Shown: one piece after another, positions 1 through 64,000 of the stretch
How positions within the stretch are numbered: position 1 is the stretch's first letter
Layout of the letters: each line of letters opens with the position of its first letter
Origin: an uncultured Propionivibrio sp.
GTDB lineage: Bacteria > Pseudomonadota > Gammaproteobacteria > Burkholderiales > Rhodocyclaceae
Direction: 5' to 3'
Assembly (NCBI GenBank): GCA_938040985.1
Contig: CALHZD010000095.1
Coordinates: forward strand, 447-64,446
DNA: 64,000 nt
Program-made: the position numbers and the translations under genes
The notes under the pieces: model-generated
The model's database searches: none
What the model was told of the DNA's origin: nothing
Seen by the model: the letters and a program-made list of their open reading frames with translations, nothing else

Positions 1-447
1 TTGGAACCTGCGTGGAGTGGGTATCTCAGCAGGCAAAAAGAAGATGCCCAGAAACACCGCACAAACAGACTAGAAAACATAAAATTCCCTGAAGTCCCCT
101 AAATACGTGGGGATCAGAGCATCAAAAAACATAAACCGAAAAAGTAGCTATTTTCTTTGCAGAAATGCCGCGTTAGCTTGCCTTGCCTTTTATAGCGCCT
201 TCCTTTGCCAAACTACGGTGTTGCTGTGTTGGCCTTGCCTTGCCGTACGACTCGTACTGCCTGCGGCTCGCCGCCTTGTCTTTGGCAACGTCGAGCCGCT
301 CTTCCTCATACACTGAGACCCTTGTATTTAGGGCTCCTTTAGGCAGATACTCCGGAAACCCGCGTAAACAGGGCGTTTCCCGACACCTTATCGGAGACCC
401 GCGTGGATAGGGCGTTTGCGGGGCGCTTTGATACGGCTGGCATGGTC
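1..447 (+). repeat. Composite intergenic repeat element, copy A (truncated by window edge). Head module 73..137 in forward orientation, stem-loop units at 319..334, 354..380 and 394..426.
   Basis: The head GAAAACATAAAAT...CCCTAAATACGTGGGG...GCATCAAAAAACATAAA matches 13593..13657 and the reverse complements of 9689..9755 and 29786..29852. Downstream units are GGAAAC-CCGCGTAAACAGGGC-GTTTCC and CCGCGTGGATAGGGCGTTTGCGGGG. Confidence 0.7.
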
Positions 448-1416
448 TCAGCGGTCAAGCCCCTGGTCGATGTGCGAGGCGGGGTCTTCAAACGGTTCGA
501 AGTGCGTGATGACCGTCGTCTGCGGCAATGCGGCGCGGATTTCGGCTTCGATACGCTCGGCGTAGGCGTGGCCGCGCAGAATCGTCCACGCCCCCGGCAT
601 GAGGATGTGCACCGAAACGAAACGGCGCGCGCCCGATTCGCGCGTGCGCAGCGCGTGGTAATCGAGCCCCTCGCGGCGATAGCTGTCCAGAATGGCGATG
701 ATCTTGGCGTATTCCGCCGCCGGCAGAGACTGATCCATCAATCCCTGGATTGCTCTTCGGGTTAACGCCCAGCCGGTGCGGACGATATTGGCGGCGACCA
801 GGAGCGCGATGACCGGGTCGAGCCATAGCCAGCGCGTCAGGGTGACGGCGCCGACGGCAGCAATGACGCCGGCCGAAGTCCAGACATCGGTCAGCAGATG
901 CCGGGCGTCGGCCTCCAGCGTCAATGAGCGGTATTTGCGTCCGGCGGAAAGCAGCGTCAGCGCCGTCGCCAGATTGAGTACGGAGGCGAGGGCGGAAACG
1001 GTTAGGCCGAGCCAGGCCTGCTCGAGCGGTTGCGGGTTGCGCAGGCGCTCGACGGCGCCCAGGGCGATAGCGGCCGCTGCGGCCAGGATCAGCAAGCCTT
1101 CAAAACCGGCGGAAAAATATTCCGCCTTGCCGTGGCCGTAGGCGTGCGCTTCGTCGGCCGGCTGTTCGGCAAGCGAAATCATCGCCAGCGCCATCATTGC
1201 ACCGGCCAGATTGACCAGCGATTCCAGCGCATCGGAAAGCAGGCCGATCGAACCGGTGAGCCACCAGGCCAGGGCCTTGAGCAGGATGGTAATGAACGCT
1301 GCGGCGATCGATAGCCAGGCGAAATGTTTGGCGGACGAGAACATCATGCCGCTATTATCGCCGCCAGAATGCCGTCGTGTCATTTCCGTCATGCTAAACT
1401 TCCCGTGTCGAAACAA
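448..1416 (-). CDS. Cation diffusion facilitator (CDF) family metal efflux transporter
   Basis: 322-aa ORF with six hydrophobic segments and a cytoplasmic C-terminal domain. CDF-like TM2 (LLSDALESLVNL) and TM5 (HLLTDVWTS) motifs are present. The true start may be an internal Met (e.g. 1392). Confidence 0.85.
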   Translation of the reverse strand: MFRHGKFSMTEMTRRHSGGDNSGMMFSSAKHFAWLSIAAAFITILLKALAWWLTGSIGLLSDALESLVNLAGAMMALAMISLAEQPADEAHAYGHGKAEYFSAGFEGLLILAAAAAIALGAVERLRNPQPLEQAWLGLTVSALASVLNLATALTLLSAGRKYRSLTLEADARHLLTDVWTSAGVIAAVGAVTLTRWLWLDPVIALLVAANIVRTGWALTRRAIQGLMDQSLPAAEYAKIIAILDSYRREGLDYHALRTRESGARRFVSVHILMPGAWTILRGHAYAERIEAEIRAALPQTTVITHFEPFEDPASHIDQGLDR

Positions 1417-1434
1417 TGTTCAGGATGACGAACG

Positions 1435-2832
1435 TTGTCCTCACTGCCGAGAAAATTCAAGATCATCAAGGCGGCTGCTGTCGCTGGGATGTCGCCGCGG
1501 ACGGGGGGAAAAACATGCACGCTGGCGCCGGATTCGCTTGCGTGCAGCCTGTGGTTCGCGGCACAGGCGCTGCTCGGCGTCAGCGGCGGCAAGAACCTTA
1601 CCGAGGCGCTGGCTGCCATAGCGGATGCGCCGCCGGCCGCGCGTGCGGCGGCCCAGGACATTGCCTACGGCGTGTTGCGCCGGTATGGCTGGGCCGAATT
1701 CCTGCTTGCCCGTCTGCTGCGAACGCCGCTTAGCCATGCGGGAATCGAGGCATTGCTAAGCGCTGCGCTTTATCGCCTGGAGACCCGTCCGGATGCCCGG
1801 CATACCGTTGTCGATCAGGCCGTGCAGGCGGCGGGCGAGCTGGCGGGCAGTCCTCTCAAGGGGCTGGTCAACGGCGTGCTGCGCAACTATTTGCGGCAAC
1901 GCGATACGCTGCTGGCCGCCGCCGCGTGCGACGAAGTGGCTAAAAACTGGCATCCGCGCTGGTGGCTGCAACGCTTGCGACGACGCTGGCCGGCGCAATG
2001 GGAATCCATTGTCGCCGCCGACAATGCGCCGCCGCCGATGACCCTGCGCGCCAATGCCCGGCGTGGCACGGCGGCATCTTATCTGGCGCGTTTGCAGGCG
2101 GCCGGGCTGACAGCGCACCTGCTGGGCAAAGCGGGCGGGAGCGCTTTGCGGCTGGAACGCCCCGTACCCGTCGATGCGCTACCCGGTTTTTTCGAGGGCG
2201 AAGTTTCCGTGCAGGATTTGGGCGCACAGCGCGCTGCTGAACTGCTTGCGCCGACGGCGGGCATGCGGGTGCTCGATGCCTGCGCCGCGCCGGGCGGAAA
2301 AACCTCGCACCTGCTCGAACGGTCCGATCTCGACCTGCTGGCGCTCGATGTTGACAGTGCGCGCGCAGCACGCATCACGGACAATCTGCGCCGTTTACAG
2401 CTTTCTGCCGAAGTGTGTGTCGGGGATGCCGCTCATCCGGCCGACTGGTGGGATGGCCGTGCCTTTGATGCGATCCTTGCCGATGTTCCCTGCTCCGCGT
2501 CGGGCGTAGTGCGCCGGCATCCCGATATCAAGGCGTTGCGCCGGGAAAGCGATGTGCGCCGCTTTGCCCGCGAGCAGGCGGCCATTCTCGATGCGCTCTG
2601 GCCGCTGCTCCGGCCAGCAGGGCGTCTGCTCTATGCGACGTGTTCGCTGTTTGAGGAGGAAAATAAGGGGCAGGTTGATGCTTTTCTTTACCGTCATGCG
2701 GACGCGCGGCCGCTGGCTGAAGAATACTGGCTGCCGTGCCCGGAGAACGATGGTTTCTACTATGCGCTGCTGGAAAAGCGACATGCGCCGGAAAATCAAG
2801 GTATTCAGGAGGGCGCGCGTGAAGCCGGCTGA
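1435..2832 (+). CDS. rsmB: 16S rRNA (cytosine967-C5)-methyltransferase RsmB
   Basis: AdoMet motif VLDACAAPGGKT; catalytic Cys motifs DVPCSASGVVRRHPDIK and LLYATCS; NusB-like N-terminal half. The start is uncertain (1435 or 1489). Confidence 0.9.
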   Translation: MSSLPRKFKIIKAAAVAGMSPRTGGKTCTLAPDSLACSLWFAAQALLGVSGGKNLTEALAAIADAPPAARAAAQDIAYGVLRRYGWAEFLLARLLRTPLSHAGIEALLSAALYRLETRPDARHTVVDQAVQAAGELAGSPLKGLVNGVLRNYLRQRDTLLAAAACDEVAKNWHPRWWLQRLRRRWPAQWESIVAADNAPPPMTLRANARRGTAASYLARLQAAGLTAHLLGKAGGSALRLERPVPVDALPGFFEGEVSVQDLGAQRAAELLAPTAGMRVLDACAAPGGKTSHLLERSDLDLLALDVDSARAARITDNLRRLQLSAEVCVGDAAHPADWWDGRAFDAILADVPCSASGVVRRHPDIKALRRESDVRRFAREQAAILDALWPLLRPAGRLLYATCSLFEEENKGQVDAFLYRHADARPLAEEYWLPCPENDGFYYALLEKRHAPENQGIQEGAREAG

Positions 2833-3742
2833 GTGCGGGCGGCAATGCCGGCAGCAACATCGGCCACGGTATTGGCAATCGTGGCTGGCCGTGCTGATGC
2901 TGGTTTGGGTCATGTGCCTGATGCCGCAGGCGCAGGCCTCGGGCATTGCCGTGTTTACGCCGCGCATCGAGGCGGACGGCGAGGGCTACGGTCTTTCCGC
3001 CGATTTTATGATCGACCTGCCGCCACGCATCGAGGAGGTCATCAATCGCGGCATCGAGCTCCATTTTGTCGTTGACTTTGAATTGACGCGCAGCCGCTGG
3101 TACTGGTTCGATGCGCGTATCGCCCAGCGCAGCCGCACGTATCGGCTCTCCTATCATGCCTTGACGCGCCGGTATCGTTTGTCTACCGGCGGGCTGCATC
3201 AGGGGTTTGCAACGCTGAACGAGGCTTTGCGCGTGCTGGCGCGGCTGCGTAACTGGCCAGTTGCCGATCAGGGCGATTTATCGCCGGATGTCGTTTATCT
3301 GGCGGCCTTACGCATGCGGCTGGATTTGTCGCAGATGCCCAAGACGTTCCAGGTCAGCGCGCGCGCCAAGTCCGAATGGAATCTGGATTCCGGCTGGCTG
3401 CGCTGGCGCTTTCAACCGCCGGCTGCCGATGTGTCTGGCGCACCGGCAGCGGACGCCGGCCCGATTCAAGGCGGCAAGGCGCCGATCCATGCCGATCAGG
3501 CCGCAGGTGCAGCGGAACCTGCCGGGGAGGCGACCAAAGAACCCGATAAAGTGCAGGACAAAACACTGCCTGCTGACCCGTCGGCAGACATTCCCGCCGT
3601 GCCTACCGAGGCCGATTTTGCCGGCGCTGAGGCGCCTGCGGACGGCGCACGTTCTCCTGATCTGCCGCCTGCACCACAACAGGAACAGCAGGAAAAACAG
3701 GAGGCGCAAGAGACGCCGAAAATGCGGGAGAGCGCCCCATGA
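2783..3742 (+). CDS. Secreted DUF4390-like protein with a long Ala/Pro/Glu/Gln-rich C-terminal tail
   Basis: Signal peptide ...VWVMCLMPQAQA/SG. The conserved core FTPRIEADGEGYGLSADF...WYWFDARI...YRLSYHALTRRYRL matches my memory of the family usually found between rsmB and an NtrY-like kinase. ATGA overlap with the next gene. The start is chosen to limit overlap with rsmB (alternative GTG ~2819). Confidence 0.7.
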   Translation: MRRKIKVFRRARVKPAECGRQCRQQHRPRYWQSWLAVLMLVWVMCLMPQAQASGIAVFTPRIEADGEGYGLSADFMIDLPPRIEEVINRGIELHFVVDFELTRSRWYWFDARIAQRSRTYRLSYHALTRRYRLSTGGLHQGFATLNEALRVLARLRNWPVADQGDLSPDVVYLAALRMRLDLSQMPKTFQVSARAKSEWNLDSGWLRWRFQPPAADVSGAPAADAGPIQGGKAPIHADQAAGAAEPAGEATKEPDKVQDKTLPADPSADIPAVPTEADFAGAEAPADGARSPDLPPAPQQEQQEKQEAQETPKMRESAP

Positions 3743-5895
3743 AAACGCTGATCATCCTTACCGCTGCATTCGGCGGCATTCTATTGTTTCTGCTTGCCTC
3801 GGCGAGCGCCGATACGGCGCTGTTCGTTCGCCATTATCCGTGGTTGCTGGGGCTGAACGCCATGGCCGCCCTTTCCCTGTTCGCGTTGATTACCTGGCAG
3901 GTATATGCGCTGTGGCGGGAATATCATGCCAAGGTTTTTGGCTCGCGCCTCAAGTTGCGCCTGATGCTGATGTTCGTCCTGATCGCCGTGCTGCCCGGCA
4001 TGCTGGTTTATGGCGTGTCAGTGCAGTTCGTCACCAAAAGTATCGATGCCTGGTTCGATGCGCGCGTCGAAAAAGCACTCGAATCCGGCCTCGACCTCGG
4101 GCGCGAGGCGATTGATGCCATTCGTGACGAACTGATCGAAAAGGCGCGCAGTATGGCGCTTGAAATGAGCGAATCGGGCGAAATGCAGACGCATCTGGCG
4201 CTTGGTCGTCTGCGCGAACAAGCTGCCGTGCAGTCGGCGGCGCTTTATGCTGCCAATGGGCTGTTACTGGCAACGGCCACCAGCGAGCTGGCTTCGCCGC
4301 CCTTGCCGCAGCCGTCCGCCGAACTGATCAGCCGCGTGCGCAACGGCCGCGTGTATAGCGAAACGGAATCGGGCGAGCGCGACAGCATTCTGATTCGCGC
4401 CTACGCGCCGGTCAGCGCCAATGGTCTAGGGGCGGAAACGCGCGTGCTGCTGCTCATGCAGAGCGTGCCGGAGGGACTGGCCAGCAACGCCGGGCAGGTG
4501 CAAGCGGTCTACCGCGATTACCAGGAACTTTCTCTCGGCCGCCAGGGATTGACGCGCATTTATGCGCTGACGCTGACGCTGACCGTGCTGCTGGCCTTAT
4601 TCACGGCGATCGCCACGGCGTTCGTGCTGGCGCGCCGGCTTTCGGCGCCATTGTCGATCCTTGCCGAAGGTACGCAGGCGGTCGCTTCCGGCGATTTCAC
4701 GCCGCGCCAGGCCATTTACAGCCGCGACGAACTGAGCGTGCTGACTCAATCGTTCAGCCAGATGACGCGTCAGCTCAACGATGCGCAGCGGGAGACGGAA
4801 CGCCACCGCGCCGAACTCGAATCGGCGCGCGCCTATCTGGAATCCATCCTGTCGAATCTGTCGGCCGGCGTGCTCGTTTTCGATGCGCGTTTTCTGCTGC
4901 GCACCGTCAACCAGGGGGCGAAAATGATTCTGCGCGATAGCTTGGACGATCTGTACGGCAAGCCGGTCGATGCCTGGGCGCGGCAGCGCCGGCTGGGCGC
5001 GGCGATCCGGGACGCTTTTGCCGAACATGGACATGCGGAGTGGCAGACGCAGATCGAACTGGCTCGCCAGGGGGAACTGCCGCAGATCCTCAACCTGCGC
5101 GGCACGCAGCTGCCTGAGGATAGCGGCGGCGGCTACGTGGCCGTTTTCGACGACGTCACCCGCCTGGTGGCCGCCCAGCGCAGCGCCGCCTGGGGCGAAG
5201 TGGCGCGCCGTCTGGCGCATGAGATCAAGAATCCGCTCACGCCGATCCAGCTTTCCGCCGAGCGCCTGCAACTGAAGCTGGACGGCAAGCTGACGGGCAA
5301 CGACGGCGATATGCTCCGGCGCTCGACGCAGACGATCATCAATCAGGTCATGGCGATGAAACGGATGGTGAATGAATTTTCCGACTACGCACGCCTGCCG
5401 CCGCCTGATCTGACAGCGCTTGATCTGAATGCGCTGATTGGCGAAGTGCTCGGTCTGTACGAAAATTCCGTCGCCTGCATCGAGCTGGCTCTGGCCGCGG
5501 ATTTGCCGCTGGTGCGCGGCGATGCGTCACAATTGCGCCAGATCATCCATAATCTGCTGCGCAACGCCGAGGATGCGCAGGAGGGCATGGAGAATCCGTG
5601 GATCGGCATCCAGACCCGTTGCGACGGTGCGATGGTCGAGCTGAGGGTGGCGGATAATGGCGCGGGTTTTCCGCCGGAAATCATGGCGCGTATCTTTGAG
5701 CCGTATGTGACGACCAAGGCGCAGGGAACAGGATTGGGGCTGGCGATCGTCAAGAAAATTGTCGATGAGCACGGCGGCGTGATCCGCATCCACAACCGGC
5801 AGCCGTCGGGCGCGCAGATCAGCATTCTGTTACCCTCGGCTTCGTCGGCGGAGGCGAACGCTTTCATTGGAACTGAAACATCCATAGAGAACTGA
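3739..5895 (+). CDS. NtrY-like sensor histidine kinase (TM / HAMP / PAS / HisKA / HATPase)
   Basis: H-box HEIKNPLTPIQLSAERL; HAMP region LARRLSAPLSILAEGTQAVASGDF; G2 box GTGLGLAIVKKIVDEHGG; N-terminal TM segments. Confidence 0.9.
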   Translation: MKTLIILTAAFGGILLFLLASASADTALFVRHYPWLLGLNAMAALSLFALITWQVYALWREYHAKVFGSRLKLRLMLMFVLIAVLPGMLVYGVSVQFVTKSIDAWFDARVEKALESGLDLGREAIDAIRDELIEKARSMALEMSESGEMQTHLALGRLREQAAVQSAALYAANGLLLATATSELASPPLPQPSAELISRVRNGRVYSETESGERDSILIRAYAPVSANGLGAETRVLLLMQSVPEGLASNAGQVQAVYRDYQELSLGRQGLTRIYALTLTLTVLLALFTAIATAFVLARRLSAPLSILAEGTQAVASGDFTPRQAIYSRDELSVLTQSFSQMTRQLNDAQRETERHRAELESARAYLESILSNLSAGVLVFDARFLLRTVNQGAKMILRDSLDDLYGKPVDAWARQRRLGAAIRDAFAEHGHAEWQTQIELARQGELPQILNLRGTQLPEDSGGGYVAVFDDVTRLVAAQRSAAWGEVARRLAHEIKNPLTPIQLSAERLQLKLDGKLTGNDGDMLRRSTQTIINQVMAMKRMVNEFSDYARLPPPDLTALDLNALIGEVLGLYENSVACIELALAADLPLVRGDASQLRQIIHNLLRNAEDAQEGMENPWIGIQTRCDGAMVELRVADNGAGFPPEIMARIFEPYVTTKAQGTGLGLAIVKKIVDEHGGVIRIHNRQPSGAQISILLPSASSAEANAFIGTETSIEN

Positions 5896-5897
5896 AC

Positions 5898-7163
5898 ATG
5901 GCGCAAATACTGGTGGTTGATGATGAAATGGGCATCCGTGAGCTGCTCTCGGAGATTCTGGCCGACGAGGGGCATAACGTGACGCTGGCAGAGAATGCCG
6001 CCGCCGCGCGCAGCGTCCGCGCCGAAAAGCGTCCGGATCTTGTTTTGCTCGACATCTGGATGCCCGATACCGATGGTATTTCGCTGCTCAAGGAATGGTC
6101 ATCCGCCGGTCTGCTGACAATGCCGGTCATCATGATGTCCGGACATGGCACCATCGATTCGGCGGTGGAAGCGACGCGGGTCGGCGCCGTTGATTTTCTG
6201 GAAAAACCAATCGCCTTGCAGAAACTGCTGGCGACCGTCAAAAAAGCGCTCAAGCACGATGTGTCGCCCAACCGGCCGCCACTGACGCTCGAAGCCTTTG
6301 CCCGCTCCTCCCTGCTCAAGGATTTCCGGCGGCGGCTTGAGCAGGCGTCCGGAAAAACCTCCGTGCTCCTGCTCAAAGGGGCCTGCGGCAGCATGGCCGA
6401 AATCTGCGCGCGCACGCTGCATGCGCCGAAAACGCCGTGGCTTGACCTGTCCTCGTCGAGCGCGCCGCTGACGCAGGAAATGCTGGAGAACGCCAGCGGC
6501 GGCCTTCTTTTCATCGCCGACCTGATGCTGCTGGGCAAGTTGCAGCAGAAGAATCTGAGCTTTGCGCTGGAGCGGCTGGAAAAATACCACCTGCAACTGG
6601 TCGCGGCGCTGGCGCGCCCGCTGTCCGCGCTGACCGAAGCCGGCTGGGACGCAGCGCTGGTTGCCCGCTTGGGCGAAGTCTGGCTGGGACTGCCGCCGCT
6701 GGCCGGCCATACGGACGAAGTGCCGGAAATCGCCACGCTGCTGCTCACCCATATGGTTGAACGCAATGAGGTGCCCCCCCGCACATTTTCCAGCGGCGCG
6801 CTCAATGCGCTGCGCCTGCACCGCTGGCAGGGCGACTGGGTCGAACTGCTGGCGACCGTGCGCAATCTCGCCTTGTCGGCGCTGGATGAAGAAATCACGC
6901 AGAATGACGTGGAGCCGCTGTTGCAGCGCGAAGCGGGCGAGGCGCCGGAGCCGCTGCCCATCATGCCGCTGCTCGATCAACCGCTGCGCGAGGCGCGCGA
7001 GGCCTTTGAACGCCTGTATTTCGAGCATAACCTGAAAATTGAGAACGGCAACATGACGCGCGTCGCCGAGCGCACCGGCCTGGAGCGCACGCATCTGTAC
7101 CGCAAGCTCAAGCAGCTCGGCCTGAACCCGGGGCGGCGCAACGAGGAGGCGCAGGAGGCGTAA
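5898..7163 (+). CDS. NtrX-like response regulator (REC + degenerate AAA+ sigma54-activator-like domain + Fis-type HTH)
   Basis: REC domain with LVLLDIWMPDTDG; C-terminal HTH NMTRVAERTGLERTHLYRKLKQLG. The central domain lacks a recognisable Walker A GxxGxGK and a GAFTGA loop. Confidence 0.85.
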   Translation: MAQILVVDDEMGIRELLSEILADEGHNVTLAENAAAARSVRAEKRPDLVLLDIWMPDTDGISLLKEWSSAGLLTMPVIMMSGHGTIDSAVEATRVGAVDFLEKPIALQKLLATVKKALKHDVSPNRPPLTLEAFARSSLLKDFRRRLEQASGKTSVLLLKGACGSMAEICARTLHAPKTPWLDLSSSSAPLTQEMLENASGGLLFIADLMLLGKLQQKNLSFALERLEKYHLQLVAALARPLSALTEAGWDAALVARLGEVWLGLPPLAGHTDEVPEIATLLLTHMVERNEVPPRTFSSGALNALRLHRWQGDWVELLATVRNLALSALDEEITQNDVEPLLQREAGEAPEPLPIMPLLDQPLREAREAFERLYFEHNLKIENGNMTRVAERTGLERTHLYRKLKQLGLNPGRRNEEAQEA

Positions 7164-7226
7164 TTTCACGGAATAGCCGCGTAGCGGTTCCGGAGCGCCG
7201 GAAAATGTGTTGGGAGGGAACGATCC

Positions 7227-7610
7227 ATGAATCTGGAAAAAGTGGTTTTCGGTTTTGTCATCATCCTGGCGTGTACGCTCAATTTTGGCTTTTTCGTCGG
7301 CGGGATCGACAACATTCATGTACATGACGCCGGCCATCTGTTCGGCGCCGTCGTCGTTAACCTGATTGCGCTGATCATGAAATTCGGCGATCGCACGCAC
7401 CTGGGCGCCACGCACCTGGCCACCAGCCTGGTAGCCATGCTGCAATTGCTGGCGGCCTCGCTCGTCTGGATGTGGCACGTCAATATCCAGCATCTGGCAA
7501 TGACCGGCGAAACCATGTCGAGCATTGTCTCGCTGAGCGGCGGCGCGCTGCTCGCCAATGCCATCTCGGTCATTCTTCTGGTCAGCGAAACCCTGTACCA
7601 GTCGCGCTGA
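7227..7610 (+). CDS. Small integral membrane protein (about 4 TM), function unknown
   Basis: 127-aa hydrophobic ORF with typical codon usage, 12 nt upstream of the channel gene and probably co-transcribed with it. Confidence 0.6.
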   Translation: MNLEKVVFGFVIILACTLNFGFFVGGIDNIHVHDAGHLFGAVVVNLIALIMKFGDRTHLGATHLATSLVAMLQLLAASLVWMWHVNIQHLAMTGETMSSIVSLSGGALLANAISVILLVSETLYQSR

Positions 7611-7622
7611 TCCGGCGGGCGC

Positions 7623-9500
7623 ATGAACGAAATTTCTTTCGTCATCCTGCGGCGTTTGCGCCGCCCGCTCATTGCGCTGGTCATCGCCTATGCGGTTTCC
7701 GTGTGGGGGATGGTGGTCATTCCCGGCATCGATGAACATGGCCGGCCCGATCATCTGAGTTTCTTCCATGCCCTGTACATCGTCAGCTATACCGCGACGA
7801 CCATCGGCTTCGGCGAAATTCCCCATCAGTTTACCGACCTGCAACGCGCCTGGATCATCGTTTGCATCTACCTGTGCGTCGTGGCCTGGGCCTATACGCT
7901 CGGCAGCGTCTTCCACCTCTCGCAGGATCCCACCTTTCGCCGGGCGATCAGCCGCCGGCGCTTCATGATCCGCGTGCAGCGCCTACAGACGCCGTTCGTC
8001 CTGATTGCCGGTTATGGCCAGAGCGGCATCATGCTGGCGCGCATGCTTGATCGCATGGGCTACCGCATCGTCATCATCGAACAGCGGCACGAACGCGCCT
8101 CGCGCATCGAGATCGATGAATTTGAGCGGCGCCCGATCTTCTGGGACGGCGACGCCCGCCTGCCCGACGTGCTGGTCGATGCCGGCGTGACGCATCGCCA
8201 CTGCATGGCGATGGTGGCGATGGCCGGCAACGACGAGACCAACCAGTCGGTCGCCATCGGCGGTACGGTGCTTAATCCCTCGCTGCGCATCATCGCCCGC
8301 GTGCATACGCCGATGGCGCAGGCAAACCTGAAGTCTTTCCGCAACATCGAGCTGATCAATCCGTACGAAACGTTTGCCAGCAATATACGTCTCGACATGG
8401 GGTCGGCGACAAAGCTGCGCGCCATCGAATGGCTGTCCGGACTGCCGGGCGGCGAATGCCCCGAATCGCTAAATCTGCCGAAAGGATACTGGGTCGTCTG
8501 CGGGTCGGGCGCCTTCTCGCTCTATGTGGTCGCGGCGCTCGAACAGGCGGGCGTCAGCTATTCGCTCGTCAACATCGATACGGCGCACAAAACCGAGGAC
8601 GATCTGGTTCGGCTGTCGAGCTTGCAGGAGATGGAAGACGATGAATTACACCAGGCCGGCATCGAAAGAGCCGTCGGCCTGGTGGCCGGCACCGACTCCG
8701 TCGCCGTTAACCTGGCGCTGATCAACCGCGCCCGTCTGGTCAATGCCAATCTCTATGTGGCGATTCGCCAAACGCATGTCGTCAATGCCAGCCTGGTGGA
8801 CGCTTCGATGGCCAATCTGCGCTTCGTCAAGGCCGATGTGGTCGCCCACAAAGCGCGGCAGCTGCTGACCTCGCCGCTGCTGATTCGCTATCTGCGCCAT
8901 CTTGAGTGCGATGACGATACGCTGGCGCAGCGCACGATCGAACTGTTGCAAACGCAAGTTGGCGAAAAAGTGCCGTTCATGTGGGGATTCGACTGCTTTG
9001 CTTCCTATGCCGGCTTGCGCGATGCGCTGTCGCCGGAAATTGATCCGCCGCTGTCGATTGCCGACCTGCTCTCGCATCCGACAACGCCTGCCGAGCGCCT
9101 GCCCGCCTTCGCCTTGCTGTTGCTGCGCCACCAGACGGAAATTCCCCTGCCGCCGGAAGATACCGTGCTGCGCTCCGGCGATCGTATCCTGTTCGCCGGC
9201 CGGCGCGGCGTGGCCGCCTTGCAGCGCCGCTTCCAGTTCGAGCCCGGCTTGCTGGAATTTGTCCGGACCGGCGTTGAAGCGCCGCGCAGCTGGCTGTTCT
9301 GCTATTTCCGTTCGGCGAAAAAGCGGCGGCTTCGGCGGGAACGCCTGCAACAACGTCTTGCCGCCGCACGGCGCGTCAGTGCTGAAAGCGCTGAAAATCT
9401 TGAAGAAGCATCCGACGAGTCCAATGACGCCGGCCCTGCCGATGAGAATCGCCGCAGCGACGGCGCGGACTCTTCCGAGCGGAGCGCACACGATCGCTGA
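7623..9500 (+). CDS. Potassium-channel-like protein with pore loop and RCK/TrkA-N type cytoplasmic domains
   Basis: Two TM segments flank a pore signature YTATTIGFGEIP. This is followed by a Rossmann-like FVLIAGYGQSGIMLAR (GxGxxG) and a second VVCGSGAFS domain. Arg/Glu-rich C-terminal tail. Confidence 0.8.
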   Translation: MNEISFVILRRLRRPLIALVIAYAVSVWGMVVIPGIDEHGRPDHLSFFHALYIVSYTATTIGFGEIPHQFTDLQRAWIIVCIYLCVVAWAYTLGSVFHLSQDPTFRRAISRRRFMIRVQRLQTPFVLIAGYGQSGIMLARMLDRMGYRIVIIEQRHERASRIEIDEFERRPIFWDGDARLPDVLVDAGVTHRHCMAMVAMAGNDETNQSVAIGGTVLNPSLRIIARVHTPMAQANLKSFRNIELINPYETFASNIRLDMGSATKLRAIEWLSGLPGGECPESLNLPKGYWVVCGSGAFSLYVVAALEQAGVSYSLVNIDTAHKTEDDLVRLSSLQEMEDDELHQAGIERAVGLVAGTDSVAVNLALINRARLVNANLYVAIRQTHVVNASLVDASMANLRFVKADVVAHKARQLLTSPLLIRYLRHLECDDDTLAQRTIELLQTQVGEKVPFMWGFDCFASYAGLRDALSPEIDPPLSIADLLSHPTTPAERLPAFALLLLRHQTEIPLPPEDTVLRSGDRILFAGRRGVAALQRRFQFEPGLLEFVRTGVEAPRSWLFCYFRSAKKRRLRRERLQQRLAAARRVSAESAENLEEASDESNDAGPADENRRSDGADSSERSAHDR

Positions 9501-9539
9501 GCGTCCTGGCGCAGCTCGGCCTGGCGCGCCGCGCCGCTG

Positions 9540-9835
9540 CACCCGCCAGACCACTGCCGGAACCCGCGTAAACAGGGCGTTCCCCGGCACCTCCTCTGAA
9601 ACCCTTATCAATAAAGGGCTGGCAGGCAGGGTGTCCGGAGATGCCCTATCTACACGGTTTGCAGAGAATTGGTCGGGCGCAGTGTTCCAAGTTATGTTTT
9701 GTGATGCTTTGGAGCCCTTGTATTTAGGGCGTTTCAGAGCATTTTATGTTTTTTGGCTTGTTTGCGTAGCTTTTGGAGCACTTTTTTTTGTTTTTTAAGA
9801 TGCCCGTGGATAAAGGCGCTTCGGGCAGCGGTTTT
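9540..9835 (-). repeat. Composite intergenic repeat element, copy B (stem-loop units 9557..9660, head module 9689..9755 in reverse orientation, T-rich tail 9756..9800, extra unit 9793..9806)
   Basis: Same unit types as copy A: CCGGAAC-CCGCGTAAACAGGGC-GTTCCCCGG, CCCTTATCAATAAAGGG, CCCTATCTACACGG. The head is the reverse complement of 73..137. Confidence 0.7.
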
Positions 9836-9852
9836 GCGTCCGGCGCGCTTTG

Positions 9853-11862
9853 TCAGAATGCCATCGGATCAACTTCCAGGTGCCAGCGCAGCCGGGACGG
9901 TGTTTTGATTGCCGCAACAGCCGCCCGCCAGGGCGTGAGAAATGCCTGCAAGACCCGCCGTGAAGGCGATTCGACCAGCAGTTGCGCGCGTTCGAGATTA
10001 GCACGGCGGGCCAATCGCATGGGCACCGGGTCGTAGAGCATGACCTCCGGATACTCTGCGGCCTGCGGCCAGGCGCGCGCCGTGGCGAGAAAAGCGATGG
10101 CGTCGGCCATCTGTGGCGACTCGGCGCGGAGCATGGCCTGGTAGGCGTAGGGCGGAAAGCCCGCCTGCTCGCGCTCCTTGAGCTGCGCCTCGGCAAAGCC
10201 GGCGTAATCGTGGCGCACCAGCGCCGCGTAGAGCGGGTGGTCGGGGTACTGCGTCTGGATAATGACTTCGCCGGGCAGATCGGCGCGGCCGGCGCGGCCG
10301 GCAACCTGCATCAGCTGGGCAAACAGTCGCTCCGCCGCCCGCCAGTCGGCGGCGAACAGGGCGGCATCGGCGCCCAGTACGCCGACCAGCGTCAGCTTTG
10401 GGAAGTCGTGCCCCTTGGCCAGCATCTGCGTGCCGACGAGGATGTCGGCCTCCCCGGCGCGAATGCGGGCGACCAGGGCTTCCCATTGTTTACGGCTTTT
10501 TGCCGCATCGCGGTCAACGCGCAGCACGCGGGCGTAGGGAAAGCGCGCGGCGAGCGCCGCTTCGAGCCGTTGCGTGCCGCGCCCGAAGGGCATGATGTCC
10601 TGATTGCCGCAGGTCGGGCAATGTTTCGGCACGCGGCACTCGAAGCCGCAATGGTGGCAGCGCAGCCGCCGGTCGGCCAGATGCAGCACCAGATTGGCGG
10701 CACAGCGCCGGCAACGCGAAATCCAGCCGCACGCCGGGCAGGACAGCACCGGCGCATAGCCGCGCCGGTTGAGGAAGACGAGGCTTTGCTCGCCGCGCGC
10801 CAGACGCATATTGATCGCCGCCAATAAAGCCTCGCAGCAGCCGTCCTGCAATTTTTCCTGGCGCGTGTCAATGCGCCGCACCGCCGGCAGGCGCGCGCCG
10901 CCGATGGCGCGCGCCTTGAGCGTGAGCAGCCGGTAGCGCGCGCGGGTACGCGGATCGGTCGCATTCGCCCAGCTTTCCAGCGACGGCGTCGCCGAGCCGA
11001 GCACGATCGGGATGTTGCGGGCGCGGGCGCGAAACACGGCCACGTCGCGCGCCGAATAGCGCATGCCCTCCTGCTGCTTGAACGAAGCGTCATGTTCCTC
11101 ATCAACGATGATCAGGCCAAGATCAGGCAGCGGCGTAAATACCGCCAGCCGCGTCCCCAGCACGATGCGCGCCGCGCCCTCGAACGCCGCCCGCCAATGT
11201 TGCGCGCGCGCCGCTTCGCTCAGTTCGCTGTGCAGGCTGACCAGCGGCGCCTCCGGAAAACGCGCGGCGACGCGCTCCTCAAGCTGCGGCGTCAGGTTGA
11301 TTTCCGGCACCAGCAGCAGCGCCTGCCGGCCGGCGGCCAACGCCCGTGCAATCAGGCGCAGATAAACCTCGGTTTTGCCGCTGCCGGTTACGCCATGCAG
11401 TAGGTACGGCTGAAAACCCTCCTCGCCGGCAATGGCCGCCAGCGCGGCTTCCTGTTCATCGGTCAGCGCCGGCGCGGGGCTGGGAGACGGCGTTCGGGCG
11501 GCACGGCGCGGCGTTCGCGCTCGCGGCGGGTCGATGCGGCGCAGCCTGGTCGGCAGGGTCGAGAGCATGACTTCGCCCAGCGGCGCATGGTAGTAGGCGG
11601 CGCAGAACTCGCACAGACGGAACCATTCGGCCGGCAGCGGCGGCAGGTCGCGCAGCACCGCATCGGCCTCTTTCAGCCGCGCCTCGGCCAGTTCGCTGCG
11701 CTCGGGCAGCGCGGTCAGCACGCCGATGCGCATCTGCCGGCCGAAGGGGACGCGCACGCGCAGCCCGATGTCGGCAGCGCCCAGGGACTCGCCCGCCGGC
11801 GCGTAATAATCAAACAGGCCCTCCAGCGGCACGTCAAGAGCAACACGGATAATCTGGCGCAC
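9853..11862 (-). CDS. priA: Primosomal protein N' (replication restart helicase PriA)
   Basis: Walker A GVTGSGKTEVY; DEEH box IIVDEEHD; Cys-rich zinc-binding insert CPACGW..CRRC...CHHCG...CPTCG. Confidence 0.95.
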   Translation of the reverse strand: MRQIIRVALDVPLEGLFDYYAPAGESLGAADIGLRVRVPFGRQMRIGVLTALPERSELAEARLKEADAVLRDLPPLPAEWFRLCEFCAAYYHAPLGEVMLSTLPTRLRRIDPPRARTPRRAARTPSPSPAPALTDEQEAALAAIAGEEGFQPYLLHGVTGSGKTEVYLRLIARALAAGRQALLLVPEINLTPQLEERVAARFPEAPLVSLHSELSEAARAQHWRAAFEGAARIVLGTRLAVFTPLPDLGLIIVDEEHDASFKQQEGMRYSARDVAVFRARARNIPIVLGSATPSLESWANATDPRTRARYRLLTLKARAIGGARLPAVRRIDTRQEKLQDGCCEALLAAINMRLARGEQSLVFLNRRGYAPVLSCPACGWISRCRRCAANLVLHLADRRLRCHHCGFECRVPKHCPTCGNQDIMPFGRGTQRLEAALAARFPYARVLRVDRDAAKSRKQWEALVARIRAGEADILVGTQMLAKGHDFPKLTLVGVLGADAALFAADWRAAERLFAQLMQVAGRAGRADLPGEVIIQTQYPDHPLYAALVRHDYAGFAEAQLKEREQAGFPPYAYQAMLRAESPQMADAIAFLATARAWPQAAEYPEVMLYDPVPMRLARRANLERAQLLVESPSRRVLQAFLTPWRAAVAAIKTPSRLRWHLEVDPMAF

Positions 11863-12128
11863 GCAATAGGCTCTTTAAGACAATCTCAGATCCCCCAAGC
11901 CGTCAAGCGTCGGGCCTGGCGGCGCGGGACGGAATGGGGCGCCCCTGGCGGAATTTCTCGCCGTGCGAGTGATGGAACGGCTGGAACAACGGCAAAGCCG
12001 CGGCGCGGCGGTGTTACCCTCCTTGGCAAGCGGGATAAAGCGGGATGAAATATCATGCGGTTGCGCTACTTTTTTCATTTGCTTTCTACGAAACGCGCCT
12101 AATGCTTTCTCTCGACAAGGTTTTTTCG

Positions 12129-12328
12129 TTATGCACATTTTCTGTGGATAATTTTGTGGAATTGGGCTGAAAAGCGCGTCTAATTGCGTGTTCCATAAGG
12201 GTTTTCATTAGCTTGCCTGAAAAATAATCAGAAAAATATCTTTTAATAATCAAATAGATAAAAATAATACGCTGATTATCAACGGGTTTGCGAATGCGCC
12301 GGCACAACAAGCTGATTTTTGTGCATAA
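12129..12328. promoter_or_regulatory. Cluster of DnaA-box-like 9-mers flanking an AT-rich tract
   Basis: TGTGGATAA (12143..12151) is a perfect complement of TTATCCACA. Four other 9-mers are one to two mismatches away: TTATGCACA 12129..12137, TGTGGAATT 12155..12163, TTATCAACG 12276..12284, TGTGCATAA 12320..12328. An AT-rich stretch at 12180..12275 carries repeated AATAATCA-type words. Confidence 0.5.
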
Positions 12329-12350
12329 GTCAAGCGTTCGCCGGTCTGTT

Positions 12351-13475
12351 TTACGCCATTTCAGGATGTCCGGCCGGATTTCCGGCTGAATTCCCCGCCT
12401 TGTTTCCCGGCAGCAAAGGCGGGCGGCGGTAGGCATGCACCGTTTCGACCAGCGCAGCAATGTTTTCGGGCGGTGTGTATTGGGAAATCCCGTGGCCGAG
12501 GTTGAACACATGCCCGGTATCCCCAGCGCCATAGCGATCCAGCACCTTGATCGCCTCCGCCGCCACGACCGCCGGCGGAGCGAAGAGGACACTCGGATCA
12601 AGATTGCCCTGCAAGGCGACTTTATCGCCGACGCGCCGGCGCGCTTCGCCCAGATCAATCGTCCAGTCCAGGCTGACGGCGTCACAGCCGCAGGCGGCGA
12701 TGGCTTCCAGCCACAGGCCGCCGCCTTTGGTAAATACGATTACGGGAATGCGCCCGTCCTCTTGCTCACATTTCAGGCCGGCAATGATCCGTTGCAGATA
12801 CGCCAGCGAAAACTCCCGGTATGCGGCCGCCGACAGGCTGCCGCCCCAGGTATCGAACAGCATCAGCGCCTGCGCGCCGGCCTCAATCTGGGCATTGAGG
12901 CAGGCCGTCACCGCCTCGGAAGTCACCGCCAGCAGGCGGTGCAGCAAATCCGGGCGCGCATAGAGCATGGTCTTGATATGGCGATAGTCGCTGCGGGAAG
13001 CGCCTTCAACCATGTAGCAGGCCAAGGTGTAGGGGCTGCCGGCAAAGCCGATCAGTGGCACGTGATTATCGAGCGCCCGCCGGGCCTCGCTGATGGCGTC
13101 GGTCACATAACGCAGGCGATCGTAGGGGTCGGGGGCGGCCAGCCGCAGGATGTCCCGTTCCTCACGCAAGGGATGTTCAAAGCGCGGCCCTTCGCCCTCG
13201 CTGAAATACAGCCCCAGCCCCATGGCATCGGGCACAGTCAAAATGTCGGAAAAAATGATGGCGGCGTCCAGATCGTAGCGCGCCAGCGGTTGCAGCGTCG
13301 CTTCACAGGCCAGCGCCGGATTCCGGCACAAATCGAGAAAGCCGCCGGCGCGCCGGCGCAGCGCGCGGTATTCCGGCAGATAACGCCCAGCCTGGCGCAT
13401 CATCCAGATCGGCGTATGGTCGGTCGGCCGGCGCAGCAGCGCGCGCAGAAAATTATCGTTACGGGGTCGGGCCAT
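12351..13475 (-). CDS. hemE: Uroporphyrinogen decarboxylase HemE
   Basis: N-terminal signature [31 protein letters not shown] and full-length family-like sequence. Start moved to the Met at 13475. Confidence 0.95.
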
Positions 13476-13559
13476 GGCGGTTTTGATCGTTCGGCGGGGG
13501 TATCGGGACAAAAACGGATTATGCGTTAATTTGCAAAGTCAAGCCGCTATTTAAGCTTG

Positions 13560-14190
13560 CGAAGTTTCCTCTGAATTCCGTAAAGACCGGGCAGAAAACA
13601 TAAAATGCTCTAAAACGCCCTGAATACAAGGGCCCAAGGGCATCAAAAAACATAAACCCCTCAGTTCTTCAAACTGCCCCCTTTAAAAAAGGGGAAGCAA
13701 GTGGAGCTACCCTAGGCTCCTTTATCCACGGGAATTTCAGAGCGCCTGCCCTGAACGCTTTTATTCACGCGGGGTCCGGATCACCCCAAAGACCCCTTGC
13801 CCTTTAGGAGAGGGTAAAAAAGATAAAAAGAGCGCAGGGGCAATATCAAATCCCATCTGAAGTAACAGAAGCCAAGAGAAGCCAAGCCTTCGGCGTGTTG
13901 CCCTCTCTGCCCCTTCGGGGCATCTTCCTCACAGGGGGAGAATTGGAAACGCGGGGACGGAAGCGTAGGTGCATCTCCCAAAAGAGGTGGCCTGAAGCCC
14001 ACGTATTTAGGGCATCTCCGAGGAGGTGATCCGGAACCCTTATAAACAGGGCATCTCAGAGCACCCGGCCGCCAGCCCTTTATTTATAAGGGTTTCAGCG
14101 CCTCCCACTCGGAGCGCCTTTATCCATGCGGGGTTCAGAGAGGTATGCCCGGAAACGCCCAATCCACGCGGGTCTTCGGGGCGCTGTTTT
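13560..14190 (+). repeat. Composite intergenic repeat element, copy C (largest). Head module 13593..13657 forward, ~220-bp unique insert, at least 7 stem-loop units.
   Basis: The head matches copy A. Units include CCTTTATCCACGGG, CCCACGTATTTAGGGC, CCCTTATAAACAGGGC, GCCCTTTATTTATAAGGGT, CCTTTATCCATGCGGGG, CCCAATCCACGCGGG. The 73-aa ORF 13781..14002 inside it looks spurious. Confidence 0.7.
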
Positions 14191-14199
14191 TGACCGCGC

Positions 14200-14973
14200 T
14201 TAGGCCAGGGCGTCCCGGATCAGCTTGACGCCGCTGAAAAACAGCAGCAGGTAGCTGATCTGGAAAAAGGCTTTCTCAGAAATACGCTTGTGCAGCCAGA
14301 TGCCAAGCCAGATCCCGAGCGGCGCCAGCGGCGTAAAGAGCAGCGATGCGGAAAGGTTGCCCGGGTTTAATTGGCCGAGAAAGTAATATGGCGCCAGCTT
14401 GACGTAATTGGCGATGCAGAACAGCAGCGCCGAGGTGGCGACGATGGCCGATTTGTCCAGACGCTGCGAGTAGATGTAAACGGCAAAAGGCGGCCCGCCG
14501 GCATGCGCCAGCGTGCTGGTCAAGCCGGAGAATACGCCGCAGATTGCGCCCATGACCGGGCCGGGCGTTTTCTCGCTCATGGACAGGCGGGCGGCCAGAC
14601 GCTCGCTAAGTGCGAAGTGTTTGTTGACCGAGAAAAGCACGGCGATAAGGCCGACGATCAGCCGGATTGCATTGACCGGAAGCATGCCGAACGCCAGGCT
14701 GCCCAGGGCGATGCCCGTCAGTACGCCGGGGAGCAGAATGCGCAGATGCCGGGTCGACCAGCGCCCGCGCCAGGCATAAACGGCGAAAATATCCATGGCG
14801 CAAAGAATGGGCAGCATGATGCCGGCGGCTTCCGGCGGGGCAATGACCAGCGACAGGATCGGTACGGCCAGCCCGCCGGCCGCCGCGCCAAATCGGCCCT
14901 TGGAAATGCCGGTCAGCAAAATGGCAACAACGGCGACCGGATAAAACGCGAGGGGGACTTCAGGAAGCGTCAT
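14200..14973 (-). CDS. TauE/SafE-family (sulfite exporter-like) membrane transporter
   Basis: About 257-aa polytopic membrane protein with the internal duplication and Gly-rich TM pattern of the TauE/SafE (DUF81) family. Start moved to the Met at 14973. Confidence 0.75.
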   Translation of the reverse strand: MTLPEVPLAFYPVAVVAILLTGISKGRFGAAAGGLAVPILSLVIAPPEAAGIMLPILCAMDIFAVYAWRGRWSTRHLRILLPGVLTGIALGSLAFGMLPVNAIRLIVGLIAVLFSVNKHFALSERLAARLSMSEKTPGPVMGAICGVFSGLTSTLAHAGGPPFAVYIYSQRLDKSAIVATSALLFCIANYVKLAPYYFLGQLNPGNLSASLLFTPLAPLGIWLGIWLHKRISEKAFFQISYLLLFFSGVKLIRDALA

Positions 14974-15583
14974 CGGCGGCGGGCGTGGCTTTCTTCCCGC
15001 CTTCAAGCGATTCGATCAGCTCGAACAGGCGCTGGTAGAACCCGGCGTTGGTAATGGTTTCCTCGCTGATTTTGACCAGCGTATTGCGATCCATCGTCCA
15101 CGGCAGAGAGAGCGACCCCATGCCGGAAACGCTGAAGCCGGCGCTGTTGCCGCTCGATTTAAGCTCGTAATGGGTTTCCTGGGCGTTGGCGTAAATGACG
15201 GCGCCCCGGCCGCTTGCCAGGCAGACGAGATTGATGCCGAGGCGGACGACTCTTTCTGCTTCGGGGCGGAAAATTTTTTCGCCGTTCAGACTCAAGGCCT
15301 TCTCTTCACCGATACGGTAGCCCTGACTCAACAGCGCGCGCTTGCCGGTTTCGCACGCCGCTTCCGGCGTATGTCGGCTGGTATAGGCAAAAGGCGTATC
15401 CGTCGTAAATGTTTCGTTCGCATGGACGCGCTTCTCCGGCGCGGTAGCGCTTTTGCAGGCCGTAAGCGTTAACGCCAGCCCAAGTCCAAGAATCAATATA
15501 GCGGCCTGCGAAAGCCGTTGAAAATATGGATGTTGCTTGTCCCGCGGTTTTTGCGGAAAAAAGATCGAAGTCATGGCATTCAT
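14960..15583 (-). CDS. Predicted lipoprotein (DUF2242-like, assignment from memory)
   Basis: Signal peptide with lipobox LALTLTAC. ATG at 15583 lies 5 nt after the stop of the upstream frame-B ubiJ-like segment. It is in frame with the upstream ORF but has its own export signal. Confidence 0.7.
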   Translation of the reverse strand: MNAMTSIFFPQKPRDKQHPYFQRLSQAAILILGLGLALTLTACKSATAPEKRVHANETFTTDTPFAYTSRHTPEAACETGKRALLSQGYRIGEEKALSLNGEKIFRPEAERVVRLGINLVCLASGRGAVIYANAQETHYELKSSGNSAGFSVSGMGSLSLPWTMDRNTLVKISEETITNAGFYQRLFELIESLEGGKKATPAADDAS

Positions 15584-15587
15584 ACAA

Positions 15588-16315
15588 TCATTGAGAGTAA
15601 GCGCACGTCCGGATTTCCATGCCGCCCAGTCGTTCCAGGCGCTGTTTGAGCGATGTCGTATCCCGGGGCTGCGCGTCGATGGGGCGAGCCAATGCCCCAG
15701 CTCGACTCGTCCGAGAATAAGCGAGGTTTCCTCGCTGAAAGATTCGGCGAAATTCCGTGCAAATGCGCGGGCCGCGCGCGAAACGCCGGAAAATACCGCG
15801 CGGCCGCCCTGCGCCAGCCATCGGACGGAATGGACGGCGATGTCTCCGGCGCAGCGGGACAGATCGTCCCCGACATCTCGGCGCAGATTGCGCCGGCGGA
15901 AAACCGGCGTGTCGGCCCGATCCGCGGCGTCCCCAATACGGGCGCGGGCGGCGGTCAGGAAACCTTTGCCGGCAGGCGTTCTGGAAGCGCCGGGTGCGCC
16001 TGGATTGACGAAGCCGACAGCCGTCCATTGCGTTACCCGGACCATTCGCGCAACCGGCGGAAAAGTGAGCGAGGTGGGAAGGGTCAGGCGGGTCAGGATA
16101 TTGGCGGCTGAAGGCGCTTCGCGCAGCGCATGCCCAATGTTTGGCGCGGCGCGCAAAGCGCCGGCGTCGCTGACTTTGATGTGAAGATCGACAGGCGGAC
16201 AGCGCGCGTACATCGCCCGTCCGGCAAATGGCCGCGGGCGGGCCGTCGCCGACGCCTCGCCAATCTCGCCGGTGGGCGGGTAATTGATACAAGCCAGCGC
16301 GGTCGCCGTCAGCAT
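15588..16315 (-). pseudogene. ubiJ: UbiJ-like (SCP2-domain ubiquinone biosynthesis accessory factor) gene with an apparent frameshift near 15681..15685
   Basis: Frame A (from 16315) gives ...DLSRCAGDIAVHS...NFAESFSEETSLILGRVELGHWLA. Frame B then gives PIDAQPRDTTSLKQRLERLGG...stop at 15588. Joined, they align colinearly with my recollection of the E. coli UbiJ C-terminus (GDIAAE...AEAITEE...EVAWF + 21 aa ...LTKRLEKLE). Position downstream of ubiE and a Tim44-like gene is the usual betaproteobacterial synteny. Confidence 0.6.
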
Positions 16316-16323
16316 GGTAAGAA

Positions 16324-17181
16324 TTACTGAATCTGCTGAATGCCGGCGACAACCCAGCCGCTGTTGCCGTCGACCGGTTTGGTCAGATGCCAGATTTCTT
16401 CAAAGGGCGCCGCGGCGGCTTCGGCATCGCCAAGGGTCTCCCGAATCATGCCGCTAAAGCGCACGCTGGCGATATAACGCGAGCCTTCCTGGACGACTTC
16501 CAGCAAATCGGCCGCAAGCGTCACGATGTCGGTTTGCTGGGGCGTGTTACCGCGCTCGTCCATTTGTAGTTTGATCTCGGCGTAGATTTCGGGCGTGACG
16601 AATTCGCGAATGTCGTCGAGATTTTTCGCATCGTTGGCCGCCTGCAGGCGAACGAAGTTGAGTTTGGCAACGCGCAGGAAAGCTTCGTCGTCAAAACCGG
16701 CGAGGATGTTGCCGGGAGCCGATGGCGTATCGTCCGGCGCCGCAGCCCGCATGGATTGGGCGTTTGCGGCCGCCCCGTCGGTATGGCGCGGCGATTGCCC
16801 GGGAGTGTTTACGCCGGCATAGCGCATCGGCGCCTGCTGCATCTGCCGGGGGCGGCGGAACAGGCGGATAAGGAACATGCCGGCCATCACCAGCAGGATA
16901 AGCATGACGAAATTCGCCAGTTCGGCGCTCAGACCGAGAGATGAAAACAGTGCGGCGAGACCGAGGCCGGTTGCCAAACCGGCGATCGGGCCGAGCCAGC
17001 TGCGCTGCGCCTGACCCGGCGCGGGCGCGGCCTGCCGCTGCGGCGTGACCGGGCGGGGCGTGAGCGCCCGCCGCTGCATACCGACGGAGCGCCCGCCGCC
17101 CAAACGCGCGGCTTCGGCATCGTCGACGCTTGACACGACGGCGAGTAAGGCGATGAACATGGCGGCCAAAAATCTTTTCAT
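16324..17181 (-). CDS. Tim44-like domain membrane protein
   Basis: N-terminal signal/anchor, Pro/Gly-rich linker, TM segment. The C-terminal domain FDDEAFLRVAKLNFVRLQAANDAKNLDDIREFVTPEIY...WHLTKP...GWVVAGIQQ is typical of bacterial Tim44 homologues. Confidence 0.85.
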   Translation of the reverse strand: MKRFLAAMFIALLAVVSSVDDAEAARLGGGRSVGMQRRALTPRPVTPQRQAAPAPGQAQRSWLGPIAGLATGLGLAALFSSLGLSAELANFVMLILLVMAGMFLIRLFRRPRQMQQAPMRYAGVNTPGQSPRHTDGAAANAQSMRAAAPDDTPSAPGNILAGFDDEAFLRVAKLNFVRLQAANDAKNLDDIREFVTPEIYAEIKLQMDERGNTPQQTDIVTLAADLLEVVQEGSRYIASVRFSGMIRETLGDAEAAAAPFEEIWHLTKPVDGNSGWVVAGIQQIQ

Positions 17182-17229
17182 CAGGCGTTCTCCTTGGGTT
17201 TTTTAAATTTAATTGACTGAAAAATTCCT

Positions 17230-17964
17230 TCAAAACTTAAAACCCCGATGCAGGGCGACAACGCCCAGCGTCAGGTTGAAATATTCGACGTTTTCCAGCC
17301 CGGAGCGTTCCATCATCCGTTTCAGCGTCATCTGGTCCGGATGCATGCGGATCGACTCGGCAAGGTAGCGGTAGCTTCCTTCGTCCCGCGTCACGAGCCG
17401 GCCCAGCTTCGGGATGATTTTAAACGAATAGAAATCGTAGGCCGGCGCCAGCGGTTTCCAGATGCGCGAGAATTCGAGGATCAGCAGGCGTCCGCCCGGC
17501 CGCAGAACACGGCGCATTTCGGCGAGCGCCCTATCCTTGTGCGTCATGTTGCGCAAGCCGAAAGCGACCGTCACGCAATCAAAATAATCATCGGGGAACG
17601 GCAGCTTCTCAGCGTCACACTGCGCCACCGGCAATAGAATTCCCTGATCGCACAGGCGATCGCGGCCGCGCGTAAGCATGGCGTTGTTGATGTCGGTCAG
17701 CCAGACTTCACCGCTTTTGCCGACGCGGCGGGCAAAAGCGCGCGACAGGTCGCCGGTGCCGCCTGCCACATCAAGCACGCGCGCGCCTTCGCGCACGCCG
17801 CTGCGGTCGATGGTAAAGATTTTCCAGAGCCGATGCAGCCCGCCGGACATCAGATCGTTCATCAGGTCGTAGCGCGTCGCCACCGAATCGAAGACGCCGG
17901 CGACGCGCCGCGCTTTTTCGCGCTCGGCAACGTGTTCAAAGCCAAAATGGGTTTGTTTATCCAT
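17230..17964 (-). CDS. ubiE: Ubiquinone/menaquinone biosynthesis C-methyltransferase UbiE
   Basis: THFGF...[32 protein letters not shown] and SAM motif [11 protein letters not shown]. Start moved to MDKQTHFGF. Confidence 0.95.
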
Positions 17965-18110
17965 GGCAGGGTCAGGGCGATCGACGTTCATACTTTCGGG
18001 CTACAACGCAATTTTAGGCGATTGCAGGAAGATCGTAAGCCGTCAGGCGCGCAACGAGGGCGATGAGCATGGCGAACAGGCGAAGGCGCGGCGTATTTTG
18101 TACGCGGCGC

Positions 18111-18539
18111 TCAGTGTCTGACCAGGCCGCATTGCGCTGCGGGCGGCTCGGGCGACGGCGGGCATTCGGCCGGATCGCGGCTGCCGCCGGTCGCGGCGAG
18201 GCGGTCGAGGTAGGCTTGCCACAGCGCGTCGCGGTGGCGGCAGAAGTTGTACAGCAGATCCCAGGAATACAGGCCGCTGTCGTGACCGTCGGAAAAAACC
18301 AGACGAAGCGCGTAATTGCCAACCGGTTCGATGCGCTCGATTGCGACGTCGCGCTTGCCCAGTTGCAGGGTTTCCTGACCGCGCCCGTGGCCGCGCACGG
18401 CCGCCGAAGGCGAGAATACGCGGAGAAACTCATGGCTGAGTTCATAGCGCGCGTTCTCATAGACAAGTTCAAGGCGGCGGGTTTTCTGATGCAGCCGGAT
18501 TTCGGCGGGAATCGGCGTATCGGGAGAAAGTCCGGTCAT
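18111..18539 (-). CDS. DUF971 (gamma-butyrobetaine hydroxylase-like N-terminal domain) protein
   Basis: LELVYENARYELSHEFLRVFSPSA...IERIEPVGNYALRLVFSDGHDSGLYSWDLLY matches the DUF971 pattern. Commonly found next to ubiE in betaproteobacteria (from memory). Confidence 0.8.
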   Translation of the reverse strand: MTGLSPDTPIPAEIRLHQKTRRLELVYENARYELSHEFLRVFSPSAAVRGHGRGQETLQLGKRDVAIERIEPVGNYALRLVFSDGHDSGLYSWDLLYNFCRHRDALWQAYLDRLAATGGSRDPAECPPSPEPPAAQCGLVRH

Positions 18540-18772
18540 GGCGAATATCAGTCGGTCGAACGCGGCGGAGAAGGCGGAATGGGCGCAAATAAAAAACGAA
18601 TCGGGCAACACAGCCGGCGCGCCAATCATAACGTAAAACGGTGGTTCCCCGCCGGCGATATAAAGTCAGTCACGCTAAAAACTGCGCAGTTTTACGCCCG
18701 CTGTCTGAAGCCGTCCGTTCCAGTGGCCTGGTCAGTCCGGCGCAGTACGCCGCAATCCGGTCCGCGGTTAGA

Positions 18773-19282
18773 TCAATCGTCATCATCGTCGTCGTCATCG
18801 TGATGGCGGCGATGCTGCGGAAAATAGCGATACCCGCGCCAGCGGTAACCGTCGTACATATGGCGCCCGCGCCAATCTTCACGGTGACGGAAATGGGGCG
18901 GAGGCGAAACCTCGTAGCCCATGTAGCGCGGCGCAAACTCACGCTGATACCAGCTATCGCGCACGAAAAACACCGGCTCGCCGCAGGCGCCGTAATCGCG
19001 ACAGTGACGGCGCCAGTGTCTGGGGTGCCGATGCGGCACGCGCATATAGATTGGCGGCCCGACGACGTGCGACGGCGTAACGATGATGGGATCGGCATAA
19101 ATCACCGGGGGCGGCGGGCGGCCGCCGATATCGATGCGCCCGTAAAACCGCGGATCGCCGATGCTGAACGTAACCTCGGCCTGGGCGATGCCGGCCAAGC
19201 CGAGCAGCGCGGCGAACGCGGCGCCGGCAAGAAATCGCACGGTGCGGCGGCGTGAATGTGGTAAATCGTGTTGCTTCAACAT
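18773..19282 (-). CDS. Small secreted His/Arg/Pro/Tyr/Trp-rich protein ending in HH-D8
   Basis: Strong RBS (GGAGA) 7 nt before the ATG at 19282. Signal peptide ...LLGLAGIAQA/EV. Mature part has PPPPV/PPIY/PPPH motifs, 2 Cys, and a C-terminal RRHHDDDDDDDD. Confidence 0.7.
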   Translation of the reverse strand: MLKQHDLPHSRRRTVRFLAGAAFAALLGLAGIAQAEVTFSIGDPRFYGRIDIGGRPPPPVIYADPIIVTPSHVVGPPIYMRVPHRHPRHWRRHCRDYGACGEPVFFVRDSWYQREFAPRYMGYEVSPPPHFRHREDWRGRHMYDGYRWRGYRYFPQHRRHHDDDDDDDD

Positions 19283-19424
19283 GGTGCGTCTCCTTTTTTC
19301 CTTCGGTGCGCAATGCCGTTTTAACAACGCCGGACGCCTGCTTTGGGCCGACAGGGCAAAGGTAAAAGATTGTGTCATGCCGATAGTACATGGAATACAC
19401 GCCGGGCAGGAAAGAATCAAGGGC

Positions 19425-19592
19425 TGCCCGCAAACCCGCGTGGATAGGGCGTTTGCGGGCAGGCACCCTGAAACCCTTATAAATAAAAGGCTGGCGGGCA
19501 GCCCTTCCGAAATGCCCTGTTTACAAGGGCTCCAGAGCATCCCCTTTAGAGGTGCCCTATCTACGCGGGTTGCAGAGGCGCTTGCCGGAACA
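19425..19592. repeat. Intergenic stem-loop repeat array, copy D (no head module)
   Basis: Units: CCCGCAAAC-CCGCGTGGATAGGGC-GTTTGCGGG (9-bp stem), CCCTTATAAATAAAAGG, GCCCTGTTTACAAGGGC, CCCTATCTACGCGGG. Confidence 0.65.
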
Positions 19593-19627
19593 GCCTTGGC
19601 GACGCCGCCTGTTCTTTACGCGCCGTT

Positions 19628-19936
19628 TTATAAGGAAGGTTTGCGCCGGAAGGGGAAGTATTCCTGCGGGCGGTCTTCCGGTGACGCCGGGAAAGGCATT
19701 TCCTGGCAAGTGACGCGGTCGACGCGCGCCGGATTCGGACCATGATGGGCCCAGGTAATCAAAACATTGACGCGCGCTTGCTCGCCGCAGAGAAAGGCTT
19801 CGACGCGGCCGTCGCGGCGATTGCGCACCCAGCCGCCGACGTCAAGGCGCAGGGCTTCGGCGCACAGCGCGTTGCGGAAGCCGACGCCCTGCACGCGGCC
19901 TTCAATCAACAGCCGGCAGGCAATGCGGCGCTTCAT
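19628..19936 (-). CDS. Acylphosphatase-like protein with a ~20-aa C-terminal extension
   Basis: Signatures IEGRVQGVGFR and GWVRNRRDGRVEA. The ATG overlaps the TGA of the upstream NuoB-like gene (ATGA at 19933..19936). Confidence 0.85.
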   Translation of the reverse strand: MKRRIACRLLIEGRVQGVGFRNALCAEALRLDVGGWVRNRRDGRVEAFLCGEQARVNVLITWAHHGPNPARVDRVTCQEMPFPASPEDRPQEYFPFRRKPSL

Positions 19937-20466
19937 TGGGCTTCGCGGGCATCCGGTGCGATGGCGGCGAGAATGCCTTGCATCAGTTGCAGCGGCGTCG
20001 GCGGGCAGCCCGGGATAGTGACATCGACGGGAATCACGTTGGCGACGCGCCCGCACGAGGCGTAGCTCTCGCCGAACGGGCCGCCGGTGCAGCCGCAGTC
20101 GCCGACGGCGACGACGAGTTTCGGCGCGGGCGTCGCCTCATAGGCGCGTTTGAGCGCGGTTTCCATGTTTTTGGCGACCGGCCCGGTGACCAGCAGCATG
20201 TCGGCATGGCGCGGGCTGGCGGAAAATTTGATGCCCAGCGCTTCGAGGTTGTAATAGGGATTGCCCAGCGCGTGGATTTCCAGCTCGCAGCCGTTGCAGG
20301 AGCCGGCATCGACGTGGCGGATGACCAGCGCGCGGCCGAGCAGGCGGCGCATTTCCGCGTCCAGCCGTTGCCGGACGGCGGCCAGCGCCTCCTCGTCGGC
20401 GCTGGCTTCGGGCGGCGGCTCGGTGACGATGCCGGTGCGGAGAATTTGTCGGATGAGGGGAAACAT
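19933..20466 (-). CDS. NuoB/HycG/HyfI-like small subunit ([4Fe-4S] cluster cysteines retained)
   Basis: GSCNGCELE, VAVGDCGCTGGPF and IPGCPPTP motifs. Start moved to MFPLIRQ (20466), 2 nt after the stop of the large-subunit gene. Confidence 0.9.
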   Translation of the reverse strand: MFPLIRQILRTGIVTEPPPEASADEEALAAVRQRLDAEMRRLLGRALVIRHVDAGSCNGCELEIHALGNPYYNLEALGIKFSASPRHADMLLVTGPVAKNMETALKRAYEATPAPKLVVAVGDCGCTGGPFGESYASCGRVANVIPVDVTIPGCPPTPLQLMQGILAAIAPDAREAQ

Positions 20467-20468
20467 GG

Positions 20469-22025
20469 CTACAAATCCGGCCCGGAATAAGAAAGGTTGA
20501 ATGATTTGTTGATGAGCGGGAAGTCGGCGACGATGTTGTCGATCACCGCGTGTTCGAGCGCCGGCCAGTTGTGCCAGGAAGGATCGTGGCAATGGCAGCG
20601 GCGGATTTTGCCGTCCGCGCCGGTTTCCAGCGCGACCAGCACGTCACCGCGCCAGCCTTCGACCCAGCCGAAACCGCGCCGGTTGGGCCGGCTGTGCAGC
20701 GCGGCGCGTGTTTCGCCTTCCGGCAGGTGGTCGAGCAGCCCTCGGATCAAGGCCAACGATTCAAATAGTTCGGCAAAGCGCACGGCGGCGCGCGCGGCTA
20801 CGTCGCCGCGTTTTTCGAGCGCCAGCGTCGGCACCATCCGGTCGTACGGCAGGCAGGGGTGGTTGCAGCGCAGGTCCCACGCCTGCCCGCTGGCGCGGCC
20901 GGCCAGGCCGATGAGGCCGAGGCGCTGCGCCAGATCGGGCGTGACGACACCGGTGCTCAGAAAGCGATCCTGGAGGCCGGCGTGTTCGTCGTAGATGGTC
21001 TTGAGACGGCGCACCTCTTTTTCGACGGCGTCACACTGACTGTGTAAAGCGCCGATGCCGGCCGCGTCGACATCGACGGTCACGCCGCCGGGAACAATAC
21101 GGTCCTTCATGAAACGGTGCCCGAACAGGCGGGCGTTGAGGCGCACCCAGTCTTCCTTCAGGCGCATGAACTGCATCAGCCCGAAGGCAAGCGCTACGTC
21201 GTTGCCCAGGTAGCCGAGATCGCTCAGGTGATTGGCGATGCGCTCGCGTTCGAGCAGCAGGGCGCGCAGCCAGGCGGCGCGCGGCGGCGGTGCGACCTCG
21301 GCGATGGCTTCGGCGGCCTGGCTGTACGCCCAGGCGTAAGCGACCGTGGAGTCGCCGGAGATCCGCCCGGCCAGCGTTGCGCCGGCGGCCAGCGGCATGC
21401 CGGTAAACAGCCGGTCGATTCCCTTGTGCTTCCAGCCCATCCGCTCTTCCAGGCGCAGCGTGCGCTCGCCCATCGTTGAAAAACGGAAGTGGCCCGGTTC
21501 GATGATGCCGGCGTGAATCGGGCCGACGGCAATTTCATGGACGCCCTCGCCCGCGACGCGAACGAAGGGGTAATCTTCATTAGCCGCCGGAAACTGGCGA
21601 CCCGGCGTGTCGCGGCGCAGCGGGAAGTAGTCGGCCGGCCAGTTGGCGTGGCGTAGCCAGGGGCGCGTATCCTCGCCGTCCTCAATGCGCAGGCCGAGCA
21701 GGTCGCAGGCGGCGCGTTGCAGGCGGTTGGCGCTGTAGAACAGCGAGGCCAGATCGGGGAAGGCAGGGTTGTCTGCCGACAGCGGCAGGCTCAGGCACGC
21801 CAGCCCTTCGGCCAGATCGAAGGCGACATGCAGGGCAAAGCCGGAGCCCGCATCCGCAGCGCGGTCGCGCTCGTCGCTGCCCCACAGGCTGACCAGCCGC
21901 CGGCCGGCGCGATGGACGGCAACGCTGAAGTCCAGCAACTGCGGGGCACTGACGCTCGCCGCGTAAGCGGCCATCGTCTGGCCGGCGACGGGCGAAAAAT
22001 CAATGGGCTGGTCGAGGAATCGCAT
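20469..22025 (-). CDS. HycE/HyfG-like large subunit (NuoC-NuoD fusion type) lacking all four [NiFe]-ligand cysteines
   Basis: Colinear with HycE-type proteins: VGPIHAGIIEPGHFRF, ERIANHL, C-terminal ...PLINKSF. It reads RISGDST where hydrogenases have RxCGxC, and NLSYSGPDL-stop where they have DPCxxCxxR/H. Confidence 0.9.
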   Translation of the reverse strand: MRFLDQPIDFSPVAGQTMAAYAASVSAPQLLDFSVAVHRAGRRLVSLWGSDERDRAADAGSGFALHVAFDLAEGLACLSLPLSADNPAFPDLASLFYSANRLQRAACDLLGLRIEDGEDTRPWLRHANWPADYFPLRRDTPGRQFPAANEDYPFVRVAGEGVHEIAVGPIHAGIIEPGHFRFSTMGERTLRLEERMGWKHKGIDRLFTGMPLAAGATLAGRISGDSTVAYAWAYSQAAEAIAEVAPPPRAAWLRALLLERERIANHLSDLGYLGNDVALAFGLMQFMRLKEDWVRLNARLFGHRFMKDRIVPGGVTVDVDAAGIGALHSQCDAVEKEVRRLKTIYDEHAGLQDRFLSTGVVTPDLAQRLGLIGLAGRASGQAWDLRCNHPCLPYDRMVPTLALEKRGDVAARAAVRFAELFESLALIRGLLDHLPEGETRAALHSRPNRRGFGWVEGWRGDVLVALETGADGKIRRCHCHDPSWHNWPALEHAVIDNIVADFPLINKSFNLSYSGPDL

Positions 22026-22029
22026 GAGG

Positions 22030-23484
22030 CTACCCGATGAAAGCGACGGCCTGGCGGAACCAATCGGCCAGATAGGGCGGAATCCACACGCCGAGCATGA
22101 GCACCAGGCCAAGATGCAGGAACACCGGCAATAGCGCCGGATTGTGCGCCAGCGGCTTGACTGTCGGCTCGCCGAAAACCATGCCCTGCACCTTATGGAA
22201 CATGGCGGCGAAGGCAACGCTCAGTGCAATCAGCAGAATCGGCGCCGCCCAGGGGTGCTGCCGGATGGCGATGGTCAGGATCATGAATTCGCTGGCAAAT
22301 ACGCCGAAGGGCGGCATGCCGAGAATGGCCAGCGTACCGAGCATGAGTCCCCAGCCAATGGTCGGCGAGCGTTTGAGCAGACCGCGGATGTCTTCGATGG
22401 TTTGCGTGCCGGCCATTTGCGCGGCATGACCGACGGCGAAGAAAATGGCGGACTTGGTTAACGAATGCACGGTCATGTGCAGCAGGCCGGCGAAGCTGGC
22501 GACCGGCCCGCCCATCCCGAAAGCAAACGTGATCAGCCCCATGTGCTCGATCGACGAAAAGCCGAACAGGCGCTTGATGTCTCTCTGGCGGGAGAGATAA
22601 AAAGCCGGCACGACGACGGTCAGCAAACCGAAGGCCATCATGAGGTTCTCGGCAAAGCGGGTGCCCAGCGCCCCGTCAACGAGCACCTTGCCGCGGATGA
22701 TGGCGTAGAGCGCCACATTGAGCAGCAGGCCGGAAAGTACGGCGGAAACGGGCGTCGGCCCTTCGGCGTGGGCGTCCGGCAGCCAATTGTGCAGCGGCGC
22801 CAGACCGGTCTTGGTGCCGTAACCGACGAGCAAAAAGACAAAAGCCAGCGACAGCGTCGTCGGCTCGAGCAAGGTGCGCACGCCGTTCAGATGCGTCCAT
22901 AGCAGCGCATGGCCTTCGCTGCCGAGCATGCGTTCTGCGGCAAAGTAGATGAGGATGGTGCCGAACAGCGCCTGGGCGATGCCGACGCCGCAGAGGATGA
23001 AGTATTTCCACGCCGCCTCCAGACCCGCCGGCGTGCGGTAAAGGGCGACGAGCAGCACGGTGGTCAGCGTTGCCGCCTCCATGGCGACCCAGAGGATGCC
23101 GAGGTTGTTGGTCGACAGCGCCGTCAGCATGGTGCACATGAACATCTGGAACATGCTGTGATAAAGCCGCAATCGCCCGGCCGAAAGGCGGCCGTGATCG
23201 TGCTCGATGCGCATGTAGGGGCGCGAGAACAGGGCGGTGGTGAAACCGACCAGCGCTGTCAGCGCAATCAGGAAAACATTGAGCGGGTCGACGAAAAACT
23301 GCATGTCGTATGCCCACATCGAACCGTCGGTAATAATGCGCCGGGTCAGAAAAGCGGCAGCGACCAGGGTCAGCAGGCTGCATACGGCATTGATCGCGCC
23401 CGCTGCGCGCCAGTGGCCGACCAGCGCCAGCAATATCGCGGCGAAGAGCGGAATGCCGAGAACGCAGCCCAGTTCGACCGTCAT
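22030..23484 (-). CDS. NuoN/NuoM/HyfF-like antiporter-type membrane subunit
   Basis: 484-aa polytopic protein with Mrp/NuoLMN-type conserved stretches (WLPDAHAEGPTPVSAVLSG, SSIEHMG). Confidence 0.9.
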   Translation of the reverse strand: MTVELGCVLGIPLFAAILLALVGHWRAAGAINAVCSLLTLVAAAFLTRRIITDGSMWAYDMQFFVDPLNVFLIALTALVGFTTALFSRPYMRIEHDHGRLSAGRLRLYHSMFQMFMCTMLTALSTNNLGILWVAMEAATLTTVLLVALYRTPAGLEAAWKYFILCGVGIAQALFGTILIYFAAERMLGSEGHALLWTHLNGVRTLLEPTTLSLAFVFLLVGYGTKTGLAPLHNWLPDAHAEGPTPVSAVLSGLLLNVALYAIIRGKVLVDGALGTRFAENLMMAFGLLTVVVPAFYLSRQRDIKRLFGFSSIEHMGLITFAFGMGGPVASFAGLLHMTVHSLTKSAIFFAVGHAAQMAGTQTIEDIRGLLKRSPTIGWGLMLGTLAILGMPPFGVFASEFMILTIAIRQHPWAAPILLIALSVAFAAMFHKVQGMVFGEPTVKPLAHNPALLPVFLHLGLVLMLGVWIPPYLADWFRQAVAFIG

Positions 23485-24170
23485 TTTTCGCGCGCCTTTT
23501 GTGCTTCTTCCATGCGGCCGATGTCCAGACTGTCAAACTGCTCGCGGATCTGGAAGAAGAAGATGGCCAGGATGACCATGCCGACCATGACATCGAGCGC
23601 AATGCCCAGCTCGACGACCATCGGCATGCCGTAGGTGGTGCTCGTGGCGGCGAAAAACAGGCCATTTTCCATGGCCAGAAAGGCGATCACCTGCGGTACG
23701 GCCTTGCTGCGCGTGATCATCATCAGAAAAGAAAGCAACACGCAGGCCAGCGCGATGCCGACGGTCGAGCGCATGATCGTGCCGGAGAGCTGCGAGATCG
23801 GCTGCGCCACGTTGAAGGAGATGATGACGAGCAGGATGCCGACCAGCATTGTCGTCGGGATGTTGAGCAGCGTCTCGACATCCCACTTGACCGACAGCCG
23901 GCGGATCAGACGGTGCAGAATCCAGGGCAGGGCAAGTACCTTGAGGAGCAAGGTCAGCGCCGCCGACCAGTAAAGGTGGCGCTGGTGCGTCGTCACGGCG
24001 ACGATCAGCGTCGAGCAGAACAGGGCGAATCCCTGCATCATGAACAGGTTGATCAGTGTCAGGATGCGCCGCTGCGAGAGCATGGCGAAGCCGAGCAGCA
24101 GCAGGATCGCGGCGCACAGGTTGATGAGCGGCAAGGCTTCCTGGATGGGTAGCGAGGGGAGCGTCATCAT
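23481..24170 (-). CDS. HyfE-like (NuoK-related) membrane subunit
   Basis: 229-aa membrane protein with LAMENG and ELGIALD motifs as in E. coli HyfE (from memory). 4-nt overlaps with both neighbours. Confidence 0.8.
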   Translation of the reverse strand: MMTLPSLPIQEALPLINLCAAILLLLGFAMLSQRRILTLINLFMMQGFALFCSTLIVAVTTHQRHLYWSAALTLLLKVLALPWILHRLIRRLSVKWDVETLLNIPTTMLVGILLVIISFNVAQPISQLSGTIMRSTVGIALACVLLSFLMMITRSKAVPQVIAFLAMENGLFFAATSTTYGMPMVVELGIALDVMVGMVILAIFFFQIREQFDSLDIGRMEEAQKAREK

Positions 24171-25114
24171 GCCCTCAGCAGCAGGTGAACAAGCATGGCC
24201 AGCACGGCCAGCATGAAGGCGGCGCCGAGAAATTCCGGCGTGCGGAAAACGCGCATTTTGGCCGAAAGCGTTTCGATCAGCGCCAGGCAGAAGCCGCTGA
24301 CGGCCAGCTTGGCGACCAGGATCAGCGCGGCGCGGCCTAGTGACAGCGGATCGGAGGCGTCAGGAATGCCAAAGGGAAAGAACAGCGCGATACCGATGCA
24401 CGAGTAGGCGAAAAGTTTGAGGCTGGACGCCCATTCGATCAGCGCCAGATGGCGGCCGGAATATTCGAGAATCATCGCTTCGTGAATCATCGTCAGTTCT
24501 AAGTGCGTCGTCGGGTTATCCACCGGCACGCGCGCATTTTCGGCCAGTGAGACCATGACGAAGGCGACGCCCGCAAAAGCCAGGCTTGGGTAGATGGCGA
24601 CTTCGCGGTTGCCCAGGCTATCGACGATCGTTGACAGCGAGGTCGATTGCGAAATCAGTGAGGCGGTAAAAAACCCCATCAGCAGCCCCGGTTCGGCGAG
24701 GAAGCCGATCAGCATTTCACGGCGCGCGCCGAGCGAGCCGAACGCCGTGCCGACATCCATGCCCGCCAGCGCGATAAACACGCGCGCCAGTGCAAACAGG
24801 CCGACCAGGGCGATGGCATCGGCGGCCGGCGACAGAATCAGATCGGTAGATAGGGTGGGGACGATGGCCGAAGCTAAGGCCATGCAGGCAAAAATCACAT
24901 AGGGGGCGGTGCGGAACAGGGGCGAAGCGTTGTCGGCCAGCACCACTTCCTTGCGGAAAAGTTTGTGCAGCGTGTAATACGGTTGCAGCAAAGAGGGCGC
25001 CGAACGGTTCTGCAACCAAGCGCGGCACTGGTTGACCCAGCCGACGAGCATGGGCGCCAGGATAATGGCCGCGGTCAATGCGAGCATCTGGGCGAAAAAT
25101 GGGTAAAACCTCAT
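24167..25114 (-). CDS. NuoH/HycD/HyfC-like membrane subunit
   Basis: 315-aa polytopic protein of the NADH dehydrogenase subunit 1 / HycD family type (E-rich loop ...HLELTMIHEAMILEYSG). Confidence 0.85.
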   Translation of the reverse strand: MRFYPFFAQMLALTAAIILAPMLVGWVNQCRAWLQNRSAPSLLQPYYTLHKLFRKEVVLADNASPLFRTAPYVIFACMALASAIVPTLSTDLILSPAADAIALVGLFALARVFIALAGMDVGTAFGSLGARREMLIGFLAEPGLLMGFFTASLISQSTSLSTIVDSLGNREVAIYPSLAFAGVAFVMVSLAENARVPVDNPTTHLELTMIHEAMILEYSGRHLALIEWASSLKLFAYSCIGIALFFPFGIPDASDPLSLGRAALILVAKLAVSGFCLALIETLSAKMRVFRTPEFLGAAFMLAVLAMLVHLLLRA

Positions 25115-25118
25115 CGCC

Positions 25119-27146
25119 TCATCCCCGCGTCAGCACCAGCAACGCGATCAGCGTCACAAAACTGTAAAGCAGATAAATGGCGATCCGCCCCTGCTGAAGC
25201 AGCGCCGCCAGGCGCGTGCCGTATTCGACGAAGCGAGCGATCGGCAGATACAGCCAGTACCAGGTCGGATCTTCGACAACACTGCGGTAGACCGGCGCTT
25301 TGTCGAAAGGCGAAGGGTGCTTGCGCGTGCGGCGCAGAAAGACATCGAAAATGCGCCGCACAGGCTGACCGAAGCCCTCGGCCGTATCCTGCATACGCGG
25401 CGTTTGCAGCGGAAAGCCGCAATCCCAGGCCGGCGCGCGCCGGTGCCCGGGCATTCCCTGTTGGCGGCGCTGAAAACGGCGCACGGCGAAATAGACGATC
25501 GGCGTCAATAGCGCCAGACTGACGAAAAAGGCCAGCGCGCTGTAACTGGCGCGATCGGCATTGATCGGCGTGAGCAGCCACCAACTGTTGCTGGCCGCAT
25601 CGCGCAGGCTGACGCCGACCAGCAGGCGCGTGACCGGGTCGAGCAAGGCGACGACCGCATTCGGCAGCAGGCCGAGCAGAACGCAGCCGAGCGCCAGCCA
25701 GAGCAGGCCAAAGCGTTCGAGCTGACCGGCGTCGCGCGCCTCGGACAGTTTTTCTTCACGCGGCTGGCCGAGAAAAATGACGCCGAAAAACTTGACCATC
25801 GCAAAGCCGGCCAGCGCGGCCACCAGCGCCACGGCCGCTGCGACGACCGGCAAAAGCATATTCAGATAACCGTGCGGCAGGCCGGAAGTAAACAGAAAGC
25901 TTTGCAGCAACAGCCATTCCGAAACAAAGCCGTTGAGCGGCGGCAGGCCAGCGGCTGCGAGCGTGCCGATGAGCGCCAGCCAGGCCACCCAGGGCATACG
26001 GTGGATGAGGCCGCCCAGCTTGCCGAGATTGCGCTCGTGCGTAGCATGCAGCACGGAGCCGGTCGACAGGAACAGCAGCCCCTTGAAAAAAGCGTGGTTG
26101 AGACAGTGATAAAGCGTGGCGGTCAGCGCCAGCGCCGACAGATAGGGCAGCTGGAAGGTGACGAAAATCAGTCCGAGGCCGGCGCCGACCAGGATCAGGC
26201 CGATGTTTTCGATCGAAGAATAGGCGAGCAGGCGCTTCATGTCGCTCTGGATCGCCGAATAGATGACGCCGAACAGCGCCGTCAGCAGCCCGGCGACCAG
26301 CATCAGCGCACCCCACCACCAGGTTTCCGCATCCAGCAGATCGAAGCTGACGCGCAGGATGCCGTACACAGCGGTTTTCAGCATGATGCCGCTCATCATT
26401 GCCGACACCGGCGAGGGCGCGGCCGGGTGCGCCTCCGGCAGCCAGATATGCAGGGGCAGCATGCCGGCCTTGGCGCCAAAACCGAAAAGTGCCAGCAGAA
26501 AAGCGCCTGCCGCCCAAGCGCCGCTGCGCGGAAATTCGCGCATGGCTTCGAACGTATAGTCGCCGGCGCCACCGGCCATGACGCCAAAAGACAGCAAAAT
26601 GCCGATGGCGCCGATGTGGGCGATCAGCAGATAAAGATAAGCGGCGCGTCGAATCTCGGCGTGGCGATGCTCGAACGCAACGAGAAAAAACGAGGACAGC
26701 GCCATCGATTCCCAGGCGACCATGAAGGCGTAACCATCATCTGCCAGTAAAACGCAAGCCATGCTCGCCAGAAAGACGTGATAAAGAAAACAGTAGAGGC
26801 CGGGCGGGGCGCTGTCGTCGCGGTGCATGTAGCCGGCGGCATAGAGGGAAATGCCTGCCGCCGCTGCGCCGAGCAGGAACAGAAAAAACGCCGAGAGCGC
26901 GTCCAGCCGCAGATGGAACGGCTGACCGGGAAGACCCAGCGGCAGGATGAGCGTTTGCGGTGAGGCCGCCATGGCCAGCAACGCCTGCACGGCGACCAGC
27001 GCGGCGATACCCGCACCGAGCGGGAACAGGAAACGGCTGATTAGGGTAAAGCGACCGGGCTGCACGAGGCCGATACAACCAATCAGCAGCCAGCCGGATG
27101 CGGCCAGCAGGATACTGTCGATTCCGTTGGAAAATAGCGCGCTCAT
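25119..27146 (-). CDS. NuoL/HycC/HyfB-like antiporter-type membrane subunit
   Basis: 675-aa polytopic protein with WLPEAHPAAPSPVSAMMSG and SSIENIG motifs typical of NuoL/HyfB. Confidence 0.9.
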   Translation of the reverse strand: MSALFSNGIDSILLAASGWLLIGCIGLVQPGRFTLISRFLFPLGAGIAALVAVQALLAMAASPQTLILPLGLPGQPFHLRLDALSAFFLFLLGAAAAGISLYAAGYMHRDDSAPPGLYCFLYHVFLASMACVLLADDGYAFMVAWESMALSSFFLVAFEHRHAEIRRAAYLYLLIAHIGAIGILLSFGVMAGGAGDYTFEAMREFPRSGAWAAGAFLLALFGFGAKAGMLPLHIWLPEAHPAAPSPVSAMMSGIMLKTAVYGILRVSFDLLDAETWWWGALMLVAGLLTALFGVIYSAIQSDMKRLLAYSSIENIGLILVGAGLGLIFVTFQLPYLSALALTATLYHCLNHAFFKGLLFLSTGSVLHATHERNLGKLGGLIHRMPWVAWLALIGTLAAAGLPPLNGFVSEWLLLQSFLFTSGLPHGYLNMLLPVVAAAVALVAALAGFAMVKFFGVIFLGQPREEKLSEARDAGQLERFGLLWLALGCVLLGLLPNAVVALLDPVTRLLVGVSLRDAASNSWWLLTPINADRASYSALAFFVSLALLTPIVYFAVRRFQRRQQGMPGHRRAPAWDCGFPLQTPRMQDTAEGFGQPVRRIFDVFLRRTRKHPSPFDKAPVYRSVVEDPTWYWLYLPIARFVEYGTRLAALLQQGRIAIYLLYSFVTLIALLVLTRG

Positions 27147-27400
27147 TGTGGCGGCTCCGTCGGTGGCGCTGGCATTTCGAGCATTTCACGCAATAGTCTG
27201 GCAATGGCGTAGACCATCAGTACCAGGCCGCCGCCCAGGGCGATGAAAGCTTCCGCCTTCGTCACCGGAAAGTCGCGAAAGAACAGGGGCACGCCGCGTA
27301 TCAGCCAGAGCGCGCCTGAAGAAAACAGCGCAATGCCCAAAACATCGCAGGCAATATAGGCCAGCACTTTCGGTGTCAGGCGCAGCCGCATGGTTTTCAT
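27143..27400 (-). CDS. Small two-TM membrane protein at the head of the hyf-like operon (possibly DUF1418/YbjC-like)
   Basis: 85 aa with two hydrophobic helices. Its stop overlaps the start of the NuoL-like gene (ATGA). It starts 43 nt after the metG stop. Confidence 0.6.
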   Translation of the reverse strand: MKTMRLRLTPKVLAYIACDVLGIALFSSGALWLIRGVPLFFRDFPVTKAEAFIALGGGLVLMVYAIARLLREMLEMPAPPTEPPQ

Positions 27401-27443
27401 GCGGGTCGCCTCTGCCTCATCGCGCGCATTGCCGTCCTCCGGA

Positions 27444-29606
27444 TTACTTGACCTTCATGCCGGCCTGTGCGCCTGCATCAGGCGACAGCAGGAAGATTCC
27501 CGGCGTTTTGCCGTCCGCGTCGGAGGCAGCGAGGATCATCCCTTCGGACAAGCCAAACTTCATTTTGCGTGGCGCCAGATTGGCGACCATGACCGTATGG
27601 CGGCCGATCAGTGCGGCCGGGTCGTAAGCGGACTTGATGCCGGCGAATACCTGCCGGGGCCTGTCTTCACCAATATCGAGCAAGAGACGGAGCAGCTTTT
27701 CCGCCCCTTCGACATGGCCGGCATCGACAATACGCGCCACGCGCAGGTCAACCTTCATGAAATCGTCGATGCTGATTGTTCCCTTGCCCGCGTTGTCTGC
27801 CGGTCCGGTTTTTCGGGAAGAAGACCCCTCTGGCGCGGCGGAGGCAGGGCGTGCGGCGGACTTGCCGGAGCGCTGCCCGTCGGCGTCGTTGTGCGTTTTT
27901 GCTTTCGCTCCGGCATCTGCCGGAGCGGCGTTCAGCGAGGCCTTGTTGGCTTCGATCAGGGCGGTAATCTGTTTCGGGTCGATGCGTGTCATCAGATGGC
28001 TGTAGGTGCCGATGACGTGACCGGCCGGCAACGGCGTCTGTGCGTCGTCCCAGGCAAGCGGGGGCACGCCGAGAAAAGCCTCGACCGCTTCGGCGACTTT
28101 GGGCAGGACGGGCTTGAGGTATACGGTCAGCAGGCGGAACGCCTCGATGGCCTGCGAACAGGCGGCATGCAAAGCTTCCTGCTGTCCTTCCTGTTTGGCG
28201 AGTTCCCAGGGTTTCCGGTCGTTGACGAAGACATTGGCGGTATCGGCCAGGGCCATGACTTCACGCAGGGCGCGCCCGAATTCGCGCGCTTCGTAGGCGG
28301 CAGCAATGTTGCTGGCGGCATCGCGCAAAGGTTGCAGCCACGCCGCGTCGGTCGCAGCCAGACGGCCGCCGAAGCGCTTGCCGATGAAGCCGGCGCAGCG
28401 GCTGGCGATATTGACATATTTGCCGATCAGGTCGGCATTGACGCGGGCCACAAAATCTTCGAGGTTAAGGTCGATGTCTTCCATTGTCGCGTTGAGCTTG
28501 GCGGCGTAGTAATAGCGCAGCCATTCGGGGTTCAGTCCCTGCTTCAAATAGCTTTCGGCGGTGATGAACGTGCCGCGCGACTTGCTCATCTTGGCGCCGT
28601 CGACGGTCAGAAAGCCGTGCGCGAAGACGCCGCTCGGTGTACGGAAGCCGGCGTGCGCCAGCTGGGCCGGCCAGAATAGTGCGTGGAAATAGAGGATGTC
28701 CTTGCCGATAAAGTGATACAGCTCGGTTTGCGTATCTGCTTGCCAGTAGTCGTTGAAGTCGATGCCGTTTTTTTCGCACAGGTTTTTGAACGACCCCATG
28801 TAGCCGATTGGGGCGTCGAGCCAGACATAAAAGTATTTGCCGGGCGCCTCGGGGATTTCAAAGCCGAAGTACGGCGCATCGCGCGAAATGTCCCAGTCAC
28901 TGAGCCGGTTTTCGCCTTCTGCGCCCAGCCATTCCTGCATCTTGTTGGCGGCTTCCGGTTGCAAATGGCCGCTTTCGTGCGTCCAGCGGCGCAGGAAATC
29001 CTGGCAGCGCGGGTCGGAAAGCTGGAAGAAATAATGCTCGGACTGGCGCAGCTCCGGCGTGGCGCCGGAAACAGCCGAGTAGGGGTTTTTCAGTTCATTC
29101 GGCGTGTAGGCAGCGCCGCACGACTCGCAGTTGTCGCCATATTGGTCGGGGGTGCCGCATTTCGGGCATTCGCCTTTAATGAAGCGGTCGGGCAGAAACA
29201 TCTGCCGGGTCGGGTCGTAATACTGTTCAATCGTGCGCGTTGCGATCAGGCCGTTTTCCCGCAGACGGGCGTAGATCAGGTTGGCGTAGTGGCGGGTTTC
29301 CGGCGAATGCGTCGTGTAGAAATTGTCAAAACCGACGTGGAAGCCGGAAAAATCGCGGAAATGCTCATCATGCACGCGCGCGATCAGCGCCTCCGGCGTG
29401 ATGCCTTCCTGCTCGGCGCGCAGCATGACCGGCGTGCCGTGCGTATCGTCGGCGCAGACGTACCAGCACGCCGCTACCCGGTCTTTCGCCTGCATTTTCT
29501 GGAAGCGCACCCAGATATCGGTCTGGATATATTCGACAAGATGGCCGAGATGGATCGCGCCGTTGGCGTAAGGCAGGGCGGAAGTGACGAGAATTTTGCG
29601 GGACAT
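27444..29606 (-). CDS. metG: Methionine--tRNA ligase MetG (with C-terminal tRNA-binding domain)
   Basis: HIGH-type NGAIHLGH; KMSKS (GAKMSKSRG); zinc knuckle CPKCG...CESCG; C-terminal [10 protein letters not shown]...GIKSAY tRNA-binding domain. Start moved to [13 protein letters not shown]. Confidence 0.97.
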
Positions 29607-29699
29607 GACGGTATGCAAGGCATTCTTAGGAATTGGCAAGCCGTCATTTTATAGCGAATGGTGGCTGAAACCTACCGTTCCATGCGCCTGTGCCCGATG

Positions 29700-29892
29700 A
29701 AAATCTTTGTAAACAAGGTGTTTCAGGGTGGGGCGCGGAGATGTTCCGGTCACGTGGGTTTCAGTGGGTCATTGGGCCATGATTTTCCATTTTATGTTTT
29801 TTGATGCCCTGAAGCCCTTTATTTACGGCGACTTCCGGGCATTTTATGTTTTCTGGCCTGCTTGCACGGGGTTCCGGCGCACTTTTTTCAGC
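29700..29892 (-). repeat. Composite intergenic repeat element, copy E (stem-loop units 29705..29765, head module 29786..29852 in reverse orientation, T-rich tail)
   Basis: CATTTTATGTTTTTTGATGCCCTGAAGCCCTTTATTTACGGCG...GGGCATTTTATGTTTTCTGGCC is the reverse complement of the head in copies A and C. The tail ...GCGCACTTTTTTC parallels copy B ...GGAGCACTTTTTTTT. Confidence 0.7.
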
Positions 29893-29985
29893 TAGACTGG
29901 TCACAGTCTCCAGGCGTCACGCGCAGCTTTGAATCCGCTTTACCTGCACAGTCACACCGTTAGAAAATATTTCAAGGAACCCGTC

Positions 29986-31077
29986 ATGGCAGTCACTCAG
30001 GAAAACGTACTTGCAGCCTTGCAGCAATGGATTGACCCGAATACGCGGAAAGATTATGTTTCCAATCGGTCGGTCAAAAACCTCCGGATCGACGGCGGCA
30101 GGGTCGCGTTCGACATCGCGCTCGGCTATCCGGCCGGAACGCAGATCGAAACGATTCGTCAGGCATTGGTAGATCTCGTGCAGGCTGTCCCCGGCGTGAC
30201 GGCGGTGGACGCCAATGTCGCCAGCAACATTGTTGCGCACGCCGTTCAGCGCGGCCTGAAGCCGCTGCCGGGGGTCAGGAACATCATCGCCGTGGCTTCC
30301 GGCAAAGGCGGCGTCGGCAAAAGCACGACCGCCGTTAATCTGGCGCTGGCGCTGGCGCAGGAAGGCGCATCGGTGGGGCTGCTCGATGCCGACATTTACG
30401 GGCCGTCGATTCCGCAGATGACCGGCCTCTCCGGCCGGCAGCCGGATTCGCCGGATGGAAAAACCATGACGCCGCTTGTGGCGCACGGCATCCAGACGAT
30501 GTCGATCGGCTTCATGATCGACGTCGATTCGCCGATGGTCTGGCGCGGGCCGATGGTGACGCAGGCGCTCGAACAGTTGCTCAAGCAGACGAGCTGGCAG
30601 GATCTGGACTACCTGATCGTCGATATGCCGCCCGGCACCGGTGACACGCAACTGACCCTGGCGCAGAAGGTGCCGGTAACGGGCGCGGTGATCGTCACGA
30701 CGCCGCAGGACATTGCCCTGATTGATGCGCGCAAGGGGCTGAAAATGTTTGAAAAGGTCGGCATCCCGATTCTGGGACTGGTCGAGAACATGAGTCTGCA
30801 TACCTGCTCGCAATGCGGCCATGAGGAACCGATTTTTGGTGAGGGCGGCGGCGAGCGCATGGCGCGGGATTACGGCACGGAGCTGCTCGGCGCCTTGCCG
30901 CTGGAGCTGTCCATCCGCGAGATGACCGACGCCGGTAGGCCGACCGTGGTTGGCGCGCCCGATTCGCGCGCGGCGGAAATCTATCGTGCCATTGCCCGCC
31001 GCATCGCCGTCAAGATCGCCGAGAAAGCCAAGGATATGAGCGGCAAGTTTCCGAATATCGTCGTCCAGAATACCTGA
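29986..31077 (+). CDS. apbC: Fe-S cluster carrier ATPase ApbC/Mrp
   Basis: N-terminal DUF59-like domain; deviant Walker A ASGKGGVGKSTT; CxxC motif CSQCGH. Confidence 0.93.
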   Translation: MAVTQENVLAALQQWIDPNTRKDYVSNRSVKNLRIDGGRVAFDIALGYPAGTQIETIRQALVDLVQAVPGVTAVDANVASNIVAHAVQRGLKPLPGVRNIIAVASGKGGVGKSTTAVNLALALAQEGASVGLLDADIYGPSIPQMTGLSGRQPDSPDGKTMTPLVAHGIQTMSIGFMIDVDSPMVWRGPMVTQALEQLLKQTSWQDLDYLIVDMPPGTGDTQLTLAQKVPVTGAVIVTTPQDIALIDARKGLKMFEKVGIPILGLVENMSLHTCSQCGHEEPIFGEGGGERMARDYGTELLGALPLELSIREMTDAGRPTVVGAPDSRAAEIYRAIARRIAVKIAEKAKDMSGKFPNIVVQNT

Positions 31078-31240
31078 AGCGCATGCGGCTGAACCGGCGC
31101 TGTAGGCGATGCCGTGGTGCCGGTTTCCGTTTGCTTGCGGGCGGCAAAACCGCTAGTCTTGATCCCCGTGGAATTTCGGCTTGCCGCCGTGGCGGCTGGA
31201 CGGCCGGGAACACGTTTTCAACGACCTCAAGGAGAACGCT

Positions 31241-31756
31241 ATGAAAAAAATGTGGCTATGTCTGCCGATCGTCGCGGCATTGAGCGCCTGCGCAGGCAGC
31301 GGTACGGGCGGCGCGAACGGAATGGCGGGCGCGGAAGCCGTCCTGAAGGCGACGCAGGGGAACAGCGTCGCCGGCAGCGTGGTTTTCCGCCAGGAAGGCA
31401 ATACACTGGTCGTCATGACGCAGGCTTCGGGGCTGACGCCCGGCGCACATGGCTTCCACGTCCATGAATTCGGCGATTGCAGCGCGCCGGATGCCGCCAG
31501 CGCCGGCAATCATTTCAACCCGACGGGCAAACCGCACGGCAAGCCGGGGCAGGCCGACAGTCACGCGGGCGACATGCCCGAACTGGTTGCCGACGCGAAA
31601 GGCAATGTTCGCCAGATGGATCGCCTGGCGGGCGTTTCTGTGAACGATTTCATCGGCAAGAGCGTCATCATCCATGCTGGTCGGGATGATTACAAAACGC
31701 AGCCGACGGGTAATTCCGGCGCGCGCGTCGCCTGCGGGGTGATCGCGGCCAAGTAG
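31241..31756 (+). CDS. sodC: Periplasmic Cu,Zn superoxide dismutase SodC (lipoprotein-type signal)
   Basis: RBS AAGGAG; lipobox LSAC; signatures GFHVHEFGDCS and GNSGARVACGVI. Confidence 0.93.
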   Translation: MKKMWLCLPIVAALSACAGSGTGGANGMAGAEAVLKATQGNSVAGSVVFRQEGNTLVVMTQASGLTPGAHGFHVHEFGDCSAPDAASAGNHFNPTGKPHGKPGQADSHAGDMPELVADAKGNVRQMDRLAGVSVNDFIGKSVIIHAGRDDYKTQPTGNSGARVACGVIAAK

Positions 31757-31967
31757 CGGTCAGCGATCTGCCGCCGGGATCGTCGGGCGGCGGCGCACGC
31801 TTGCCGCCCGATGTTCGCCGCGTCGCAGCCGCGGTCTGTTCCCCGGCTTGCTTTCCTTCTATGCGCGGTTTTATATGGAAAGCAGGTTTCATCGACTATA
31901 GAATACGCGCCTGAGCAGTTTCCGATTCATTCTTCCGCTTTATTTAGTGGGCGCAGCAAGGAAAGCG

Positions 31968-32537
31968 ATGTCCATCAAACCCGACAAATGGATCCGCCGT
32001 ATGGTGGAACAGTACGGCATGATCGAGCCGTTCGAGCCGCATCTGGTGCGTGAACTCAACGGCGACAAAATCGTCTCCTACGGAACGTCAAGCTACGGTT
32101 ACGATATCCGCTGCGCCGATGAATTCCGCGTATTCACCAATATCAATTCGACGATCGTCGATCCCAAGGCCTTCGATCCGCAGTCCTTCATTGAGGTTTC
32201 CGGCAAAGGCTATTGCGTCATTCCGCCCAATTCTTTCGCGCTGGCGCGTACGGTCGAATATTTCCGCATCCCGCGCTCGGTGCTGACGGTCTGTCTCGGT
32301 AAAAGCACGTATGCGCGCTGCGGCATCATCGTCAATGTCACGCCCTTTGAACCGGAATGGGAAGGCTTCGTGACGCTCGAATTTTCCAACACGACGCCCT
32401 TGCCGGCCAAAATCTATGCCGGCGAAGGCTGTGCGCAGGTGCTGTTCTTTGAATCCGACGAGGAATGCGAAACTTCGTACAAGGATCGGGGCGGAAAATA
32501 CCAGGGGCAGATCGGCGTCACCTTGCCGAAAATCTGA
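31968..32537 (+). CDS. dcd: dCTP deaminase
   Basis: [12 protein letters not shown]...SYGYDIRC...[28 protein letters not shown] is typical of Dcd. Confidence 0.93.
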
Positions 32538-32634
32538 TTCCGAGGGTTGATCGCGAGCCGCTGTCAGGCTGTTTTTGTGACTATATTTGTCAGACCCGCT
32601 GCGGCGGGTCGTTGCTTTCCGGGAGCCAAATGCC

Positions 32635-34875
32635 ATGCGCTTTAATTTTCCGATCATCATCATCGACGAGGATTTCCGTTCGGAAAATGCCTCCGGACTG
32701 GGCATCCGCGCGCTGGCGGAGGCCATTGGCGCCGAAGGCATGGAAGTGCTCGGCGTGACGAGTTACGGTGACCTGAGCGCCTTTGCCCAGCAGCAAAGCC
32801 GTGCGTCGGCTTTCATTCTGTCAATCGATGACGAGGAGTTCAGCGGCGACGAGGCGCAGACGACTATTGAAGAATTGCGCGCCTTTGTGGTGGGTATCCG
32901 CCGCCGCAACGAAGATATTCCGATTTTCCTTTACGGCGAAACGCGCACCTCATACCACATTCCGAACGACGTGCTGCGCGAGTTGCACGGCTTCATTCAC
33001 ATGTTTGAGGATACACCGGAATTTATTGCCCGCTATGTCGTCCGCGAAGCGCGCGCCTATCTGGGCAGCGTGCCGCCGCCCTTTTTCCGCGCGCTGACGC
33101 ATTACGCAGCGGACGGCTCATATTCCTGGCACTGTCCGGGGCACTCGGGCGGCGTGGCTTTTCTTAAATCGCCGGTCGGACAGATGTTCCACCAGTTTTT
33201 CGGTGAGAATATGCTGCGCGCCGACGTCTGCAACGCCGTCGAAGAGCTGGGGCAGTTGCTCGATCATACTGGGCCGGTCGCCGCTTCTGAGCGCAACGCC
33301 GCACGCATTTTTAATGCAGACCATCTGTTCTTCGTCACTAACGGTACGTCGACCTCGAACAAGATCGTCTGGAATTCTGCGGTTGCTCCCGGCGATATCG
33401 TCATTGTCGACCGCAATTGCCATAAATCCATTCTTCACTCGATTATCATGACCGGCGCCATCCCGGTCTTTCTGATGCCGACGCGCAACCACTTCGGCAT
33501 CATCGGGCCGATTCCCAAGGAAGAGTTCCGTTGGGAAAATATCGAGAAAAAAATTGCCGCCCATCCGTTCGCCAGCGGCGTGACGGCGAAGCCGCGTGTG
33601 CTGACGATCACCCAGAGCACCTATGACGGGATTCTCTATAACGTCGAGGAAATCAAGGAAATGCTCGACGGGCGTATCGATACGCTGCATTTCGACGAAG
33701 CCTGGCTGCCGCACGCGGCATTCCACGATTTCTATGGGGATTATCATGCGATCGGCGCCGACCGTCCGCGCTGCAAGGAATCGATGGTTTTTTCCACGCA
33801 ATCGACCCATAAGCTGCTGGCCGGGCTGTCGCAGGCTTCGCAAATTCTCGTCCAGAACTCGGAAAACCGCGAACTGGATCGCGCCGTTTTCAACGAGGCT
33901 TATTTGATGCACACCTCGACCTCGCCGCAGTATTCGATCATCGCTTCCTGCGATGTGGCGGCGGCGATGATGGAAGCGCCGGCCGGCACGGCGCTGGTGG
34001 AGGAATCCATCGCCGAAGCCCTCGATTTTCGCCGCGCCATGCGCAAGGTGGCCGAGGAATGGGGCGATGACTGGTGGTTCAAGGTCTGGGGGCCGGACGA
34101 TCTGTCCTCCGAGGGAATCGAGGAGCGCGAAGCCTGGATGCTCAAGCCCGGCGAGCGCTGGCATGGTTTTGGCCGGCTGGCTGATGGTTTCAATATGCTC
34201 GATCCGATCAAGGCGACGATCATCACGCCGGGGCTGGATGTGGATGGCGATTTTGCCGAAGGCGCGGGGATTCCGGCCGCCATTGTGACCAAGTATCTGG
34301 CCGAGCACGGCATCATCGTCGAGAAGTGTGGTTTGTATTCCTTCTTCATCATGTTCACCATTGGCATCACCAAAGGGCGCTGGAATACGCTGGTGACGGA
34401 GTTGCAGCAGTTCAAGGACGATTACGACAAAAACCAGCCGCTCTGGAAAGTGCTGCCGGAATTCGTGGCCAAACATCCCGTTTATGAAAACATGGGGCTG
34501 CGCGACCTGTGTCATACCATCCACGGCGTCTATGCGCTCAACGACGTGGCGCGGCTGACCACCGAAATGTATCTTTCGGATATGGTGCCAGCCATGAAGC
34601 CGACTGACGCCTTTGCCAAAATGGCGCACCGCGAGATCGACCGCGTGCCGATCGATGACCTGGAAGGGCGCATTACCAGCATTCTGCTGACGCCCTATCC
34701 GCCGGGGATTCCGCTGCTGATTCCGGGCGAGCGCTTTAACGCGACCATCGTGCGTTATCTGAAATTTGCCCGCTTCTTTAATGAGCAGTTCCCCGGTTTC
34801 GAGACGGATATTCACGGTCTGGTCAAACAGACGGTCAACGGTAAGGCCGAGTATTTCGTTGATTGTGTTCGTTGA
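32635..34875 (+). CDS. Orn/Lys/Arg decarboxylase, large (fold I, wing-domain) type; substrate not assignable from sequence alone
   Basis: N-terminal receiver-like wing domain; PLP-lysine region FSTQSTHKLLAGLSQAS; about 746 aa colinear with the LdcC/CadA/SpeC/AdiA class. Confidence 0.88.
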   Translation: MRFNFPIIIIDEDFRSENASGLGIRALAEAIGAEGMEVLGVTSYGDLSAFAQQQSRASAFILSIDDEEFSGDEAQTTIEELRAFVVGIRRRNEDIPIFLYGETRTSYHIPNDVLRELHGFIHMFEDTPEFIARYVVREARAYLGSVPPPFFRALTHYAADGSYSWHCPGHSGGVAFLKSPVGQMFHQFFGENMLRADVCNAVEELGQLLDHTGPVAASERNAARIFNADHLFFVTNGTSTSNKIVWNSAVAPGDIVIVDRNCHKSILHSIIMTGAIPVFLMPTRNHFGIIGPIPKEEFRWENIEKKIAAHPFASGVTAKPRVLTITQSTYDGILYNVEEIKEMLDGRIDTLHFDEAWLPHAAFHDFYGDYHAIGADRPRCKESMVFSTQSTHKLLAGLSQASQILVQNSENRELDRAVFNEAYLMHTSTSPQYSIIASCDVAAAMMEAPAGTALVEESIAEALDFRRAMRKVAEEWGDDWWFKVWGPDDLSSEGIEEREAWMLKPGERWHGFGRLADGFNMLDPIKATIITPGLDVDGDFAEGAGIPAAIVTKYLAEHGIIVEKCGLYSFFIMFTIGITKGRWNTLVTELQQFKDDYDKNQPLWKVLPEFVAKHPVYENMGLRDLCHTIHGVYALNDVARLTTEMYLSDMVPAMKPTDAFAKMAHREIDRVPIDDLEGRITSILLTPYPPGIPLLIPGERFNATIVRYLKFARFFNEQFPGFETDIHGLVKQTVNGKAEYFVDCVR

Positions 34876-34997
34876 GGTGACAGGCTGATGCGGCAGCTCA
34901 GCGTTGAGCAGGGCGCGGGGCTTTCCAGCCCGGCGGCATGTCTCTGCATCTGACGGCCAGCCTGGTTTTTCCAATCTTGCAAGGGGCACATCCTTAT

Positions 34998-36488
34998 ATG
35001 TCCAGCGTATCCGACACTTCCGAAGCCGTGCATCAGGTACAGCGCCGCCTGAAACTACGGCACCTGTCCATGATTGCCATCGGCGGCTGTATTGGCACGG
35101 GATTGTTCATGGCCAGCGGCGCGGCCATCCACAGCGCCGGTCCGGGTGGCGCCTTGCTGGCCTATGCCGCGGTCGGGCTGATGGTTTATTTTTTCATGAC
35201 ATCACTGGGGGAGATGGCGACGCACATGCCTGTCTCAGGGTCGTTCAGCACGTATACGGCGCGCTACATCGACCCTTCGCTCGGCTTTGCGCTGGGGTGG
35301 AATTTCTGGTTCAGCTGGACGATCACCGTTTCGGTCGACGTTGCCATTGCCGCGGTGGTGATCAGCTACTGGGAGCCGCTGCATGAGTTGATGCCTACCT
35401 GGGGCTGGAGCCTGATGTTCCTGGTCATCATCTTCGCCCTCAATACCGCCTCGGTGCGCGTGTATGGGGAAACGGAGTACTGGATGGCGCTGATCAAGGT
35501 CGTCACCGTCATCCTGTTTTTGACGATTGGCGTGCTGACCATCTTCGGCATCGTGGGCGGGCACTATATCGGCCTGAGCAACTTTACCATGGGCGAAGCG
35601 CCGTTTTTGGGCGGTACGTTGGGCGGTCAGTTCCTGACGACCCTGGGCGTATTTCTGGTGGCGGGCTTTTCGTTTCAGGGCACCGAGCTGATCGGCACGG
35701 CGGCGGGCGAGTCCGAGCACCCGGAGGAAAGCATCCCGCGCGCCATCAAGCAGGTGTTCTGGCGCATCCTCATTTTTTACGTGCTGTCCATCGCAGTCAT
35801 CGGGCTGATCATCCCCTATACCAGCCCGGAACTGCTGGGCGCCGATGTCAACGAAATTTCCAAATCCCCTTTTACGCTGGTGTTTGAGCGGGCGGGGTTG
35901 GCGTTTGCGGCAGCGGTGATGAATACGGTGATTTTGACTTCCATCCTGTCGTCGGGAAATTCGGGCATGTTTTCATCGACCCGCATGCTCTACGCCATGG
36001 GGCGCAACGGCCTGGCCTGGCCCATTCTCGGCGAAGTCAACACGCGCGGCGTGCCCGTGCCCGCCCTGCTGGTAACGGCCACAGTCGCGCTGGCCGTGTA
36101 CCTGCTACAACTGATCAACGACGCTGCTTATCAATATGTGCTAGCCGCCTCGGGGCTGACGGGATTCATCACCTGGGTCGGCATCGCCGCCAGCCATTGG
36201 CGCTTTCGCCGCGCCTGGATGGCACAGGGCAAACCATTATCCGATCTGAAATATCGCGCCAAGTGGTTTCCCGTCGGGCCGTTAATGGCATTGGCGCTCT
36301 GTGTGCTGGTCATCATTGGGCAGGACACGCAACTGGTGTTGCATGGTGATTTTGACTGGGAGCGCCTGGCGATTACCTATATGGGATTGCCGGTGTTTCT
36401 GGGCTTTTATATCTATCACAAGCTCAAGCACCGCACGCGGCTGATCCCCTTGCAGGACGTGGATTTGAGCAAGCGGGAATATGATTGA
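34998..36488 (+). CDS. APC-family amino acid permease (LysP/basic amino acid permease-like)
   Basis: 12-TM permease with N-terminal signature RRLKLRHLSMIAIGGCIGTGLF. Confidence 0.85.
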   Translation: MSSVSDTSEAVHQVQRRLKLRHLSMIAIGGCIGTGLFMASGAAIHSAGPGGALLAYAAVGLMVYFFMTSLGEMATHMPVSGSFSTYTARYIDPSLGFALGWNFWFSWTITVSVDVAIAAVVISYWEPLHELMPTWGWSLMFLVIIFALNTASVRVYGETEYWMALIKVVTVILFLTIGVLTIFGIVGGHYIGLSNFTMGEAPFLGGTLGGQFLTTLGVFLVAGFSFQGTELIGTAAGESEHPEESIPRAIKQVFWRILIFYVLSIAVIGLIIPYTSPELLGADVNEISKSPFTLVFERAGLAFAAAVMNTVILTSILSSGNSGMFSSTRMLYAMGRNGLAWPILGEVNTRGVPVPALLVTATVALAVYLLQLINDAAYQYVLAASGLTGFITWVGIAASHWRFRRAWMAQGKPLSDLKYRAKWFPVGPLMALALCVLVIIGQDTQLVLHGDFDWERLAITYMGLPVFLGFYIYHKLKHRTRLIPLQDVDLSKREYD

Positions 36489-36561
36489 CGCGATGGTGAC
36501 TAACACGGTGGCAATTGACACTGTTGATCGCACGCTACCGTGATGCCGCCGCCGGCTGTAT

Positions 36562-37080
36562 CTACGGTTTACGTTGGTACTCGACAAATGCCAGTGTAAA
36601 TGTCCGCCCGTCGTTTGTGCCTGATGCAGGGGGTATGGTCTGGCGGCTGGTTTTCTGCCATTGCGCCGGATTGAGCGTTGGGAAGAACGTATCACCGACA
36701 AAATCCGCATCAATTTCCGTCAGGTAGAGGCGGTCAGCCAGCGGTAGGGCCTGCCGATACAGTTCGGCACCGCCGATGACGAAAACTTCCGCCGCCCCGG
36801 GCGCAAGGCGCGCAGCCTGCTGCAAGGCATCCTCCAGCGAGGCCGACAATACGGCGCCTGCGGCGTGATACTGAGGGTTGCGGCTGACGACGATATTCAG
36901 TCGGCCGGGGAGCGGACGGAATTTTTCAGGGAGGGATTCCCAGGTTTTGCGCCCCATGATGAGCGGCTTGCCAGAGGTGATTTCGCGGAAATGGCGCATA
37001 TCTTCGGGCAGCTGCCAGAGCAGCTGTCCGTCCTTGCCAATGGCGCGATTGCGGGCGACGGCGGCGATCAGCGAGAGCAT
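36562..37080 (-). CDS. folA: Dihydrofolate reductase
   Basis: MLSLIAAVARNRAIGKDGQLLWQLPEDMRHFREIT.GKPLIMGRKTWESL. It starts 1 nt after the thyA stop. Confidence 0.93.
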   Translation of the reverse strand: MLSLIAAVARNRAIGKDGQLLWQLPEDMRHFREITSGKPLIMGRKTWESLPEKFRPLPGRLNIVVSRNPQYHAAGAVLSASLEDALQQAARLAPGAAEVFVIGGAELYRQALPLADRLYLTEIDADFVGDTFFPTLNPAQWQKTSRQTIPPASGTNDGRTFTLAFVEYQRKP

Positions 37081-37081
37081 G

Positions 37082-37903
37082 TCAGACGGCCACCGGAGCG
37101 GCGATGTGCGGGTGCGGATCGTAGCCCTCGAGCGTGAAATCTTCGAACCGGAACGCAAAAATATCGCTGATTTCCGGATTGAGCCGCATGGTCGGTAACG
37201 GGCGCGGTGTGCGCATAAGCTGGAGGCGCGCCTGTTCGAAATGGTTGCTGTAAAGGTGCGCATCGCCAAAGGTATGTACAAAATCGCCGGGGCGATAGCC
37301 GCATACCTGCGCGATCATCATCGTCAGCAACGCATAGGAAGCGATATTGAACGGTACGCCAAGGAAAATGTCGGCGCTGCGCTGGTAAAGCTGGCAGGAT
37401 AACTTTGGGCGCGGGTCGGTATCCCCGGCGGCGGGCGGCGAGACATAGAGCTGGAAGAGCGCGTGGCAGGGCGGTAGAGCCATCCGTTCCACATCGGCCG
37501 GGTTCCAGGCGGTGACGATGTGCCGCCGTGAATCGGGATTGCGCTTGAGGTCGGCCACAAGCCGGGCAATCTGGTCGATCTCGCCGCCTGCGGGCGTTTG
37601 CCAGTGCCGCCACTGATGGCCGTACACTGGCCCCAGATCCCCGTTCTCATCTGCCCACTCGTCCCAGATGCGGATACCGTGTGCTTTCAGATAGGCAATA
37701 TTGGTGTCGCCGCGCAGGAACCAGAGCAGTTCGTAGATGATTGAGCGCAGATGTAGTTTTTTTGTGGTGAGCAGGGGGAAACCGGCCGCCAGATCGAAGC
37801 GCATCTGCCAGCCGAACACCGAACGGGTGCCCGTGCCGGTACGGTCAGCTTTGTCGACGCCCTGTTCAAGTACATGGCGCATCAGGTCAAGATAAGGTTT
37901 CAT
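37082..37903 (-). CDS. thyA: Thymidylate synthase ThyA
   Basis: DRTGTGT, active-site [12 protein letters not shown], and a C-terminal ...APVAV end typical of ThyA. Confidence 0.96.
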
Positions 37904-38040
37904 AAAAAAGTAGAAAAACAGTCCGGATGATCAACGCCAGGCATTGTAATGGAACGAAAGCCAATCGGCGGATAACGTAGGTACAAATCGCGCCGTACGC
38001 TTGCGGTCTCAGCGCTGGAATAATACTATTGGAATAAATC

Positions 38041-39624
38041 TTGGTAGGGCACACGTGCCGGAATAACAAAGGCAAGACCGTGATACTTGATCTGTTTACG
38101 CCACGCCCCATACATCAACTATGTGATGCCGCGGAGTTGAAGCGGACGCTGGGTGCATTGCTGGCTGGCGAGGCTTTTAAGGCGGTTGAAGAAATCTATG
38201 GCTGGTTTGAATCGCTGCATCGTGCGGAAGGCGTGCGGCCGATGCAGTTGTTCGATATTGTGCGCCAGCTCGACGAGGTCGGTTATCACAAGATACGTCG
38301 GCTGACGCGGGATTACTTGCATTCCGCGCGCCTGTCGAAAGGCGAAGAACGCCGGTTATGGTCGATGTGCTTCAATTACTGGGGCGAGTTGACCAGCCTT
38401 TATGCTTATTGCGCCGAGCAGCTTCGCCCCGCTTTGCAGGACAAGGCGGATAAGTCAGAGCAGGCGGGCGAGTCGCTTAAATCCATCATGCCGCTGTTGC
38501 TGTCTCGTCAGATGGCGGCGCGGACGAACCAGCTGCGATGGATGGTTTATAGCTATTCTGTGATTGGCGAGGATCTTTGGCGCGGGTTGGGGCATGCATT
38601 CTCGCGTGCCGTTGCGGACGGCTTCGCCAATGAGCCGGTACTGCTGTATCCGGGCATGAATCAGACGACGAGCGTGACGCGGGAGTATCTGCATCTGCTG
38701 GTGCTTTCGGCGTCCTCGGCGGATAGTCTGATGCCTTTTGAGATCGATCTGGCGGATCGGCTGATCGGCCATCTGTTACCGCATTTCGTTCTTTCGGAAA
38801 CTTTCCAGAAAGACAGTGTGTATTGGGTCGATATCGCCGAAGGCAAGCCGCCAACCCGCCTGGCGCGTGAGCCTGCCGCACTGACGCCGACATTGCGCTT
38901 CTTTTCGCCTGGCCGGGCGCATCAGGCGTTAAGCCAGCTCATTCAGCGTGTCGGTCAGGGGGAGGTGCCTGAGGAGTTAAATCTGGGCGGCAATTATGCG
39001 GCTGATATCGTTTTGCCGGTGATGCAGCATTTGGCCTTGTATTGGGCGCCCGAGCCGCCATTGCGTCAACATCCGCGCCATTCGGTCAAGGCGCGCATTG
39101 CTGCGCTGCAGGGGTTTGAGGATTGCTTTACGCTGTTCTCCGGCGAAATTGCGCGTTTCGGCAAGGAACAGACCGCGGCCGTCTGGGTTGTCGAAAACGT
39201 CAGCCTCGGCGGTTTTCTGGCCTCGGCGGATATTGCCGCGGAAGGGCTAAAGATCGGCACCTTGCTTGGCTTGCAGCCGGAAGGCAGCGAGAATTGGGTG
39301 CTCGGCATCGTCCGCCGTTACAGCAAGGAGACGACGACGCAGGCCAGCGTCGGTATCCAGGCGCTGTCACGGCAGGCGTGGAGCGTCAAATTACGTCCCG
39401 GCGGCAATGGGTTTTCGCCGCACAACGCCATCCCAGGTATTTGTCTGGAAGAACATGCGGGCGAAAGTGAGATCCGGATCGTCGTTCCCTCGGGGTGTTT
39501 CGACGCACGCGAGACGATCGAGTTCGTCCATGAAAATCGGCACTACATGCTCACGCCCATTGCATTGGAAGAAGTCGGCGATGATTTTGAGATCGCCCGC
39601 TATCGATTCACCGTGTTTTCCTGA
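38041..39624 (+). CDS. Large cytoplasmic protein with a C-terminal canonical PilZ domain (predicted c-di-GMP receptor)
   Basis: C-terminal RQHPRHS (RxxxR) followed ~40 aa later by ENVSLGGF ([D/N]xSxxG). I do not recognise the ~330-aa N-terminal region. The start is uncertain (alternative GTG ~38080). Confidence 0.7.
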   Translation: MVGHTCRNNKGKTVILDLFTPRPIHQLCDAAELKRTLGALLAGEAFKAVEEIYGWFESLHRAEGVRPMQLFDIVRQLDEVGYHKIRRLTRDYLHSARLSKGEERRLWSMCFNYWGELTSLYAYCAEQLRPALQDKADKSEQAGESLKSIMPLLLSRQMAARTNQLRWMVYSYSVIGEDLWRGLGHAFSRAVADGFANEPVLLYPGMNQTTSVTREYLHLLVLSASSADSLMPFEIDLADRLIGHLLPHFVLSETFQKDSVYWVDIAEGKPPTRLAREPAALTPTLRFFSPGRAHQALSQLIQRVGQGEVPEELNLGGNYAADIVLPVMQHLALYWAPEPPLRQHPRHSVKARIAALQGFEDCFTLFSGEIARFGKEQTAAVWVVENVSLGGFLASADIAAEGLKIGTLLGLQPEGSENWVLGIVRRYSKETTTQASVGIQALSRQAWSVKLRPGGNGFSPHNAIPGICLEEHAGESEIRIVVPSGCFDARETIEFVHENRHYMLTPIALEEVGDDFEIARYRFTVFS

Positions 39625-39675
39625 GGGCATATGGGCGTATGCCGCCGCGATGCGTGCGGTGTTTCGTGCCAATGC

Positions 39676-40260
39676 CTAATTCTCGGGCGCGGGCTTTTCC
39701 GTTAGTGACTTGAGGGCCTGAAACAGTGCGCGGTAACTGCGCGGCGGTTTATTCTGCGCCCGTTCCTTGAGCGCGGCGCGGCGTAACGCGCGTAGTTGCT
39801 GCAAATCGGCGGCAGGATAAGCGCGCGCAATCTCGTAAAGCTGTTTTTCATCAGCCAGAAAATCTTCGCGCCACTTTTCCAGTCGATGCAAACTGGCGAG
39901 CGCCTGCGCCGATTCGCCGCGTGCCTCGGCCAGGGCGGCGCGTATCGGTTCCGGGTCGACATCGCGCATTAGGCGGCCGATGTATTGCATCTGGCGGCGC
40001 CGCGCTTCATCGTGTTTTTTCATGGCGCCGACGGTCTGGATGGCGTCGCGCAGATTTTCCGGCAGATCGATCCGTGCAATGCGCTCGGCGGGTAATGTTG
40101 TCAGTGCCTCACCCAGCGCTTGCAGGTCCTGCATTGCCCGCTTGCGCTGGGTTTTGGAAGGAGGCGGTGCCAGCCCTGCTTCATTTTCGTTATCCGCTCC
40201 CATCTTTATCTCCGCAGCCGGGTAATTGTCCCGGCCATTTGCCGTCTTCATAGCGATCAC
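39676..40260 (-). CDS. yjgA: Ribosome-associated DUF615 protein YjgA-like
   Basis: Highly charged helical protein: SKTQRKRAMQDLQALGEAL..L...RIARIDLPENLRDAI...HDEARRRQMQYIGRLMR. Divergent from pmbA as in many proteobacteria. Confidence 0.8.
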   Translation of the reverse strand: MIAMKTANGRDNYPAAEIKMGADNENEAGLAPPPSKTQRKRAMQDLQALGEALTTLPAERIARIDLPENLRDAIQTVGAMKKHDEARRRQMQYIGRLMRDVDPEPIRAALAEARGESAQALASLHRLEKWREDFLADEKQLYEIARAYPAADLQQLRALRRAALKERAQNKPPRSYRALFQALKSLTEKPAPEN

Positions 40261-40356
40261 ATCATTAGGTAAAAACAGAAAAAACCAGCGCGTGTCGTGC
40301 GCGTGCGCACCCGATGGCGCGCCTGATAACTGCTATGATAGCGGCTCTTTTGACAG

Positions 40357-41778
40357 TTGATGGTCCCTATGCCCCATGACCCTGCCGTAGTATCCACGCA
40401 GCCCCTCGCTCCCGCTCGTGCGCATGCCCGCCCGCCCTCACGTTTTGCGCATCACTCGTCTGTATTGCAGGCGCTGGCCGGTGATGTGCTTCAGTATGCA
40501 AAAATGCTTGGCGCGAGCGACTGCGAGGTGGAGGTTTCCGAAGGCTTCGGGCAGGCGGTAACGGTTCGCTGCGGCGATGTCGAGAATATCGAATATAACC
40601 GTGATAAAGGCATCGGCGTTACGGTCTATCTTGGCGCGCGCAAGGGCTATGCAAGTACCTCGAATTTCTCGTCCGCAGCCTTGCGTGAAACGGTCGACGC
40701 AGCGCTCAATATCGCCCGCTATACCGCCGAGGATTCATGCGCTGGCCTGCCGGAAACCGGCTTGCTGGCGACGCGCGAAGAGTGCGCGCGTGATCTCGAC
40801 CTCTACCATCCGTGGTATATCGGCATCGAAGAAGCCGTCGATACGGCGCGCCGTTGCGAACAGTCGGCCTTTGCCGTCAGCCCACAAATTACCAATTCGG
40901 AGGGGGCGACGGTTTCGGTTCAGGAAGCCCATTTCATTGCCGCCAATAGTCGCGGCTTCATGGGCGGTTATCCCAGCTCACGCCACTATGTGTCCTGCTC
41001 GGTGATTGCCGGTAAGGACGCGGCCATGCAGCGCGATGACTGGTATTCGACTGCGCGTAACCCGGCGCATCTGTCTTCTCCTGAAGCCATCGGCAACTAT
41101 GCGGCGCAGCGCGCACTGGCCCGGATGGGGGCGCGTCAGGTCAAAACGTGCAGAGTGCCCGTTTTATTTGAAGCGCCACTGGCAGCCTCGCTGATCGGCC
41201 ATTTCGTGCATGCCGCCAGCGGCGGCAGCCTGTATCGCAAAAGCTCTTTCCTCACCAACTGCCTTGGTGCGCGCGTGTTTTCGCCCGTCGTGCAGATCAG
41301 CGAGCACCCGCATCTGGTCGGCGGCATGGCCAGTAGTCTGTTCGATAGTGATGGCGTGGCGACGCGACATCGTGAGGTCGTGACCGCCGGGGAACTGAAA
41401 GGCTATTTTCTCGGCGTGTATTCGGCGCGCAAGCTAGGCATGCAAAGCACGGGTAATGCCGGCGGGTGCCATAACCTGATTGTGCGGCCGGGCAGCCATG
41501 ATTTTGCCGGCCTGCTGCGCACAATGCGGCGCGGGCTGTTGGTGACCGAATTGCTTGGGCATGGAGTCAATTATGTGAGCGGCGATTATTCGCGCGGTGC
41601 GGCCGGTTTTTGGGTTGAAGACGGGGAGATCGCTTATCCGGTTGAGGAAATCACTATTGCCGGTAATCTGAAAGACATGTTCCGCCATATTGTCGAGGTC
41701 GGCAACGATATCCTAGTGCGCGGATCAAAGCAGGTCGGTTCGATTCTGATCGAAGAAATGAAAGTGGCCGGCGGCTGA
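40357..41778 (+). CDS. pmbA: Metalloprotease PmbA/TldE
   Basis: Full-length PmbA/TldD family pattern, e.g. C-terminal GVNYVSGDYSRGAAGFWVEDGEIAYPVEEITIAGNLKDMF. Confidence 0.9.
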   Translation: MMVPMPHDPAVVSTQPLAPARAHARPPSRFAHHSSVLQALAGDVLQYAKMLGASDCEVEVSEGFGQAVTVRCGDVENIEYNRDKGIGVTVYLGARKGYASTSNFSSAALRETVDAALNIARYTAEDSCAGLPETGLLATREECARDLDLYHPWYIGIEEAVDTARRCEQSAFAVSPQITNSEGATVSVQEAHFIAANSRGFMGGYPSSRHYVSCSVIAGKDAAMQRDDWYSTARNPAHLSSPEAIGNYAAQRALARMGARQVKTCRVPVLFEAPLAASLIGHFVHAASGGSLYRKSSFLTNCLGARVFSPVVQISEHPHLVGGMASSLFDSDGVATRHREVVTAGELKGYFLGVYSARKLGMQSTGNAGGCHNLIVRPGSHDFAGLLRTMRRGLLVTELLGHGVNYVSGDYSRGAAGFWVEDGEIAYPVEEITIAGNLKDMFRHIVEVGNDILVRGSKQVGSILIEEMKVAGG

Positions 41779-41983
41779 AATATCGTCGATACACTTGATC
41801 TTTCCACGAAGGCAGGCCCGGTCTATTTCGCCGGATGAGGATGATTGTCCGCTGCGGCGTAGCGGGTGGGCGCTCCTATGCTTTTGACGATTCTGCCGTC
41901 TGTCTGGCAAGCCGGAGTAAACGGGCGCTTGCCGGCACCCTGCCTTCCTTGCGCCTTTTTCCAAACTGAGAGAGAGGTGGCGC

Positions 41984-43600
41984 TCAGTTTGCGTCGGGCG
42001 CGCCAAGTTGCCAGCGCTCATTGTCACCATGGCGCTCGATGAGAGACTGTGGCGTGAATGGCAGCGGCAGCAATGCAGAGTCGGCGCCGTTATAAAGGCG
42101 GCAACGCAGGACGCGCGCCAATGCGTTGGTCGGCAGAATTATCTGAGATTCGTTTCCCGATCCGGTCAGCAACAGTGCCGGGTATCGGAAAGTTGCGTTT
42201 GAGATTTTTTCCGTGATTTCCACTGTCAAGGGCGAAATTTTTCCGGCCAGGAAATACGCACCGACCATAATCTGGCCGTCTTGCGCCGACAGGCGAATGA
42301 CGCTTGCTAACTGCAGCTCGGCATCCGGCGTCTGACGAATACCGAGCAGATCGCCGCAGGCCAGGCGCTTTCCTGGCCGATTCACGGCGCGCTGCAAATT
42401 CAGCGTTGTCGTTGTGTCCGCCGAGAGTGCGCCCTGCCAGGTTTCGAAAACGATCGGCGTGAGGTTTTCGGGATCGGCAATGTGTCCGAAAATGGCCAAC
42501 CGTTCGGCCTTGATGCGTGCGACGGAGGTTTCCGGCTGGTTTTCCTGAGTGCTGGTGCCGCCGATGAGACGGTAAATGTCTGTCAACGTGCAGAGTATTT
42601 CTACTGGTTGCATTGCCGTTGCGGCGGCGCAGGATGGCGTGAGCACAGGCGCGTACAGACGCGCGCCCAGTTTCCCCAGCAGGTCGATGGCGACTTCGGA
42701 CGTTACGAGCTTGCCCAGGCGGAGATCTTCCGGCGAAGCGCCGCCTTTCAGCGCCTTAATGCGCTTTCCGATTTTGCGGAAGATGGCGTCAAATGAAATC
42801 TGGCGCTGCGTTGCGCTGCCTTTATTGTCGCGTGCGGAATCCTGAGGGAGAAATAGATCGAGGATAACGCTGTACGCATGATTATTGAAAGGCGTATCTG
42901 CCGGCTCCTGTACAGTAACCAGTTCTCGCCAGCGGGAAAGCCACTGGAGGACGGCGAGCAGGTGAACGTGCCGCAAGCTATAGGGATCGGCCAAGTGTGT
43001 CAGTATCGCCATGCCGTACTGGCCGGTCAGCGTTGATTCGGCTGTTTCATTGGGTAGCGGATCGCGGACGAATTCGCTGAGCGCCTGCAATTTTTCGGCC
43101 GCCAGATAGATGGCGTGCAGTTCTTTCCAGAAATGATCGCCCAGCGCGCTGCCGGCACTGTAGCAGCACAATTGTTCCATGCGCAGGCTGGTGATGGCCC
43201 GGTGCGCGATCTTTCCGGCCAGACCGTTGAGGCCGGCTTCGCCTTCCAAACAGGCATTCAGGCAATATAAGTAACCCAGCGTGCAGCAGCGCCAGAGCCG
43301 GGAGGTAGCCAAAAAGACCGACTGCTCGTCAGAGGCAAGCGGCAATGGTTTGTTTTCAAAATGGCGGCGGCTTTCGGTGCCGATGGTAAATACCGTTCTG
43401 CGCAGTGCTTCCAGTGTCTTGAAGCGCTCCCGCGTGGGCAGGGCAAAGTGGTTAAAGGCATCGATCTCGCGCGTCAGCGCTTCAAGCATGGCCGGGACGT
43501 TAGCCTGAGGCTGCCTGGCAAGCCATTGGCTAGCGAGAAATGCATCGCGGAAGGCGACGGGCTGCTCGGTGCTGGTTTTCGGTAGTGAGAAACGAACCAT
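41984..43600 (-). CDS. Paralogue of 38041..39624 with a degenerate PilZ-like C-terminus
   Basis: Similar length and colinear patches: CGDLLGIRQTPDAELQLASVIRLS...VGAYFL versus GTLLGLQPEGSENWVLGIVRRYS...VGIQAL. The RxxxR / DxSxxG motifs are not conserved. Confidence 0.6.
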   Translation of the reverse strand: MVRFSLPKTSTEQPVAFRDAFLASQWLARQPQANVPAMLEALTREIDAFNHFALPTRERFKTLEALRRTVFTIGTESRRHFENKPLPLASDEQSVFLATSRLWRCCTLGYLYCLNACLEGEAGLNGLAGKIAHRAITSLRMEQLCCYSAGSALGDHFWKELHAIYLAAEKLQALSEFVRDPLPNETAESTLTGQYGMAILTHLADPYSLRHVHLLAVLQWLSRWRELVTVQEPADTPFNNHAYSVILDLFLPQDSARDNKGSATQRQISFDAIFRKIGKRIKALKGGASPEDLRLGKLVTSEVAIDLLGKLGARLYAPVLTPSCAAATAMQPVEILCTLTDIYRLIGGTSTQENQPETSVARIKAERLAIFGHIADPENLTPIVFETWQGALSADTTTTLNLQRAVNRPGKRLACGDLLGIRQTPDAELQLASVIRLSAQDGQIMVGAYFLAGKISPLTVEITEKISNATFRYPALLLTGSGNESQIILPTNALARVLRCRLYNGADSALLPLPFTPQSLIERHGDNERWQLGAPDAN

Positions 43601-43818
43601 CTCATGCCTCTGAATGATGTGCGATGTGTTTTTCTGGCCAATAGCGGACGCTGCGGCTATTTTTCATGCACTCGTCGAATTACTGCGGTGCCCTCGAATT
43701 CGTTGCAATGCACACGCCAAAATATATCCCGTATTCGAGCCACGGATTTTGGTTTTATGTGAGCTGCACGTTATAGCGCATGCCCGCATATCGGCCGGGA
43801 TGCAAAATTCGTCAGCCC

Positions 43819-43860
43819 GAAAAACAATCGGCCAGAACCGTGCAGGTTCCGGCCGATTGT
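43819..43860 (-). terminator. Rho-independent terminator downstream of the epimerase gene
   Basis: Minus-strand hairpin CAATCGGCCGGAACC-loop-GGTTCTGGCCGATTG (one G-U/mismatch) followed by TTTTTC. Confidence 0.7.
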
Positions 43861-43896
43861 AATCCAAACCGAATAAATTATGTGAATTGCTTATTC

Positions 43897-44310
43897 TTAT
43901 TTCTTATTCGGATCTTCGCACAGTTCCATCAGGATGCCGCCCGTGGTTTTCGGATGCACGAAGGCGATGTTGAGGCCTTCGGCACCCTTACGCGGGGTTT
44001 TATCGATCAGCTGGGCGCCCTTGCTGGCCAGTTCGTCTAGGTTTTCTTGCAGTCCCTCAACGGCAAAGGCCAGGTGGTGGATGCCGCCGCCATTCTTTGC
44101 AACGTATTTGCCGATGGGGCCGTCCGGCTCGGTCGATTCGAGCAGTTCGATCTTCGATTGGCCGATTCTGAAGAAGGCAGTGCGGACCTTTTGTTCTTTC
44201 ACTTCTTCAATCGAGTAGCACTTCATGCCCAGCTTTTCTTCCCAGAAGGGAATGGCTTCATCCAGGCTCTTGACGGCGATGCCGAGGTGTTCGATGTGTG
44301 TCAGTTTCAT
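43897..44310 (-). CDS. Methylmalonyl-CoA epimerase / VOC (glyoxalase-fold) family protein
   Basis: IEHLGIAVKSLDEAIPFWEEKLGM...IELLE...GPI.KY..KNGGGIHHLAF.V pattern of methylmalonyl-CoA epimerases. Confidence 0.85.
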   Translation of the reverse strand: MKLTHIEHLGIAVKSLDEAIPFWEEKLGMKCYSIEEVKEQKVRTAFFRIGQSKIELLESTEPDGPIGKYVAKNGGGIHHLAFAVEGLQENLDELASKGAQLIDKTPRKGAEGLNIAFVHPKTTGGILMELCEDPNKK

Positions 44311-44487
44311 GTGTGATTTCCTTGTGTTACGAGGTGATAGAAAACGGGAAAGAACCCGACTAGAAACCTGAAAACCCTTAACGGGTCGGACACTAGCTTA
44401 TACACCTTTTCCAGAAACAATCAATAAGGGGCTTCCACAATATCCGCCGTACTCCGTTTGTAATCAGTGCATTGGGCTGATGCGTCT

Positions 44488-45294
44488 TTACCCCCTCCTT
44501 TGCCAGCGATTGGCCCAGAACAGCAGTGCAATGCCGGATAAAATCATCGGTAGCGAGAGCCATTGTCCCATGCTGATAACTTCCGAGAGGCCGAAAATGC
44601 CCGAATCGGGTTGGCGGAAGTATTCGGCAATGAAACGAAAGGCGCCGTAGCCGACGAGAAATGCGCCGGACACCGCGCCCAGCGGCCGCGGTTTGGCCGA
44701 GAACTGCCACAGGATAACGAAGAGCGCCACTCCTTCCAGCCCGGCCTGGTAGAGCTGTGACGGATGGCGCGGCTGCAAATCCCCGGCCTGCGGAAACACC
44801 ATTGCCCAGGGAAGTGACGGATCACAGACACGCCCCCAGAGTTCGCCATTGATGAAATTGCCGATGCGTCCCACTGCCTGACCGAGCGGCACGAGCGGCG
44901 CGATGAAATCGGTGATGGCCAACCACGGACGCTGCATTTTCCATGATGCAAAGGCCATGGCGACGAGAACGCCGAGAAGCCCGCCGTGGAAAGACATCCC
45001 GCCTTTCCATACGGCAAGGATTTCGAGCGGATGCGACAGGTAATACGCGGGCGCGTAGAAAATGACTTCGCCCAGCCTGCCGCCGAGGATCACGCCGAGA
45101 ACGCCGTAGAACAGCAGGTCGTCGAGCTGCTCGACCGTCCAGCCGTCGGCAATGTACTGCGCATGCGTGCGGATGCGCCGCCGGCCAAGCCACCAAAATT
45201 GCAGAAAAGCCAACAGGTACATCAGCCCATACCAATGGATCGATAAAGGGCCGAGGCGGAGTGCAACAGGATCGAACTGCGGGTGGATCAGCAT
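44488..45294 (-). CDS. lgt: Phosphatidylglycerol--prolipoprotein diacylglyceryl transferase Lgt
   Basis: [41 protein letters not shown] motifs. Confidence 0.95.
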
Positions 45295-45480
45295 GCGCGT
45301 GATTACCTTGAAACAAGCGGTTTTAGGCTAGAATCGGAAAGGATTTCGACAAATAACGGGTGGGGGTAACTGCGCGGAAATTATAGCGCGCCGCGTTGCT
45401 TGCGTTTTTGCCGTTTTTTGCCTGTTCGCCTTCGCCTCTCAAGCTGTGTTGACCTGATTCTTGACTTATTGGAGATTCCC

Positions 45481-47337
45481 ATGCCCGCTTATCGCTCCCG
45501 CACGTCTACCCATGGCCGCAACATGGCCGGCGCCCGCTCGCTGTGGCGGGCCACCGGCATGAAGGACGACGATTTTGGCAAACCCATCGTCGCCATCGTT
45601 AATTCCTTTACGCAATTTGTCCCGGGGCACATGCATTTAAAAGACCTCGGCCAGATGGTCGCGCGTGAGGTCGAAGCAGCAGGCGGTGTCGCCAAAGAGT
45701 TCAATACGATCGCCATCGATGACGGTATCGCCATGGGGCATGACGGCATGCTTTACTCATTGCCTTCGCGTGATCTGATCGCCGATTCGGTCGAATACAT
45801 GGTCAACGGCCATTGCGCCGACGCGATGATCTGCATCTCCAATTGCGACAAGATTACGCCGGGGATGCTGATGGCGGCGATGCGCCTGAATATTCCGACT
45901 ATTTTCGTCTCCGGCGGGCCGATGGAGGCGGGTAAGCTTCAACTGAGCAACGATCAGGTCGTGCGTACCGATCTGATTGACGCCATGATTAAAGCAGCCG
46001 ATAAAACGATTTCCGACGCAGATGTCGCCAAGATCGAACGTCTGGCCTGCCCCACCTGCGGTTCCTGCTCCGGCATGTTTACGGCCAATTCGATGAACTG
46101 CCTGACGGAAGTTTTGGGGCTGTCCTTTCCGGGCAACGGCACGTTGCTGGCGACGCACGCCGACCGCAAGGCGCTGTTTCTGCGCGCCGGACGCCATATC
46201 ATCGATCTGTGCCGCCGCTATTATGAGCAGGACGATGCTTCTGTACTGCCGCGCGGCATCGCCTCATTCGGTGCGTTCGAAAACGCCATGTCGCTCGATG
46301 TGGCGATGGGCGGTTCGACCAATACCGTCTTGCATCTGCTGGCGATTGCGCACGAAGCCCAGGTCGATTTCACCATGGCCGATATCGACCGCATCTCGCG
46401 TAAGGTGCCGCATCTGTGCAAACTGGCGCCCTCGACCGAGATCTATCACATTGAGGATTGCCATCGGGCGGGCGGCATTTTCGGTATTCTGGGCGAGCTC
46501 GATCGCCTTGGGCTGATTCATCGCCTGTCCGCGACGATCCACGCGCCGACGCTGGGCGAAGCGATCGACCATTGGGACATTCGCCGCTCGGACGATCCTG
46601 CCGTGCGGCAGATGTACCTTGCCGCGCCGGGCAATAGGCCGAGCGGTGAAGCCTTCTCGCAGGATAAGCGTTATACGGCGCTTGACCTCGATCGCCAGGC
46701 CGGCTGCATCCGCGACCGCGAGCATGCCTACAGTCAGGACGGCGGCCTGGCCGTGTTGTTCGGCAACATTGCCGAGGATGGCTGCATCGTTAAAACGGCG
46801 GGCGTCGACGCCAGCATCCTCAAATTTACCGGCAGGGTGCGCGTTTTTGAGAGCCAGGAAGAGGCGGTCAACGGCATTCTCGGCGACCAGATCGTCGCCG
46901 GCGACGTGGTGCTGATCCGCTACGAAGGGCCGAAAGGCGGGCCGGGCTGCCAGGAAATGCTTTATCCCACCTCCTACCTCAAGTCGCGCCATCTCGGCAA
47001 AGAATGCGCGCTGATCACCGATGGCCGCTTTTCCGGCGGTTCGTCGGGGCTGTCGATCGGTCACGTTTCGCCGGAAGCCGCCGAGGGCGGGGCGATCGGC
47101 TTGGTTGAAGAGGGCGATGTCATCGAAATTGACATTCCCAACCGCAGCATCCGGCTTGCCGTTTCTGACGCGGAACTGACCCGGCGCCGTGCGGCGATGG
47201 AGGCTAAGGGCGACAAGGCCTGGAAGCCGGTCTCCCGTCAGCGCGTCGTCTCCACGGCTTTGCAGGCGTATGGCCTGATGGCGGCTTCTGCATCGCGCGG
47301 CGCGGTGCGCGATCTCGGCCAGTTGCGGCGGCGTTAA
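45481..47337 (+). CDS. ilvD: Dihydroxy-acid dehydratase IlvD
   Basis: [55 protein letters not shown]. Start moved to 45481 (RBS GGAGA). Confidence 0.97.
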
Positions 47338-47392
47338 CCGTCAAAGATAGAAAAAGGCGCCGCAGGACGCCTTGTTACGCGGGGACTTGGCA

Positions 47393-47653
47393 ATGAAAAA
47401 ATTTTTTTATGGCTTTTACTGGAGCGGAGTCTGGATCGGTATTTGTTTCCTTGCTTTTGCCGGCAGGTTATTTTCCCCGGGGGCGTTTTTGGCGCTTTTC
47501 TTTATCGCCCTTGTTCTGAGTTTGCCGTGGAATATCTTCGCCTGCCTGCTCGGGATTCTTCTCATGATGCTAATCCACCCGATAGGTGACTTTTTTCTGT
47601 TTTTGGGAGGCGGGGAAGGTGGGGCATTGGGCGCAATGATAGGGATTCATTAA
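47393..47653 (+). CDS. Small hydrophobic membrane protein, unknown function
   Basis: 86 aa with three hydrophobic segments and visibly lower GC than the flanking core genes. Confidence 0.45.
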   Translation: MKKFFYGFYWSGVWIGICFLAFAGRLFSPGAFLALFFIALVLSLPWNIFACLLGILLMMLIHPIGDFFLFLGGGEGGALGAMIGIH

Positions 47654-47867
47654 TTGCGATAGCCATTGGCCTGCATATCAATGGAATGTGGTTCATCAGC
47701 CATAGAAAAAAGAGGCAACAGCGCAGAATGGAAAAGGAACAAGAACAAGAACAGGCACGGCGGCAAGCGTAGGAAAAAACTTAAGAGCGGGTTTCCCTAG
47801 CCCGGCTGCTGGAATAGCGATTGCAGGTATCCGCTGATTGGTTTTCCATCGGTCGGCATTTTCATTT

Positions 47868-48480
47868 ATGGCAGCGAATCTTTGGCTGGCTTTTTTGACC
47901 GCCTCAGCTGCATTCGCCGTTTTACCGGGGACGGGCGCGGCATTGTCGATGGGCAACGGTCTGCGCTATACGGCTACCGGATGACCCTTCGCAGCATCGC
48001 CCGCTGGCACTGCGCGCTGGCGCCTGAGATTGGCGTCACCGTCGTGGATTTGGGCGGAGCTGACGGCATTTCCCGCACCATTCGATGCGCTTCGCCATTT
48101 AGGGCGCGCATCTGATCAGCAAAAAGCTGCTCCGTCTGAACGAGCATTGCCCAGGGACGTCATGCAAAACGTTGATCATCATTGCTTTTTATTTACGGAA
48201 TCCTTGGCTGAAGCTGTTGCCGGATCGAGTGGAAGACCAAACGGGTCTGGGGCGTCGATTCGTTGACATGGCGTCAAGGCATTGTGCGCAGAGGCTCAAG
48301 CCTGTCGGTCTCTGGCAGGCGCTGGCCAATCAGGTTAAAACATTGTGGAACATTGGCGTAACAAGCGGGAATATTCCGTATGCTCGGCAAAAAATGGATG
48401 GCGCATCCATCAGGTAGTACTGGCAGTTAGCCTTTGCCCTTGCATTGAGCCGCCTGGGCTGGCATAAACAGTCGGTGTAT
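47868..48480 (+). pseudogene. Possible degraded LysE/RhtB-family exporter gene
   Basis: ATG at 47868 opens MAANLWLAFLTASAAFAVLPGTGAALSMGNGLRY (LysE-type N-terminus) and stops after 38 codons. Downstream frames hold further LysE-like fragments (e.g. ...AELTAFPAPFDALRHLG...). No intact ORF of normal length exists. Confidence 0.35.
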
Positions 48481-48523
48481 CCGGTGACACATCTATTATT
48501 CATTTACCCCCAGGAGAGTTGCC

Positions 48524-49288
48524 ATGAAGAAAATACATTATCGAATCGGCCAGATTGTTCCCAGTTCCAATACGACGATGGAGACGGAAATCCCTGCCAT
48601 GCTGCGGGCGCGTGAAACCGTTGAGCCGGAACGTTTTACCTTCCACTCAAGCCGTATGCGCATGAAGAATGTGACGAAGGAAGAACTGGCGGCGATGGAT
48701 AACGACTCTGACCGTTGTGCCATTGAGCTGTCCGATGCGCGCGTCGATGTCCTCGGCTACGCCTGCCTGGTAGCGATCATGAGCATGGGCAAGGGCTATC
48801 ATCGCGTTTCCGAAGCGCGCCTGCATCAGCGCACGGCCGATAATGGGGGTCCGGCGCCCGTTGTGACCAGCGCCGGTGCCCTAGTGGAAGGTCTGAAAGT
48901 CCTCGGTGCGAAAAAGATCTCGCTTCTGGCGCCTTACATGAAGCCGTTGACGCAACTGGTCATTGACTACATCGAAAATGAAGGCATTGAGGTTGTCGAT
49001 AGTTTTTCGCTCGAAATTCATGACAATCTCGAAGTCGGCGCGCGCGACCCGCGTGCGCCGGCCGAACTCTGGCGCAAGCTCAATCTTGCCAACGTCGATG
49101 CCATTGTGGCGTCGGCCTGTGTACAGATGCCGTCGCTGGCTTCGATTCCCTTGATTGAAGCGGCGAGCGGTCTGCCGGTGGTCTCGAGCGCCGTCTGCAC
49201 GACTTACCAGATGTTGGCCAAACTGGGGCTGAAAACTGTTGTGCCGCATGCGGGCAGTCTGCTGTCCGGACGTTATCCAGCAGTTTGA
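48524..49288 (+). CDS. Maleate cis-trans isomerase / Asp-Glu-hydantoin racemase superfamily protein
   Basis: IGQIVPSSNTTMETE N-terminus and two conserved Cys contexts (LGYACLVA, ASACVQMPS), as in maleate isomerases (from memory). Confidence 0.8.
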   Translation: MKKIHYRIGQIVPSSNTTMETEIPAMLRARETVEPERFTFHSSRMRMKNVTKEELAAMDNDSDRCAIELSDARVDVLGYACLVAIMSMGKGYHRVSEARLHQRTADNGGPAPVVTSAGALVEGLKVLGAKKISLLAPYMKPLTQLVIDYIENEGIEVVDSFSLEIHDNLEVGARDPRAPAELWRKLNLANVDAIVASACVQMPSLASIPLIEAASGLPVVSSAVCTTYQMLAKLGLKTVVPHAGSLLSGRYPAV

Positions 49289-49620
49289 TCCGTGCCCTAG
49301 ACGTCATGGCGCCGGCGGCATCGGGTATGCCGTCGGCGTGTGCGCTCTGGCTCAAAATAAGCTTCAGGCCGGCTGACAGCGCTGATGCAAGCGGCGGGCG
49401 ACTGGCGACGCGGCAGCCGCGTAACGCGGGAAGAATGGCGCAATCCCAATACAGACGCGGGCTGGCGGCGAGTGTCGCCATGGAACGACAGTATCAATGG
49501 GCTGAAACACGGGAAATTTGTGCGCATTCCCTCAAGTGTGTCGTTCACAGGCGACGCCTAAAGACTTGGAAAACCAGGATAGGTTATATAACAAATTGAA
49601 TATAAAAATAAAATTATTTA

Positions 49621-49636
49621 TGGCACGGAGTGTGCT
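49621..49636 (+). promoter_or_regulatory. Candidate sigma54 (-24/-12) promoter for the 49.8-53.0 kb operon
   Basis: TGGCACG-GAGT-GTGCT versus consensus TGGCACG-N4-TTGCW. GG-to-GC spacing is correct, with one mismatch in the -12 element. An AT-rich tract lies immediately upstream at 49581..49620. Confidence 0.4.
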
Positions 49637-49810
49637 TTAACTCCTTCGGCAAAAGCCGTTTCGTGCGTGAAGCCGGTTTTCTGATGGTGCTGATTTCTGG
49701 CCTCGCGTTTCATGGTTATCCCGTGAATAGGCGGGAGAGACTTCCGGCAGATGGTACTTGGGAATTTTCCCGACATGTTTTCCGCCGGATATAAGGAAAG
49801 GAGAATCAGA

Positions 49811-50155
49811 ATGAGCCTTCTCAAAAAACTCGCGCTGGCCGGTATTTTTTCTTCGTTTGCAATGGGCGCTTACGCGGGCGACATCGGCGATACGGCCGGC
49901 GCGATTTCCAGCGTGGCCTCGATACAAGGAAATGTTGCCGTTGGCGTTAATACCAAGGAGACAACGATCACGTCGCAAGCCTCGGGTGGTGGATCGGTTT
50001 CCAATGCGGGTTTAGGCGTGGTCGATGCCAAAGCACGTGGCGGAAAGAGCATCAATGCCGCAGTGGGCGTCAATACCGGTACGGCAAATATCAGTTCGAC
50101 GGCTCGAGATGGCGCAACGTCTAACGCCGGTCTGGCGGTGGTTCGTTCGCAATAA
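49811..50155 (+). CDS. Secreted 92-aa (mature) protein made of two tandem ~31-aa Asn/Gly/Ser/Thr-rich repeats; candidate fibre subunit
   Basis: RBS AGGAG. Signal peptide MSLLKKLALAGIFSSFAMGAYA/GD. Repeats are NVAVGVNTKETTITSQASGGGSVSNAGLGVV and NAAVGVNTGTANISSTARDGATSNAGLAVV. Confidence 0.75.
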   Translation: MSLLKKLALAGIFSSFAMGAYAGDIGDTAGAISSVASIQGNVAVGVNTKETTITSQASGGGSVSNAGLGVVDAKARGGKSINAAVGVNTGTANISSTARDGATSNAGLAVVRSQ

Positions 50156-50315
50156 GCTGCGCCTTGTCGTAAGTCTGACCGTATTCGTCCGGCCAGCGGC
50201 ATGACGCTCGACGCCCGTTGGCCGTCTGGCCGGATGCAAATGCGGTCAAGGCGGCCAATGGGCGCGAGCGATTAACCGATCAGTATGGATAACGATTCCT
50301 TGCCGGAGATAACGC

Positions 50316-50699
50316 ATGTTTCATGAACCAAAGAATGCACGCCGCTCGTTGTCGGGTTTTCTGACGTGCCTGCTGATGTTGGGCGGCGGGCTTGAGGTGG
50401 CTGCCTATGCGGCTGGGGCGGCCCATGTGGCTGGGCGCGCCGACAGTGTTGCCAAGCAGGGCGCTTCCGTCGTGGGTTCCCGTGTGTTCATCGATGGCGT
50501 TGAAGTCGATCCATCCGTTGAGCGTTACATCTCGCCGGCTTCCGGGGATGTGTACCGTATCCAGCGTAATGGCGACGCGGTTGCCGTGGTGCTTGAGCGC
50601 AGCGGGCAAAAAAACGGCGTGACGCGGATCGAATCGCACGCTTCCGGGCGTGGCACGACGGCGAACGCCGGGCAGGTGGTGATTACGACCGGGCAGTGA
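50316..50699 (+). CDS. Secreted protein ending in one copy of the same repeat motif
   Basis: RBS GGAGA and a signal-like N-terminus. The C-terminus RIESHASGRGTTANAGQVVITTGQ parallels NISSTARDGATSNAGLAVVRSQ of the preceding gene. Confidence 0.65.
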   Translation: MFHEPKNARRSLSGFLTCLLMLGGGLEVAAYAAGAAHVAGRADSVAKQGASVVGSRVFIDGVEVDPSVERYISPASGDVYRIQRNGDAVAVVLERSGQKNGVTRIESHASGRGTTANAGQVVITTGQ

Positions 50700-50827
50700 A
50701 GACAATGAATTATTAGACGCCATGGCGTATCTAAGAGTCAGATACGAGTTGGTGGCTTGCTAGCGGGTTGCGAGGTTTTATTGTCGATTAGATAGAATGC
50801 GGAATGAAAACATTGAAAGGAGGCGCA

Positions 50828-51589
50828 ATGAATCGTCGAGAATTGAGTCGAAAAGTTTATGCCCTACAAGAAGGGCAGTGGACGCGCATGGAAGCTTTCT
50901 TTCTGTCGTTTTCCTTAGGGTTCCTTTTGGCATTTTTATGTGCGCTCATGGCGCCTTCGCGAGCAATGGCCGGTGATATTGCGGGCGATGCGTCATCGGC
51001 CAATCGGCAGCAGGTTTTAAACCAGAACGGAATGGTTTCTGGCAAAGTGACCGAAACGGCGGATAGCGTCATCATTGATGGCGCGACTTTTGTTTCCAGC
51101 GGAAATGATCAGCCGGTCGTCAAAGTCGATGCGGATACCCGGAAAAAGGTCATTCTGCGCAACGTTAAGATCATTAGCAACAACCAGACGATTTCGGATC
51201 TGAACGACACGCACAAGGGCACGGCCGGCCTTGTCGCGGTCGACAATAGCCTCTCGAAGTCCAAGGTAGTCATGAGGAATGTCCGTGTCGTGGCGCACAA
51301 CGCCAATGTGAGCAGCGTCAGCGAGGAACGCGATGGCTGCGCCGGGCTGGTGTGCAGCAAGGGCGGGCGTTACGACCAGACGCAGTCCGTTTCGACAGCC
51401 GCAGTGGGGCGGACGAATATTTCATCGGTGCAGGGCGCGCGCCCGGATTACCGCAAGGTCGCCGCCACCCATAACACGCGCTATGGTACGCAGCGCACGG
51501 CGGCGGCCGCTTCGGCCTCCAGCGTTTCGCCTGTGACGGCGACGCAGCGCACACGGCCGGATTACCGCAAACTGCCGCAAGCGAACTGA
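50828..51589 (+). CDS. Larger secreted/anchored protein with two or three copies of the repeat and a duplicated RPDYRK C-terminal motif
   Basis: RBS AGGAGG 5 nt before the ATG at 50828. Hydrophobic segment ends ...SRAMA/GDIAGD. Repeats are RNVKIISNNQTISDLNDTHKGTAGLVAV and RNVRVVAHNANVSSVSEERDGCAGLVCS. Confidence 0.65.
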   Translation: MNRRELSRKVYALQEGQWTRMEAFFLSFSLGFLLAFLCALMAPSRAMAGDIAGDASSANRQQVLNQNGMVSGKVTETADSVIIDGATFVSSGNDQPVVKVDADTRKKVILRNVKIISNNQTISDLNDTHKGTAGLVAVDNSLSKSKVVMRNVRVVAHNANVSSVSEERDGCAGLVCSKGGRYDQTQSVSTAAVGRTNISSVQGARPDYRKVAATHNTRYGTQRTAAAASASSVSPVTATQRTRPDYRKLPQAN

Positions 51590-51635
51590 CTAACCGGGCC
51601 TTCAGGGGCGCCTTTCAACAATAAGAATCGATTTT

Positions 51636-52583
51636 ATGAAAACCAGACACCCACGTTTATTGCCGCTTGCAGCTGCTCTGTTGCTGGGCGGCTGCGCCAC
51701 CGTTGACCTGAAAACGCCGCGCGCTGACGATTACAGTGATGCCAGCAAGGAGAAGATTCGCGGCATCGCCGAGCTGCGTTCAAAAACGCTAGCCGACAAC
51801 GAAACCTACTTCACGGATCACCTGCGCTGCATCGGTAAGGGCAAACTGCTCAACGACCTGTCCTTAAGAGTCAGCGTCGCGCCCATTTACGACAAGACGG
51901 CCAAGGTTTTTCCCAACGGATCGACGGCGATTTCGGAAATGGTGCTGAACGCCCTTTCCTATGTGAAGGGCCTGCACATCGTCGATACGCCCTTTGGCGA
52001 CATCACCGAATCGCGCGTCAACCTGCTCAGCGACCGCTACGTCTTTCTCGCCAAGGGGCTGAAAGACAACATCGTCCCGATCTCCAACAAGATCGCCCCA
52101 CTGCCCTATGGCATCCTCTTCCCCAGCCAGATCAGCATTTCCGGCGCGCTCGTCCAGTATGACGAGGGGACGGAAACGGTCTCGCCGGAAATTGGGGTGG
52201 ATATTGATGCGTTTTCCGGCAAGCGTATGGTTGAAACTATTTCCGTCGGCCTGCACCTGCGCCTGATCAACGCTAACGACGGCGAGATTCTCAGCAACAG
52301 CGCGCTGGGCAAGCGCGGCAGCGTGCTGCTTTCCAACAAGGTTTACAAGATCAAGACTAGTGGCAGCTATTTCCGCCTGATCAGCGCTAAGCAGTACGGC
52401 TTGGACGTATCCGTGTCCGTGGATGACCCCAAACACTACGTCATTCAGGAAATGGTCGAGCGGGGCGTTGCCGAACTGCTCTCGGTTTTGCCAAGCGATG
52501 TCGTGTGCCCGGAAAAGAAGAACGATGCTGCTGTAAATGCCCAGGAAACAGCGAGCGTAGCGACCCCCTCAGGGTCTGAATGA
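51636..52583 (+). CDS. CsgG/HfaB-family outer-membrane secretion-channel lipoprotein
   Basis: Lipobox LLLGGC. Colinear with my recollection of E. coli CsgG in three stretches: RVSVAPIYDKT...STAISEMVLNAL; ISISGALVQYDEG...ISVGLHLRLINANDGEILSNS; YFRLIS...DDPKHYVIQEMVERGVAELL. Confidence 0.75.
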   Translation: MKTRHPRLLPLAAALLLGGCATVDLKTPRADDYSDASKEKIRGIAELRSKTLADNETYFTDHLRCIGKGKLLNDLSLRVSVAPIYDKTAKVFPNGSTAISEMVLNALSYVKGLHIVDTPFGDITESRVNLLSDRYVFLAKGLKDNIVPISNKIAPLPYGILFPSQISISGALVQYDEGTETVSPEIGVDIDAFSGKRMVETISVGLHLRLINANDGEILSNSALGKRGSVLLSNKVYKIKTSGSYFRLISAKQYGLDVSVSVDDPKHYVIQEMVERGVAELLSVLPSDVVCPEKKNDAAVNAQETASVATPSGSE

Positions 52584-52610
52584 AAAGCTCAGTGAGAGGT
52601 GATGCTTATT

Positions 52611-53018
52611 ATGCGTAAACAATACTGGATAGCGTTGAGCGTTTTTTTGGGGGCACTGTTGCAGGCCCCACTGTTGATGGCCGCCGATGAAGTGCTTGTC
52701 CCTTGGGTGCCGGCGGTAATTGATTCTGATGAACAGGCGGAAACGGAGCGGCGCGCACGCGCAAGCGCTTTGGAGAATCTGCACGCACCCGAAGAAAACA
52801 GCGAAGAAGCATGGCTGAAAAAATTTAATCCTGAATTGGAAGATGCGGCGACGGAAGAAACGTCACAAACGGGTTCCCGCTATTCTTCTACAGCCAAAGC
52901 ATCCACTAAGGATGTAGCAGGCAAATCAAGAAAACGGAAAAGTACGGGCGCCGAAAAGAAATCGCTACAAAACACGCGCGACTCAGGTTCCGGGATTCAC
53001 GGCGCTGGGGGACGCTAA
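52611..53018 (+). CDS. Secreted, highly charged low-complexity protein (acidic N-half, Lys/Ser-rich C-half)
   Basis: Signal peptide ...LLQAPLLMA/ADE. No recognisable domain. Last gene before the terminator. Confidence 0.55.
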   Translation: MRKQYWIALSVFLGALLQAPLLMAADEVLVPWVPAVIDSDEQAETERRARASALENLHAPEENSEEAWLKKFNPELEDAATEETSQTGSRYSSTAKASTKDVAGKSRKRKSTGAEKKSLQNTRDSGSGIHGAGGR

Positions 53019-53133
53019 CTGAGCGAAATACAAAGTGGCAGCGTGATGAAGCGCCATGGGAGATACATAAACTGAATGTGGGGCGGGTAGTCTCATAATA
53101 TTTTATGGTTTCCGCTAGGGGCGGCGATGCCTT

Positions 53134-53171
53134 GTCCCGTATCTCCAAAAAAGATACGGGACATTTTTTTG
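53134..53171 (+). terminator. Rho-independent terminator of the 49.8-53.0 kb operon
   Basis: Perfect 11-bp stem GTCCCGTATCT / AGATACGGGAC with a 7-nt loop, followed by ATTTTTTTG. Confidence 0.8.
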
Positions 53172-53375
53172 TGCGATAAAAGTTCAGAAGATATTGCGCA
53201 TGATTGCTCACTTAGCGCAGTTCGAAAGATTTGTAACGTAAGTAGGCAGAATATGGCTCGATATCATAAATAAAATGCAATGCCCCCTTTTGTGTTTGGC
53301 TATAATCCTTACAGTGTTGGCGCCGTATGGATTTTTTATTGGCACGACCGTTGTTCTCAATATCTGGAGAAAATT

Positions 53376-54458
53376 ATGGAAAGACGTTCTTTTCTGAAAA
53401 CCGCTGGGCTGGGCCTTGCTGCCGGCACCGTGGCGACGCCTGCGCTAGCGCAGAATTTACCGACAATCAAGTGGCGTATGGCTTCGAGCTTTCCCAAGAG
53501 TCTGGATACGCTGCATGGCACGGGTGAATTCCTCGTAAAACGTATTTCAGACATGACGGGCGGAAAGTTCCAGATCCAGCTGTTTGCCGCCGGCGAACTC
53601 GTTCCGCCGGCTGGCGTACATGATGCCGTTAGGGATAATACGGTCGAAATCGGCTTCACCTGCTCTTACTATTATTTCGGCAAGGATCCGACGTATTGCA
53701 TCGATACGGCGATCCCGTTCGGCATGACGGCTCGTCAGATTTCCGCCTGGTACCGTCAGGGTAATGGCGCCAAGTTGATGGGTGAATTTTTTGCCAAATC
53801 CAATATTCTCTCTATTCCGACCGGCAATACCGGTGCGCAAATGGGCGGATGGTATCGCAAGGAAATCAAGAATGCCGCTGATTTTAAAGGGTTGAAAATG
53901 CGCGTGGCCGGTCTGGCGGGGGCGATTCTATCCAAACTGGGGGTTGTACCGCAGCAGATCGGCGGTAGCGATGTCTATCCGGCGCTTGAAAAAGGCACGA
54001 TTGATGCTGTGGAATGGGTGGGGCCTTACGATGACCTGAAACTAGGCTTCAACAAGGTTGCCAAGTATTACTATTACCCGGCATGGTGGGAAGGCGGCCC
54101 GCAGGTTTCTACGTACGTTAACCTCAAGAAATGGGCTGAATTGCCGAAAGAATACCAAGCGGTTCTCTTGGCGGCGTGTGCTGATGCGGATACCGAAATG
54201 GGAGCGCGCTATGATGCGAAGAACCCGGCGGCAATCAAGCAGCTGCTTGCCTCGGGGACAAAAGTTTTGCCTTTTCCAAAAGACGTTATGGAAGCCAGCT
54301 ATAAAGCTGCGATGGAGTATTACGCGGAGACTTCGGCATCTAATCCAGGATTCAAGAAGATTTACGAGGATTACAAGAAATTCATGGATGATCAGAATTT
54401 CTGGTATCGCGTTGCTGAGAATGAATACACTCGCTTCATGCTCAGTCGCAAGCACTAG
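53376..54458 (+). CDS. TRAP transporter substrate-binding protein (DctP family, Tat-type signal)
   Basis: MERRSFLKTAGLGLAAG (twin-arginine), followed by WRMASSFPKSLDTL...; RBS GGAGA. Confidence 0.88.
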   Translation: MERRSFLKTAGLGLAAGTVATPALAQNLPTIKWRMASSFPKSLDTLHGTGEFLVKRISDMTGGKFQIQLFAAGELVPPAGVHDAVRDNTVEIGFTCSYYYFGKDPTYCIDTAIPFGMTARQISAWYRQGNGAKLMGEFFAKSNILSIPTGNTGAQMGGWYRKEIKNAADFKGLKMRVAGLAGAILSKLGVVPQQIGGSDVYPALEKGTIDAVEWVGPYDDLKLGFNKVAKYYYYPAWWEGGPQVSTYVNLKKWAELPKEYQAVLLAACADADTEMGARYDAKNPAAIKQLLASGTKVLPFPKDVMEASYKAAMEYYAETSASNPGFKKIYEDYKKFMDDQNFWYRVAENEYTRFMLSRKH

Positions 54459-54482
54459 CTAAATCTGAAATAGAAGGCATGT

Positions 54483-54510
54483 AAAACGGGGGCGAAGCCC
54501 CCGTTTTTAT
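54483..54510. terminator. Bidirectional rho-independent terminator between the convergent TRAP genes
   Basis: AAAACGGGGGC-GAA-GCCCCCGTTTT, flanked by an A-run and a T-run. Confidence 0.8.
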
Positions 54511-54556
54511 TTCATCTACTGAATATTGTGCGGATAGCAGTGCCAAGAGTCTCTGT

Positions 54557-56188
54557 CTATTCAGCCGGTAAGCTAAGCGCGGGCGGCTCGCCGGTCTCTG
54601 GATCATCGTAGTGCGTATCAGGTATTTCCATTTGTACGGAATCAAGATCAACCTGTGCCTGATTGTGATCCAGGCCAAGCGTTACCAGCTGCGGTATGGC
54701 AATGACGAGCAGCACCATCAGCACCTGGATGCAGACAAAAGGAATAGCTCCCCAGTAAATATCGCTGGATTTCACTGACGGCGGCGCAACCGAGCGCAGA
54801 AAGAAGAGCGCAAAGCCAAACGGTGGGTGCAGGAATGAGGTCTGCATGTTAATAGCCAACAGAACACCAAACCAGATCAGGTCGATTCCCAGTTTTTCGG
54901 CAACTGGCCCGAGCAATGGCACGATAATGAATGAAAGCTCGAAATAATCGAGGAAGAATGCCAGTAAAAAAACCAGAATATTGACCGTGATTAAAAATCC
55001 GTACTTACCGCCGGGTAAATCGACCAGTAGATGCTCGACCCAGACATGGCCGTCGACGCCGTAAAAAGTTAGCGAGAAAACGCGCGAGCCGATCAGGATA
55101 AAGATTGCAAAAGTGGTCAACTTTGCCGTACTTTGCATGGCTTGTTTGAGCAGCTTTAAATCGAGGCGCTTGCGTAGCAGCGCCATTAGTAGCGCGCCGG
55201 TTGCGCCCATGGCACCCCCTTCGGTTGGCGTGGCGATGCCGAGATAGATCGTGCCGAGCACCAGGAAAATTAGTGCCAGCGGCGGAATCAACACAAAAGT
55301 GACCCGCTCGGCTATGACTGAAAGCAGCCCCAGTTTCAGTGCACGATTGATGAGTGCCATGAGAAAAGGGACACTGACGCCCATCATGATGCACATGACC
55401 ACCAGTTCATCGGTCGGCGTATTGTCCGGGCGTGTTTTCGCAAAGACTGTACCGACGATCAGTGCGGTGACAGTCAGAACAATCAGCGATGTACCTCCCA
55501 TCGTGCCATTGGGTTCGCGAAAAGTACGTGCTTCCGCAGGCAATGCCGGCGCCCATTTGGGGCGAAAAATCGCAATCAGAATGACGTAAAGCACATACAA
55601 TGCGGTGAGTACCAAACCGGGGATGAATGCGCCCCTATACATGTCGCCGACTGATTTGCCGAGCTGATCGGCCATGACAATCAGTACCAACGAGGGCGGA
55701 AGAATCTGTGCCAGCGTTCCCGATGCGGCAATGACGCCGGATGCCAAACGCTTGTCGTAGCCATAGTGCAACATGATCGGCAGCGAGATCAGTCCCATCG
55801 AGATCACCGATGCTGCAACAACACCGGTCGTTGCGGCCAGTAGGGCGCCGACAAAAATTACGGCATAGGCCAGACCGCCGCGGATCGGACCAAATAACTG
55901 ACCAATCGTATCGAGCAGATCCTCAGCCATTCCGGAACGTTCGAGGATCAGCCCCATGAACGTAAAAAATGGCACGGCCAGCATGGTTTCATTGGTCATT
56001 ACGCTGTAAATACGGTCGGGCAGCGCTTGAAAAAGCTGTGGCCCTAGCAGTCCCAGCTCGATGCCGATCAGGCCGAAGACGATTCCGTTGGCTGCCAGTG
56101 CGAAAGCGACAGGAAATCCAAAGAGTAGAAATACGATCATCGAAACGAAGATGATCGGCGCCATATTGGCGATCACAAAATCCATCAT
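54557..56188 (-). CDS. TRAP transporter large permease (DctM family, long form)
   Basis: 543-aa polytopic protein with DctM-like conserved stretches and an acidic C-terminal tail. 4-nt overlap with the upstream small permease gene. Confidence 0.88.
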   Translation of the reverse strand: MMDFVIANMAPIIFVSMIVFLLFGFPVAFALAANGIVFGLIGIELGLLGPQLFQALPDRIYSVMTNETMLAVPFFTFMGLILERSGMAEDLLDTIGQLFGPIRGGLAYAVIFVGALLAATTGVVAASVISMGLISLPIMLHYGYDKRLASGVIAASGTLAQILPPSLVLIVMADQLGKSVGDMYRGAFIPGLVLTALYVLYVILIAIFRPKWAPALPAEARTFREPNGTMGGTSLIVLTVTALIVGTVFAKTRPDNTPTDELVVMCIMMGVSVPFLMALINRALKLGLLSVIAERVTFVLIPPLALIFLVLGTIYLGIATPTEGGAMGATGALLMALLRKRLDLKLLKQAMQSTAKLTTFAIFILIGSRVFSLTFYGVDGHVWVEHLLVDLPGGKYGFLITVNILVFLLAFFLDYFELSFIIVPLLGPVAEKLGIDLIWFGVLLAINMQTSFLHPPFGFALFFLRSVAPPSVKSSDIYWGAIPFVCIQVLMVLLVIAIPQLVTLGLDHNQAQVDLDSVQMEIPDTHYDDPETGEPPALSLPAE

Positions 56189-56793
56189 TTTTCGTCTCCT
56201 GCCGCAGTTTCGTCATTCTGGCGCAGGCGGATCGTTTTAATCAGCTCATCTTCGGCGCTGGCTTCCTCGTTTCTTTGCGTTGGGTCAGGGCACAAACCTT
56301 TCAAAAAACCGATGCGCTTGATGAGCTCTGAGATAGCTTGCAGGATGAGCAGGAAAAATCCAACGGGAATCATCAAGCGCGCCGGCCAGACAATCAGGCC
56401 ACCGGGGCTATTGGACATTTCATCGCTCAGGAAGGCATTAACGAATACCGGCCAGGAGAGCGTCATGATGGCGATTGCCATCGGCATCAAGAAAAACAGG
56501 ATGCCCAGAATATCGACCCAAATCTGTCCACGCTTTGGCAGTTTGTGAAGGATCAGATCGATGCGGACGTGTTCGTTGCGCAGTAGCGTGTACCCCGAAC
56601 AGGAAAGAAAAATCAGTCCAAATAAATACCACTGTGCTTCGAGAAACGCATTCGAACTGAAATTGAACAGATAGCGTAAAACGGCATTCAGGGAGCTGAA
56701 CAGTACGATGATGAGAACGAACCAGACCGCAACTCTGCCAATACATTCCGTACAGGCGTCGATACACCTGGATAATTTGAGTAAAGCGTTCAT
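56185..56793 (-). CDS. TRAP transporter small permease (DctQ family)
   Basis: Four TM segments directly upstream of, and overlapping, the DctM gene. Start moved to MNALLKLSR (56793). Confidence 0.8.
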   Translation of the reverse strand: MNALLKLSRCIDACTECIGRVAVWFVLIIVLFSSLNAVLRYLFNFSSNAFLEAQWYLFGLIFLSCSGYTLLRNEHVRIDLILHKLPKRGQIWVDILGILFFLMPMAIAIMTLSWPVFVNAFLSDEMSNSPGGLIVWPARLMIPVGFFLLILQAISELIKRIGFLKGLCPDPTQRNEEASAEDELIKTIRLRQNDETAAGDEK

Positions 56794-56858
56794 GATATGA
56801 GTAAAGCAAAAGCCAAAATAAGCGCCGTGAAATAAATGGAATAACAATGAGTTCACGG

Positions 56859-56915
56859 ATTGCAGGCAAATAGGCGATACATCAAGCGATTCCTTGATGT
56901 ATCACTTCCTGCAAT
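56859..56915. promoter_or_regulatory. 57-bp nested palindrome upstream of the TRAP permease genes
   Basis: ATTGCAGG-N9-GATACATCAAG-cgattc-CTTGATGTATC-N4-CCTGCAAT, with perfect 11-bp inner arms and 8-bp outer arms. Confidence 0.5.
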
Positions 56916-57225
56916 TCGTTATACAAGCGAGTTTTACGGGTGCGCAGAGAGCTTTTGGCATCTGCCTGGCAGGCAGTCCGGCGTGGGTGTTGCCGGTTTG
57001 TCACGCATGACCCGATTCATTTTTTGAATGATTTTAAAATTATCCCACAGAAACTTTTTTTCCGCATTTAAGCATTTAATTCTAAAAGTGCAAATGTGTT
57101 TCTAATATATTGATTATTCTGGTTTTATATCGTACAAAATAAAAATGCCCATTTTGTCCATGATACAATTTGGACATTTGCAGTACATCAAATAGCCGTA
57201 TTTTCATAAACAGGTCACGAGGAAA

Positions 57226-58479
57226 ATGATGTTCTCAGCGCAAAACACTCTGGCAAAAGTTGATCCTGAACTTTGGCAGGCAATCGCCTCTGAAAACCGG
57301 CGGCAGGAAGATCATATTGAGCTGATTGCCTCCGAAAACTATGTCAGCAAGGCTGTCATGGAAGCGCAAGGGTCACAATTAACCAACAAATATGCTGAAG
57401 GCTATCCTGGCAAGCGTTACTACGGCGGCTGTGAATATGTCGACATCGCCGAGCAAATTGCCATCGATCGCCTGAAAGCGCTGTTTGGCGCCGATTGCGC
57501 CAATGTCCAGCCCAATTCCGGCTCGCAGGCCAACCAGGCCGTCCTGATGGCTTTTGCAAAGCCGGGGGATACGCTGATGGGCATGAGCCTGTCTGAAGGC
57601 GGGCATCTGACACACGGTATGCCGCTCAATATGTCCGGCAAGTGGTTCAACGCCATTTCCTACGGCCTCAACGCCGATGAGGAAATCGATTATCCGCGCA
57701 TGGAAGCACTGGCGCGCGAGCATAAACCGCGCATCATCATTGCCGGCGCGTCGGCGTATTCGCTGCGTATCGATTTTGCCCGTTTTGCCGCCATTGCTAA
57801 GGAAATCGGCGCGATTTTCTGGGTAGATATGGCGCATTATGCCGGTCTGATTGCAGCGGGCTGTTACCCTAATCCGGTGCCGTTCGCCGATGTGGTGACC
57901 TCGACGACGCATAAGACGCTGCGCGGCCCGCGCGGCGGCGTCATCTTAATGAAAGCCGAGCACGAAAAGGCCATCAATTCGGCCGTGTTTCCGGGCCTGC
58001 AAGGCGGGCCGCTCATGCATGTCGTTGCTGCCAAAGCGGTGTCTTTCAAAGAGGCCGCTTCGCCAGAATTCGTTAAATATCAGGAGCAGGTGCTCGCCAA
58101 CGCCCGCGCGATGGTACGCGTATTGGTCGAGGAGCGCGGTTTGCGCGTCGTTTCCGGGCGTACGGAATCCCATGTTTTCCTGCTCGATCTGCGTGCTAAG
58201 AACATTACGGGTAAAGATGCTGAGGCGGCCTTGGGCAAGGCGCACATCACGGTTAATAAAAACTCGATCCCGAACGATCCGCAGAAACCGATGGTGACGT
58301 CGGGCATTCGTATCGGTTCGCCCGCTATGACAACGCGTGGTTTTACCGAGGCCGAGGCAAAAATGGTGGCCTATCTGATTGCAGATGTACTGGAAGCGCC
58401 TACCGATGAGGCGGTGTTGGCACGGGTACGCCAGCAGGTGGCCGCCTTGTGTGCGAAATTCCCGGTCTATGGTGACTGA
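57226..58479 (+). CDS. glyA: Serine hydroxymethyltransferase GlyA
   Basis: PLP-lysine motif [14 protein letters not shown] and full-length SHMT pattern. Preceded by ~230 bp of AT-rich DNA. Confidence 0.97.
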
Positions 58480-58604
58480 TCCGTTGTGATCTGTGTAAAT
58501 GGTCTGATCATGCCGGATTGCTATGCGGATCACTGCGTAAAAAATTCAGCATGATCGATTCACCCGTTGAGGTGCCCCGTTCTTTCCCCTTTCGCTGACT
58601 TCTC

Positions 58605-59054
58605 ATGAAATGCCCATTCTGCGGAGCTGCCGAGACGGCGGTTGCTGATACCCGCATTAATGACGACGGTGACATCATTCGACGCCGTCGTCGTTGCCTG
58701 CGTTGCGACAAACGTTTTTCGACCTATGAGCGTGCTGAAATCCGCTTGCCGCAAGTCGTCAAGCGCAATGGCTCGCGTGTCGATTACGATCGCGAGAAAC
58801 TCTCCGCCAGCCTTTGGCTGGCATTGCGTAAACGCCCGGTGACGGTGGAGGCTGTCGACGCGGCAATCGTTCGCATCGAGGAAAAATTGCTGGCGTTGGG
58901 TGAACGCGAAGTCGTCTCGGAGAAGATTGGCGAATTGGTTATGCGTGAACTTAAAAAGCTCGATAAAGTCGCCTACGTCCGTTTCGCCTCGGTCTATCGG
59001 AATTTTGAAGACGTGGATGAATTTACCGACATTATCCGCGAGGTATCGCCATAG
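58605..59054 (+). CDS. nrdR: Transcriptional repressor NrdR
   Basis: Zinc ribbon MKCPFCG...[16 protein letters not shown] followed by an ATP-cone. Confidence 0.96.
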
Positions 59055-59125
59055 TGCGCAGCGTCGTAGTCGCGCAGCGCAGTCGCCTTCCCGTATTGTC
59101 GTTATCCCTAGTTTCCTATTCCGGC

Positions 59126-60211
59126 ATGTTCACTTCCGAAGATCATCGCTTCATGGCGCGCGCCCTGCGTCTGGCTGAACGCGGGCTGTTAACGACGACG
59201 CCCAATCCGCGCGTCGGCTGCGTCATTGTCAATCACGGTGAAATCGTTGGCGAAAGCTGGCACGAAAAGGCTGGCGAAGCGCACGCGGAAATCCGCGCCT
59301 TGCAGGCTGCGGGCGATGCGGCATACGGTGCAACTGCCTATGTAACGCTGGAACCCTGTAGCCATTACGGGCGTACGCCGCCTTGCGCCGAGGCATTGAT
59401 TGCCGCCGGTATTCGACGCGCCGTCGTCGCCATGGCGGATCCCAATCCGCTGGTATCCGGGCGCGGGCTGGCCCGGCTGGAGGCTGCGGGGATCACGACC
59501 GTCTGCGGCCTGCTGGAAGAGGAGGCGCGAGAACTCAATATCGGTTTCGTCAGCCGTATGGCGCGCGGTCGGCCCTGGGTGCGGCTGAAAGCCGCCGCCA
59601 GTCTTGATGGAAAAACCGCATTGAATGATGGTCAGAGTCAATGGATTACGGGGAATGCCGCGCGTCAGGATGGACACCGTTGGCGCGCGCGCGCCTGCGC
59701 CATTCTGACGGGCATCGGCACCGTTCGCTGTGACGACCCGCAATTGACCGTACGCGGTATCGATACGCCCCGCCAGCCTTTGAAGATTGTTGTTGACAGC
59801 CGGCTCGAACTCTCGCCGCAAGCGCGCCTGTTTGACGGAAATGCCGTGCTGATCGTCACCGCTACGGGGGCAGCCGAACGCATCGACAGATTACGCGGCT
59901 GTGGCGCGGAAGTGCTTGTTCTCCCCGAGCGGAGCGGGCGGGTCGACCTGAGCGCATTGACGCTTGAACTTGGACGACGCGGCATCAATGAGTTGCATGT
60001 CGAAGCGGGAAGCACGCTCAATGGCGCGCTGCTGGGCCGCGGTCTGGTCGATGAACTGCTGCTTTATCTGGCGCCTTGCCTGATTGGAAATTGTGCCCGC
60101 GGCCTGTTTGACCTGCCTGCGCTTGCATCGTTGGGGGCAAAGAAAGTGCTTGCTGTCCGTGAATGGCGGCAAATCGGCGAAGACCTACGCCTGCTGGCGC
60201 GTTTTGGCTGA
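59126..60211 (+). CDS. ribD: Bifunctional riboflavin biosynthesis protein RibD (deaminase/reductase)
   Basis: Deaminase zinc motifs HAEIRAL and TLEPCSHYGRTPPC; C-terminal reductase domain. Start moved to MFTSEDHRFM. Confidence 0.93.
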   Translation: MFTSEDHRFMARALRLAERGLLTTTPNPRVGCVIVNHGEIVGESWHEKAGEAHAEIRALQAAGDAAYGATAYVTLEPCSHYGRTPPCAEALIAAGIRRAVVAMADPNPLVSGRGLARLEAAGITTVCGLLEEEARELNIGFVSRMARGRPWVRLKAAASLDGKTALNDGQSQWITGNAARQDGHRWRARACAILTGIGTVRCDDPQLTVRGIDTPRQPLKIVVDSRLELSPQARLFDGNAVLIVTATGAAERIDRLRGCGAEVLVLPERSGRVDLSALTLELGRRGINELHVEAGSTLNGALLGRGLVDELLLYLAPCLIGNCARGLFDLPALASLGAKKVLAVREWRQIGEDLRLLARFG

Positions 60212-60460
60212 AACGAAAGATGCCTGAAGGCGCTGCGCAAACGGCGTAAAAACTTTCGACACAGATAGCAAGGCGAGCAGCCAAGCAGACATTACCCACC
60301 AATCACGCACTTTCGGGCGAGCGACGAGCCGCCCAGCCATTGACCTTGACGCGCTATGCAGGCATAGATCAGATCGGCCTATCTCCTCTCCCGCCTTGTC
60401 TCAGCAGCCTCGAATTTACCGGCGTTTTCCGCAGGTACGATCAGCGGAACGGCCGCTTTT

Positions 60461-61903
60461 TTATCTCGGCTGAATAATTTGTAAGCCCTTGAGCAAATTG
60501 AGCGCCTGCATGAACTGGTAATCTTTCTTCGAAGCCAGTTCCCGCGTCGTGATCGGCGCATCATCCTGATCGTCGGAGCGGTTGTTGTCATCCTTGTCGT
60601 TCTTCGGTGAAGGAGACTTGGTTTTTTCCGACGTTTTATTCTGCAGTGATTTGTCTGAAGCCGGCGTTTGTGCTTTTTCTTCCGTGCCGTTGGCCAGATG
60701 GTGTTCCAGATCGGCCTCGCGCAAACGCATGGAGGAACTCGAATTTCCATTGGGGCTTTCCTCGACAACGATGTCCGGCTCGATGCCTTTGGCCTGAATC
60801 GAGCGTCCCGATGGCGTGAAGTAACGCGCCGTTGTCAGCTTAATCGCCGTATTGCTGGGCAGCGGCAATACGGTTTGTACGGAACCTTTGCCAAAACTGG
60901 TCGTGCCCATAACGATTGCACGCTTGTGATCCTGTAGCGCACCGGCGACAATTTCGGAAGCAGAAGCCGACCCACCGTTGATCAGCACGACGATCGGCAC
61001 TTTGCGTACCTCGGGCGGCAGATTTCTTAGATAGTCATCACGCGTGCCGCGCAGGTAATCCTCTGGCGTGGCAAAGAATTTGTGCTTGGCATCCGGCGCG
61101 CGGCCATCGGTCGAAGTGACGAGTGATTTCGGCGGCAGGAATGCCGCGGCAACGCCGACTGCGGAGTTGAGCAGCCCGCCCGGATCGTTGCGCAAGTCGA
61201 GCACCAGACCTTTGAGCGCGCCGTCTTTGTACAGGTCGTTCAGATGTTTTGCAACGGTCGCGCCGGTGCTTTCCTGGAACGAGGTGATGCGCAGATAGCC
61301 GTAGCCCTTTTCAACGAGCTTGGATTTAACGCTTCGCACCTTGATGATCTCGCGCGTCAGCGTTAGCTCAATGGGCTTGAGCTCGCCTCTACGCATGATC
61401 GACAGCTTGATCCGGGTTTTCGGCTTGCCGCGCATGCGTTTGACGGCGTCGGAAAGCGTTAGCCCCTTGACCAGGGTATTATCGATCTTGAAGATCAGAT
61501 CGCCCGTCTTGATACCGGCGCGATCAGCCGGCGTATCCTCAATAGGCGAGATAACCTTGACCAGGCCGTCTTCCATGCCGACTTCAATGCCGAGGCCGCC
61601 GAATTCCCCTTGCGTCCCGACCTGCAGTTCCTTGTAGGCGTCGGCGTCAAGATAGGACGAGTGCGGGTCAAGGTTCCCCAGCATGCCGCTAATGGCGTGC
61701 GTAATCAGTTTCTTGTCATCGACTTCTTCGACATAGCCTTGCTTGATGGCATTGAATACTTCGGCAAAAATGCGCAGATCTTCGATCGGCAAACGATTGC
61801 GCACATCTTCTTTTTCGGCCAGCGCCGGCAATTGCAGGCTAATCAGGATGCCGCCCAGCATTCCTGCACAGACCAGACCGGCGTGTTTCAATTTATCCAT
61901 CAA
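60461..61903 (-). CDS. S41-family carboxy-terminal processing peptidase (Ctp/Prc-like)
   Basis: PDZ domain (GIKTGDLIFKIDN); catalytic-region motifs GGSASASEI and TSFGKGSVQ; Lys/Asp-rich C-terminal tail. Confidence 0.9.
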   Translation of the reverse strand: MMDKLKHAGLVCAGMLGGILISLQLPALAEKEDVRNRLPIEDLRIFAEVFNAIKQGYVEEVDDKKLITHAISGMLGNLDPHSSYLDADAYKELQVGTQGEFGGLGIEVGMEDGLVKVISPIEDTPADRAGIKTGDLIFKIDNTLVKGLTLSDAVKRMRGKPKTRIKLSIMRRGELKPIELTLTREIIKVRSVKSKLVEKGYGYLRITSFQESTGATVAKHLNDLYKDGALKGLVLDLRNDPGGLLNSAVGVAAAFLPPKSLVTSTDGRAPDAKHKFFATPEDYLRGTRDDYLRNLPPEVRKVPIVVLINGGSASASEIVAGALQDHKRAIVMGTTSFGKGSVQTVLPLPSNTAIKLTTARYFTPSGRSIQAKGIEPDIVVEESPNGNSSSSMRLREADLEHHLANGTEEKAQTPASDKSLQNKTSEKTKSPSPKNDKDDNNRSDDQDDAPITTRELASKKDYQFMQALNLLKGLQIIQPR

Positions 61904-61924
61904 TTTTGCTCCAGAACGAAGTCA

Positions 61925-63460
61925 TTACAGGCTGACCCACTTCAAGGGGTCAATCGGTTTTCCCTGATGACGTATTTCAAAGTATAAACCGGATTCCGCG
62001 TTGCCACCGCTGCTTCCTGCCGATGCAATGACATCACCGCTGTGCAATGTATCGCCGGTCTGTTTGAACAAGGTGTCATTATTGCCGTAAATCGACAGGT
62101 AGCCCCTGCCGTGGTCAATGATCAGCAGATTGCCAAAACCGCGCATCCAGTCGGCAAAGACAACCCGCCCGCCGGCGATGGCTTTGACATCGCTGCCTGT
62201 GGCGGCGCGGATGAATACGCCTTTCCACGTGCCGCCTTCCGGCCGCGCGGCGCCGAAACGGTTGGTGACGGTGCCGCGTACGGGCAGACGCATCCGTCCG
62301 CGCATTTGCGTGAGGTTGCCTGCGGGCATCGGCGCCGGCGCCTGTGCGACGCGGGTTTCTGGCGCCGGAGCGGGCGCGTTGTCTTCGGCCGGCGGCGTAC
62401 CCGCCGGACGGCGTAACCTCTGTATCCGCCGTGCTTCTTCCTGCCGAGCCGCCTCGCGCCGGGTGGCCGCCTGACGCGCCGCTTCACGGCGGGCGGCCGC
62501 TTCCTGGGCGGCGATTGCCCGATTCAGCTGATCGACTAATTGCGATAGCTGCTTCTCGTCGCGTTCGAGATTCCCGATTTTCCGCCGTTGTTCGGCAAGC
62601 TGCGTTTCCATTTTACCCAGAACGATTTTGCGTTGTGCATGCTGGACGACAAGTTTGTCACGCTGCTGTTTATGCCGGTTTTCAACGGCGGTCAGATCGT
62701 TGGCGCGCGCCTGCGTCGTCTCGGCTACATCGCGTTTGCGCTTCAGCGTCGTTTCGATATCCGCCACCATTTCGCGGCGCGCTTGCCCGACGGCTGACAG
62801 GTAGTACAGATCACGCATCGACTGATTCAAATCGTCCCCATTAAGCAGGGTTTGCAGCGCATCCGGACGGCCTTGCAGATACTGGCGGTAGACGAGTTGC
62901 TCCAGTTGCGTTTGCTGGGCCGATAACTGGCTTTCCAGATCGCGTTCCTGCTGGTTAAGCGCTTTCAGCGTTGCCTGCAATTTACTGCGTTGCAGTGACA
63001 GGGTTCTCAGATCCCGTTCGCTAGAGGAAATCTCTTTCTCGATGCTTTTCAACTGGTCGGTCGCGCTGGCATGCTTGTCCTCGGTATGTGCTACTTCCTT
63101 GCGCAGCGCTTCCAGTTGCCCGCGTAGCTCACGTAAATTTCCCTGTTTTCTGGAGACTTCCTGCTGCGTTGAAAAGACGGCCTTTGCCGGCGAGGATTTT
63201 CGCGCGGGTTTTATTTCCCGGGTGTTCGCTTTAACGCCGGATTTTGTGGCGACCGTCTTTGTCGTAATGACTTTTTTTCCAGGTTTTCTGGCGCTATTGT
63301 CCGCCTTGGCAAAAGCGGGTACGGAGGTCTGCAATACAACCGCAATTATCAACAACAAGCACGCCACGCCGCCGTATGCAGTGCGAAAAACAGGCAACGC
63401 ACGCCCTGCGGCGGGAAACATGCCGGGCAATGCCACGGAAGTCAGGCGAAGTAAGCGCAT
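61925..63460 (-). CDS. EnvC-like murein hydrolase activator (coiled coil + M23/LytM domain)
   Basis: Long Gln/Arg/Glu-rich coiled-coil region, then a C-terminal LytM-like GVFIRAATGSDVKAIAGGRVVFADWMRGFGNLLIIDHG.GYLSIYGNN. The start is uncertain (63460 or 63496). Confidence 0.85.
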   Translation of the reverse strand: MRLLRLTSVALPGMFPAAGRALPVFRTAYGGVACLLLIIAVVLQTSVPAFAKADNSARKPGKKVITTKTVATKSGVKANTREIKPARKSSPAKAVFSTQQEVSRKQGNLRELRGQLEALRKEVAHTEDKHASATDQLKSIEKEISSSERDLRTLSLQRSKLQATLKALNQQERDLESQLSAQQTQLEQLVYRQYLQGRPDALQTLLNGDDLNQSMRDLYYLSAVGQARREMVADIETTLKRKRDVAETTQARANDLTAVENRHKQQRDKLVVQHAQRKIVLGKMETQLAEQRRKIGNLERDEKQLSQLVDQLNRAIAAQEAAARREAARQAATRREAARQEEARRIQRLRRPAGTPPAEDNAPAPAPETRVAQAPAPMPAGNLTQMRGRMRLPVRGTVTNRFGAARPEGGTWKGVFIRAATGSDVKAIAGGRVVFADWMRGFGNLLIIDHGRGYLSIYGNNDTLFKQTGDTLHSGDVIASAGSSGGNAESGLYFEIRHQGKPIDPLKWVSL

Positions 63461-63746
63461 GATGCGGATAAAGGGCGTAGAGGGAGACAGCCTCATAAAC
63501 AGGAAATACAGGAAATATTTTATAATGGACTGCCTTTTTGAACGAACGTTGACGCAACGCTTTTCGCAAACAGGGCGTTTGCGCCGACTGAAAATTTTGC
63601 CTCTGGGCCGGTGCGTTCTGTCTATGTTTTTTGTCTTGATTGGTAGGATGGAACGCGCCTACGGCGGGAAGTGTTTTCGGCCTTAGCCTGCATCCCGTGC
63701 TTTCAGTGCCTATTCGGCGAACAAGAATTTAGGGAGTGGATAGGGA

Positions 63747-64000
63747 GTGGATTTGGAATTTATTCAGCAGAATATCTTATACGTCGCAATGGCGGCCATC
63801 AGCGGCAGCCTCTTTTTATTTTTGACGTTTCGCCGCCCCGACGCCAAGTACATGATCGATGCGGCGCGTGCGACACAACTGATCAACCGTGAGGATGCGG
63901 CGATCGTCGATGTCCGCGAAACGTCGGAATACGTCGAAGGCCATTTACCGCAGGCGCGTAGTATTCCCCTCGGGCAGCTCGAACAACGTCTTGGCGATCT
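63747..64000 (+). CDS. Membrane-anchored rhodanese-domain protein (5' part, runs off the window)
   Basis: GTG/TTG start region, one TM segment (ILYVAMAAISGSLFLFL), then a rhodanese-like AIVDVRETSEYVEGHLPQARSIPLGQL. It is not in the ORF track because it is open at the window end. Confidence 0.6.
   Translation, partial: MDLEFIQQNILYVAMAAISGSLFLFLTFRRPDAKYMIDAARATQLINREDAAIVDVRETSEYVEGHLPQARSIPLGQLEQRLGD

Follow-up and report, generated by a model that had tools for sequence, protein, structure and literature searches.

A conserved five-gene cassette pairs a CsgG/HfaB-type lipoprotein with a two-unit repeat protein, a candidate surface-fibre subunit

Results

The window, a stretch of 64,000 nucleotides from an uncultured Propionivibrio sp. 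whose closest genome is that of a Dentiradicibacter (Rhodocyclaceae), carries five genes, here called genes 1 to 5, at 49811-53018 (Table 1). Signal peptidase I sites are found in four of the five products and a lipobox in the remaining one, that of gene 4. The cassette recurs in about nine lineages, with the order of the genes kept beside unrelated genes at the loci L001, L005-L010 and L021-L023; among its hosts is Dentiradicibacter hellwigii, the species description of which makes no mention of biofilm, fimbriae, pili, aggregation or curli. In the window, the cassette is flanked by ilvD, an Amdase-like gene and, downstream, a 392-aa ORF that we take to encode a TRAP-type solute-binding protein. 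There was no GC anomaly suggesting recent transfer, and no Rfam family was detected in the window or the leader region. The candidate sigma-54 promoter upstream of gene 1 is tentative: the pattern TGGCACN5KTGCW has a single match in the 64-kb window (chance 0.26 per window), and the element is kept in L011 and L005 and, with two changes, in L001. The long hairpin that lies between genes 1 and 2 (z = -5.4) lacks conservation in L005 and L001 and is therefore not counted as part of the system.

Table 1. Features of the cassette; coordinates refer to the window
Feature	Position (strand)	Description
Candidate sigma-54 (-24/-12) promoter	49621..49636 (+)	TGGCACGGAGTGTGCT; ~175 nt upstream of gene 1; tentative
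Gene 1	49811..50155 (+)	114-aa precursor; mature protein 92 aa, 8.6 kDa, pI 8.5
Gene 1, signal peptide	49811-49876 (+), aa 1-22	Sec-type; ends AYA/GD
Gene 1, N-terminal non-repeat segment	49877..49930 (+)	GDIGDTAGAISSVASIQG; 18 aa; invariant columns G23, D24, D27, A31
Gene 1, repeat unit 1	49931..50023 (+), aa 41-71	Unit HMM 53.8 bits; three predicted strands
Gene 1, linker	50024..50053 (+)	DAKARGGKSI; 10 aa, Gly/Lys-rich; loop in model
Gene 1, repeat unit 2	50054..50143 (+), aa 82-111	Unit HMM 49.9 bits; three predicted strands
Gene 2	50316..50699 (+)	127-aa secreted protein; ~60-aa unrelated N-terminal domain, one C-terminal gene-1-type unit
Gene 2, C-terminal partial unit	50616..50690 (+), aa 101-125	GVTRIESHASGRGTTANAGQVVITT; positions 11-35 of the 35-position gene-1 unit HMM
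Gene 3	50804..51589 (+)	Secreted protein; mature start 50972 (GDIAGD...), 205 aa
Gene 3, internal repeat	51158..51358 (+)	39-aa period; RNVKIISNNQTISD...AGLVAV and RNVRVVAHNANVSS...CAGLVCS
Gene 3, C-terminal tail	51440..51571 (+)	RPDYRK twice: 51440-51457, 51554-51571
Gene 4	51636..52583 (+)	315-aa lipoprotein; lipobox LGG/C, Cys20 at 51693-51695
Gene 5	52599..53018 (+)	Secreted; ORF 139 aa from GTG 52599
Intrinsic-terminator-like hairpin	53133..53173 (+)	12-bp stem and T run; closes the putative operon after gene 5

Mature gene 1 is devoid of C, F, H, M, P, W and Y, and 76% of its residues are G, A, S, V, T or N. The translation of 49931-50143 reads exactly NVAVGVNTKETTITSQASGGGSVSNAGLGVV-DAKARGGKSI-NAAVGVNTGTANISSTARDGATSNAGLAVV. 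The two units are identical at 18 of 31 positions and align with a BLOSUM62 local score of 70, a value that none of 2000 shuffled sequences reached (30.4 +/- 5.6, maximum 59; z = 7.1). The original prediction had described this region as a perfectly phased tandem repeat of about 31 residues forming almost the whole mature product. Two units of about that length are indeed present and significant against shuffled controls; the phasing, however, is looser than claimed, with a period of 41 residues, a linker between the units and a 1-aa gap in their alignment. Units and linker together account for 71 of the 92 mature residues, and the N-terminal segment that precedes them lies outside the repeat. 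AlphaFold2 (AF2) predicts this segment to be disordered (pLDDT <50), and it may serve in secretion or targeting.

The family of gene 1 is tiny, with 9 homologue clusters among 5.8 billion proteins and 12 relatives among 1.84 billion representatives. Across 34 units of this family, conservation can be followed column by column, with invariant N, A, G and N-A-G positions. Most members have two units, one has a single unit (P0042) and one has three (P0040). In 9 of 10 lineages, the positional orthologue of gene 1 has the two-unit architecture (z 4.6-15), also where its sequence is no longer recognisably similar. Units 1 and 2 of the same protein resemble each other more (0.531, a value reached by none of 10000 permutations) than unit 1 of one protein resembles unit 2 of another (0.433), and they carry matched substitutions at the same unit positions; in-register stacking and concerted evolution would both produce such likeness. 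In distant cassettes, the units contain Cys pairs.

The composition of gene 1 raises the question of whether the repeat might be a by-product of low complexity in G/A/S/T/N/V, or the protein a secreted Gly-rich bacteriocin-like peptide, and 3 of the 10 relatives of gene 3 do match the CCPGW putative-bacteriocin model weakly (best E = 0.0015, below cut-off). Composition-preserving shuffles, however, never reach the observed repeat score, and the column-by-column conservation of the 34 units speaks against an artefact as well. The products have Sec signal peptides rather than double-glycine leaders, no ABC exporter or immunity gene was found, and genes 1, 2, 3 and 5 gave no matches to PADLOC or to defence and toxin models. 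The shuffle controls and the missing exporter and immunity genes largely refute both ideas, which we regard as very improbable.

Searches of gene 1 against Pfam, NCBIfam and PDB sequences returned nothing meaningful. As had been predicted, the motif is not that of curlin: neither the Pfam curlin repeat (Curlin_rpt) nor any other family gave a match at E<=1, and the alignment score with E. coli CsgA was 46 and was equalled by 330 of 1000 shuffles. The best AF2 model (pLDDT 76; the other four 36-63 and poor) has three strands per unit, in keeping with the strand-turn-strand periodicity that had been proposed for it, separated by turns of 3-4 residues. The predicted arrangement is compatible with a parallel stacked solenoid and with an antiparallel meander alike. 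Foldseek found nothing significant with this model, its sole PDB listing being FapC (9nqd; E = 8.3, probability 0.01); none of these searches thus revealed a known amyloid subunit alike in sequence or fold. Gene 1 has the generic traits of beta-solenoids and functional amyloids, namely tandem units, conserved ladder positions, variable unit number and predicted strands.

Gene 2, for which Pfam, NCBIfam and PDB searches yielded no relatives, ends in one gene-1-type unit, as predicted. Its C-terminus scores 24.0 bits against the HMM of the 34 gene-1-family units, whereas 1000 shuffled versions of gene 2 reach 9.1 at most, and orthologues in L001, L005, L007, L009 and L011 score 12.9-23.7 bits. 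Within single loci, gene 1 and gene 2 are significantly similar in L010, L021, L022, L023 and L001 (z 3.9-14), with a unit sequence that differs between lineages. Judged by these alignments, the gene-2 unit is a lineage-matched copy of the gene-1 unit.

Gene 3, the likely true start of which is the ATG at 50828, following AAGGAGG, has 10 clusters of homologues only, and its window copy has no meaningful relatives in Pfam, NCBIfam or PDB. Its internal repeat is clear (score 71 against 27.5 +/- 4.9; z = 8.9; 0 of 2000 shuffles) and could be aligned across 12 loci. The repeat segments lie at the coordinates originally given, but their supposed common register with the gene-1 unit was not confirmed by comparison: the pairwise z is 0.7, and the gene-1 unit HMM gives -10 bits, equalled by 837 of 1000 shuffles. 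Common to the two proteins is only an AG(L/I/V)(V/I) motif. Local alignment of the two unit profiles with hhalign covers seven columns only (AGLxVxD; P = 0.03, probability 1.6%), and the global alignment is equalled by 20 of 200 column permutations, for which counts alone are relied on since the null contains a few aberrant high scores. When the full families were compared, hhalign aligned the signal peptides and the GD start and nothing else. Weak hints of a link come from distant cassettes only, with z = 3.9 between genes 1 and 3 of L010 and 1 of 300 shuffles reaching the score of the gene-3 unit HMM on gene 1 of L021/L022. L006, L007 and L008 have one copy of the conserved RPDYRK motif of the C-terminal tail; L001, L005 and L011 have two, the second being a variant in L005.

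Gene 5 likely starts at ATG 52611, which gives a product of 135 aa. A conserved N-terminal motif, VPWxPxVIDSDEQAETERR, is followed by a low-complexity tail. No relatives were found in Pfam, NCBIfam or PDB, and gene 5 may encode an accessory factor.

Gene 4 matches CsgG from the PDB in a phmmer search with an E-value of about 1e-3 over residues 79-280, nearly the whole fold. With its AF2 model (pLDDT 74.8), CsgG accounts for each of the 25 best Foldseek matches (lowest E = 7e-10; TM, normalised to the target, up to 0.60). Among 27 relatives of gene 4, the NCBIfam HfaB model is matched by 24 (best 4e-9), Pfam CsgG by 18 (best 1e-8) and the enterobacterial CsgG model by 4. The window copy reaches 19.9 bits against PF03783 (cut-off 20.8) and 19 bits against the HfaB equivalog NF037935, for which the cut-off is 300 and all relatives fall far below. 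Gene 4 is therefore a member of the CsgG/HfaB superfamily, which does not imply orthology to CsgG.

We presume gene 4 to form an outer-membrane channel. Segments equivalent to both transmembrane hairpins of CsgG are present, and gene 4 has in addition an N-terminal segment of about 60 residues that CsgG lacks. The channel constriction of CsgG consists of stacked rings of Tyr51, Asn55 and Phe56 (PMC4594475). In gene 4, the equivalent loop has 5 residues (V-[F/Y]-P-x-G) against 9 (FKPYPASNF) in E. coli CsgG; the Asn55/Phe56-type pair before the conserved S-T-A is absent, whereas an invariant aromatic residue, F/Y92, is present.

The basic fold of gene 4 is, according to Foldseek, also common to the non-channel lipoproteins FlgT, PelC, LptE and HpaA, and most Pfam CsgG matches fall outside curli systems (PMC3521004). 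Gene 4 could thus have a non-channel or unrelated role, and gene 1 could be a small beta protein that does not polymerise, whether a binding protein of the surface or periplasm or a closed meander or sandwich of six strands, its repeat being an internal duplication. The short turns of the gene-1 model would suit hairpins as well as beta-arcs, and four of its five versions are poor. A closed globular fold, however, would leave unexplained why unit number varies from 1 to 3, why gene 2 carries a lineage-matched single unit, why aromatic or large hydrophobic core residues are absent and why the gene occurs strictly together with a CsgG/HfaB-like gene, and we consider it unlikely.

That more relatives of gene 4 match the HfaB model than the enterobacterial CsgG model suggests a further alternative, in which gene 4 would export not a free-standing adhesive fibre but a short, cell-bound multimeric anchor that tethers an exopolysaccharide or another part of the matrix, the role played in Caulobacter by HfaA, HfaD and HfaE. 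There, too, a single lipoprotein is accompanied by several small secreted proteins, which form SDS-resistant multimers and require the lipoprotein to be localised at the surface (PMC6707917; bioRxiv 10.1101/2022.07.20.500906). That gene 1 has two units only, and that gene 3 has a conserved charged tail (RPDYRK) with which it could bind another polymer, would suit an anchor. Against this stand the HfaB scores, far under the equivalog cut-off, and the gene order and number, which differ from those of the Hfa genes. Neither the gene-1 and gene-3 families nor genes 2 and 5 of the window match any NCBIfam or Pfam model, which bears on HfaA, HfaD and HfaE only if these libraries carry such models. 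No polysaccharide synthesis or export gene, holdfast (hfs) genes included, adjoins the cassette, be it in the window or in the flanks of related loci, and the cassette is carried by Rhodocyclaceae and other unrelated lineages, not by the stalked Caulobacterales. A holdfast-like anchor is, in our estimate, improbable.

Discussion

A two-unit, strand-rich secreted protein encoded in a rare operon with a CsgG/HfaB-type pore protein is, as far as sequence goes, probably the subunit from which a surface fibre not yet described is built. We give a probability of roughly one half to the reading that genes 1-5 form one operon for a secretion and assembly system of the CsgG/HfaB type, with gene 1 as a new beta-rich subunit and gene 2 as its nucleator or adaptor. 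The original prediction of a beta-solenoid or functional amyloid is strengthened in four ways: the operon encodes a lipoprotein of the CsgG/HfaB fold, presumably of the outer membrane; the number of units varies from 1 to 3 among relatives; the two units show matched substitutions; and a copy of the unit, matched to the lineage, stands in gene 2. The homology of the gene-3 repeat to the gene-1 unit, which had been part of that prediction, is not supported by the comparisons above.

In the system that we envisage, all five products would be exported by Sec, and gene 4 would oligomerise into an outer-membrane channel. Gene 1, which is small and has no Cys, Pro or aromatic residues, would cross this channel unfolded and fold outside the cell, where its two units of about 31 residues, each of three strands, would stack and form ladders of Asn, Gly, Ala and Val. 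The protein would then polymerise head-to-tail into a beta-rich fibre or sheath. Gene 2 may offer a rung as template and so serve as nucleator, adaptor or cap, and gene 3, the RPDYRK-tailed repeat protein, may together with gene 5 provide accessory or anchoring components. Some observations fit less well with this system. The Cys pairs of the distant cassettes, if oxidised in the periplasm, would be hard to reconcile with passage through a 0.9-nm pore; the AF2 model of gene 1 is moderate and unstable; and the link between gene 4 and CsgG is weaker when the family profile is used (E = 0.3) than with the single sequence.

Curli are among the closest parallels. There, too, a CsgG-fold lipoprotein goes with small Sec-exported proteins whose strand-rich, imperfect repeats have Asn, Gly and Ala at conserved positions, and the number of repeats varies among relatives of gene 1 as it does among CsgA homologues (PMC3521004). 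Gene 2 carries the same type of repeat as gene 1 and could nucleate like CsgB. In contrast to curli, the curlin repeat (PF07012) is undetectable in genes 1, 2 and 3, as are CsgE (PF10627) and CsgF (PF10614) in genes 2, 3 and 5 (Pfam, E<=1). The gene-1 unit has about 31 residues, a 41-aa period and three predicted strands, against about 22 residues and two strands in curlin, and there are only two units per subunit.

CsgG exports curlin, and the amyloid-like HfaA and HfaD of Caulobacter need HfaB for their surface localisation (PMC4594475; PMC6707917; bioRxiv 10.1101/2022.07.20.500906); gene 4 is no more distant from HfaB than from CsgG. CsgG-family lipoproteins also occur in widespread non-curli operons such as the Acinetobacter D1G37_12595-12605 or Neisseria GNA1162-type cluster, and the Acinetobacter homologue affects PNAG and pili rather than amyloid (bioRxiv 10.1101/2021.05.19.444899). 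The partners in that cluster are two lipoproteins, whereas here they are four secreted proteins that are not lipoproteins, two of which share a unit.

Further analogies are architectural. The Fap system of Pseudomonas has a major subunit, FapC, of a few imperfect repeats with linkers and a minor paralogue thought to nucleate, but it uses the FapF beta-barrel and is not known to use a CsgG-type lipoprotein. FapC has no sequence similarity to gene 1 and no Pfam match connects the two, the structural listing mentioned above being not significant. Fungal HET-s and NWD2, which are cytoplasmic signalling amyloids, comprise a two-rung beta-solenoid and a templating partner with one motif. Gene 1 resembles HET-s in its two pseudo-repeats, flexible Gly-rich linker, about three predicted strands per repeat and conserved Asn and Gly, and gene 2, with its single copy of the motif, could template folding in a similar manner. 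There is no sequence relationship, however, and the proteins described here are exported by Sec and paired with a presumed outer-membrane channel.

It is possible, and we propose it tentatively, that the cassette specifies an independent, undescribed surface amyloid or beta-solenoid fibre of Gram-negative bacteria, in which a divergent CsgG/HfaB-type channel serves a two-rung gene 1 templated by a co-evolving single-rung gene 2. By analogy, such templating would follow the nucleation logic of CsgB and CsgA, or of HET-s and NWD2, with an unrelated repeat.

Only two types of cargo have been characterised for CsgG-type export, curlin and the Caulobacter Hfa proteins, and most CsgG homologues are encoded elsewhere than in curli operons, with no cargo assigned to them (PMC3521004). 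If the reading preferred here is true, the cassette would offer a compact system, with a subunit of <9 kDa, in which to study CsgG-type secretion and the templated assembly of a beta-solenoid. Nanopore engineers may take an interest in a CsgG-like pore whose constriction loop is shorter. The best-defined host, D. hellwigii, comes from infected human root canals, so that a matrix fibre could bear on endodontic biofilms.

Repeat units in genes 1, 2, and 3

Genes 1–5 follow one another and are all co-directional. The gene-1 precursor carries a signal peptide typical of Sec export, MSLLKKLALAGIFSSFAMGAYA, followed by GD; its 92-aa mature part (8.6 kDa, pI 8.5) lacks Cys, Phe, His, Met, Pro, Trp, and Tyr. 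As originally noted, the repeat segment translates exactly into two ~31-aa units, here separated by the 10-aa linker DAKARGGKSI. The units are identical at 18 of 31 positions with a single 1-aa gap, and they align with a score of 70, compared to 30.4 ± 5.6 (maximum 59) in 2000 composition-preserving shuffles (z = 7.1). Since the shuffles never reach this score, the repeat is real and not an effect of composition; a compositional or bacteriocin artefact, largely refuted by these shuffles, is thus very improbable. The supposedly perfectly phased tandem is not head-to-tail in the strict sense, as the period is 41 aa, linker included; an 18-aa non-repeat segment precedes unit 1.

Features of the five-gene cassette and its flanks
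Feature	Position (nt)	Strand	Description
AT-rich tract	49580-49620		adjoins sigma-54-type candidate
Sigma-54-type -24/-12 candidate	49621-49636	+	TGGCACGGAGTGTGCT; ~175 nt upstream of gene 1
Gene-1 5' leader	49637-49810		long
Gene 1	49811-50155	+	114-aa precursor, two units
Gene-1 mature start	49877-49891		GDIGDTAGA
Gene-1 repeat	49931-50143		both units and linker
Gene 1-gene 2 spacer	50156-50315		folds as a long hairpin of very high stability (-81 kcal/mol, z = -5.4)
Gene 2	50316-50699	+	127 aa, secreted
Unit in gene 2	50616-50690		C-terminal, aa 101-125
Gene 3	50804/50828-51589	+	secreted protein, 205 aa when mature
Gene-3 mature start	50972-50989		GDIAGDASS
Gene-3 repeat	51158-51358		39-aa period
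Gene-3 G-x-RPDYRK	51440-51457, 51554-51571		C-terminal motif
Gene 4	51636-52583	+	315-aa lipoprotein, lipobox LGG|C
Gene 5	52599/52611-53018	+	secreted; low-complexity tail behind a conserved N-terminal motif
Gene-5 motif	52683-52760		VPWxPxVIDSDEQAETERRxR
Terminator-like hairpin	53133		strong; 3' of gene 5

An HMM was built from 34 units of 17 gene-1 family members. Most relatives have two units, whereas P0042 has one and P0040 three. The unit consensus is x-x-N-x-A-V-G-V-N-(x)-T/S-G-x-A-x-I-x-A/S-x-A/S-x-G-x-G/S-x-A/S-N-A-G-L-A-V-V/I, with invariant or near-invariant Asn, Ala, and Gly positions. Of the recurrence claimed for genes 2 and 3, only the gene-2 part is upheld. The HMM scores 24.0 bits on the gene-2 C terminus, versus at best 9.1 bits for 1000 gene-2 shuffles; the orthologues in the related loci L001, L005, and L011 reach 22.9–23.7 bits, and those in L009 (two units) and L007 reach 15.5 and 12.9 bits. 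Plain pairwise alignment of the window copies of genes 1 and 2 is not significant (z = 1.7). Within other loci, the z values are 14.1 (L023, where the two are full-length paralogues), 6.5 (L010), 6.4 (L022), 6.2 (L021), and 3.9 (L001), so the likeness persists within lineages despite large differences in unit sequence between them. The cassette of a freshwater Pseudomonadota MAG (L006, 3630-5477) comprises genes 1, 3, 4, and 5 and lacks gene 2, which is therefore dispensable in some lineage.

Gene 3 contains a genuine internal repeat (z = 8.9, 0 of 2000 shuffles) that is kept across 12 loci, but its sequence does not support kinship with the gene-1 unit: z is only 0.7 in a pairwise comparison, gene 3 gets -10 bits from the unit HMM, and alignment of the two unit profiles matches only AGLxVxD (P = 0.03, probability 1.6%), its global-mode result being equalled by 20 of 200 column permutations. 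Hints of a link were seen in distant cassettes only, namely between genes 1 and 3 of L010 (z = 3.9) and for the gene-3 unit HMM on gene 1 of L021/L022, where one of 300 shuffles reaches the score. In the distant low-GC cassettes (L010, L021–L023), C-x4-C terminates the units of all three genes, 1 to 3 (e.g. NCASGICN, YCSGAICN, TCSALVCN), resembling CAGLVC of window gene 3. Such ends suggest ladders of disulfides and that the three repeats may share an ancient origin.

The mature N termini of genes 1 and 3 are also similar, and when the two families were compared with hhalign, the alignment covered only the GD-type mature start and the signal peptides; the similarity may reflect a recognition segment common to both or just the context of the cleavage site. 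The conserved RPDYRK motif, present twice in Dentiradicibacter-like gene 3 and once in others (C termini in L006, L007, and L008), may serve as a tag for anchoring or sorting.

Predicted structure and covariation of the unit

In line with the expected strand-turn-strand pattern, AF2 modelling of gene 1 (17 sequences) predicts three strands per unit and a loop at the linker, with low confidence for the N-terminal 16 residues; pLDDT was 76.4 for the best model and 36–63 for the other four. Foldseek found no significant match to this model, the only entry listed being the FapC amyloid (E = 8.3). A rival reading, in which gene 1 encodes a small β protein that does not polymerize and gene 4 has another role, is rather unlikely.

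Because unit comparisons within and between proteins share one duplication, independent evolution predicts equal similarity. Units 1 and 2 are, however, more similar within the same protein (0.531) than across different proteins (0.433), an excess reached by none of 10000 permutations. It stems from paired changes, in which corresponding positions of the two units are substituted alike; in P0041, for instance, each unit has SAGQ in place of NAGL. Either in-register contacts of stacked units or gene conversion would suffice to produce it.

Gene 4 is a divergent CsgG/HfaB-like lipoprotein

Residues 79–280 of gene 4 align to E. coli CsgG structures (E ~1e-3). The top 25 Foldseek matches of its AF2 model (pLDDT 74.8) are all CsgG (E values as low as 7e-10, target-normalised TM at most 0.60), followed by the more distant same-fold lipoproteins FlgT, PelC, LptE, and HpaA. 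Among 27 relatives, 24 match NCBIfam HfaB (best 4e-9), 18 Pfam CsgG (best 1e-8), and four enterobacterial CsgG, with every HfaB/CsgG score under the equivalog cut-offs. Gene 4 is therefore a divergent member of the CsgG/HfaB superfamily, orthologous to neither CsgG nor HfaB.

Both transmembrane hairpins of CsgG have equivalent segments in gene 4, and the best-conserved stretch of the family, PIYDKTxKV[F/Y]PxGSTAISDM, occupies the position of the constriction loop. Compared with CsgG (PMC4594475), this loop is four residues shorter and lacks the Asn55-Phe56 pair, but an invariant aromatic residue is kept. Besides the lipid-carrying Cys20, Cys65 and Cys291 are invariant and may form a disulfide. 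Distant members (P0033–P0037, L010, L021–L023) carry a charged, coiled-coil-like insertion of ~150–190 aa before the CsgG-like core.

Operon layout and distribution

The sigma-54-type element, the sole match in the 64-kb window (chance expectation 0.26), is kept in three orthologous loci and suggests enhancer-dependent operon regulation. The gene-1 leader, possibly regulatory, is well conserved even in L001, where protein identity is only 68%; RNAalifold folds it at -44.6 kcal/mol with five compensatory pairs, and no Rfam family matches it at E ≤ 1. The long spacer stem is present in L011 and absent from L005 and L001, and is therefore lineage-specific; it could damp read-through into genes 2–5. 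The gene-5 motif is duplicated in L007 and L008, and the length of this otherwise low-complexity protein varies across loci from 132 to 368 aa.

Gene 1 belongs to a very small family: 9 clusters among 5.8 billion proteins, and 12 matches in an exhaustive profile search of 1.84 billion representatives. The gene-4 and gene-3 families comprise 28 and 10 clusters, and no name is attached to any of the three. Cassette order is retained in about nine lineages with unrelated neighbours, the distant low-GC cassettes combining Cys pairs in the units with the long gene-4 insertion. Window gene 4 shares 92% identity with that of Dentiradicibacter hellwigii Wk13 (Rhodocyclaceae), from an infected human root canal (PMC11881992), and metagenome contigs reach 97%. 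No GC anomaly was found within the window. By eye, putative transposase ORFs lie on either side of the D. hellwigii cassette (L005; 2895-3688, 7602-9053), and the window cassette sits between an Amdase-like gene and an ORF of 392 aa, a putative TRAP solute-binding protein.

Proposed mechanism and comparison with known systems

For genes 1–5 as a whole, we assign a probability of about one half to a curli/Hfa-like secretion and assembly mechanism. All five proteins would be exported by Sec, and gene 4 would form an outer-membrane channel of the CsgG/HfaB type. The small gene-1 product, free of Cys, Pro, and aromatics, would pass this channel unfolded and, outside the cell, form two stacked three-strand rungs that join into a head-to-tail polymer. 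Gene 2 would contribute a template rung, joined to a different N-terminal domain, and act as nucleator, adaptor, or cap, with genes 3 and 5 as accessory or anchoring factors. A two-unit subunit with a one-unit partner resembles HET-s/NWD2, as an architectural analogy only. What computation shows is the repeat, the gene-2 match, the gene-4 fold, conservation of the cassette, and covariation of the units; transport, topology, and polymerization would follow the precedents of curli and Hfa (PMC4594475; PMC6707917; bioRxiv 10.1101/2022.07.20.500906).

In its proposed mode of action, the cassette comes closest to curli or the holdfast anchor, yet it belongs to neither. In contrast to curli, no curlin repeat, CsgE, or CsgF was found in it. 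An Hfa-like polymer anchor, for which the HfaB matches speak, appears doubtful, as the gene-4 matches to HfaB score far under the cut-off; no polysaccharide genes were found beside the cassette. Genes 1, 2, 3, and 5 had no match in NCBIfam, a library that may lack HfaA/HfaD models, and Hfa partners among them are possible. The cassette also differs from the widespread non-curli cluster of CsgG and two lipoproteins (bioRxiv 10.1101/2021.05.19.444899). The operon is best described as a rare CsgG/HfaB-type secretion–assembly system with a new cargo family; with its putative polymerization, it is a coherent and directly testable, yet rare, system.
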